Shown: positions 1 through 64,000 of the stretch, in pieces
How positions within the stretch are numbered: position 1 is the first letter of the stretch
Layout: the number at the start of each line of letters is the position of its first letter
Assembly: GCF_009914755.1 (NCBI RefSeq)
Contig: NC_060940.1
Strand: one strand, 5' to 3'
Length of the DNA stretch: 64,000 nucleotides
Source of the DNA: the human T2T-CHM13v2.0 reference genome, Homo sapiens
Position numbers and translations under genes: made by a program
Notes under the pieces: generated by a model
The model's database searches: none
The model's input: the letters and a program-made list of their open reading frames with translations, nothing else
What the model was told of the DNA's origin: nothing

Positions 1-689
1 ACTGTGGCTGTTACATGGGACCCAGCTTCTCTGTTTTTCCATCCTTTGCAAAGACAAAGTTCAGTGGTCATATTTCTTTCCCGAGTTTTATTATAATACT
101 AATCACCATGGGAACATGGGGAGGGGAAAGCATGCAAGATAGTAAACATTGCAATCACATCACAAAAGTTCTAGAATCTCGTTAGGTCATTGGATTTTTG
201 TCTTGGTTCCGAATCTAGAGTGTCTGGCTCTCCCTGAAATGTTACCTGAAAATGAAAGCCTTAAATATTTTTCTCTTTGTTTTTATGCCTGAGGAGGGAC
301 CTCTGTAAACAATTTCCCTAACCACCACCTGACATGAAGCTCGATCCCCAGGACTCACTTCCTCCCTTCTCCTCCTCTTGTTCTGAGGATGAAGCTGTGG
401 CAGTTACTCAGTTGCCCCCTAGACAAAGCAGAGTTTCCAAGGGGGACACACCCAAAACTAGGGAACACTAGCAGAGACGGATCACTTGCATACTTCCTCC
501 CAGCTCACCTGGAATCCAAATGAGTAAGAAGTTCATCTGGCCTCAAGAAAACAATATCTTCAAACAAATGTCTCTTGAGCCCCTGCTCTGGGCTGAGCAT
601 TTCAGCTACCCAGAAGATGAAGGGAGGAGCTTCTTTGCATTATAGTCTAAAATGTGGCTCACATTCACGTGGTGTGACTACACAGCAAT

Positions 690-1225
690 GACAGTATTTG
701 CTGAATGCTTCCTATGGCCAAACACCATTCTAAACTCTGTGCATACGTTAAATCAATGAGTCTATGAAGCATAATCTACTCTTCTTCTTCTTCCTAGTTT
801 ATAGATGAGGAAATAAAGGCAATGAGAAGTTAATGAAGTGATTCACCCAAGGTCACAGGGTTCATAAGCAAGAGAGCTGGGATCTGAATGCAGGCTTTCT
901 GGCTCCAATACCCACCTGCATGACCACCCTACTATCTGCCCCTCACTACAACTAGTGAGACTGGTCTTTGAGGCTTATGGGTTCTGGGACAGTCTAGGTT
1001 GTAGCCCCACCCTGCCACTCTGTCACTTGATATCTGTGTGAACATGGGAAACACACTTAAATTCTTGAGGCTTCAGTTTCCTCATCTGTAAAATAGAAAG
1101 AATAGAATCCACCTCAGAGAATTATGACAAATTTTAAATAAAATGGTGCCTAGAAAGCAGTCAATTAAAGTGATGCCTATAAAGGATCTGGCAAACACTA
1201 AGCACTTAATAAATATTAACTACTC
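690..1225. mobile_element. Two oppositely oriented MIR fragments
   Basis: AGATGAGGAAA..CCCAAGGTCACA and CTTCAGTTTCCTCATCTGTAAAAT cores. Many other MIRs occur across the window (e.g. ~3.9k, 9.4k, 15.7k, 30.1k, 41.5k, 45.1k, 54.8k). Confidence 0.75.
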
Positions 1226-1379
1226 TTTTATTTGATATTTTTTAACTTTACTGAATTCATTTGTTGTTGGAGGAAACCTGAATTTTTACCCTAGGATCTG
1301 CCAGTAAGTCACTATACGATTGAGGATTTATCTCTCATTTAGATCATAGCATAGCCTCTTACCTATACTTTTCCCATGC

Positions 1380-1995
1380 CAACCCCAATGGACTAGTTTC
1401 TTCTTGGACAGCTAGAGTAATCTTTTAAAAATAAATACATCACTTTACTTCCCTGCTTAAAGCTTTCCAGTGGTTTCCCATTGCACAAAGAATGAAACCC
1501 AAAACGCTTGGCCTGATTTACACAGCTATACCTGACACAACCATTGCCCATACCTGACACAGCCACTGTGTCTCTCTCCTCCCCATTCCTCACTATGATC
1601 CAGGCAAACCGGCTTTCTGATTTGAATTTAGCAACTTATTCCTACCTTGTGATATTTACCAGAGAGGCAGCCAGAAAATCCTTCACCTTGAACTCTCCAA
1701 GCCTGGCTCCTTCTTGTCAGAGCTCAAATCAGATACCATTCCTTGTCGAGGCGTGTTCCCTTATTCTTGTGTCCATCCCTTGCTTTATCTTCTCCACAGT
1801 ATTCACCACTATCTGAAACTATGCTACTCATTTATTTATCAACTGGTTTTCTCTTCTGTGTCATTCTACCAGAATGCAAACTACATAAGAACAAAGAGTG
1901 TGGTTAGGAGAACCTTTTTAGTTGTGATATTGCAGTCCATGAGTTCAGTGCCTGGCATCTAGGAGATCTTCAATACATAGATGTTGAATAAATGA
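1380..1995. mobile_element. L2 3' fragment
   Basis: CAGTGCCTGGCA...GTTGAATAAATGAA end; similar L2 pieces at ~9.6-10.2k, 12.0-12.3k, 29.6-30.0k and 38.6-39.4k. Confidence 0.7.
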
Positions 1996-4264
1996 AGGAG
2001 TTTATTAGCTCAAGCCTCATTTATGAAACACAGTAACTTGGATACAGTAATATTGAAATTTCTTTCTGGCTCTAAATTCCAAGAATCTTAAGGCATTTTG
2101 GGGTCCTAAGCCAACAGAGAGATGAGAGAAAGGTCTGGATTGTGGAATCCTAGGACATGCTATTGATAATATTTACCAGATATGAGAACAAAGCTGTAGC
2201 CATCTTCCATGTTACTGAAAAAAGATACATTTTGTCCAAATGTCCCCAAAATTTATCTCACTGTAATATTTCACAAGTCTCTCTTAGGTTTAACTTTCTC
2301 ACTTCTTTATAGCTCTGTGATCACATCTCATTACAAGCATAAAGGCACTGTCAGAAAAGATGGTTGTGATCAACTAACTGGCTGATGTGAACTTTGCCCC
2401 AAATCCAGAGATGTTTGTTGACTCTCAGACTTCCCATAAGTATTTCTCTTGAGAATGTTCCATCAAATACCACCCAGGAACAATGAAAAGTTTCTAGATG
2501 AATCTGGAATTTATTGAAAATATTTGCACTATGAGTATCACTTGGGTACTTACTCACATCATTTTTTCATTAATGAATTCAACAAACATGTATTCAACAC
2601 CTACCGTAAAAAGTCAAAGGGTGATCAAAAGAGATATCAGTACCTACTCTTACAGTGTATCAATTAATCAAACACCAAAATTATGTGTTACTTGCCAACC
2701 ATGATAAAGATGATGGTAAAATAGTCTCAGGAAAAAAAGTATAGATTATTATCTTGTATAGTAGCTAAGAGAATGCAGGTTTAAAGAGCAGAATAGTATT
2801 TTTTTATGAGAAAAAAAGGGTAATAAGTATTAACCCACAGTGTTAGTGGAATTCAGAATAGCTTTCCACACTTACCCTGTTTGAAACCACCCTCTTCTGA
2901 GCCTTGGCTTGTTTATGGGGTTCTAATTAGCATGTTTGATTAGAAGTCAAGGAATCATGGAGAGCCGAGCCTCTCATTTCTACACAGAGAAAACTGGCTT
3001 CCTTAAAATTCTGATGTAACCATGTGCTGGCCTCCAGTACACCCATTAATTTGTGTTTATCCCTGAGGAGAGCAAGGAGGAGTTTGCAGAAACAGAAGAA
3101 AAGAACAGAAAGAGAAAGGTAAAGCCTCAGGCAATACACAAAGATCCATAATAAGCAGTTCTGGAAGGAATGAGATTGCATCAGCTTCAATAGCAGATGA
3201 GCCTTGTCTTATTTTTCTTTGCTCATCTGACCAGGTACTCCATAAATGTCAGAAGGAGGATGAGAAGAAGTAAACACGTTGTTATAAAAGAAGAAGGGGG
3301 CCATTTGGTTCGTGTCAGTTGTCTGGATTGTAAAATATTGCAATGCCCAGCTGACCTTGAGAAAGCTTGCACTGGTATACTATTGACCATTTAAGTAGCT
3401 ATATTAAACTCTCTGGTTTAAGCTAGAGAGTGTATTTATGGGGATTGCAAATATAGGTGCTCTTTGAACACACGTGCTCTCTTCCTGCTTTCTTGAATTG
3501 GCTGTGTTCTAGTTGGCTGAATTTGCTCTAAATCAACATATAGGCATGTGGAAGGTACATTTGCTGCTATGGAGGGTCTGCTGTGTTTAGCTATCCTCCA
3601 AAACATAAGGGAAGCATTTCTCCAGATGGCAGTGTGCTTGGAGTTCAGAGGAATGTGTTTTTGGCCATCAGCAAGGCTCAGTCATCAGTGTTGGCCAGTC
3701 ACCCATACTCAGCATCACGTGCAGTTGTGCACTCTGACAATCCACCAGCAGCTCTGGGCCCTGGGGTGAGTACTGTTATTTGGACAGAAAACTAAGACCT
3801 CCTGTCAAAAGTAAATACTGTGCACTGGTATTGATCTAAATTATTCAGCCTGCATACCTACATATATTAAGGAGAAGATTTTACTAAAATGTTTGAAGGC
3901 AGAAGAGGCCTGGACTTAAATCTCCACTCCACTCTATGCAACTGTGTAATTTCAAGGAAGTTATACAATCTCCTTGAGCATCAGATTATTTATCTGGAAA
4001 ATGAGGATGAGAATGGTGCCTACCTCTTATGAATGAGGTGATCGTAAGAATTAAAAGAGATACTATATGCAAAGTGCATGGGACTGTGGCTGACTGCTAG
4101 CAAGTCACACACTTGCACACAATTCTGCATTGATATATCCAGCACTGTAGACAGAGAATATATTCTAGGATGGGCAAAAGAAAAATCTGAGCATAAAAGT
4201 GCATCTTTCTCAAAAGGCCTTAGGATTTTTTTTCTTATGTACCAAGTCAATTTAGTGGGCAGAA

Positions 4265-4285
4265 ATCAGCACTGTGGACAGCTCC
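4265..4285 (+). promoter_or_regulatory. Candidate RE1/NRSE (REST site) ATCAGCACTGTGGACAGCTCC
   Basis: Fits NTCAGCACCnnGGACAGCnCC with one core mismatch and the canonical 2-nt spacer. Confidence 0.65.
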
Positions 4286-4290
4286 ATTAA

Positions 4291-4652
<362 letters not shown>

Positions 4653-4839
4653 TATATCAGTGTTCTTAAAATTGTGGGCCTATGCAAAATCAATACTAAA
4701 GGGCTGTGAGCAGCACTTTAAAAATAAAATAAAGAAGGAAAGAATGAAATAAAAATGTATAGTGTATTTGCAAATAGTCAGGGTAAGTATTGTTTGATGA
4801 ACCTACTATCTTGTTCTGTTTTTTTTTTGTTATTGTTTG

Positions 4840-4845
<6 letters not shown>

Positions 4846-4886
<41 letters not shown>
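4846..4886. repeat. (GT)n microsatellite
   Basis: Directly visible. Confidence 0.97.
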
Positions 4887-4888
<2 letters not shown>

Positions 4889-5260
4889 CAGTGAAGACAA
4901 AAGTTGGGAGACCACTGATCTATTAGATCACTTTTCTCTAGAAAAATCCATTCTCAAACTATTTCCGGCTGGACTATTTTGTCTCTGCCTCTGATTAAAG
5001 TTGTACGTGTCATTTCTCCTGGTCTAGCCACAGTAAATAAAGCAGTCCCAATGGCCCTGCAAATTACATCTCTGGGGAGCTTAGGCTAGTACCCTAAATG
5101 TCAAACACCTGAGTCAAAAATTCAGTCAGACATCTGGGACTTGATCTACTTGATGCTAAAGAATAAACTGAAATATTTTTCTCCAGAAAATTTATAAATT
5201 AGGGAATTTTCACTAGAAGTTGGCTCTCTCACTGTTGGGCATCAATAAAACTGCTTATGA

Positions 5261-5595
<335 letters not shown>

Positions 5596-7053
5596 TACAG
5601 AGTCACTTTCTGCCTTAGAACATCAATCTGTGTAACCATCAACCCAAGACAGATACTGGGAAGTTTGTCTTGGTCTCTGACTCCAGAAAAGGCTCCTAGA
5701 AAGTATCTCACCAAAGATCTCACAAGTTACTCAATGAGAGGGCTGGGACTCACAGAAAAATATCCTGCTCCTTAAATCTCTCGTGTGTGTGTGTGTGTTT
5801 TCCCTATACTAAGCTCAGAGTTGAACAAAGGCAAAATGAGAATTTTTCATTCCAGGTACAATGATCCTTCTCATTAAATATACAAGTGTAGTTAGTATAA
5901 TTGTGTAATAAGGACATATGTAACAATTGAGAGAAAAAGACACTTCTTTCTCATAAATGGTTAGGGCATAAATATTGCCAACATTTTTCAATGATTATTT
6001 ATGGCAAAACTCATCTTTCCATCCCACAATTACTCTACTGATTAGCAAGGGACCTATGTTTTTCTCCCCCATATCTGAAAAGGCAATGTATTTGGATATG
6101 TGTTGCCTTTTGACCACTCAGCATCCACTTCTATCTTCTAAAAACACTCCTATTTCCTTTGAAAATGTGCCTCTTCTCTTTGGGATACAAGCATTCACGT
6201 CTTTCCTTTTGCCACTCAAGGTGTGTCCTTGTGACCACAGCCTTCAGCAGTCAGACCCTCCTTCCCTAGAATTTTATTCATGAGCAGAGGGCCAAAGAGA
6301 CTAACCCTGGTGGGGTCAATTCCTGACCAGCATCCATGTTCTAATTAGCTGGGGACTCCAGCACTGTTGCTTTCCAGATTGGCCTTAGTTCTGCCCTGTC
6401 GCCAGCCTGGTTCTTCAGCCTTCAAAAAAAAAAATCTGTGAGCTCTCAGTTCCTTCCATTGAATTCCCTTGTGCTTAAATTAATTTGAATCTGTTTCTAT
6501 TGCCTGCCACTAAGGGGGGTATTCAAAATATTGAAAAACGATTCCATCTGAACCAGATGCACTAAGCAATTAGAACAGGTGTCAGCCACGGATCTGGTGT
6601 GACTGTGCTGGTGTGTCTTGGCTAAAGATCAGCCCAGTTTGCAGCCAAAGAAGCACAACAAAAACCCAGGCCAAAACACCCCAGCATTCGTGACCCACAG
6701 AAATAATCTCACTTAGAAGGAATCACAGGGATGGGGACCTTTGCCAGGCTCAGAATAGAGATTTAAACAATGTCAAGTCAATGAATGAATTAATGAACTA
6801 ACAGTTCCCCAGAAAAAGACATAGGAGAATAGTAAATCTGACCTGCCACCTATAGATAATCCAGAGCTGGGCATACTCTTCTTTCCTTACAGAAGGATTT
6901 AGCCTAATGTATTCTGCTAGTGAACTGCAAGACAAGTGCAATTAATACATAGATAAACATTGATAAAATGATAAAAATGATGTGACATTATCACACTTTT
7001 TTGTTACCTCCTGTTTATGGCAAATAATATTGGTTTTTGATTAATGGTAATGA

Positions 7054-7673
<620 letters not shown>

Positions 7674-10467
7674 TTATAAAATACATTATTTGAGTGAAAA
7701 TGTGGGTGCATTTTTTACAATTATGTAAATAAGAGCACAGGTGGTATAAAGATATAGTAAGATTCATTCCAGCAGCATAAGAACACCTGATATTTAAGAA
7801 ACACTGTATAACACATGGTAGACAAAGAATCTAAACTCAAGACGAGGACTTGAACCTTGGCTTCTTCTCAGGCCTTCCAAAATAGCTTCCCCTTTTCTCT
7901 CTCTGCCTCTGTCTCTACATCCACTAAACAGGGATGACAATGCTAGCAGTATTCACATAATTGTTATGAAGAGCAGCACCTAAGCACAGCCACAGCATGG
8001 TATAGAAAACCCAGCGATGATAGCAAACTGAGATCCTGAGTCCCTCGCACATGGTCTGCTGAGCAGCTGTTGATGCTTGCATGTTTTAGACAGTTTTGCC
8101 TTGGACCGGATTCCACTCAGTGACCTAGACATGAAAGACTGTGTGTGTCCCAGTTCCAAATTTCTGAGCTGTGTTTCCTATTCCTTTGCTTCTACTGTTC
8201 ATGTAAAAGTACACTCCAAAATACCAAAGGGGTTTCTTGTAATAAATTCCTTTCAGTTTTCATAAGCAAGATGGCTTTTAAAATGAAAGGAACATTCACG
8301 TAGCTGAATGTAAGTTTACGCATACATTCATTATGCACACTTTAGTCATCTTACTAGGCAAAAGGCATATTTCAGAGAAATTATTTTTAAGGGCTGATAT
8401 TAGGACTAAAGTTCCAATCTTGACTTTGTTTAACAGACCAAAAAGCAACAAGATGTTAAATGGGAACTGTCATGCTTTATCTAACCAAGTGAAGTGGTAT
8501 ACAGCAGAAATTGTAAACTGACAGCCCACAGATTGGATCAGACCCATAGAAGAGGAAGTGTGGAATGGCAGGCAGGAGAGGATTTATTAAAATAAATTGC
8601 CCAAATCTTAAAATTGGGAGTTCTCACATGAAAGTGTTAATCTCCATCTTCTTGTGACAAAATGTAAATACCTGATAACACTGGGCTCAGGACCACAGTC
8701 AGCTCGACTTGAGAAATGACTGTCCCCTTTGGGTGGCCACGTACTTTCCAGGTGGCCGCAGACCCCATCTACCTCTGTTGTGCTATGCCCAACCTCTTTG
8801 CCTTCCTTATATTACCAGCCGGAGACCAGAGAATGGTAAAAGGTCACTGTTACTTCCCATCGTGGAATTGGCTACATCTGTCCAAACATACTCAATGTGG
8901 AAATGGTAAGTTTCATGAGGGCAAGCGTAGACCTGCCGCTTGTGTATGTATCCCTTTGTCTATTTTATTTTCCATTATATCCCCTGCATCTCACACATAT
9001 CAGGTACTTAATATACTTCTGGGATAGATGAATGGAGAAGGGACACATGGGAAGGAGGGAGAAGAAGGTAGATAAAAAGATCTTGGGCCCCTCATCGGAG
9101 AGGGGAACATGTGGAACACTTCAAAGTCATCAGACACCACTGCCTTGTTAGTGTGGCTCTGGAGAAGTACGGGGGCCCCAAAGCCCAGCCAAAGAAAGGG
9201 TTATTACCGCATGTTATATCCACTGTCCTAAAGACTCTTTTTCCTGAAGAGGGAAGAAGCAAATGAAGGAAAGAGAAAAGAGAATTCCCCAAAGATTTTT
9301 TTTTTTTTAAGAGCACATTGGCTAAGACCATGGACATCACTGTCAGAACAATCTGGATTTGAATCTTGGTTCTGTTTGACCTTGGCTAATTTGTTTTACC
9401 TCTTTGGGCCTCAGTTTTCTAATATTTAAAATGGGATAATGCTTGCTTTGCAGAATTTGTGTGGGTATTTAATGAGATGATTCATATAAAGCACTTAGCA
9501 GAGTGAAGGTAAATAGTAACATCTTAAAACACATTGTAATTACTGTCACCTCTTTTTACTGAAACATCAGTTTTTTTATTCTCCACTGGATTATTCCCAT
9601 AAGAAGAAAACATATTGCAATAGCTCCTGTTTTAAAATATATATATATAAATTAAAAATCCATCTCTTGATTCACATCCCTTTCCATATACCACCCCATT
9701 TCTTTGCTCTTTTTTAGAATAAAACTTCTCCAAATAAAAGTTATTCAAACTCATTGTCTCTAGATCCTCTCTTGCCATTCTCATTTGAAGCTGTCAGGCT
9801 TTTATCTCTACTACTTCCCTAAAAGAGCCCTGGTTAGGATCACCACGGATGTTGCCATGACAAAATCCACTGATCAATTCTCAGTTATCGTTTCCCTTGA
9901 TCATAGACACCGATGATCCCTCGCTCTCTTTCCTGAAAATCTTTCTTCACTTGGCTTCTGGAATCCACTCACCTTATCTCACTGGCCACTCCTGAACCTT
10001 CTTTGCTCACTCATCATCTTGCAATTGATAATTGTTTTCTAATTACTAGAAAATTTTATCCAGTCTTATGACTTTATTGCCATTTTCATTATAATGACTC
10101 TCAAATGTTTATCTCCAGACCAGACCCTTCCCTGAACTCCAGCCCTCTCTATAGAACTGCCACTTGTGTATATATATCTACTTGCATGTCAAGTGAGAGG
10201 GTTTAGCTTAATATTACCAAAATGGAACTCTTGGATTAGAAACAACAGCATCCCAGTAGCAATAAGGGAAAACCTGGCATCTGTACCCTGTACCTTGGTT
10301 TCAAATATCATTTTCCAATAAAAGGAACCAGGGTTCCTTAAAGAAATGGCTGATTCTAGGGCTGAGGCAGAAAATAAAAAGGACCAGCCTTGAGCACATT
10401 CTGGTGCCCAAAAGTATGGAAGTGCAACACACACACACACACACGTGGGATGTCAAAAAGACCTAAA

Positions 10468-10800
10468 GGCTGGGCACGGTGGCTCACGTCTGCAATCCCA
10501 GCACTTTGGGAGGCTGAGGTGGGAGAATCACTTAAGTCCAGGAGTTTGAGACCAACCTGGGCAACATAGCAAGACCTGTCTCTACAAAAAAAAAAAAAAA
10601 AAAATACAAAAGTACAAAAATTAGCCAGGTGTGATGGCATGCACCTGTAGTCCTAGATACTCAGAAGGCTAAGGCATGAGGATCACTTGAGCCTGGGAGG
10701 TCGAGGTTGCAATGAGCCAAGATATGCTACTGTACTCCAGCCTGGGCAACAGAGTGAGACCCCATCTCAGAAAAACAAAAACAAAAACAAACAAACAGAA
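10468..10800 (+). mobile_element. Alu (AluJ-like)
   Basis: GGCTGGGCACGGTGG start; TSD AAAAGACCTA. Confidence 0.9.
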
Positions 10801-11295
10801 AAAGACCTAGGAGTCAAAGGAAAGCGCTCCCAATGGTCAAAGCTGCAACAATTTGAGCAATGAAATAAAGTAGTATTGGACTATAACCCAAGGTATAAAA
10901 TAAAAGTCTATGAGTCCATACTCATATAAATGATTAAATAAGTAAGTAAATGGAGACCAGATGAATGCAGAAGAATTCCAAATAATGTATGCAGATACTC
11001 CACCACCAAGGAGGTAGAGTATCTACATTCCTTAAGTGTAGGCTGTTCATAAGGACTTCCTTTCAAAGAGTACAGCATGGAAAAGGGTTAAAACTGTAAC
11101 TTTACTGTAGAAAAACCTGAAAAATACTACCTTATCCAGATGCTGAAGATTAACACCAACAGGATAAGTCATGTTGACAGTATGCACCCTTGATATGATG
11201 TGATGAGAAGGACACCATACCTCTGGGGTCTTCCTCCCAAAAACCCATAACACCAGTCTAATCACGATAAAAAAAAAAAAAAAAAAAAAAAAAAA

Positions 11296-11825
<530 letters not shown>

Positions 11826-12672
11826 TATGGACTTCAGTTATTAATAGTCCATCGATATTGGTTCACTAACTGTGACAAATGTATATTAAATATATTAAGA
11901 ATAGGGGAAATTGAGTGTGAGATATATGGAAACTCTGTATTACTGTCACAATGTTTCTGTAAATCTAAAACTTTCCTAAAACTAAAAGGTTGTAAAATAT
12001 TAAACTCCTTCTACAATAAAATGCAGTCTTTCCCATCTCAATAAATGCGAACTCCACTCTTCCAGTTGCTCAGGTCAAAACTTTTGGAGTCATCTTTGGC
12101 TGCATTCTCTTTTTTACACTCTGTACCCAACATCCAAACATACTCCCATCTCAGGGCTTTCCACCTTATGATCTCTCTGCCTGAAATTCTTTCTCCCCAG
12201 ATGATCACATAGCCTCTTCCTTCATATCCTTCAAATGTCAACTTCACCACCAAGGCCTTTCCTGATTGTGCCTGTAAAATAAGAGAACACTCCACCACAG
12301 TATGACCCATCCCCCTCAAACTGTCCTACTGTTCATAGAATTTATCTTCATGACAAAGAAAAAGCAGTCCCTGACAGCCAAGAGCTTGCCTGACACCTTC
12401 AGCTAGGCTGGGGTGTTCTCCTGTTGAACATAAACAACTTCACAGAACAAGATCAGACAAGACCCCTCTGTGTCCACGATGGATCAAAACAAAAACAAGA
12501 CCACTCCATAATCATGTTTGAACATAGACAAAAACATGAGCATTGTCCAAAACACAGCAGCGATCAAGCATCCTGATATTCTGCTAATAGGAGTGACTGC
12601 TGCTGCTTCACCAACAATAGATTTGGCCTTGCTCTGTTCGCCTCGCCTTCTAGATGAGAATTTTTGAGGTAC

Positions 12673-13153
12673 TGTGATAGGCAGAAGAGTGCCCCTCCGA
12701 AGATGTTCACAGTCTAATCCCAAGAACTTGTGAATATGTCACTTTATATGGCAAAAGGGGATTTGCAGATGTGACCAAGTTGAAGATTTTTAGAAGGGGA
12801 GATTATTCAGAATTATCCAGGCGGGCCCAATGTAATCACAATGGCTCTTGTAAGAGGAAGACAGTCGGGTTGGAGTCAGTGAAGGAGATATGACAACACC
12901 ATGCTGCTGGCTTTGAAGATTAAGGAAGATGCCATAAGCCAAGGAATGCATGTGGCATCCAGAGCTGGGAATGGCAAGAAGACAGGTTCTCCCCTGGAGC
13001 CTCCAGGGGAGAAGAACCAGACCTGCTGGCACCTTCATTTTAACCCAATGAATCTGATTTTGGACTTCCTCCAGAACTGTAAGATAATTTTTTGCTGTTC
13101 TAAGCTACTAGGTTTATGATGTTTCATAATGGCAGCAGTTGGAAACTAATACA
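12673..13153 (+). mobile_element. MaLR LTR (MLT1D-like)
   Basis: TGTGATAGGCAGAA...GGAAACTAATACA termini; 5-bp TSD GGTAC/GATAC. Confidence 0.85.
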
Positions 13154-13291
13154 GATACCCAGATACAGAATGACCCCTGCTTCCTGGAAGCATCCAATCT
13201 GGAGCAAAGAACCACTTCCTTGAATCCTCCCCCAAATCACCCAACACAACTCCAAGCCCTATCATTATTTCTTCCTAACATCTCACTAAGA

Positions 13292-13482
13292 GATATTCTA
13301 CAAAATAGCTGATTGGCACTCCTTAAAACTGTCAAGGTCATCAAAGACAAGGAAAGTCCGAGAAACGGTCACAGCCAAGAAGACCCTAAGGAGACGTGAG
13401 GACTAATGAACTATGGTATCCTGGATGAGATCCTAGAATGAAAAAGGAACACTAGGTAAAAACTAAGGACATCTGGATAATG
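13292..13482 (+). repeat. Direct local duplication, inserted copy (inside an LTR)
   Basis: Copy of 11635-11825 interrupting unrelated LTR sequence. Confidence 0.95.
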
Positions 13483-16249
13483 CAGCTCCCCAGCATACAT
13501 TCTCTCTCACTGCCAAGAGCCAATAAAGGCAACTTCGCTCAATTACAGGTATAATCCCATTGCTCTTTGGCTGTAGGGCATTGACAACCTTCTGGTGTTC
13601 CAAATATTTAACTGTTTATTGTCTGTCTAACCCAGCACTGCATTCCCCAAGCCTGGATCACCATAAATATATAATAAATAATAAGTCAATCTGTCAATAA
13701 TTAATCAGTATTATTAAGGATCCTGAGGCAAGTATGATGAAATAGAAGTGTTTTAGGACTGTACCTCAGGTAAGCTAAGCCAGTCAATCCAACTTATGGC
13801 AGGTGAATGTTTATTTCCTGAAATTTTAAAGGAAAATGAGTGTTTTGAGTCATAGAAGGGTTTTATCTATCTTTCTTTTCTTAGTGAAGTTCCACAAGTA
13901 CAGTTCTGGCCTTGGCAAAATGGGAAAAGGTGAGGTCTACACTGTAGCCAGGAGAACCTGGCTGGATGCAGGGGTGGGAGTGGACAGAAAAGAATGATCC
14001 AGGGACCTACTGTCACGGTGATGTCATAGTAACCATTACTGTGATCTCTTTACCAAGTGCCAGGCACTCTTCACGTGCATTGTCTCGGGCAACCTGTAAA
14101 CAGCCCAAGAGTTAGATAAAATTGCTGCCTCATTCTACTGAGAAAAAGTGAGTCTCCAAAAGATGTTTGCCTAAGATCATGTAGCTAACAGGTGGCAGAG
14201 TCTGGATCTGAACCTAGATCTGTCAGATGGTAAAGCTTGACTATCCTGCTACAGCAACCAGAGCCCAAGAAACCCACCTACGATGGGGCGGGGGTGGAGT
14301 AACAGGTCAGTGCTCAGGAGGCACAGTGCTGGGAACACCTAGGTGCTAGTTTTTTGAGCTCACACTTTTCTAAACTCCTGTGCAGCTGATGATTAAATGT
14401 GAGTTCTCAGAGTTCCCTGAAGAACTTCCTGGCTCTATAGTCTTTAGTTACAGTGACAATTTATTCATATATTCATTCAATCAATGTTTATTCATGGAGT
14501 ACCTAGGATGTGCCAGCACTGAGACAGGGTACAAGGCCCTCTACCAAATTATTTACAACTGGAAAATATTCCCCATAGGTTTGGTTTACCATGGTTCAGC
14601 CTGGAGATCCAGGAGTGAACAAGATGATGGTAAGATTCCCTTCCAGCTTTGGGTCTAATGATCCTGGGTGCTCCTGAAACTGCTCAGGTGGTCAGTGAGT
14701 GCCCCCCTGGTAATTTCTGCCCAGAATGATTGACAGGAGAGACAACAAGTTCCTGGCCTGCGTTTCACCCCAGTGGCCGATGCATCTGAAATGCCTGCAG
14801 TTCTCAGCTCTTGAACAGAACTGAGGAGTCTTGAAAGAGGCCATGGCATGCCCTGTGGGGTCTCCAGGCAGCTTTGATAGGCCCAGTTGGCATTTGCTAT
14901 AAAAACTTATTAAATCCAGGCCTTTCTTCTGCAACTGAGACTCCAGAACAGCTGCCCCTGACAAACAATAAAGAAGAGCTATCGAAGTCACATCATGGGC
15001 TGGAACCAGAAAAGAAAATAATAATAAAAAAAATAAAAAATAAAAAACTCTTGTCTGGTCCTCGCAGAATAATGACTTCATCTGATGCTGCTTTTCCACA
15101 GGGGCCACTGCAGGGGCCATCCTGGAGGGAGTCACAATGCAGGAGGACAGTGGCAAGTTCAAGAGCTACTGCAGCCGGGGAACAGCAGGACAGCAGCACG
15201 TTCAAGGGCTCTTGCAGCAGGGCATAGCAGGGAAAGGCCTCCCTGGGTCTAACCAATTTACTCCTATTGATTTTCAGATCAGAGGGGTTCAGCTCACAAA
15301 TCAAAAGATGGTTTTCCCTCCCTGCTGCTAAATCTGCAGCCTCTCCCAGACACCTCACAAATTCTGCTTTGATCTTGATTAGCCTGGATGCTTCTAGGTT
15401 GGAAACTGTATGGAGGAGGCAGAGATCTAAAGGTAATCTGGGCTGCACCAGTCAGCCTGGCATGGACTGGTGCATGTACGTGTGCTCACAGGTCCTGGGC
15501 GATGAGGCCGGGCAGCCCAGTGGTGAGAGGTCTGGGAGCTGGGTCCTGATGTGGGCATCATCACCCACTTGTTTATAACCTTTCACACTTAAACTCCCTA
15601 GGCTCTTTTTCTCAATTGTCAAATGGAAATAAGAGCCATTCCAGCCTTATGGCTAAGGAACTGGAGCTTCAGAATCAAACAGAACTGGGTTCAACTCCCA
15701 CCTATGTCCTGTGTTACCTCAGGCAAGTCACATCACCTCTCTGAGCCTCCATTCCTTCATCTGAAAAATAAGCTTCCAGCAATTCTGGACTCTCAGAGTC
15801 ATTGTGAGAATGACTCAAGATGATGCACATAGAAGTATTTAACACTTGAATGGCTTCTAGCAAGATCAGGAAACACCACCTATTACCACTAAATGGGGCT
15901 GTGGTAAGAATAAAACAGAATCATGTGTGTAAAGTGCTTTGAAAAGTACAAAGGACTGAAAAGACTCTGAAGGCTTCTGGAAATCAGTCTACCACATTTT
16001 GGAGCTGGGGTTAGGAAAGACCCTTGGAAGAGGATCCAAAGAAAGACACTCCAGAGCAAGATATATAGGAGGCCCAAGGACAACCTGCAGTGCAGGGCAG
16101 GCCACTTTCTGGGGCTCCAGGTGTTTTCTATATGATTGTGATCTTGATGCTCCCCACCTCACCCCACTGTCAGCCCCAAAAATTCCCATTGTATACAATT
16201 CCTTTTACAGGTGAGAGTCATGCTGGTAACACCGCCTGTCATCAGAGCC

Positions 16250-16740
16250 TTCCAGCTCTGGCAAGGACTGCTTGTTGCTATGCCAACAACCATTCTCACC
16301 TTCCTCCTTTATAAAACGATGCCAGTTGTATTTAAGCGGCAATATTTCCCAGATTCTGTTGAATCTAGGTATGGCCAGGTGACTATGTTGTGGCCAACAA
16401 GATGTAACTAGAAGTGTTTATGGAGCTTTTGCAAAAACTCTTTGAAAAGAAAGTTATTTCTCCCCCTTTTCCCCCTTTATGACCAGACCTACAGCGTGGC
16501 ATGGATATCCACTGGCTGGCACACCAGAAGCCATGTTAGACTAAGAGGTGACTCAGGATGGCCATGCACTGGAGGTAGCAAAGCAGAGAGAAAGGAGTCT
16601 GCCTGATGACAGCCTACAGCCTCCATTACCAGGCCTGGGCCAATCACCTCTGGACTTTTTCTACATGAGAGAATAAACCATTATATGTTTAAATCTGTAT
16701 TGTTTCCAGCTTTTATATGGCAGGAAGAAGTCTTACTAAC
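16250..16740 (+). mobile_element. Old MaLR LTR fragment (MLT1-type)
   Basis: MLT1-like motifs (GGCCAGGTGACTATGTTGTGGCCAA; GAGAATAAACC). Confidence 0.55.
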
Positions 16741-17089
16741 TTCAACTGTTTAAAATTCTGTTCAGAGGCCTAGTGCCTAGTAGGTTATTCCCAGCCTGAG
16801 CCCTGAGCTGAGACTCATTACTAATGGCTTTCAAATCAGTGGGAAGCAAGTTTGGAAATGTGTTCATCATCGTTACTGGTAAATATTGATTAAGATTCCA
16901 CCCACGCCTTGGAGGCAGGAGGTGGTGTTAGCTTCTCTGCTAAGGTTTTATAACACAGAAATCTTCAAGTAGAGAAGTACTCTCTGCTATCCCAATTGGA
17001 AGAACCAAGGAGAATTTCATGGAGGGTTTTATTTTGGGGGCTAGGTCTTAAACAATAATTAGAATTTCCATCAGCATGGGAACACTTCC

Positions 17090-19068
17090 AAACTTGTTAT
17101 AAGGCCAGCGTCATCTGATATCAAAGCCATAGGCTTTGCAAATATATGCAACATATGCAAATCAACCAGTGTGATATACAACATTAACAAATGAGATAAA
17201 ACCCCATGATTATTGATGCAGAAAGAGCTTGTGACAAAATTCAACACGTAATTTATAATAGACATTGTCACTAAATTAGATACAGAAGGAACTTATCTCA
17301 GCACAATATATATTCATATATGAACAACCCATAGCTAACATCATATGGTGAAAGACTGAGAGCTTTTCCCCTAAGATCTGGAACATGACAAGGATGCTAC
17401 TTTCACCACTTCCATTCAATGTAGTTCTGGACATGCTAGGCAGAGCAATTAGGCAAGAAAAAAAAAGTCATCCAAATCAAAAGGAAGAAGTAAAACTATC
17501 CCTGTTTGCATACTTCATGATCTTATATATAGAAAACCCTAAAAGACTTCATAAAAATTGTTAGAACTAATTAATCAAAGTTTCAGGATATAAAAAATCA
17601 TTAGAAACAAATTCAGCAAAGTTACAGGATATAAAATCAACATACAAAAATCAGTTGTGTTTCTAAACACTAACAACAAATTATACTAAATGAAAATATG
17701 AAAACAATTCCAATTATGACAGCACCAAAAAGAATAAAATAGGAATAAACTTAATCAAGAAAGTAAAAGACTTGTACCCTAAAAACTATAAAACACTAAT
17801 AAGAGAAATTAAAGACATCCCATGTTCATGGATTGGAAGAGTTAATAATGTTAAAGTGGTCATACTATCCAAAGTTACTTATAGATTCAATGTAATCCCT
17901 ACTAAAATCCCATTGACATGTTTGTAGAAATACAAAAAGCAATTCTAAAATTTATATGAAATCACAAAAGACCCCAAATAGTCAAAGCAATTTTGAGCAA
18001 AAAGAACAAAGCTGGAGGCATCATACGTTCTGGTTTCAAAAAATATTACAAAGCTACAATAATTAAAACAACATGGTACTGGCATAAAAACAGACATATA
18101 GACCAATTGAATAGAATAGAGAGCCCAGAAATAAACCCATGCATATGTGGTTAACATATCTTTGACAAGGGTGCCAAGAACACACAATGGGGAAATGTTA
18201 GTCTCTTCAATAAGTGATGCTGGGAAAACTGGGTATCAACATACAAAAGAATGAAATTGAACCCTTATCTTACACTATACACAAAAATCAACTCAAAATG
18301 GATTAAACACTTAAATGTAAGACCTGAAACCTTAAAACTTCTAGAAGAAAAACATAGAGGGAAATATTCCTGATTTTGACCTTAGTAATAATTTCTTGGA
18401 TATGACAAGAAGCACAGACAACAAATGTAAATATAGAAAAGTGGGATTACATCAAACCAAAAGCTCTGCACACCAAAGCAAACAGTCAACAAAATGAGAA
18501 GGCAATGTAAAAAATGCGCAAAAATACTTGTAAACTGTGTATCTGACAAAGAGCTAATACTCAAAACGTATAACTCCTACAACTCAGTAGCAAAAAACAA
18601 AACAAAGAACTCAATTAAAAAGTGAACAAAGAAACTGAATAGACTTTTCTCCAAAGAAGATATACAAAAAGCCAATAGATGTAATGAAAAGGTGCTCAAC
18701 ATCACTAATCATCGGGGAATGCAAATCAAAACTACAATGAAATATGACCTCACACTTGTTAGCAAGTCTATCATCAAAATAAACAAATAACAAATATTGG
18801 TGAGGTTGTGCAGAAAAGGAAACCCTTGTACATGGTTTATGGGAATGTAAATTGGTGCAGTCACTACAAGAAACAATATGGGTTTTTCTCAAATATTAAA
18901 ACTAGAACTACCATATGATCCAGAAATCTTACTTCTGGTATACATCCAAAGAAAATAAAATCAGAATGTTGAAGAGATATCTGCACTCCCATTTTCATTG
19001 TGGCATTATTCACAATAGCAAAGGCATGGAAACAACCTAAATGTCCAATGACAGATGAATGGATAAAG

Positions 19069-19127
<59 letters not shown>

Positions 19128-19620
19128 CATATATATACATATATATATACATATATATACATATATACGTATATATATATACACACATATATATATACAC
19201 ATATATATATACACACACATATATATACACATATATATATATAAAATATCACTCAGCCTTAAAAAGAAGGAAATTCTGCCATTTGGGAAAACATGGATGA
19301 ACCTGGAGGGCACTATGCTAAGTGAAATAAGACAAAAACAGAAGGACAAATACTTACATGATGGACAACCACTTACACGATCAGTCTAAAATAGTCAAAC
19401 TCATGGAAACAGAGAGTAAAAAATAGTGGTTACCAGGGGATAGGGGGAGGAGGAAATGAGGAGATATTAGTCAAAGGGCATAAAGTTTCAGTTATACAAG
19501 ACGAACAAGTCCAAGGAACCTACTATCCAGCAGTGTCTACAGTTAACATGTACTGTACTGTGTACTGTAAAATCCACTAAGAAGATAGATCTTACGTTAA
19601 CTGTATTTATCACAATAATA
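17090..19620 (+). mobile_element. 5'-truncated L1 (L1MA-type) ORF2 end and 3' UTR
   Basis: Degenerate ORF2 peptides ([15 protein letters not shown]...[13 protein letters not shown]) and L1MA 3' UTR. Confidence 0.9.
19078..19242. repeat. (TA)n/(TACA)n compound microsatellite
   Basis: Directly visible. Confidence 0.97.
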
Positions 19621-19671
19621 ATAATAATTAATAGTGTGGGAAAATTTGGGTTTTTTTAAAAAAAGAATTTC

Positions 19672-21570
<1,899 letters not shown>

Positions 21571-23264
21571 AAAAAAAGAATTTCAACCAGCAAAAAGGGG
21601 TAAGGAGACCAGACAAAGCACCAGCACAGGCAAATAATCAATTTTGGAGTAAGATGGAGTAGCATGAGTTACAGACAGCTTCGGATGTTGTACCAGATTA
21701 TTCAGGCATTATTATGTAGAATTGTACCTCTGAGAAATTGAATAAGGGATCATTACTTTTTAAAAAAAAATGATTTCAAGTCATAATTGCTAAGAACTAC
21801 AGTCACAATTGCATAAAAATATATAGACTATAAATAGCTATACACATATAATATAGAGATTTCGTATATATAGTACACATAAGTTTTTTAAAAGATTGCA
21901 GTGAGTTAAAAATGGTTAACACTGATTGAAGATTTCTGGGTGTTCTTCATTCATTAGTTCTTTTTATCCCCATGACAACCCTTTAAGACAAGTATTGCTA
22001 TTATCCTTATTTTGCAGACAAGAACTGCAGTAACTTGCCCACGTTCTCACATTTAGTAAGAGGCAGTGCCAGGATTTGAAAATTGCCTGGGTCTGTTAAA
22101 CTCCAAAGTCCATCTCCTTAACCACCAAGCCCAACTCCTTACAAAACGATTCATACCAACATGTCAACAGTGGTTACTTATAGGTGGAGCGATCATAGGG
22201 AACTATTTTCTATTTTGTACTTTGTACTATTTTGTATCCTTTCCTAATTTTCTACAAGCAAGGTATATTACTTTATATTTATATTGTGAAACATACCACA
22301 TTTAGAAAGCAAGCATAAAGCATAAATTTATAGCTTAATATACCATAGAATAAACCCCATGGAACCATCGTCTATATCAGCACCCCAGGAGCCCTGTCTG
22401 ATCACAGCTCCCTCCCACGTAAAGATAACCGTTCTCACTGCCAAGTCGTCATGCCCTTGTCTTCCTTTAAAATCACCATCTAATCATGTATCTCAAAAAA
22501 ATGTAGGTTAATTCTGCTCATTTTGAACATTATATAAATGGAATAACATCGTCTGTGTTCTGTTGGGTCTGACACCTTTCTCTCAACATTATGTTTTTTA
22601 AGAATGTTATTTTCCTAATATAAAAAAATTCATTAGTGTTATAAAATATTTTAAATCTGGAATCACACAACGACCTCCTCAACCTGACTCAGTTGACACC
22701 TTCCCAGCTGTTACCTTCTAAGCAGGACCAATCCACCTTAAAACTAGAATTTGTTTCCTTTAAAAGTCATGGCCAGAGAAAAGAGGGGTCAGGACCCATA
22801 GCTGGCCCCCCTTTCCTGCTTGGGCCAGCTTGCCTTCCACCAGGCCAGCTCAGCCACCTGCCTGAAAGTGGATTATTCAATTCACTGCCACATTTTCTGA
22901 ATCACTACTTAACTCACCAATCATGGGTTTCTCTGCCCAGGGGGCACTATGACCTTTGGTGCAGAGGGAAGTGGCTGTGCTCCTTGGAGCTGCCCGCCTT
23001 CTTTCTTGGTGGACAACCCAAAATGCTTTCAACTTGAGGGTCTACAAAATGCACTCCCCACTTTCTTCTCTTCCTCCCTCTCCTCCTCCTCCTTTTCTTC
23101 TCTTTCTACAAGAAATTTTTTTTGATGGAAATTTTCAAACATACACTAAATTACAGAGAATAGTATAATGAACCCCCATGTAACCTCAACAATGATCAAC
23201 ACATTACGTCCTTTTTTCTCCTACACACCCACCCAATTATCCCCCATGCCTACTGGATTATTAT

Positions 23265-24079
23265 TTTCCAACTTTTATTTTAGATTCAGGGGGTGCCTGT
23301 GCACGCATGGGTTTAATGCATCATGCCGAGGTTTGGGCTATAAATGATCTCATCACCCGGGTACTGAGCATAGTACCCAACAGTTAGTTTTTCAACCCTG
23401 TAATTTTCCCTCCCCCATTTTTGAGTTGCCAGTATCTACTGTTGCCATCTTTATGTCCATGAGCACCCAGTGCTTAGCTCCCACTTATAAGTGAGAACAT
23501 GTAGTATTTGGTTTTCAGCCCCCGCATTAATTTGCTTAGGATAGTGGCCTCCAGCTCCATCCATGTTGCTGTAAAGGACATGATTTCATTCTTTTTTATG
23601 GCTGTGTAGTATTCCATGGTGTATATGTGCCACATTTTCTTCATTTAGTCTGCCATTGATGGGCACCTAGGTTGAGCATGTCTTTGCTATTGTGAGCAGT
23701 ACTGCAATGAACATTGCAGTGAGTGCATGTGTCTTTTTAGTAGAATAATTTGTTTCTTTTGGATACATACCCAATAATGTGACTGCTGGGCTGAATGGTA
23801 GTTCTATTTTAAGTCCTTTGAGAAATCTTTGTACTGCTTTCCACTGTGACGTTCCCACCGACAGTCTCACCAACATCTGTGGGGTTTTGTTTTTTTTCTT
23901 TCTTTGACTTTGTTATAATAGCTATTCTGATTGGTGTGATAGGGTATCTTATTGTGGTTTTGATTTTCGTTTCTCTGATGATTAGTGATGTGAAGTATTT
24001 TTTCATATGTTTGTTGGTTGCTTGCATGTCTTCTTTTGAGAAGTGTCTGTTCATGTCTTTTGCCCATTTTTTAACGGGC
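23265..24079 (-). mobile_element. L1PA/L1PB-type 3' fragment inserted in an older L1M
   Basis: L1 3' UTR and ORF2 end on - strand; degenerate TSD CCTACT(GG/AA)ATTATT at 23249 and 24080. Confidence 0.85.
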
Positions 24080-24939
24080 CCTACTAAATTATTTTGAAAC
24101 AAATCCAAGATGTGTCATTTGTGAATATGTCAGTATATATCTTAAAAATATAATGTACCACTTTAAGAACATATCCAAAATACAATTCTCATAATTCCTT
24201 AATTTCATCAAATATCAAATTGGCCTTCAATTTTTCTCCATCATTTTATAAATGTTTCAATATAGTTGTTGTATTCAAATCAAGTCCAAAATGAAGTCTA
24301 CACATTGCATATTGTTCAAACATCCTACTTTTGTAAGAAATGGTATTTGGAGACTATAAACTGGATTCTGGATTTCTCATCGCTATAGAGTTGGTCACTG
24401 CTTCTAGGACTTCTTGGGTTTACAGAACTAGAAAATACAAACGGTGTGTATGTGTGTGTTTGTGTGTGTATGTTTAAAACAGAAGCTACAGTGTAAGTTT
24501 AAGCAGATATTTCTAATTCAAAATTTAAATTACAGAACTTTTACTTGAACTCTTTAATTTTATATTTGCATCTCTTTTATGCTGAAAATCTTGGTTTCTA
24601 ATTACATCATTATCTACTTGCTTTATTTTACTATATGTCTGTGTGTGTGAAATAGTCTTGGAATAATAATGTTAATGTTATTTCCAATGATATTTTTACT
24701 GACAATAGTTGATTTTTAGTTCTTTTGTCCTCAGAATGTATTTCACTTCATATGCACAGTTAAATTACTGTGTTTTAAAAGTCATTTGAAATTATCTCTG
24801 TTTGTGTGCCTCCAACTGGACACACAATTAGGTTCGCTGTTTCACATTTCTTTTGGGGTTCAGGGATTGTTATTTTCATTTTTGAGTTAATTATGTTTTG
24901 TAATCATGGGAGTCAAATTTGCAGAAAAGGTACATTCCA

Positions 24940-25238
24940 GGCCAGGCACAGTGGCTCACGCCTGTAATCCCAGCACTTGGGGAGGCTGAGGCAGGTGGAT
25001 CACCTGAGGTCAGCAGTTCGAGACCAACTTCACCAACATGGTGAAACCCCGCATCTCTACTAAAATACAAAAATAAGCTGGATGTTGTGGCGCACGCCTG
25101 TAATCCCAGCTACTCAGGAGGCTGAGGCAGGAAAATCGCTTGAACCCAGGAAGCAGAGGTTGCAGTAAGCCAAGATCACGCCATTGCTCTCCAGCCTGGG
25201 CAACAGAGTGAGACTCTGTCTCGGAAAAAAAAAAAAAA
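24940..25238 (+). mobile_element. Alu (AluS-like)
   Basis: Full body and A tail. Confidence 0.92.
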
Positions 25239-25669
25239 GGGTACTTTCCAAGAAGTCTAGCCTCTGTCCCTGTTCCCTTCACCTGTTCCTTCCCTCTCCC
25301 GATAGATAACTAGTTTTTCAAAAATTATCATTATTATCATTATATCATCTGCTAACAGATATAAATATAAATAACATATAATAAATATAAATAAAATATA
25401 AAAATATGAACGAAAAGAGTCCTTTGCCAAATGGCAAAGAAAGGTTTCTGCTTTTAAACAGTAATCACGAAATGCTTTTAAGTGAACAGCATTGCTATGT
25501 TTCTTTTAAGATCTTTCCTCTGAATAATTTCTGAGTGTTCAGAGTCATTTACAAAAAGAGATAGGATTTACCTATTTAATGGATAAGGAAATAGGAAAAG
25601 AGAAAGAAATTTTCACAAAAGCACAGAGCAAATTCAGCCAAGATTCCAACTAGCTACTTTGCAGGCACT

Positions 25670-25810
25670 GATCCATCCAACAGCTAGCATGGGCCAGCCC
25701 CAACCTGCAGATACTCTGATTCTCTACGTCTGAAGTGAGGCCCAAGCACCTGTTTTGGCAAAGCTTCCCAGGTGATTCTGAGCAGCAGTCTGGTGGACAA
25801 ATCACTAGTA
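25670..25810. mobile_element. MER5-like hAT DNA transposon fragment
   Basis: CAGATACTCTGATTC...CCCAGGTGATTCTGA motifs. Confidence 0.6.
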
Positions 25811-27974
25811 TAAGCCAGTGACACCCAAGCAGGCCTCTTTTGGAGAATCTCAAGGCAGCTTGTTGTTGTGGGAGCAAATCTTGCATCCAAGACTGAGGAC
25901 TGCAAGAAACATGACCATATTTTTCTTTACTACAATTTAATCTGTTCTGATCTCTCATTGCACCAGAAAACACATGCCAAATCTTGGCCAAAGTGATGAC
26001 CCCCAACACCACTTCCCCACATACGCTTCTAAGTTCCCAGGAGCGTTGAGGGGTGGGGGTACAGGGAGATCTGATTCAGCCATCACCTCAGCCACCCTCA
26101 TTGCTGGGTCTCACAGAAGGCTGCTAAGTCATGGCTCATTCTGGCCATGGGGTCATTCAGTTTCCGCAGCTCCCTGGCCAGCTCTGATGCCATATCCATA
26201 GCACTGAACTCATCCCACCAGGCTACACCCTCAGAGGCCCTGACTGTTTAGATTGGATTTACCATACAACCCTTTCTTTTTCTGGAGCTCCACCCAGGAA
26301 ACGGGAAATGAGTCACCATGACTCTTAGATTCCACAAACTGACCTGAGGATTTTTGCCATATCCACCTGCTCTAACCTGGATTTGACCCAGGGAGCAAAG
26401 TGCAGGATCCTCTTCTCAATGAACCACTAACTTCTATACACTTGTTGCTTCTCCTTTCTACAGCCCAAGGAACCTTTATGTAGACTGGGCTAAAGTATCC
26501 TTGTTCTTAATTGGCCAATATCTCTCATTCTTTTTATTATATGTTATTTATATTTACATCTGTTAGTAGATGACATAATAATAATAATAATAACGCTACC
26601 AATAATCTATGCTACCAGTTCCTTTTGTTCCCCTTAAGGCCAGGATTTTGTATGCAAAATCTTGGAAGCATCACCCCTTTACCTTTGTTACCACATCCCT
26701 TACCAGGGCTACCATGTTGTGCAATTTCAGGAAGTATTGTGCACAAAGCCTGGGTGGACTTATTCAGTGCACAACCTGAACAGCTGTATGGGTATGCCCA
26801 GCTGTATGTGCTGCAGAAATGTTGACCACATAGCCACACACTCTGAATGGGGAAAATAAATTCCACTGGGGAAATAACATTAGTTAGTGCTTCAAAAGCA
26901 TTGTCCTGCCACTTAATAAAGCTCCAGATAGGGAGTCTGGAGGGTCATTTGGATGTTTGGAGCAAAATATTAAAAGTGAAAGTGACCTTCCTCTCCTCGT
27001 TTTTCTGTACCTCCTTGCCAATCTTATCACCTTGGTATACCAAAGAAAATCTCAGCCTGCCTCATCTGAGCCCCAAACAACCTGGGATCCAAGAGGATAA
27101 GCTGGAAATACCACAAATATGACCCATGAAAGCACTTAAGACCCCTGCCCAGAGAGAGGAAAGCACTGAGCGTTGCAATCATGGGGCACTTGGGCAAAGT
27201 CAGTTCTCATTGATGAGCTTCCAAACACCAGAATAATTCAAAAAGAGCCTCTTCAAAGATACCTGGTCTCTTGTCTGTCCCCAGTCCCCACGTTCTAAAA
27301 ATCAGCCAGTTACCATGGCAGCTGCTGTCCAATCAAAACGTTCCCATTTATAGAAACTGGCTGAAAACATTTGAATCTGATGGGGTCTGTCGCTGAGCAG
27401 AGGATGTCACTCCCCCAGACACAAAGGATGCTTTATCCAGAAACCATGGATAGCGCCTGGCCTGAGAGAGAGAGACTCCAGGTCCTGCCACCAATGCACT
27501 ATGAACAGGCATCCCACCCAGAAAACGTTCCTGCTGACACTGGTAGGGCCTATGTCATCATCATCCATTCATTCACTAGATAACATCAAGCACCTTCTCT
27601 GTGTCGAGCAAGGTACTGAGGTTAAATGGTGACGAATGCTGTGTTCCCGTGGTCACCAAGGCAATTTTGATGAGGAAGCTGATAAAAAAGCAGACAATGG
27701 CAACCCGGTGTGATTTAAATAATAATAATAATAATAATAATAAAATAAAAACCATGAGAGCAGATGTGTGGGAACTGTGGAGTCACCTGCCCAGGCATGG
27801 AGTCAAGGGTGTTTTCCTGGTGAAACCTGAGTCTTGAGGGCTGAGCAGGTGTTAGCTGGGATGGGGTGAGGAGTGCGTAGGAAGGAGGAAAGGGCCCCGG
27901 GCAAAGGCACGTATGAAAAAGCCCAGACAGGGAGAAGAGCATTCCATCCAAGTTACCTCAAGAGTAGCTCGGTT

Positions 27975-28333
<359 letters not shown>

Positions 28334-28789
28334 TCAAGAGGAACGCTGGGACAGAAAAAGGAAGGTCCCTCGCTTCTCTGCGGGCGTCTGGTTGCCTGGC
28401 TTCCATTTAAAGTGGAACAGCCCAGGAAGAGATTAGTTGAGAAGTAGCTAAGAGGAGGTTCTGTTTTGAGGGAGAAGGGGTAGTATCCTCAAGAAGAAAG
28501 GAACTAAGAGGGTAAGGGGTGGGGCACCGTGGCCACAGCCCCCCATTGCCTATTCAACCATGAGCTGGAGAAGCAATCAAACAGGACATCCCCCTCCCTC
28601 CCACCTCCTGTCTGCTCAGAGCATCTCTGCTGCCTAGATCTACAGGATCATGCCATGGCAACTTCCAGATCATTCCATCCAGCCCTTCTAGGGGATGAAT
28701 AACAGTTTATTGCACATGAACCCAGGAGTGGCACTGTGCTCAGTACTTCCCATGCAAAATCCATTCATTTCTAAAATCATGTTTGAGAG

Positions 28790-29395
<606 letters not shown>

Positions 29396-30711
29396 GAGAA
29401 TGATGGCTTTGTAGCCAGCTTAAAGAGTAACTAAACTTCTCCTTCAACAGGGGTCTCTGGATGGGGATGGAGGGGGGAGAACCCAACTACCAAATTGAAC
29501 ATTGTAGGAAATTATATTGATAGAGTCTTTGTGAGTGTGGAAAGTATTAGCAATAGGTACAGAGAAAACAAAGCAGATATTTAGTATTTAGTTGCTCCAG
29601 GGAAAAAAAAATTAAAGTCATGTTTGAGCACCTTCTATGCAACAGGCAATATAATTCAGATACTGCTGACATGGCCCTAGAAAAAAATAAACTCCTTGTC
29701 CTCAAGGATCTTATATTCTTGGGAAGGGGGGGATAGACAAAACCAAATAGATACGTAAGATGACAAGAGATTACAACTAGTCTAAGAAAAATAAAGCCCA
29801 GTAAAGTAATAGAGAATGATGGCAAGGGAAGAGGGTCAGAAAAGGGGTGATCTGAGCTGAGACCTGAGTGAGGGGAGGGAGAGAGCTACATGGAATCTGG
29901 AGGAAGAAGGTGTCACACTGTGGGAACAGCAAGTGCAAAGGTCCTGTGGCAGACAAGCCGCTGCCATGTTGCGTTGGTGAGGCTGGGGAGTAGGGACAAG
30001 GTGAGAGCTGGAGAACCAGGTCGGAGATGGGCCAGGCGGTCACATCAACCTCATAGCAACACGACAGGGTGGGGTACTGTTGTTCCCATATTACAGATGA
30101 AGAAACTGAGGTTCAGGAATATGCCCAGGGTCCCAAACCTTTGCTAGGCAGAGCTGGGATTCAAACCCAGCCACTTGATCTTTAATCATGTGCCTCTAAT
30201 TATTTCCTTAGAGTGTCTGTGCCAAGGAGCTATGGATAACTTAGAACAGATCAATAAGATTCCAACCTCCCGCAAAGTTCCCCTAAATCCCAGCAACTCC
30301 ACACCTAAAAATGTAAGAAGATCTTCAGGAACTTGAACAAAGATCTAGCTACTTTGTTTATAATAGCAAAATGACTGGAAACAACAGCTTCTCCTTAATA
30401 ATAGGCAACTGGAAAATAAAGTTATAATACACACATGCAAAGGATGAATCATGTATGGTCATTTTAAAAGACATTGTAGAAGAGTGTGCAACGACATGGA
30501 AAGATGGTCAAAATATGTCATTGAAACTAAGCAATACATATAGTACAATCTCATTTTTTGTAATAAATAATATGTAAATGTATGCAGAGGCAAAAGACTG
30601 GAAAAAAATAAACGAAAATGTTAAAAACGGCTAACCCAAGGAGTGGGATTGTGGGTGGTACATCTTGGTTTTGCTTAGCAATATTTTCTACAATGAATAT
30701 AAATTATTTTT

Positions 30712-31188
<477 letters not shown>

Positions 31189-31726
31189 TCACCTCCCTTC
31201 TCAACAAAGACTTCACGATGCAAAGCTGGGGCTTGGGAGGGTGCAGGATCGCAGCAGAAGCTTCGGTGGCACATCAGCAGGAGTGCCAGAGCTTCAGGGT
31301 AATTAGCACTAGACTTGTCAAAGGGCCTGGTGCTATTTTTAAAATCTTTCCAACACATTTGGTTTCATAAAGGATTCCAGGAGTTCTCAGTCCACCCAGT
31401 GCTCTAGGAAGGCAAATGAACCAATTAATAATTTAGTGGAAATTACCCAGAGCTTTAGGGGAAGATGCGTTCACCCCCTCATATATTTGCTACCCTTCCT
31501 TCTAATTAAGCCAGTCAGAACTTTCTCACCTGCAGCATTGTTTCTTTCATCATTGGAGACACCTGGAGCCACTCACGGACCACAGCGTACTAAACCCCTG
31601 CTGCAGGTGGCATTTCAGCAGAGGAGCTTCCGAGCCAATCTGTGGCCCTGCTGCTCACCAGTGTGTGACCTTGGGTGGGCTATTTCACCTTTAGAGCACT
31701 AAGCTTCCAGGGGTGTTGTCTTCAGT

Positions 31727-32361
<635 letters not shown>

Positions 32362-33869
32362 TGAGATGAGGATTTGGGTATAAACGACTTACCAAGCAAG
32401 TGCGACCAGGAGACGCCAAGGAGAAAGCAAGGGAGGCAGGACAGTGAAAGAAAAGAGGCCACCAAAGGTGTGATATCAGGCAAAGTCCTGCCCCAGCCTG
32501 CTCCTGTGGGAGACCTTCTGGGTCCCGTGCAGGTGAAGTGACTCAGGCAGGCCCTGAAGAGGCAGCAGGTGTGAGCTGGGAGGAGCAAAAGCCACGGAAG
32601 CTCAGTGGGGAGGCCCAGAACGTGTAACCGGGATTGCAGGGGATCCGGGCAGAACTCTGATGGGCTGGCTTCAGCTGTTAATCACTCCTCCAATTTATGA
32701 CGCTTTTACAGGGACAAGGTCTTGGGCCAACATACATTCGCTTGTTTACTCCTTGCCACAGCCTTAGGGGTGGGAAGTATCTGAGGCCCACTTTGCAGCT
32801 GGGAATGAAATGAGATCACCCAGACAAGTACTCAGCCCAGCACCAACCCCATAGAAAGCACTCACTAAGAGGAAGCTGGATGTGTCTGGAAGCTGGTTGT
32901 GTACTGAGTTTGGGGTCACAGGGGTCATTGGGGTATCTAGCATGTAACTAGCAGGAACTTCTAACAGAGCCCTCGTCAGTCATCCTATCGGGGAGGTCAG
33001 AGAAGGAGGCTCTGGGGAATCTTGAAGGAGGGGTGGGAGTTGCCAAGTTGGGGAAAGAGATTTTTCCAACACAGGTCACAGCAACACAAAAGCTAGGCGG
33101 TGGGAAACAATGGGCACATTCCGGCAGCCTCGAGGAGTTCCGCGGAGGTGGAGTGAAGACTGAGAGGGGTGGTAGGGGGAGATGAGGCCGGGAGGAGGAG
33201 AGTACACCCTCAGGGATGGAGAGCCAACAAAGATTCTAAACGAGGAGTTCTGCAGTGAGACTGGCATTTTGGAACAATCGTCCTGGTTTTGGTTGAGAGC
33301 ACAACTTAGAGAACAGAGGCTAGAGGTGGCAGGCTGGAGTGACAGCCTACTGCAGCTGTCCAGCCAATTAAGCCCTGTTGGAAGAATGGCTGATGCCGCA
33401 GTCTATGTGATGCTGAACTGCGGTAGCCAGGCTGACCTGGCCCCAATCCCGGGCTGTGACTGACCTTCAGATGCAGGCAGCAGAGAGAAGAGGACAAAAG
33501 TGCACCGCTGGGGAAAGGCAAGCAGCTGGCACCCAGGGCACCAAAGACCCGCACAGTGAGCATCAAGGCCAGCAAGGGCACAAAGCCAGCTGTCACCTGT
33601 CCTCTGGGCCAAGCCAAGGGGGGCTGGCCTCCTGGCCACCTCCTTGGGGGAGCAGTACCCCCATTGTCATGACTTGTTCACAGATTCCCAGACCTCCCAG
33701 TGCTATCAAGGGAGGTTTGTACTAGAGGTTGATTTATTTGTTATTTTTTTAATTGTGCATTTTTATGGATTTAGGGATACAAGTGAAATTGTGTTAATGG
33801 AAATATTGCATAGTGGTAAAGTTTGCCTTTTTGTGTACTCATCACTCTATTTGCTTTTTTTCGATTTTT

Positions 33870-34167
33870 GATTCTTTTTTTTTAGAGACAGGGTCTCATT
33901 CTGTTGCCCAGGTTGGAGTGCAGTGGTGCAATCATAGCTCACTGCAGCCTCGAACCCCTGGGCTCAAGCGATCCTCTGCCTTAGCCTCCTGAGTGACTGC
34001 GACTATGGGTGTGCACCATCACGCCTAGTTCATTTAAAAAAATTTTTGTGTAAAGTTGGAGTCTTGCTATGTTGCCTAGGCTGGTCTTTAACTCCTGCCC
34101 TCAAGGGATGCTCTTGCCTCGGCCTTCCAAAGAGCTGAGATTACGGACACGAGCTCCCATGCCCAGC
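33870..34167 (-). mobile_element. Alu (AluJ-like)
   Basis: Poly-T plus Alu body. Confidence 0.88.
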
Positions 34168-34706
34168 CCATAGAAGCTTAGAGTTCACATCAAGAAGGAA
34201 GGCACCTTTTCTAACCTGCCCTTAGAGGTTCTGGGAGTCAATAATGTGGCTTGCATACTACCCATTCCCAGATGGTTCATCCCCACAGAATCTACTTCTC
34301 TATTTCCTCTGGTCCTGGGCCCTGAAGCATCCAAGCTTCCACCCTTTATAATTACAAATCACTCTCCCTCTGTGTGTGTGTGTGTTGCACATGTGCATGC
34401 ACACACGTACAATCAGATACATTCCACAGTTCCTCAAATGCCACCACTGAAAGATTTATTCCTATAGTCCAACCTCCTGGGACAAGGAGGGTGCAATACA
34501 TGAAGTCACCAACACCTTAGTGCGAATTTATTAATCAGATACTTCCCTCTGCATCAGCCAGATGTTAAGAAAATACCAATGATTCGAAGAGAAAGCTTAC
34601 TGAAAAGGTATGGAATTTTTGGCAGGGGTGGGGAGAGAGGGGACCGTAGGCAGGAGGGATGTGACTTTCCTTTCCACCCAATCTTGGTCAGCCCAATGCT
34701 CTTAGT

Positions 34707-34982
34707 CAGGAGTCAGCAAACTTCATCTGAAAATGGCCAGATAGTAAATGCTTTCAGCTTTGCAAGCCATAGAGTTTGTTGCAACCACTCAGCCTGCCAT
34801 TGTAGCACAAAAGTGACCAGAAACAATAAGCAAAGGGATGAGGGCAGCTGTGTTCCAAAACAACTTTATTTATGGACACTGCAATTTGGATTTCATATAA
34901 TGTTCACAAAGTATTATTCCTCTTTTGATTTTTTCCAGCCATTTACAAATGCAAAAGCCATTCTTAGCTTGCAGACCACACA

Positions 34983-35029
<47 letters not shown>

Positions 35030-35055
35030 TGGCTGGATCTGCCTGTGAGCCCTGA
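34707..35055. mobile_element. MER58B-like element containing (CA)n
   Basis: CAGGAGTCAGCAAAC start, GGCCAGATAGTAAAT; (CA)n at ~34978-35025. Confidence 0.7.
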
Positions 35056-37015
35056 CCCCTTTCCCATCTTGTTGAGATGCCCTCTCCCTAAGGACAAGCC
35101 GTCGGTCTTTCTTTGCTGGGTGCCATCCTTGCCTTCCCTTCTCCAGGCCTAGAGGGAAAAAAAGTGGCTCCTTGTTCTGTGTGCTTTGTCCACAATCCCT
35201 GGGGATCTGCTTTCAAGTGTGGAGGTGATGACAGGGTGACAAATGGCTGGCGTGCAGGTAAGCCACCGGCGGTGGGCTGCCGCAGAACAGTGGCCGTAGG
35301 GTTCACACCAGTTGACTGAGAAGTGAGCCCAGGTGGGCCCCATCTGCCTGCCACTCCCCAGCCCACATCCCATGCATCAGGCCTCATCAGGTCCATCTGC
35401 TACACTTCTGGGACACTCTTCAGGCACCTCTCACGAATCCAAAGACTATTTGTTGTCATTATTACCACCTGACTTTACACATATCATTCCCATTAATAAA
35501 AATACAATACTCACTTCTTACTGAGTACTTAGTCTGTGCCAGGCGAGAGCTAAGCTCTCTGGCTCGTATTCACTAAGTGGGCCAGGCTCCGTGTGAAGTG
35601 CTTTGCACGCAACCAGTGCGTTCAGGCACCTACGGCTTCAGTGCTATTATTAACTTCATTTCATGGATGAGAAAACGGAGGCCAGAGAAGCTCACAGCAC
35701 CCAAGGTCACAGAGCTGGGCGGGTCTGTGTGTGACTCTAAAGCCAGGTTCTTTGTCACCGGGCACCCCCGCCTCTCCCTGTCTGACAGCCATTCTGCAAG
35801 ACTGTATTAGGATTCCAGGTCTTTGGATGCAGAAATAGAAACTCCGAGAAGTCAAATTGTTAGTCCAAGTTCATACAGTGGACAAAGGGTGGTGTGAGAA
35901 TGCTTTGTTGGCATGCCACTGATGTGAAGAGATGTAGGGGCACCTGCCTGTATGTGAAAATGCATGTTTCTGGAAGCTTCAGAAACTTGGGTTCTAAATG
36001 AAGGGTTAGGGCTTCAACAAGTGGTGAGAGACAAATTTTAGCCTGAGAGAATGTCTTGGGTCTGTTGGAAAAGTCTTGTGCAGTTGTGTTATCATAGAAG
36101 GGCTCTAAAGTATGTAAAGAGACATAGGAGAAGGCTGGGCAAGGAAGAAGTAGAGGTGCAGGTTCTGCTGAAGTCTGGCCCCAGCCGGATCCCATGGGAA
36201 GCTCTGGGGCATGAAGGGTACTGCAGGGTTTCCCCACCTCAAGGCAAGGCGCTCAGCCTCTATACCTCTTATACATCAGTAATTGGCTATGGATTGTCCC
36301 ATGGTTGGGGTGGGAGGAGCACCTCTGTGCAAGGTGACAATTCTCCGGAGAATGGTCCAGGTCTGAGCCTTGGCACCCAACACCCACAGCAGCCGGGGAA
36401 TGGTGCACGATTGTCAGAGGGGAGCTTGGCAGGTATCATTGGCATCTCCTGTGAGTGGGAGACCCAGGAGACCCAGGTGTCACTAACTGGCTCCGCAGTC
36501 CCTCGAAAATCACTATGCCTTTCTCCTTCCTACCCTCCACCTCTGTCTTCCTCTCTTCCCTCTTGATCTTCTACCTGGTGGGCTGAGCCGGGCCCAGGCT
36601 TCTGGCTCTCGTATCAGACCATCGGCAATGACGGCCAATCTGCAGACTCCAGGAAGCACCCCAGTTTGGCTTCTTCCGAGCTCGGCCTGCTCACCACTTG
36701 CCCCCTCCTGTGGCCTGCCTGTCAGGGGATTCCCACTGACGTGCTCGGGAAGGCAGCTCAGGGAGCAGCTATGAGGCAGGCAGCTCCTCCTGACCAGACG
36801 GTGCCGAGGCCCCCAGCAGGGCAAGCAGCTGCCCTCCGGACGGCAGCCCAAGTGGGCTTGCTGCCAGGCACTTGCTTAACAGGAGCTGAGCTGTCCCGGT
36901 GCGTGCAAGGGGTCATTTCTAGAGCTTCCAGAAGGGTCTCGACTCTATACACAGAAACATCCTTTTCCACTCCTGTGATCTTCATTCAGTCTTTCATTCA
37001 TTCAACAATTATCTC

Positions 37016-37496
<481 letters not shown>

Positions 37497-37935
37497 TTAG
37501 ACGTGCAAAGAAAATATCGTTCCTTTGTTTTACTGTAATTGATCTGATCTTCCTCAAGGGAAGGGCAGATGGGGTGAAGAAATATCTTAAACTTGCCCAT
37601 TTATGGTTCTAGCCAACATGTCCATCTTAGAAGGAACTACTTTCTCTTTTAGTGAGACTCATGGATCTGAAACTTGAAGAGCAAAGCTACGGACACCTTC
37701 AACCTTGGAGCCATTGCCTCTGCCCTGAGTAGCTACTGGGCATGGGAGCAGTGGGAAATGGGCTTGGAGATAGCACCTGAGGACCCCCGAGGTAAAACCA
37801 GCCAAGTGTGTAAGGCTAGGCCAGGTGCAGTTTCAACACCCAGGGGTTCTCAAATTTACCTCTCTAGCCCAGACCTCTCCTCCAAACTCTGGGTCCATAA
37901 ATCCCCCTGCCTGGTCTATGCATTCCCTTAGATGA

Positions 37936-38620
<685 letters not shown>

Positions 38621-40039
38621 ATTGATTCAAAGACAACTCAAACTCAACACATCCAACAAATGCAGGGTGTATCCTTCTCAAATCTAGTCCTCTGCCAGCA
38701 TCGCCCATCTCAGTCAGTGTCTGCTTTTCTCCCAGGTGCCAATACCAACTGGGAATCGCCCTCTCCCTCACTGTCCATATCCAACTCATGGCCAAATCCT
38801 ATTTTCTGCCTACAAAGTTCCTGATCACTTTGCTCCATGACCACTGCCCCTCTGGAGGCCCAGGTACGGCCGTGTTTCCCAGACAGTCTCGGGAGTCACC
38901 TGATAGGTTTCCCTGTGTCCACTTAGACTCCTCGCTAGTCACCCCCTACACAGGAGCCAGAGGGAGACCATAATCCTGGTTATGTTTGTTGCTGGCAGAA
39001 AACCCTTTGATAGCTCCCAGTGCTCTAGCGTCTGGCCCTGCCAACCTCTCCAGGGTCACCTCCACCATGCACCCACTCGTCCCACTGATCTCCCATCCCT
39101 CTGGCTTTCTTACAGCTCTGCCAGCACGGAGCCTTGGTGCATGGGGTTTAAATCCAGGAATGCTCACCTCCTCCCTCCTCCTGGTTAGTTCACTCTCAGG
39201 ATGGCTTCCTACTCATGCTAGATACGGTCGCTCCCTGATATTCACTCTGTTTTCACTTATATGTGTGATTGTGTGGTTTGATCAATGTCTGTCTCCCTCA
39301 CTGGACTTTAAACTCCTGAAAGGAGGAATCATTTCTGTTTTGCTAGTACAGTGCCTGGCACAAAGTAGCTGGCTAATCAATATTTTTTACACAGCATGAA
39401 TGAATAAAATTTGTAATGAATTCATGAGTGAATGAAATGCAGCCCTTATCTTTGAACATCTCATTCTCACATTCCTGCTGCATTCTGGGGAATCCTGGAA
39501 GTGGGGCACTGTCCCTCTAGGGACATTTTTCCCATCCTTAGTAAAGGAGTCCAAATTCCTGGCCACCTGGAAGTCCTGTTCTGGCAGGAAATAGAGCAAA
39601 TTTGTTTGCAAATCAAGCCCAGGGCTCCCTGCCAGGCCCCCAGGCAGAGCCAAGCCCGCCTCACACGGACGCCCTGTGGATTTGCACTCATGCACGCTAC
39701 ATTTCCTTGTGTCCTCCTTGCCTGCACCTTTCTCTTCGTCCTCCACCTCCTTTCCTTAGAAATCCCATCTCACTATATGGAGTGATATGATCAACTTCCA
39801 GCTCAGCTCAGAGAAGATGAAGGGACTCTTCTAGATTAGCCAAGCACATTGGTGGATCTGGAACCCAGTTATTCCGAGAGCCCACTCGACAAAAAAGAGA
39901 ACAAAAACAGCCAACACCATCGACCCTGTGCCAATCACGGTGCTAGGTAATTTGCATAGATTATTTTATGGAATCATTACAACAATCCTTCTACACAGGT
40001 TTCATTAGGATTAGAGAGAACCTAGAATTCATTTACTAG

Positions 40040-40322
40040 ATGAGGGCCAGTAAACTATGTCCCACAGGCCAAATTAGGTCCACCAAGTTCTTCTTCTTCT
40101 TCTTCTTCTTCTTATTATTATTATTATTATTACTACTACTACTAAAAGAAGTATTATTGGAACAGAGTCATATTGCTCTGTTTACATATTATCTATAGCT
40201 GCTTTTGCACTATAATACCAGGGTTGAGTAGTTGAGACAGAGAACCTACGGCCCACGAAGCAGCCCCCCTCAAAAAAAATTCCTATTTAGCCCATTACAA
40301 AAAAAAAGTTTGCCAACTCCTG
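40040..40322. mobile_element. MER58A-like element with a (CTT)n(ATT)n(ACT)n compound microsatellite at 40087-40143
   Basis: TATTGGAACAGAGTCAT...GTTGAGTAGTTG...GTTTGCCAACTCCTG. Confidence 0.75.
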
Positions 40323-43300
40323 TTTTAGATGACACCCTTCCCCCAGACTCTCCCTTTTATATTTGAATTCGTTTGTCCGAATGTTTTTTTTTCACCCAAT
40401 GTTAAAGCAAACATGTTCCGCAGCTTGTTTGAATTTTCTGTGTTGAGCACCCAACACTAGAGGTGTCAGTTACTTTCACCATGCCCATAGATGTCCCTAA
40501 GGGAAATAGGCCCCTCTCTGTGCTGCCCACTGCCCTCCTGAGACTTGTCCCCAGCCACAGCTGATTGGACTAAGAGATGGGTGTCCAACCCTAGGCGGCC
40601 TTGCAAGGCAGGACAGCAGCTGATGATCTGAATGGCTTCACATGAAAAGATAAGCTAGACCAACCAGATTTTTCTCTCGGGAGTCTGGAATATGGAAACA
40701 GAGGCAAGGCTGTCAGGGGAAATGGAAGGTAGAGGAGTCTTGGGGACAAGTTGTGGCTGGTGACTGTAAAGGGCAAGGTTGTAAGGATGCCTGCTGGGAG
40801 GGAGAGAAGAAAATAGAGGCACAGTGCACACAGAGACAATCTGTGAAGGAGTGGCCCTGTGCTCTAAGAGAAAGAGGGACAGAGAAATTTGGTTCCAAAA
40901 GGTTGCCTGTTTCCAGCTCCCATGAGGACAACTGTCCTCTTCATGGATTATCAGTCAGGTCTTTTAGGTTGCAAATGAAAGAAAACCTACCATAAATGGG
41001 CTTGAACACTAAAGGGTATATATTGACTCGTGCAACTGAGAAGTCCAAAGGTACTTCAGGCTCAGCTTGATCCAGCAGTTCAAATGATGTCACTTGTGAC
41101 CTGACTTCTTGCAGTCTCTCTGCTCTGCCTTTTGCAACATTGGCTTCAACCTCAGTGTCTACTCTGTGCTCTCTCCCATTTCCCTCACTCCAGGCTCTGC
41201 ACTCATGGTGTCAAGATAGCTGCAGTGATTCCAGACCTCACAGCTTCACACCAGACTGTCTGCAAATAGACAGGAGGTCCCAGTAGCTCCTTTGCATTCT
41301 GGGATATGATGTCTCATTGCCTATCCCTGAACCAGTTGCTTTGGCCAGGGTGGAGATGGGTTGCACTCATTTGGATTAAACTCACCATCACTTGCCTTCG
41401 GTTTTCTCCCCTGTAATAACATTTGAATGCTTATTTTGTTCCAGGCCTTGCATCACCCTTAACATGCATTACCTCTCTTAATGCTCACAAAGCCTGTGAG
41501 GCAGTTACTAGGATTATCCCCATTTTACCAATGAGGAAATACAAGCTCAGAGAGCGTAGACACCTTACCCAGGATTACAAAGCCAACACATAGTAGAACT
41601 GCCGATAAAAAGCAGATCCAGGAGCTGAAAGGGGCCTGTGGAATTCTGGAGCCTGAGCCCTCAGCCCCTGTGTCCCTGCTTGCAGAGGGAGGATCACCCA
41701 ACAGCCCCCAGCTACTGCTATTTCACCTCCTGTTGCTATCCTGGTGACCCAAATCCTTTGCACAGAGGGAGCTGTCCATAGATCTCAAGTTTCAGACCGG
41801 GTTATTCACAAGTCCTGCTTCCACCTCTGGGTTCCTCTGGTTTCTCTATTTTCTCCACCACCTCAGTCCGTTTCCATGGAAACTGCTGGGCTCCTGCATC
41901 CCTTTCATCCTCCTTTCTGGGAAGCAAGGCCAGCTCTCCAGCACTCCGGTAGCCAGGCCTGACCATTATAAAAACCAAAGAAGCAATATCTGGAAGAAAC
42001 ACTTCTAGGCATAGGGAGGTACCAGGTCAGGCTTCGTATTTTTTCCTTTGAAGTGCTCCAAAATAACACCAGGTGCTCTAAGGAGCTCAGCCAATTACCG
42101 AAGCCCAGTGGATCCTGGCTGGAAAGTTGTTTGTCATCTGTCCTCTGACATCTCACCACTTCAGTCACCAAGCCTCCCTCCCTTCTTGAGGGAGTGATTC
42201 TAGGGTCCTGGGGCAGAGGGACAGTTGGGCAAGTCTCCCTGCCAATCCTTGGTGTCAGATCACAGCACTCAAATGAGCTGGTGGGCTGGGGATGCGAAAG
42301 TGAAGGTGGTCCCCAGTTTGCCCTTCTGGTGGAGGGAGGAACCAGCCATCAGAGAACTGGTGGGTAAACAGTGGGCTTGGCATTACTCCTTAACGCTGGG
42401 AGGGGCCCTGTGGCTCCAGTGGCCAGGGTCCGGGAAGAACTTTATACATAGTGCCCAGGAGCTTGGCACCTGGTCCACAAAGACTCCATATACCATGGAA
42501 ACTGGAGGGGACAAAGTGTTCTTGGTACCCCACCCCTCCCAGGTCTTGGTTGGGTGTTAATCTCTCTGAGCCTTGATTTCCCTATCTTTGGAATGGGTCA
42601 AATTCTTGCATTGCACACCTGATAGGGGAGTTGTGAGGACCAGACAAAGCAAGACACATCAAAACCCTCTGTAAAGGCATTTAAAGGTATCCTCACGGTT
42701 ATCGCCATCATTGTCGTCATCATCATCATTATCATTATTGTAATAAAACTCGAGGGGAAGTCCTGGAAGGGAAGCAGAACCCCAGACATCTGAAATTACT
42801 TACAAGAGCCTTAATTCACGGAAATGTGCTCATAAATGTTCCGTCTTTACCGTCACTGCTTTAAAATACGCTCATCGAACCTCTCTTTCCTATCTCTGAA
42901 TGATTTCTTATCTGAGTCCATGTTTCTCCTCACACATTTGGTTATTGAAACTTGGACCAGTCCAGCTAAGACTCCAGTCTCTTCTCCAATGCAAAGCTCT
43001 TCTCCTTTCCCATTGCAAACTGGACAAGGAGCTTGGGTCTGGAGCTGAGCCTGGAGAGAAGGGATGGCTGGCTCTAAGACATCCCCTCCTGGTAGGGCAG
43101 AGGGAGCTGCAAGGAGAGATGAGGGGCGGGAGGTCTTCCTACCTCTCTGGTCGCTTGCAGGTTGTAAGAGCATCCCAGGCTTTGGCTCCCGCTGCTGATC
43201 TCTGAGGAATTTGAGGGCCTGTGCATAGTGGAGTGAAGGTTTTTTGGAGCGGTCTTCAGCTCCGCTCTAGCTTCCTCAACACCGAGGATATCATAAACAC

Positions 43301-44394
43301 CAGCAGGTATCTGGCTTCGGCCCCCTCTTTAAACTATATGCACCTTTCCCAGGAGCCATAGCAACCCCCAAGGGCTGCCGAGAACCATGGTGGCTCCCAT
43401 CTTCCTTCTAGACGCAGGACAGGGCAGTCTAAGCTGCTTTCATAGGCCATCAGACAGCTCTGAGTCAGAAGCAAGCGCCAGTCCCAACTCCATATGTGGC
43501 CCAAACTCCAGAACACTGCTCACCCCAGCCCACTCTGGAGCCAGGTGACATCTCCAGTTCCTCCTTGCTGCTGAAATCCCCCACAACCTGAAGGGGATTT
43601 CTGGGGGTTCCTCCAACAAAACTTGACTTCAGGACAGCCACAAATGCTGCACTCCCAGAAGGCCAATGCTCCTCTCTCCCGCACCCAGACATCTCCCCTG
43701 ATAATCCCTGGCCTTGGTGGGTGGTGGCGGGCAGGCTGAGCAAGCCAGGAAGACACGAGGCATCTGATTGCTGTGATTCCAGATGTGGCCTAACTGCCAC
43801 TATCTCAGAACAACAAGAAAAATCCCTCCTCACATCCTTGCATTGGTAAGAATACCTGCCTATTAATTAAGCACTTACGGCTGCTGGGGTTCTTGCTAGC
43901 TAACCCCTTGATTACATTCTTTTTGGTGCTTCCACTGACTTTGTGAAACTAATTACCTTGATTTTTAGAAAGGTTCAAAGAGGTTAAATAGCTTTGCCCA
44001 AGGCCTCACAACCAGCAAGAGGGTTTTGAGCCCATATCTATCTGACTCCAGGGCAGGAACTTGTAACTGCTCAATGTGGCTGTTTCTGCAGGACTCAACT
44101 TGGAGATAAACCACAAACGCACCAGCTTGGGCTCCTCAGTCCTCCAGGAATGGGCCTCCCAGAAACAGACCAACTGTGCATCTGAAATGAACGAGGCAAG
44201 ACTGTCCCAGTAGACAGTTTAAAGGTCACTGTGGCCACCCTACTGTCATACCCAGAACCATGTCCCCCTGATCTCAACAGCTCTGGAAAGCAGGAAGTAG
44301 GAGCTTCACTCTTTACTCCTCACCAGGAAAACCAAAGTGGCATGGAGACACTGGCTTTGCTTCTTGGAGAAGCAGGGATGAGCTCTCTCACCCA

Positions 44395-44587
44395 ACACAG
44401 ATTTGGGACAGGGGCCTGAATGACAGGTGTCAGAGCCCACAGGGCTGAGCCTGGCCCCGTGGGGGGCTGTGCAGCGCAGTGGTTAAGAACTTGTGTTCTG
44501 GAGACAGTATCTGTCTTAGCCTTTCCCGTTGGCCTCCCGTTGGGGTCAGCCCCTCCAGGATCCATTCATTAGCTACCCCAGGGGAGG
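44395..44587 (+). repeat. Inverted repeat, left arm (partner 47804-47992)
   Basis: Manual alignment to the reverse complement of 47804-47992: 9 substitutions plus one 4-nt indel (CATT). Confidence 0.97.
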
Positions 44588-44684
44588 TGATGCTGACTGA
44601 GAAATTTCTTGCCAAGCCAACCACTGATCACTGGCTCCATGAAGGGCGGCAGGAGCCCTAACTCATTTAATCCTCAGAACAATT

Positions 44685-45006
44685 ATATTATTATTATTAT
44701 TACTATTATTAGAGACAGAGTCTCGCTCTGTCGCCCAGGCTGGGGTGCAGTGGTGCGATCTTGGCTCACTGCAACCTTTCCGCCTCCCGGGTTCAAGCGA
44801 TTCTCCTGCCTCAGCCTCCCAAGTAGCTGGGATTACAAGCATGCACCGCCACGCCTGGCTAATTTTTTTTTTTTTTTTTTTTTTTTTTAGTAGAGACTGG
44901 GTTTCACCATGTTGGCCAGGATGATCTCAATCTCTTAACCTCGTGATCTGCCCACCTCGGCCTCCCAAAGTGCTAGGATTACAGGCATGAGCCACGGCAC
45001 CCAGCC
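44685..45006 (-). mobile_element. Alu (AluS-like) inside the inverted-repeat spacer
   Basis: (ATT)n tail, expanded central T run; TSD AACAATT. Confidence 0.92.
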
Positions 45007-46563
45007 AACAATTCTAAAAGGCGTATGCCCACATGCCCATTTTGCAGAAGAGAAAAACTGAGGCAGAGACAGGTTATATAATTTGCTCAAGGTCACACAG
45101 CTTATTCTGGGATTCACACCCAAGCAGCCTGATTCTTGAGTGCCTACTCTTAACCACTGAGTCATCCTGCCTCCCTAGGGGCTTTGGTGAATCTCTCAGC
45201 AAGGTGGATGGGTACCTCTAAAGCTAGCTTTTGATGACTTCTCCCCCCAGTCTGTTCCTGCAAGTAACTCTAAACACATTCACCCTAGGCAAAGAACAAG
45301 TGGTTTTGGAACCTGCATTCTCTATTGCCCCTTTGAGACTCGCTCTGGGCTTGGCCCTCTCTCCAAGGGACAACCCTCTCTCTGTCTCCTCCTGGGTTCC
45401 CCTCTCCCCCAGCGACCTCCTTTTCATTCTCACTTACCTCCTTGCCTTTCACTCTCCTCTTGGAAGGTGGTTCAGCTAACACTCATTAGCACATGTTAAA
45501 GATCGCCAATTCATGTCTCAGTCACTCCGTAGCAGGAGAGGGGAGAAAGGAGGGATGATGCTGTCACTCTGTGGGTAATGTGTCTTACCTTACCACACCA
45601 CAAGGCCAGGACAGACCCCTAAGGGCTCAGACCGCAGGAGAGAATGGGGAGAGGGCCCAGCTCCCTGCTGGGGAGTCCTGTCTGCTGCCCTCAGGATGTG
45701 CGCTCAGTAGCTGCGTCTATTTTCTCTGAGACCAGCTCAGAACATCCCCAAGACAGAGTTGGACGTTGTTCTCTGTCCACTGGAGCAGGCACATTCCCAC
45801 GATGTCCCTAGGTGGGCGTGGTTAAGACCTGGTACGGGTTGATCTAGTTCTGCCACCCCCTGGCCAAATGTCTAAAAGCCCCCCAGAGCATGGCCAGCGT
45901 GAGGCAGGTACCAGGGGTGGAGGGAGGCTCCGAGGGGACGGATATACGAAGACCCAAACAGACAGTGGAAGCCCCCCACCCCCACCCCACACCACTTCCA
46001 TCGGAATCCTCCCGGGGCACTGCTGATTCCAGCTGCTCCCCACTAAAGCCTTGAGAACTCTTGGCTGCTCTGCAAGACTGAGCCCCATGAAGGAGCCACG
46101 TGCGGCGTGGAAAGAGTGCTGAGTTCAAATTGTAGCCCTGCCACTAATTTGCTGGGCCAGTCACTTAATCATCTGAAGTCACAAGTACCTCATCAGAAAA
46201 GTGGTCCCAGCTCTTCCTGCTGTGGAAGGATCAGAAGAGAGGAGGCACGACAGAGACCTAGTGAACTCCGAAGCCCGAGTGCTAAATATTTGTCAAGTTT
46301 GTGTTAGTATTACTATTAGTGTTGTTACTGCTGTTATTATTATTGCTACTGCCAGCAATAATAAGTGGTGGATGTACTCAAGACGGTCGGGAGGGAAGGC
46401 AAGGGCAGCCTCTCCCTCATTTTCACCGAAAATCCTCCGGGTGTCCCTGGCCCCGCGCCGAGGGGTCTCAGCGCAGAGGTAAGGGCCCTCTAGGAGTCCG
46501 GGCCGAGCCTCTCGCGCCGCCGCCCCCGCCGCGCCGCGCCCCGGTCGGATTCCCTGAGCGCGC

Positions 46564-46577
46564 GCGCCCCCTTCTGG
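46564..46577 (-). promoter_or_regulatory. CTCF-like core motif (CCAGAAGGGGGCGC on - strand)
   Basis: One deviation from CCASYAGRKGGCRS; GC-rich context raises the chance of a random match. Confidence 0.45.
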
Positions 46578-46584
46578 CGGCCGG

Positions 46585-46595
46585 GCGCAGGCGCA
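46585..46595. promoter_or_regulatory. NRF1-like motif GCGCAGGCGCA
   Basis: Matches the NRF-1 consensus (YGCGCANGCGCR), just upstream of the TATA. Confidence 0.6.
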
Positions 46596-46607
46596 GGCTC
46601 CAGAGCG

Positions 46608-46615
46608 TATATAAG
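46608..46615 (+). promoter_or_regulatory. TATA box (TATATAAG)
   Basis: Only AT-rich island in the GC-rich promoter, ~100 nt upstream of the ATG. Confidence 0.88.
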
Positions 46616-46706
46616 GGCAGCGTGGCGCACAACCCCAGCGCGAGTGCCAGAGCCCAGCCGGCGCGGAGCGGGAGCGGTGCAGGCTGAGGTCTCCGAGCGG
46701 CTCGCC

Positions 46707-46800
46707 ATGGCTGGCCCGCAGCAGCAGCCCCCTTACCTGCACCTGGCCGAGCTGACGGCGTCCCAGTTCCTGGAAATATGGAAGCACTTTGACGCAGACG
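46707..46800 (+). CDS. CALB2: Calretinin coding exon 1 (MAGPQQQPPYLHLAELTASQFLEIWKHFDAD + phase-1 G)
   Basis: Kozak GCCATGG at 46704-46710; 94 nt then a GTCAGT donor at 46801. Translation is the calretinin N-terminus; the intron interrupts the EF-hand 1 loop DAD|GNGYIE. Confidence 0.98.
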
Positions 46801-47803
46801 GTCAGTAAAGCTCCCAACTTCTGTGCCCATTGGCACCCAGGGGACCTGCGGTGAAGGGGGCAGGGGGCGGCGCTGAATGCGGGCAGGTGTACGTTTGCCC
46901 TCAGGAGGTGGTCTGGTCGCAGAGCCTGCTGGGGTAGTGGTCCCGGGTTTGGGAGACATCCGGCTGCTCTGGGCACAACTGTCAGTAACTTTCTTCCCTA
47001 ACATAGATGACCCAGAGCCCACCCGCATTTGCACCTTTATTCTGAGCAAGTGGGAGCTTTCTCAGAGAGGTGGCCTGGGCTGGGAAGGCCTCCAGGTTCC
47101 CCCTGCCATCTCCCCCACCTCCCCTGCCTTCAGCTGCTCCAGCCACAGGTCTCAGAAGACCACTCATTTCTTTCCTCCTCTTCCCCTTTTGTTGAATGCT
47201 AGGTTAGCCCCCTTACCCTGCTGGAGGCTGGGATAAATTAGGGGATCCTGAAGGGAAACGTGGCCTCCCCAGCTTGATTGGCTGGGAGCAGGAGTGGAAA
47301 ATGGCATTGGGGGCCCTGAACACCCCCCTGCTTCCTTTGTCCATTTTCCAGCCGCCGTGGGCATGTAGGTTTCCCAATACAGCAGCAGTGGGTGTGGTGG
47401 CGGGCAGCGTTGGGGTGCCAGTCCCAGACCTGTTCCCTCATAGTGATAATCCTGGGTACTCTTGGTGACTTCATCTCTGGGTAGGGGGAGGCACCACCCT
47501 AAGTGCCTCAGTGACTAACCCTCTGCTCTGTGTGGTCTTGACACTGACTCACCCAAAAAGCAAGGGCCAGACCAAATGACCTTTGGAGGTAGCCCCCAGC
47601 ACTGGGATTCCAAGTGTCTGTGGTGGTCTGACTCAGGCATAAAGGGTGGTCCTCCTTTAGAGGCTTTTGATATCACTAGAGACTCTGTTTCTGTTACTCC
47701 GAAAAAATAAGTGATCTGATTTCCCTCTCTACGCACAGACCTGGCTAAGATGAGCATCCAAAATATCCTGGCATCTCAGACATTTTGTGGTGTCTGTAGC
47801 TAC

Positions 47804-47992
47804 CCTCCCCTCGGGTAGCTAATGGCTCCTGGAGGGGCTGACCCCAAAGGGAGGCCAACGGGAAAGGCTAAGACAGATGCTGTCTCCAGAAGACAAGTTC
47901 TTAACCACTGCACTGCACAGCCCCCCAGGGGGCCAGGCTCAGCCTTGTGGGCTCTGACACCTGTCATTCAGGCCCCTGTCCCAGATCTGTGT
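47804..47992 (-). repeat. Inverted repeat, right arm, in CALB2 intron 1
   Basis: Reverse complement of 44395-44587; also visible as near-identical spurious ORFs 44320..44565(-) and 47822..48163(+). Confidence 0.97.
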
Positions 47993-50811
47993 GGGATGAC
48001 AGGGAGTTTATCCTGGGGTCTGAGAGCAAGGGGGATGGAAAACAGAGGGGCATCAGGTGTGCCTCACTCCATTCTTCCCTCCTCCCTTCCTCGCCTTGGC
48101 AGGGTGTGGAGGTGGCTGGGCAGAGATCCTCTGCCCAGAGTGCTATGGGGAGGCAGGGGTTAATGTCTGGGGATGCTAATGGGTGAAATTTTGTTTCCTT
48201 GGAGCCAACTGAGAAAGCTAGAGGGGTAGGGGACTAGGCATTTGAATACCTGAGTTAGGACTGTGATCTGCCTATGAATTACTGATGGAAGTGGGTAGAT
48301 TGTTAAATCTGTAAAATGGGGCTAAGGAGGGATTGTGTTTCCAATCCCCAGCTCCTGCCATAAAATTCCCTTGGTACAAAGTGCTCTCCTAAGAGAAGTG
48401 CAGCCTTTTAGTATTCCAGATGACATGCACATTCCCTAAGGAGGCTCCTGCCAGTTTATCTGCACCAGACTTGCATGATTCAAGGAAAGTTACCAAGCAG
48501 CCAAGGTTACACCACTGGCTTCCTGGTAGATGAGTCAGCTATAAACAGAGGACTCTATAGTTCTACTTTCCCCCATTCTCAGAGGGACAAGCAAGAGCAC
48601 TGTCCATAACCACGCAGATCCTTACGTTGATCTGAGACATTGTACTTAAGCACAATTGCACCTTCTCAAGGTGTGAGGCTGCTGGGCAGACCATGACTCC
48701 CCTTATACAGATGAGGAAACAGACACAGGGGTTGACTTTTCCGAGGTCATGGAGCAAGTTACTGGTGGGGCTGGTTCCTGGCCAGCGTTTATTCTCCCAC
48801 TCTGGTTCCTGAACACCTGCTTGGTTTGGAAGAGGGTTTTTTTCCATGATGATAGGTATAAGTCTCCCTCCCATTCCCCCAAAGAAAAGCCCCCAGCCCA
48901 CCCTTGGGGTTGATGGGCAGTTTCGTGTATCCCAAAATGGGGTCCTTGGCTTGGCTAGAGTGTAGTTAAGCTACCACCAAACCCATGATCTTCAAAGCCT
49001 CCTAAAGCCATTGTGCCTCTGGCTCCCTCCTGCTCCGGGGTGAAGGGGGAGCTTGATGCTTGCACCTTCTTCCTTGTCCATCAGACTTCCACTGCCATCT
49101 CTACATCACAGCCTCAGGGAAGTCCCAAGGAAAGGCCATGGACCCGACAGAGAAGGAGGGCCATGAGGATTAAAATACCAGAGATGAGAGAGAGGTGACT
49201 TAGGAAGATATGTATACAGCCAAATCGGAATTCCACAAAAGGATCCAGAATTAGGCTTTGGGCGACCTTCCTCCCCTCCTGAACACCCAAAGGCTGCCAG
49301 GTGAGCCCAACACCGCAGTGCCTGAGGCACTCCCAGCCCTGTTTAGGCCTCTCTCCTACCAATTCTGGTTTCCGTTTTCAACATGGGGTTTCTTCCCAAT
49401 TCTAAGAGTACCCCCTACCACTCACAATCTTAAAAACACCTGAGAGAACTCTCCCTTGCAGCTCTCCAGGTCCCTGGAGTGGGCTCGCTGGAGCCCAATT
49501 AACCACAGCCCCCAGAGAGTTGGAGCCACCTCCCCACCCCTTCTGGATGCTGGCTGGTAGTAAACAAAGACAAAGAGACCTTAGGAGGCAGCTGAATCCC
49601 AACGAGAGGGAGGATGGGGGCAGGAGGACCCTTAGCCCATTCCAAAACAGAAAAAGCCACCATCACCCTAAAGAGTTGGATTATTTTCAAAATTCTTATT
49701 AGCTTTGTGGTAGAGAAAGGAAGAAGTGTATGTTTGGAGAGTGAGAAACTAGGACTCAAAGAGGCAAAATTCTTTTCACAAGATCACACAGCAAAGCAGG
49801 AAGAGGTGAAGGGGAAACCAGGAATCTGGTCTCCTAGTCCGCAATACCACTCCACCAACTCTGCCTCAGCAGTCAGCCAAGAGCATGCGTTTGGGAGGGT
49901 TCCAACGTTGTCTCTCAAAGGCTGAGGTAGGGAAGATGACAGCCAAGCCCACCCAGTGACCCTGGTGGGGTCTAGGGCTCTTCCGAACATCACCTCCATG
50001 CTCCGAGTGGCCCTGACGTGGCCTTACGTATCTGAGCCCATTGCTCTGTTGCTTCCTGGACACTTCTGTATCAGGACCTTTCCCCCTCTAAAGGATCCAG
50101 GTGGCTGAGGGATGCCCAGTTCAGAGTTCACACTGTCCTTTATTTGTGGTTCTGATTAGACAGGCCACCGGGCTCCTATTTTGCTGACCATCTGCGAGCA
50201 GCAAAGTTGTGGCTCCAAAGAGAAATGCCTTAGCTTTTGCTACCCCTTTGAAAGCAACTAAGAATGTAAAGATAAGATGAGTTCTCTTCCAGGGGCAAGC
50301 AGACATTCATGGGGCCAAGGTGAACATCCTACTCCCTTCCAAGAATCTAGCCTACATAGATATACTCGTATGTGCGCAGAAAGTTATATGAACAAACATG
50401 TCTATTACAGTGTTCTTCGGAAATACTAACAATTTCAGTGGGTGGAGGGGAGAATGTGCTTCACTGGGGGACAGAAAAATAAATATGGTCATCCCTATGA
50501 TGGAGTATGATAGAGCGAAGTGAAGCTTTTGTAGTGACATGGAAAAATGTCCAAGATGTATTATTAAGATATTGTTTAAAACTGTAGCTGAACACTATTA
50601 TAAGCCCGTTTTTATTATGAATGATATATGTATGTTGCAGGATATTTAGAAAAATACAACTGAATAATAGCGGCTCTCTCTGAAGAGTGGATGAGCCAAA
50701 TGAAAGGGGATTTTCTTTTACTTTCTAAGTTAATTTCCATAGCACTTGAAAATTTTACAAGAGCATCTATTTCCTGTGTAGTCAGCAAAACAATAAAGAT
50801 ATAAGAAGGGA

Positions 50812-51120
50812 GGCCAGGCACAGTGGCTCAGGCCTATAATCCCAGCACCTTGGGAGGCCAAGGCAGGAAGATCACTTGAAGCCAGGAGTTCGAGACCAGC
50901 TTGGGCAATACGGTGAGACCCCCCCTCCCCCCACTACAAATTTAAAAATTAAGCAGGTGTGGTGGCGCACGCCTGTAGTCCCAGCTACTTGAGAGGCTGA
51001 GGCAGGAAGATGGCTTGAGCCCAGGTAGTCCAAGCCTGCAGTGAGCTATGATTGCACCACTGCACTCCAGCCTGGGCAACAGAGCCAGACCCTATCTTTA
51101 AAAAAATAACTAACTAAATA
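50812..51120 (+). mobile_element. Alu (AluJ-like), intron 1
   Basis: TSD AATAAAGATATAAGAAG at 50792 and 51121. Confidence 0.92.
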
Positions 51121-53269
51121 AATAAAGATATAAGAAGAAAACAATGTGATAGACACCTTTTCTTCCCTTGTAAGAAATATGTATATGTCTCCAGGTGGGG
51201 GGATCTGCCTATACTCTTCTGGGCTTCTGTCCACCTCCAAGTGGCCCAGGTGACGTAGGGGGTGCTCAAAGCCTCTCACAGGGACTGAGTCCTGTTCCTT
51301 ATCTATGTGGACCCTGAGGATTTTGAAAATAACAACAGAGGCCACAAAGGGCTGAGGATGGCTCTACGCAGGCTCCCATCCTCGCCCTCTGAAACCCAGT
51401 GACCTGGCAGAAGTCTTCTCCAAGCCCACACAACACTGAGGACCACTCAGGGCCAGACTGCAGTGCCCAGGCAGGCTCTTCCAGGGCACGGGTCACTGCT
51501 CATTTGTTTGTCCCTGGTTTAGGGAATGGGGAGGAAATTTAGAACAGCAGCACCTCTCAGAGATGAACGGGAACCTGGGCAACTGGCCCTGGGCGGCTGC
51601 ATGAGAGGTCCTGCAATACCAAAGTGAAACACATGCTGAAATAGGGTCACAAAATATGTGATGTATATTAAGTGTTTATATAAATGACACAACAGTTACA
51701 ATGCTATAAGGTAATCATAGGATTTATCAAAACGATTGGGTCTTGGCCCATTAAAATCAACAGGGTCCGACACTGGGAACCAAGATTAAAGTTGTCAGAG
51801 GAGCGCTTTCTCTGAACCCTGTTAGTGAACCTCTGGGGGTCTGTATACCTCTCAGCTGGGCGTGGCGTGATGTCAGGATATGAGGCTCTCAGGGAACAGC
51901 CGCCTGACCCATCTGGGGTAGGCCCTGGAAAATGTCCCCCACCCCTGCCTCTGCTCCCTCCCCCAACTCCTCAGTTTTTTCACTAACAGCGTCCTTGGGT
52001 TGTGGAGTGTCCACGTGCAGCAGCTCTACGCTGGGTACCTCCAGGTGGGCTCTTGCCTGCTATGGCTCTGCTTCTCAGACTCTGATTGCACCAGCCGGCA
52101 GCGGGGAGCAGCTGGTCTGTGAAGAGCTGGGGCTCCCCGGGGGAGCCCGCCTAAGGGACCCGTTTCACAAACAAGATGCCAGCCCTGCATTGCCTTGATA
52201 TTGACAGCCAGGCCGGCTGTCCCTGCCCTGCTCAGCTTGTATATTCCCCTCCAGACTTCAGCAGCTTTACCAGCCAAGCCCCTGAGGGAGGTTTCCAGGG
52301 CTAAGGAGACCCCTCAGGGAAATCAATTCCAAAACCAAAGGAGCTAGAATTAATAGAGCAGGCCTGAGGCTCTTCAAGAACAGTGCCTCTCCAGCCCCAG
52401 CCTGCCGGCGGATTGCATCCCAGGCCCTCCTTTGCCAAGCCGGCCCATCTGGGGCCTCTGGCTTCAGCCCTCCCTCTGTCCTTGTTGGCTCTTCACTATC
52501 TCCCCTCTCACCCAATCTGCCCTATCCTTCTGGCCTCCCTCATGCCTGGGACTCAGCCCAGCATTAGGCTGCCAGATGTCCACAGGTTCAGGGGACCCAG
52601 CCCAGCTCCAGAACCACGGGTCCAAAGCAGCACAGCCCAGAAACATAGATTGAAATTCAAGTGCCCAAACATTCAGCTGGTGGCTGGTAGCTCTTCACTC
52701 TGGGGCTTATTCTTTTTTCCAGAAGCCACTGGAAGAAGCGTGTGTGTGTGTGTCAGAGAGAGAAGCCAGGACAAATGCAGATATGGACAGACATTGTCCC
52801 TGGGACAAATAGAAGGAGGCCAGGACCTCTGTCAGCTGTGGCTGAATCTCCTTCCCCCTCCGATTCCTCCTTTCTAAGATGGGGTTGATAACTGCTTACC
52901 TGGCAGGGTCGTAAAGAACAGATGAGGTGGGAAGTGGAAAGCTTTTTGGGAATGGTGCGCACCAAGCAAAGCAGGATTAATACTGGGGCAGAGCCTGGGG
53001 AAGCCAATTTCTTACCCCAAAGGGTAGGATTTGACTGTCCCAGAGGGTGCTCCAGATGGAGGTTAGAGGACTGTTTGCCTTCGATAAATCTGAACTCCAG
53101 ATAGACCGACAAGCGGCCTGGCCTCCTGGATGCCTTCTGGTGCAGCTTAACGAGGAAATTCCTTAACGAGGAAATTCTGGTGCAGCTCAAGGAGGAAGGT
53201 GCGAACCTTCCCTCCTTTGACCTCTCTAATCTATGGACTGCGAGTGCTACACAGACTGGTGCACTAGAA

Positions 53270-54563
<1,294 letters not shown>

Positions 54564-55206
54564 TTGAGAACCAGTATTCTAAGGAAAGCAGTGGTGCTGG
54601 AACTCTTCAGGCTAACGGGTTTTCATCTATAAATTGATTTAGAGGAACTTAAGAGGAGGGAGTATAAATGGAAGGCAATATTTGTTCCTTCCATTTATGT
54701 GAGATTTTACATCTTTCAGAATGCTTCCACAACATTACCTTGTACAGCTCTCACCATAACTCTGTAAAGTAGAGAGGGCATAAATAGTTATTCCCATTTT
54801 AGAGATAAAGAAACTGAGGCTCAGAGAGATTGACTTGCCCAACATCACATGGACAGTCATAGAGCAGGCGGTAGAATTATTAATATTATACCTCTTACTC
54901 AGGTACCTCTTACCTGTTCAACTCCTAGAAAATCTGAATGTACAAGGCTCAGGGAGAACAAGGTCTCCCTGAGGTCTCTTTTCACTGAGGGGTGAAGCCT
55001 CCTCTAGGCATGGCTTCCCAAGTGTCCGTGGTCAGATGAAAGGTAAAGAAGTATTGTCTCACTTTAAATTGGGGGAAACTGAGGCACGGTAGTGGTGCGG
55101 AATGGTAGCAAGAGTAGAATAAGGAAGGATGCAGGGTCTCTGGCTCTCACTTCGGCTCTGCTCCCTCATGTTCACAGGATGTGGTTTGATAAGAAGTTAG
55201 AAGTGA

Positions 55207-55224
55207 TGGTTGCCATGGTAACCA
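55207..55224. promoter_or_regulatory. RFX X-box TGGTTGCCATGGTAACCA
   Basis: Exact GTTRCCATGGYAAC match within an extended near-palindrome. Confidence 0.65.
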
Positions 55225-55503
55225 CGTCTTTATCGATGTCTTTATCGATGCCCATCCGCATGAGCCTTGCTTGGTGACCAGTCACCCCACCCGCTGCAAG
55301 AGGGTCATAGAAACATCAGACCATTCACTCAGTGCCGATGTCATCCTAGAAGGGTGTGCACCAGCCCCTCCTCTACCCCAGCCTCTAGTGATAAGGGCTT
55401 CCTGCAGATGGATGGGGAGTTGCTTTGAGGGAAGCCAGAGCAGCGAAGGCCATTTGCCATCCACAATCGAGGGCTGGGTGTGGAGTGTCCCTTCTGGGCC
55501 CTG

Positions 55504-55519
55504 CAGCGCCACCTGCCGA
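55504..55519 (-). promoter_or_regulatory. CTCF-like motif (TCGGCAGGTGGCGCTG on - strand)
   Basis: Matches CCRSYAGRKGGCRSY except at the first base. Confidence 0.55.
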
Positions 55520-56173
55520 TCTCTCCTGTGTTCCTCACTGTCTGCCATCAGCTGCCTGTCTGCCTGCCTCTCCCAGGCTGACCATTGATGCTCTTGGGAA
55601 ATGGGCCCACATCTAAAACTTGGTGATAGCTCCCTGAGCACCAGGCACAAAGTGGAACAGTGGCTCAGTTCAAAACATCAAGGCTTACTGCATTGAACCA
55701 CATTTCTGCCTTTTGTTGAGGTGCCCAGAGGGAGGTAGTGGAATTCCTAGTGTGGGGAGGGGGGTTCCTCCTGCCCCGGGAACCTCCTGCTGCCTGTGCT
55801 GCACAAGCTGAATTCAGAGAGGCGGCTTCTCTCCACAGGGCTGCCCTTCTAGCTCCTGGACCCCTTTCCCTGCCTCCAGTTTTCCTCCTTCCTTTCTCTG
55901 CCCCCTTCCCAGAGGCTGAGGCTTCTTGGGAGGTCTTCCCTGCTCATCCTTTCCAAGAAGCCCTGGAAGTCGATCTCTACTCTATGACACCATCATTCTT
56001 TCATTGCTCTCGACACTGGAAACACCATGTTTAAATTCATTTCCTTGCTTATTATCTGTCCCCTGCCCCACCCACACCCCATTACAGCATAAGCCCCACC
56101 ATGGCAGGACCTAGCTGGCCTTTGCACCTCCAGTGCCTGCACAATGCAGATGCTCAATAAAGGTTCCTCCAAT

Positions 56174-56468
56174 GGTCCAGGCACGGTGGCTCACGCCTGT
56201 AATCCCAGCACTTTGGGAGGCCAAGACAGGTGGAGGATTTAAAGACCAGCCTGGGCAACATGGCAAAACCCTGTCTCTACCAAAAACAAACAAACAAAAA
56301 ATTATTCAGGCATGTGCCCGTCGTCCAAGCTACTTGGGAGGCTGAGGTGGGAGGACGGCTTGAACCCAGGACATTAGGCTGCACTGAGCCGTGATCCAGC
56401 CACTGCACTCCAACCTGAGTGACAGAGCAGACCCTGTCTAAAAATAAAATAAAATAAAAATAAAAAAA
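56174..56468 (+). mobile_element. Alu (AluJ-like)
   Basis: Alu body and (A4T)n tail. Confidence 0.88.
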
Positions 56469-58373
56469 TTCCTCAAATGAATGAATGAGTGAATTAAGCC
56501 TGGATCAGGAATTAGGACACTTCCGTTCTGGTCCTCCCTGGCTGTGTGGTCCTGAGCAAGTTGCTTGCCTTCTGTGTCCTGTGCCTCAGTGTCTTCTGTC
56601 ACCAGAAAAGGATTCTACTCTGCCATGCCCGTGTGTCTGGAAAGATTATGTGTGGGTTCATTTCCCCCACAGCAACCCACACAGGTCTTACCCATAGTGA
56701 GGGCTCAAATTATCTGCTGGAGCAAAGAAAGACGGCAAAAGCGCTTTGAAAAGTTAAAGACATTCCACTGACCTTCAGCACTTTCCTGCTGGGCGAGGCA
56801 CTGGATGATTGTCTGAGTTTCTTGAGGTTGTTAAACCTCCTTCAAACCTTTCTAGAAAAAAAGATGGAGTAAAAATAAATACTTATTCTAAGTTCCAGAA
56901 AAACTCCAAGGAAAAGATGGCCCCTAGAGATCTGTACTTTACTTCTTTGGGTTCAGAGCGTTCAGTGGGGCGGGGCTCCGTGCTAGCCTTGCCTGCTCTA
57001 GCCTCCCTCTGCTCCCCTAAATCTTTCCAACCTGAAGAAAGCAGCCCAGGGCCAAGGTGTTTGCAGCATGGGCGGGAAGCACAAACAGCAGCCATAATGG
57101 CAGTGTCCGCCGGTATGTTTGAGGCTCGCTGCAGGCCAGCGCTGCGAGTGTATTATTATCCTCTTTAATCTTCATGGCAGCTGCATGAGGAGGGTGCTAT
57201 CATTGTCCCCATTTCACAGGAGAAGAAACTGAGGTTCACAGAGGTGGTGTCCTCTAATCTGGGTACGACAGAGGGAGGAGAAGAACCAGGTGTCGGTGCC
57301 TCAGCAAGAAAGGCCAGTCACTCTGCCGCCCCCCAAATGGTAGGTGAAGGGGCCAGAGAAGAAATGGCAGAACATGAAGGACCTGGTGCAAAACAGGGCT
57401 CCACAGAGGGATGACGGACCCTGTTCAGAGCTAAGTGGAGGCGGCTCTTGGAAACATACCATGCTGCTCTGCGGGCTTCCCCTACCCAGTTCCTTTCAGC
57501 CACCTCCCGATACACTCATGAAACATATACTCGCTCCTGTGTCCGCCCAGCCCTGGCTCCTGTGGCCTCTGCTTCACTGAACCATGACACGCACTCGTGG
57601 TGCCAGCTCTGAGCCCCCACCTCCTGCCCTAGCCTCGGGCTTCTGGAAGCTGCAGATGCACCCAGGGCTGAGCTCAGCTTTCCACCTCCCCGTCTGACTC
57701 TACAAAGCCTCCGAGGAGAAGAATGTGACTTTGCCTTCTCAGTTGAGAAGAAATTGCACCTCAGTGATAGGAGAATAGCCAGATCGCTGCAGGGAGTAAC
57801 CAGGAAGAGAAAAATTACTCATTCTTCCAACTCAGAGCATCATCAACTAGACGATGTCTTTTTGCCTAGAAAGCCCATCTCCCTGTCCCTCACTCCCCTA
57901 CTTTAGCCGGCCTCACAGGAACCACACTCTTCTGAAATTCCAGTTCTCCTAAGAAGCTTTACAAACATCCTAGAAGGAAGATAACCACCCCATCCTAGGA
58001 TAAAAGGGAACTCAAATCTCATTCTGCGAGCCCATTGCAATCATGTCTTTTCCCTGCAGACAAAAATACATAATTTATCTCATGTGATTCGTGCCATACA
58101 ATATTTATTGTGGCATATTCTTCACTCGAGAGTGCCTCTAAGTTTATTAAGAATTTAAATTCTCAGGGGGCCCTAGGAGGAGAGGCTGGGAAAAGCCTCC
58201 CCCCACAACCCCTCACAGAGGCTGGGGTAAATGCTCCTTTATTTTCTCTGTTGCGTTTGTAATTCCATTTGCCCTTGGTGAAAGCTACCACCTCCCTTCC
58301 CATTCGAGTTGAATCTCCTCTACGGGAATCTTGCTCAAGGGCTTTAGATCAAATTTGGAACTTGATGTTAGGT

Positions 58374-58700
58374 CAGTGGTTTTCAAACTTTGCTGCACAG
58401 GAAATCACCTGGGAGTGTTAAAAAAAAAAAAATCATGGTGCTTAGTTCACACCCCAAACAAATTGCATCAGAAAGTCTAGAGGTGGGGGCCAGATATCCA
58501 TATTTTTTTTAAGATCCCTGGGTGCCAGGTACCTGTAATCCCAGCTACTTGGGAGGCTGAGGCAGGAGGATCACTTGAGCCCAGGATTTTGGGGCGGTAG
58601 TATGTTATGATCACACTTATGAATAGTGCTGAACTCTAGCCTGGGCAACACAGCAAGACCCTGTCTCAAAAAAAAGGAAAAATCCCCAGGAGATTCTTTG
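58374..58700. mobile_element. MER5-like element with an inserted Alu right monomer (~58520-58680)
   Basis: CAGTGGTTTTCAAACTT...AATCACCTGGG; single Alu arm. Confidence 0.7.
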
Positions 58701-59291
58701 CCACAGCAAAGTCTAGGAGGCACGGCCTGAGCCCTGCCTGATTTCCCACCCACAAATGCCTCCTTCCCCATCACAGCACTGACCAGTGACCTTGACCATG
58801 CATTCAGCTCAGTTCTGGTCTCTAGTAGACCATCCAGGCTCAAGGCGTGAGAGCCTAAAGGACCTCTCACTACTTATGTGATCTCGCAAGTCAGGCTGTG
58901 ACCTCAGGACCTGGTTCTGATCACTGCACTTTTCCCACAGATTCATTCCCACCTTAGGCACGGGTTCTGGTAATGGAACTCAGTAACAACATTTATGCTG
59001 CACTCATAATGACTAGAGGATGGGCTTTCCATACAAAATCCTGTTTAATTATAATAACCCACTTTGCAGATGAGATGGGTTCAATAACTGTCTCAAAGTC
59101 ACACTGTTGGTAAGCACAGCAGAACCAGTCTTTAAATCTGCATCCACAGGCCTCAGAGCCTCCTCTCTTCATTACCAGGTGGGATGCCTCTCCTACCCTT
59201 GATCCCTGTGACCAAGTCTCAGGTAGGGCAGGGGGTGGGAGGTGACATCCCATAGGACAGATGCCCTGTGGTTCTCTCTTTTCTGGGCCCT

Positions 59292-59685
59292 TCTGTTTTT
59301 GTTTCCTAGGACTGTTATAGCAAGGCACTACAAACTGGGTGACTTAACACAACAGAAATGTATTCTCTCACATTTCTAGAGGCTAGAAGTGTGAAATAAA
59401 TGTGTCGGCAGGCTCTGCTAGAGCTCTGAGGGTGAATCTGCTCCCTGCCTCCCTCCTGGCTTCTAGTGGTTGCTGGCAGCCCACAGCGTTCCTTGGCTTG
59501 TACACACATCACACTGGCCTCTGCCTCCATCTTCACATGGTCTTCTTCCTGGGTCTCTGTGTCTCCATGAAGCCTTCTTACAAGGACACCGACCACTGGA
59601 TTTAGGGCCCACCCCAATCCAGTATGACTCATCTTAACTAATGACATCTGCAATGACCCTGTTTCCAAATAAGGTCCCATTCTGG
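59292..59685 (-). mobile_element. MaLR LTR (MLT1B/C-like)
   Basis: CAAACTGGGTGACTTAACACAACAGAAATGTATTCTCTCAC...TTTCCAAATAAGGTC. Confidence 0.82.
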
Positions 59686-60089
59686 GGGAGCACTCCAACC
59701 CGCTACACCTTCTGAACTCCAGGGACCCCAGTTCTGCCTCTGACCAGGTCCCGCCACTTGCTGATGACCTGTCACACCTCTGCCACCTCGTGCTTGCCCA
59801 GACATTAAGGACAGATTCGGAAGCTGCCAACTTCTGCTCTCCTCTGTCCTCTCGGACCCTGTGCTAGTTCCTCCCAGTATTTTCTAGCTGCTGAATGTAT
59901 GTTGTTCATCTTGGATCTCTAGGTGCAAATGCCCTGAGGGCTGGACCCACACCCCTAGCTCCACTGGCCTAGACACCTGCCTGTTGGCCAGCTGGGAGAA
60001 GACATTCTCCACGAAGCCCCCGACATGCCCACCCCGTGCCCCCCTTACTATTTAGTGTTGAGATTGATTTTTTCTCTCTCTTTTTACAG

Positions 60090-60166
60090 GAAATGGGTAT
60101 ATTGAAGGTAAAGAGCTAGAAAACTTTTTCCAAGAGCTGGAGAAGGCAAGGAAAGGCTCTGGCATG
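60090..60166 (+). CDS. CALB2: Calretinin coding exon 2 (GNGYIEGKELENFFQELEKARKGSGM)
   Basis: Polypyrimidine tract and TACAG acceptor ending at 60089; GTAAG donor at 60167. 77 nt, so 94+77=171 restores frame and completes EF-hand 1. Confidence 0.98.
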
Positions 60167-60556
60167 GTAAGCCCAGCCCTGTCTCCGATTGTGTGGGATT
60201 TTCCTGACCTATGCCTTTGAGCATGCTGTGTCCCAGTTATGTATGCCATAAGCAGGCCTCATATCGCTGGTCTTGACACAGCATTTTATTTGTAAGGATA
60301 AAAAATAGACTGTCCCCTAAGAGTACCCTATCTCAATATCCTTGGGTGTCTGGGATTGAGGGGTATTCATGAGTGGACACCAGGGGTTGATGAACCCTCC
60401 TGCAAAGCTGCAAAGCTTTGTCTGCGTATGCGTATATTAATATATATGTAGTATTTTTTTGTCCCTAGGGACAGAGTCCATAGCTTCCCTCAGGTGCTTA
60501 GGGGTCATGATTCCAGATTGGATGCCCAGGAGGTTTCAAGTGCCCTGATTCTAGAC

Positions 60557-60778
60557 CAGAGTTTCTCAGCCTCAGCGCTGTTGGCATTTGAGGCTGAATA
60601 ATTTGTTGCAGGGGCTGCCCTGTGCGCTGTAGGAGATTAGCAGCATCCCGGGATCTACCCATGAGATGCCACTATCATCCTCCTTCAAGCTGTGACCATC
60701 AAAAATGTCTCCAAACATTGCCAAATGTCCCCCTGGTGGGAGACTGGGGGCAGAATCGTCCTCAGAAGAGAACCACTG
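60557..60778. mobile_element. MER20 hAT DNA transposon
   Basis: TIRs CAGAGTTTCTC / GAGAACCACTG; 8-bp hAT TSD TTCTAGAC/TTCTAGAG. Confidence 0.88.
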
Positions 60779-62681
60779 TTCTAGAGCAACACGGGCTAGA
60801 ATCCCCAGCAAGGAACTAGAGGAAAATTGAGGATTGCTCTCAGCCAGTATCTGAACCAGACGGCACTGGCTGGCCTCATTTGTGGTGGTGTCACGACCTT
60901 CTGAGCCTGCCCAAAGTGACTCCAGATCACATCCCAGCCCCTTAGTGACAGGAGTGTTGCTTTCCCTGGTGCCAACGTGGCACTACTGAGTTTGCTAAAG
61001 CCTTTTGGGGGAGGTATTTGAAATACTGCAAAGCTCAGGTGATTGGAACTAGTCTGCTGTGATTGCCGTGTCTGGTTCTGGAGTACATGGAGTCAGCCCC
61101 ACACCCTCCCATCAGCTCCCTCGGGTCCTCTGGAGGCGTCTCTACTCTCCCCTGCTGCGTGTCTGTTGGCCAATCCACTGTTTATTTGCAGCTCTTCAGG
61201 GAGCATTTGGGAGATGAGTCACAAATCCACCAGTGAGCTCCTGGTTCAAAGCTTGGCAGAGCGCCCCAATGAGGAGGTCAAAGTGATGGGCTTAAAGGGT
61301 TGGAGGCGATTCATGGGTTTGTTTATCAACAGTTGTCCCATCAATTCCTAGGATAATGAAGCCTCGATCACAGAAAGCATGGGCTTCAGGACTGACTCTG
61401 GGATCATGGGCTAGTCGGAGAAATGTGTTTTTATGAAGTGCTTTGCATCTAGAATCCTTCTCTTAGTCATTCCCTTCCTCAGATGTCATCCGGGTAATTT
61501 TCAAGTCTGTCAACAATCCCAACTGATGCCATCCAGGACTGGTTCTCAGAGCAGCTGTTATATGGTAGAAAGAATATTGGCCTTGGAAGCAAAAGCCATG
61601 AGTTCAAATTCTGGCTTTACTTACTGGGTGCCCTCTAGAGAAGTCATCTCGGCCTCCATTAGTGTGTCAAATGGAAGGGCTACTAACTTCACAGGAGCTA
61701 CTGTACAACTTAAATAAGATGGCCACATTTGTGACAAGTGCCTGGGATCAGACTATGTACCTTTGTAAATATAAATAAATACTGATAAACAAATAAATAT
61801 TGACAAATTGATACTAATTCCAAAAGTAAAAAGCAATCAGAGGGATTCAGGAAACTCTCAGAAGTGGTAGGATTTCCCTTGGCCCAATCCTGGGGAGCAC
61901 ACAATTCATGTGGAAGTCATCAGCTGAGTGAGGCAGAAACATCAGCCGTGCAAGGTGGGCTCATCATTGATTAGGGAGAAGGAAGAGCTCCTTAATGCAA
62001 ATAATTAATCAGCACTATCTCAAATCAGGGGAAGGTTCAAGAGCTTCAAGTCTATATTTAAGATAGACAGCTGTGGGCTTGAAGGAATGTTTTAAGTTCT
62101 TTGCTTTCTAGTAGTCAGAATAATTGGGTGGACTGTTTAAATTACCCTTCGGCTACATGATGACCTCCTCCTCATGTTCCTCCTGATATGAAAATCAAGA
62201 GTGAAAATATTGTGGAATTGCCAGTTAGTCTTTAAAGAAAATGAGCAATCTACCTTGCTGTAATGAAGTGCTTAGAACCTATTAGGGGGCACTGGATTAA
62301 GTTCAGTTTGATTACAACCTACTTCAGTAAAATGTTGAGGCCTTAATTCTCACATCTGAGTGATGGGAACAAGTCCAAACCCTTCCTATAGAGTTGTAGC
62401 TTAATCCATCTCAAAGGCAGCAGGGCATGTTTGATTACCTGGTATGGAGCATGGCCACGTGTCCTTTGAAATTTATATGACTGAGCCTTGAAGAAGAGAT
62501 GACTTAATTTGAAGGGAACCTGGAAAGGAAAACAACACAGCTCTGATCAATCAGAGCATCAGCACAACTTGGTTCTGCACCCACTTACCCAGGATGCAAA
62601 TGATTTCCAAGCTTCCTGCTCTGAGATCATGGTTCACATGAGATACAGCAGCAAAAATCAGCCCCCTTTGTCTTTCCACAG

Positions 62682-62771
62682 ATGTCAAAGAGTGACAACT
62701 TTGGAGAAAAGATGAAGGAGTTCATGCAGAAGTATGATAAAAACTCAGATGGGAAAATCGAGATGGCAGAG
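62682..62771 (+). CDS. CALB2: Calretinin coding exon 3 (MSKSDNFGEKMKEFMQKYDKNSDGKIEMAE)
   Basis: TCTTTCCACAG acceptor, GTGAG donor at 62772; 90 nt, phase 0; EF-hand 2 loop DKNSDGKIEMAE. Confidence 0.98.
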
Positions 62772-63117
62772 GTGAGCCCTGCCTCGCTGGTAAAGAGCTG
62801 TGTGGGAGGGGCCCTGGGTCCCTGTGCCTCTCCCAGGCATGAGCATCCTGCTGAGGATTGGAGTGAGGTGGGGGCCTCAAAGCTCCTGCACCCCCAGCAC
62901 TTGGGCTGACCAAAGAGAACAGCAGGGACTTTTCTTGTGTGTCACCCAAGGAAGAAGGAAGTGACAAACAATGGCCAAAGATAGGGGTGGAGACCTTAAA
63001 TGCCCACAGGGGCCAACAGGTATTGTAACCAAGTGGCAAGGCCAGCTGAAGACACTAGGGAGGCTGAAGACAGGTGAACAGGAGACTCTATGCCCCACCT
63101 AAAGCCATCCAAAGGCA

Positions 63118-63302
63118 TAATTTTTAAAAGTTATATACATAATTTACACACATATATACATTTATAATTCACATCAGTAATTTACATATATATACATAAT
63201 TTGCATATAACATAATTTACACGTATCCATGTATACATATATACATTCATATATGCACACGTATATACACATACACACATACACTCACACATACTCATAT
63301 AC
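63118..63302. repeat. AT/AC low-complexity tract with repeated ATAATTTACAC
   Basis: Directly visible. Confidence 0.85.
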
Positions 63303-63360
63303 AGGTGCATGTCAAACACCTCTGGTAATCAGTGACCACAGTCAAGGGCTCAAGAGTGCT

Positions 63361-63500
63361 GGCCGGACTCCGTGGCCCATGTCTGTAATCCCAGCACTTT
63401 GGGAGGCTGAGGCGGAGGATCCTTGAGGTCAGGAGTTTGAGACCAGCCTGGGCAATATAACAAAACCCCATCTTTACAAACCATATAAATAAATAAATAA
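63361..63500 (+). mobile_element. Alu left monomer (FLAM-like)
   Basis: Single arm with an (AAAT)n tail. Confidence 0.8.
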
Positions 63501-64000
63501 GAATGATGATGGTGGCACAGGCATTAGGGCACAGCTCCACCCAGGGTATATTGTTGGGATGCTGCCTTAGGTTGGGTGCCTGAGACAGAGATTTGAGTGG
63601 AAGTGGCTTACTGAGGCAGAACTCTCCAGAGAAGGGCAGCAGGAAAAGGCAGGGGATAGTGCTGTGCAAGGATGCGGTCTCAACTGGAGCCTCGCCTTGG
63701 CTAGGCTTATAGGGACTCTGGAGTGTGGACTGTGCCACAGAGTGGGTCCCACTTTGAGGCAAGGGGGCTGGTCTGTTGTACCCCTGTGTCAATCAGTCAG
63801 TGGATGCAGGCTGCCCCTCTTTGGGCAAGGAGGGGACCTGTGGAACTTCCCCAGCGGGGCAGCTCTGGTCTGGCTGAGGGCAGTTCTTGTGCAGGGGCAG
63901 GGCTGAGCTGTTAGCAGTCTGACTTCATAGCAGCTGAGGGATGGCCAACAGCCTAGTTATAGAGGAGCAGGGAGAGGCACCAAGAATGGCCACTATAGAT

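What the first reader, a model, noticed from the sequence alone, without database searches (positions are those of the whole stretch)
44395..47992. CALB2 promoter and exon 1 sit inside a ~190-bp inverted repeat: a potentially invertible 3.2-kb promoter cassette
Seen: 44395-44587 (193 nt) is the reverse complement of 47804-47992 (189 nt), with 9 substitutions and one 4-nt indel (~95%). The 3216-bp spacer holds the whole CpG island, TATA box and coding exon 1. The arms are not recognisable Alu, L1 or LTR; only a short core (GCAGTGGTTAAGAAC...CTGGAGACAG) is MIR-like. Known: independent MIR copies are far more diverged than 5%, and inverted repeats are substrates for recurrent NAHR inversion and gene conversion (e.g. 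FLNA-EMD). Inference: a local inverted duplication whose recombination would flip the promoter and exon 1 to point away from exons 2+, i.e. a DNA-level off state. Alternatively, it is a duplicated cis-element pair placed on both sides of the TSS. Arms this short are near the lower limit for efficient NAHR, so inversion may be rare.
Basis: partly seen in the sequence, partly recalled or inferred. Interest (0 to 1): 0.85.

Follow-up and report, generated by a model that had tools for sequence, protein, structure and literature searches.

The report
Short inverted duplication flanking CALB2 promoter
A real pair of roughly 210-base inverted copies brackets the human CALB2 promoter and first exon, but it looks like a leftover of an old local duplication, not a switch that flips the promoter.

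Summary
Bases 44395-44587 are the reverse complement of 47804-47992, with 9 substitutions and one 4-nt indel. Weaker homology runs outward to 44376 and 48013. The 3216-bp spacer holds the CpG island, TATATAA, the TSS, the ATG and the exon-1 splice donor.

The arm has only these two copies in the 3.1-Gb genome, even at E<=10. It is not significantly MIR-like: a MIR profile built from the window matches only 29 nt, at E 4-11. It gave no Rfam match, no tRNA, no unusually stable RNA fold and no CTCF-like motif.

The "invertible promoter cassette / DNA-level off state" is not supported:
- The longest uninterrupted identity is 38 nt. Published minimal segments are 134-232 bp in mitosis and 300-500 bp in meiosis.
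- No inversion is listed here among 612 repeat-flanked candidate inversions.
- Both arms lie outside every tested CALB2 promoter construct.
- An inversion would simply give a null allele.

Age, and which arm is the parent copy, could not be tested because no other mammalian genome was available. Ordinary; low interest.

The parts
44376..44587 (+). Left arm of the inverted duplication (212 nt; -2261..-2050 from the CALB2 TSS). The core 44406-44587 is 95.5% identical to the partner; the outer 30 nt are 80% identical.
47804..48013 (-). Right arm (210 nt; +1167..+1376, inside CALB2 intron 1), the reverse complement of the left arm.
44588..47803 (.). 3216-bp spacer. Apart from the arms, the flanks share no homology (inner flanks and outer flanks are no better than random window pairs).
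46400..46799 (.). CpG island of the CALB2 promoter (200-nt windows with GC 0.68-0.78 and CpG o/e 0.79-1.05).
46608..46614 (+). TATATAA box, -29..-23 from the annotated TSS.
   Evidence: sequence read directly
46637..46800 (+). CALB2 exon 1 (coding 46707-46800, MAGPQQQPPYLHLAELTASQFLEIWKHFDAD; GT donor at 46801).
   Evidence: hub annotation
44710..45005 (-). Alu in the spacer next to the left arm (matches to the SRP RNA model, below its gathering score, as Alus give).
   Evidence: hub repeat mask 44656-45009
45036..45163 (-). An ordinary MIR copy in the spacer. It was the seed of the MIR profile. Its head motif explains the 35-nt 'inverted repeat' I2.

Best explanation
The two arms are the products of a single local inverted duplication of a ~212-bp stretch of otherwise unique sequence. 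One copy sits 2.1-2.3 kb upstream of the CALB2 TSS and the other 1.2-1.4 kb into intron 1. Shown: the repeat exists, it is unique to this locus, and it is not a recognisable transposon, RNA gene or CTCF site. Inferred: it arose once, through a replication or repair accident that copied nearby sequence in reverse orientation (template switching or a templated insertion at a break). If no gene conversion has occurred, it has drifted since for roughly 10-35 million years at 1-2.2e-9 substitutions per site per year, up to ~70 My at a slower rate. It does nothing today. The orientation seen here is the only functional one. At most, the pair is a poor substrate for very rare homology-driven inversions that would produce a CALB2-null allele.
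For: (1) The repeat is real and highly significant. (2) There are only two copies in the 3.1-Gb assembly, even at E<=10, and no other significant match in the window to a profile of the arms. (3) Homology stops at the arm ends. The nhmmer extension inward has posterior probabilities of 1-4, and flank comparisons are no better than controls (for example outer 100 nt, 356 of 361 controls score at least as high; inner 90 nt, 240 of 355). (4) The arms are not a MIR: the window-derived profile of 20 copies matches only 29 nt at E 4-11. There is no Rfam match in the arms (4 matches in 44000-48400, all in the Alu), no tRNA, and fold z-scores of -0.49 and -0.60. (5) The longest perfect tract is 38 nt, against MEPS of 134-232 bp in mitosis and 300-500 bp in meiosis (PMC2583991, passages). 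NAHR inversions genotyped by Giner-Delgado et al. had repeats of 654 bp-24.2 kb (PMC6748972, passages). (6) The locus is absent from Supplemental Table S1 of PMC13629690. That table holds 612 candidates with repeats of 140 bp-190 kb, drawn from 58 previously characterised inversions, 1528 calls in 195 people, earlier paired-end mapping (InvFEST) predictions and 319 annotated inverted duplication pairs. Its format was checked. (7) Promoter activity needs only -161/+80, and the longest construct tested was -838 (PMC5008284, passages). (8) Inverted pairs of this size class are commonplace: 27 pairs >=150 nt within 10 kb in this 64-kb window.
Against: (1) The CALB2 pair is the only one of those 27 pairs that reaches >=90% identity and the only one not at an Alu-masked place, so it is the best local substrate. 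(2) Short matches can suffice when repeats lie close together. Lam and Jeffreys saw exchanges between alpha-globin repeats ~5 kb apart with matches under 50 bp (as cited in PMC2583991). [quoted passage not shown] Nine were flanked by Alu pairs, of which only 1 of 9 was >90% identical. Arms of this size are therefore not excluded. (4) Divergence is uneven: 6 of 30 outer positions differ against 8 of 178 inner positions (Fisher p = 0.007). This could be a gene-conversion footprint, meaning the arms do interact, or it could be overextension of the alignment. (5) The catalogue check is limited. The hg38 coordinates were computed from a recalled TSS position, the supplements of the bioRxiv preprint were closed, the Logsdon 2025 supplement was cut when stored, and rare or somatic events would not be listed. 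(6) No orthologous sequence could be examined, so age, parent copy and constraint are all untested.
Confidence: 0.8

Rival explanations
1. One reading: the arms mediate recurrent or polymorphic NAHR inversion of the 3.2-kb promoter/exon-1 block, giving a DNA-level CALB2-off allele in the germline or in somatic tissue.
For: The geometry is right and the arms are close together (3216 bp). The pair is the most similar of the 27 nearby inverted pairs in the window. Inversions flanked by repeats of about 200-300 bp exist, and sub-50-bp matches have supported exchange between close repeats. A preprint found in a search listing (10.1101/2020.07.02.163816, abstract only) reports common somatic recombination between Alu and L1 copies.
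Against: The longest identity tract is 38 nt and the total homology is 212 nt. No entry at this locus appears in the 612-candidate table or in two other supplements searched. Two literature searches found nothing relevant: CALB2 + promoter + 'inverted repeat' gave 2 papers, and CALB2 + inversion + 'structural variant' gave 5. A flip yields a null allele with no known way to flip back on demand.
Confidence: 0.05
2. The arms are a functional duplicated cis-element pair, for example paired factor-binding or boundary elements placed symmetrically around the TSS.
For: Identity is high in the 180-nt core (95.5%). The longest perfect tract contains a 12-nt palindrome, TGACAGGTGTCA, that includes an E-box-type CAGGTG (44421-44432 and its mirror; read; the motif meaning is recalled, not tested).
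Against: The arms do not overlap any RefSeq enhancer or silencer in the hub's table. They lie outside all tested promoter constructs, and the 240-bp minimal promoter is fully active. There is no CTCF-like motif in the arms: 8 matches in the window against 8.0 expected, none in the arms. The 5% divergence is what neutral drift would give for a primate-age copy. No chromatin data could be consulted.
Confidence: 0.08
3. The duplication is much older than its 5% divergence suggests, and the cores are kept alike by gene conversion between the arms.
For: Divergence is uneven: the outer 30 nt are 80% identical and the remaining 178 nt 95.5% (p = 0.007).
Against: The outer stretch may simply be an overextended alignment, since its local score contribution is marginal. 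Nothing beyond the arms shows decayed homology. The one weak local hit in the outer flanks is not collinear with the arms and is reached by 10 of 300 shuffles.
Confidence: 0.1
4. The arms are copies of an unannotated interspersed repeat, or the terminal inverted repeats of a DNA transposon spanning 44376-48013.
For: A short head-like motif resembling MIR (29 nt).
Against: Only two genomic copies exist. No matching target-site duplication is visible next to the outer ends (flanks read). The interior is the promoter and first coding exon of the annotated CALB2 gene. The MIR match is at chance level (E 4-11).
Confidence: 0.02

Closest known systems
   Same: Two inverted copies on one chromosome bracket genic sequence, so exchange between them would invert the spacer.
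   Different: Known cases use far longer and cleaner repeats. Giner-Delgado et al. report 654 bp-24.2 kb. The X-linked row visible (154335912-154347246 / 154384868-154396246) has repeats of 11,335 and 11,379 bp around 37,621 bp; that this row is FLNA-EMD is my recollection. Here the arms are 212 nt, 93-95% identical, with a longest perfect tract of 38 nt and no known inverted allele.
Small polymorphic inversions flanked by inverted Alu pairs (Porubsky et al. preprint)
   Same: Arm length of about 200-300 bp, kilobase-scale or smaller spacers, and imperfect identity.
   Different: Those arms are mobile elements, and the authors suggest a different, probably non-NAHR, process. Their median inverted length is 685 bp. 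The CALB2 arms are unique sequence, and no inversion has been observed.
Templated inverted insertions and duplications from replication template switching (FoSTeS/MMBIR; reviewed in PMC2583991)
   Same: A nearby segment is copied in reverse orientation a few kilobases away, without a transposon signature. This is my proposed origin.
   Different: The diagnostic junction microhomology cannot be read without the pre-duplication sequence from an outgroup. The described cases are mostly recent pathogenic events, not fixed ancient ones.
Bacterial invertible promoters (fimS, hin type; recalled)
   Same: The layout: inverted repeats around a promoter, so that a flip would uncouple it from its gene.
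   Different: Those use short crossover sites and a dedicated site-specific recombinase encoded nearby, and they flip reversibly. Nothing of that kind is present or known in humans. This is a resemblance in layout only.

Membership tests
NAHR-competent inverted low-copy repeat pair | Two copies in inverted orientation on the same chromosome, specific to the locus | tested here: met
   the arms are the only two matches in the genome
NAHR-competent inverted low-copy repeat pair | Segmental-duplication scale (>=1 kb, >=90% identity) | tested here: not met
   212/210 nt. The identity criterion is met (93.3%) but the length criterion is not. Thresholds are as used in PMC13629690.
NAHR-competent inverted low-copy repeat pair | Uninterrupted identity at or above the minimal efficient processing segment | tested here: not met
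   The longest tract is 38 nt, against 134-232 bp (mitotic) and 300-500 bp (meiotic). Exceptions under 50 bp are known at alpha-globin.
NAHR-competent inverted low-copy repeat pair | Both orientations observed among individuals | tested here: inconclusive
   No coordinate of this locus appears in the 612-candidate table or in two other supplements. Pangenomes and reads could not be queried.
MIR SINE | Significant similarity to the MIR consensus over a substantial part of the element | tested here: not met
   The profile from 20 window copies (arms masked) matches only 44479-44507 and 47908-47880, at E 4.4 and 11. No curated consensus library was available.
DNA transposon with terminal inverted repeats | Multiple dispersed copies and a target-site duplication at the outer ends | tested here: not met
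   Two copies only. The flanks at 44375 and 48014 do not match. The interior is CALB2's promoter and exon 1.
Site-specific invertible promoter (fimS/hin type) | A dedicated recombinase and short crossover sites | not tested
   The hub's gene table lists only CALB2 and lncRNAs. No ORF search was run. That humans lack such systems is established knowledge, not a result obtained here.
Template-switch / templated inverted insertion product | An inverted copy of nearby sequence with sharp ends and no mobile-element hallmarks | tested here: met
   sharp inner end, no flank homology; unique
Template-switch / templated inverted insertion product | Microhomology or small insertions at the junctions relative to the ancestral sequence | not testable with these tools
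   No outgroup mammalian genome is held ('It has no relatives here').

The most novel reading that the evidence does not exclude
The arms are a live recombination substrate. The uneven divergence (80% outer, 95.5% core) would be a gene-conversion footprint showing that the arms pair. Occasional crossover, in the germline or clonally in neurons or mesothelium, would then flip the 3.2-kb promoter/exon-1 block and create a stable CALB2-off allele specific to primates.
Probability: 0.04. Interest if true: 0.6.

Novelty: new member of a known kind. Interest (0 to 1): 0.18.

Why it matters
If the pair did invert, it would be a rare example of a short, non-transposon repeat silencing a human gene by flipping its promoter. 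That would bear on calretinin-negative tumours and on mosaicism in interneurons. As the evidence stands, its practical value is smaller. It is a clean, datable marker of a primate-era template-switch event beside a well-studied promoter. It is also a warning for anyone doing PCR, long-read or capture work at CALB2: a 212-nt inverted repeat 3.2 kb apart can generate chimeric 'inverted' molecules in vitro.

Tried and rejected
- **Extended homology.** nhmmer stretched the match to 44368-44723 / 48021-47680, but the extra columns have posterior probabilities of 1-4. Flank-versus-flank alignments were no better than random window pairs. One local hit in the outer flanks was reached by 10 of 300 shuffles and is offset by about 33 nt. 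I treated it as chance.
- **MIR identity.** The iterated nhmmer profile found 20 MIR copies in the window but only a 29-nt, chance-level match in each arm.
- **RNA gene.** There were no Rfam matches in the arms, no tRNA, and ordinary fold energies.
- **CTCF pair.** No site in the arms at <=2 mismatches to a recalled consensus.
- **Inversion footprint from staggered breaks** (duplications made by the inversion itself). Rejected by reasoning: it would require exon 1 to have pointed away from exons 2-11 in the ancestor of a conserved gene.
- **dsRNA hairpin.** The left arm is upstream of the TSS and the right arm is in intron 1. No annotated transcript contains both. An upstream antisense RNA would carry the same strand as the pre-mRNA copy, not its complement.
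- **Profile search of the whole genome.** Two sequence-only models were built, but the genome cannot be searched with a model, so sensitivity genome-wide is that of the DNA search only.
- **Papers not held:** the Cell 2022 version of Porubsky et al. and Ebert et al. 2021.
- **PMC9199198** held no MEPS figures. **PMC7463315** mentions inversions only at other loci.
Full report
**What is there.**
The repeat finder lists arms 44385-44566 / 47821-48002 (182 nt, 94%) and 44567-44587 / 47804-47824, which are offset by a 4-nt indel. A gapped alignment gives 9 substitutions and one 4-nt gap inside 44395-44587 / 47804-47992. The spacer is 3216 bp.

Homology continues outward to 44376 / 48013, giving arms of 212 and 210 nt. 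Over the full arms there are 208 aligned columns, 14 substitutions (8 transitions, 6 transversions, 4 in CpG context), 6 gap columns, 93.3% identity and K2P 0.071. The outer 30 nt are much noisier (80%) than the remaining 178 (95.5%); Fisher p = 0.007.

Beyond the arms there is no homology. The inward extension offered by nhmmer has posterior probabilities of 1-4. Flank-against-flank alignments do no better than random pairs from the window. One weak local hit in the outer flanks is reached by 10 of 300 shuffles.

**The spacer.**
- CpG-island windows at 46400-46799 (GC 0.68-0.78, CpG o/e 0.79-1.05)
- TATATAA at 46608-46614
- the annotated TSS at 46637
- the ATG at 46707, opening MAGPQQQPPYLHLAELTASQFLEIWKHFDAD
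- a GT donor at 46801

The spacer also holds an Alu (44710-45005) and an ordinary MIR (45036-45163).

**Is the arm a dispersed repeat?**
No. The left arm, searched against the whole 3.1-Gb assembly in which the window lies, finds itself and the right arm only. The right arm at E<=10 likewise finds only the two. The tool warns that very common words are skipped, so very old and diverged relatives could be missed.

Inside the window, a profile of the two arms run at full sensitivity finds nothing else below E = 0.14.

This gathered 20 MIR copies. That profile matches the arms only over 29 nt (44479-44507, E 4.4; 47908-47880, E 11), which is chance level. No curated repeat library was available.

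**Is it some other element?**
- Rfam at E<=1 gives 4 matches in 44000-48400, all inside the Alu.
- ARAGORN finds no tRNA.
- Either strand of the arm folds no better than shuffles (z -0.49 and -0.60).
- A recalled CTCF consensus at <=2 mismatches has 8 matches in the window against 8.0 expected, none of them in the arms.

**Can it invert?**
There is no site-specific system for this in humans (established knowledge), so only general homologous recombination or template switching is available.

The longest uninterrupted identity is 38 nt. The review by Gu, Zhang and Lupski (PMC2583991, passages) gives these figures:
- a 20-fold drop in intrachromosomal recombination when uninterrupted homology falls from 232 to 134 bp
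- 300-500 bp as the minimal segment in human meiosis

The same review records exchanges with matches under 50 bp between alpha-globin repeats about 5 kb apart. That cuts against a flat "impossible".

Other published scales:
- Giner-Delgado et al. found NAHR inversions with repeats of 654 bp-24.2 kb (PMC6748972, passages).
- In the Porubsky et al. preprint, 132 of 183 resolved balanced inversions had inverted repeats of at least 200 bp. Nine were flanked by Alu pairs, only 1 of 9 above 90% identity, and the authors suspect another mechanism for those (passages; supplements closed).

Inverted pairs of this size class are common. This 64-kb window alone has 27 of at least 150 nt within 10 kb, though the CALB2 pair is the only one at >=90% identity and the only non-Alu pair.

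**Has an inversion been seen?**
PMC13629690 assembled 612 repeat-flanked candidates (repeats 140 bp-190 kb). They came from 58 previously characterised inversions, 1528 candidate calls in 195 people, earlier paired-end mapping (InvFEST) predictions and 319 annotated pairs of inverted segmental duplications (passages).

I searched its supplement for number prefixes covering hg38 71.354-71.362 Mb, for the CHM13 coordinates and for the gene name. There were no occurrences. One search confirmed that the table stores plain integer coordinates. It also showed that the other stored file is unrelated material.

Caveats:
- The hg38 coordinates rest on my recollection of the TSS position.
- Two further supplements gave nothing on chr16, and the latter file was cut when stored.
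- Full-text searches for CALB2 with "promoter" and "inverted repeat" (2 papers) and with "inversion" and "structural variant" (5 papers) gave nothing relevant.
- Rare or somatic events would escape all of these checks.

**What would a flip do?**
Inverting 44588-47803 moves the TSS to 45754 and the exon-1 end to 45591 on the minus strand, pointing away from exon 2 at 60090. That is a null allele, not a controlled state.

**Do the arms regulate?**
They lie at -2261..-2050 and +1167..+1376. Kresoja-Rakic et al. tested -838, -419, -264 and -161 to +80 and found the 240-bp fragment fully active (PMC5008284, passages). The arms are therefore outside everything tested. They also miss the RefSeq enhancers and silencer in the hub's table. 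No chromatin data could be consulted.

**Most likely history (inferred).**
A one-off template switch or templated repair insertion copied about 212 bp in reverse, 3.2 kb away. At 4.5-7.1% divergence and 1-2.2e-9 substitutions per site per year this would be roughly 10-35 My ago, and up to ~70 My at 0.5e-9, provided there has been no conversion.

The parent copy, the age and any gene conversion need outgroup genomes, which are not held here.

**Verdict.**
This is a real, locus-unique, short inverted duplication. The invertible-cassette reading is unsupported, and no function is indicated.

Noticed in passing
44376-44405 and 47984-48013: The outer 30 nt of the arms are only 80% identical (6 substitutions plus a 2-nt indel), against 95.5% for the remaining 178 nt (Fisher p = 0.007). 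This is either an overextended alignment or a conversion-tract edge.
   Followed up: partly
47797-47821: A 25-nt palindrome straddles the inner end of the right arm, where homology stops (47803/47804): TAGCTACCC, a 7-nt loop, then GGGTAGCTA (read). The left arm has no counterpart. It could be a fold-back trace of how the copy was made, or coincidence, since TAGCTA is self-complementary.
   Followed up: no
44421-44432 and 47955-47966: The longest perfectly shared tract (38 nt, 44404-44441) contains the 12-nt palindrome TGACAGGTGTCA, which includes a CAGGTG E-box-type hexamer. The motif meaning is recalled and was not tested.
   Followed up: no
44454-44488 vs 45148-45182: The 35-nt, 71% 'inverted repeat' I2 is the shared CAGTGGTTAAGA head motif. 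It links the left arm to a genuine minus-strand MIR at 45036-45163, which lies beside an Alu.
   Followed up: yes
46563-46577 (-): The only CTCF-like match (2 mismatches) near the finding lies in the core promoter, about 60-75 bp upstream of the TSS. The window-wide count equals the chance expectation.
   Followed up: no
right arm, about 47810-47825: Methylation-array probe cg27207776 (hg19 chr16:71393801) lies about 1.19 kb beyond the TSS-proximal probes in Table 1 of PMC5008284, so it should fall in or beside the right arm. Its correlation with CALB2 expression was weak (-0.25, p = 0.063 in epithelioid tumours). The position mapping is my estimate and was not checked.
   Followed up: no
supplement of PMC13629690 as stored: File 1 of the stored supplement holds plant-like protein FASTA and gene-prediction logs unrelated to the paper. 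Only file 2 is the inversion table, so the negative result rests on that file alone.
   Followed up: partly
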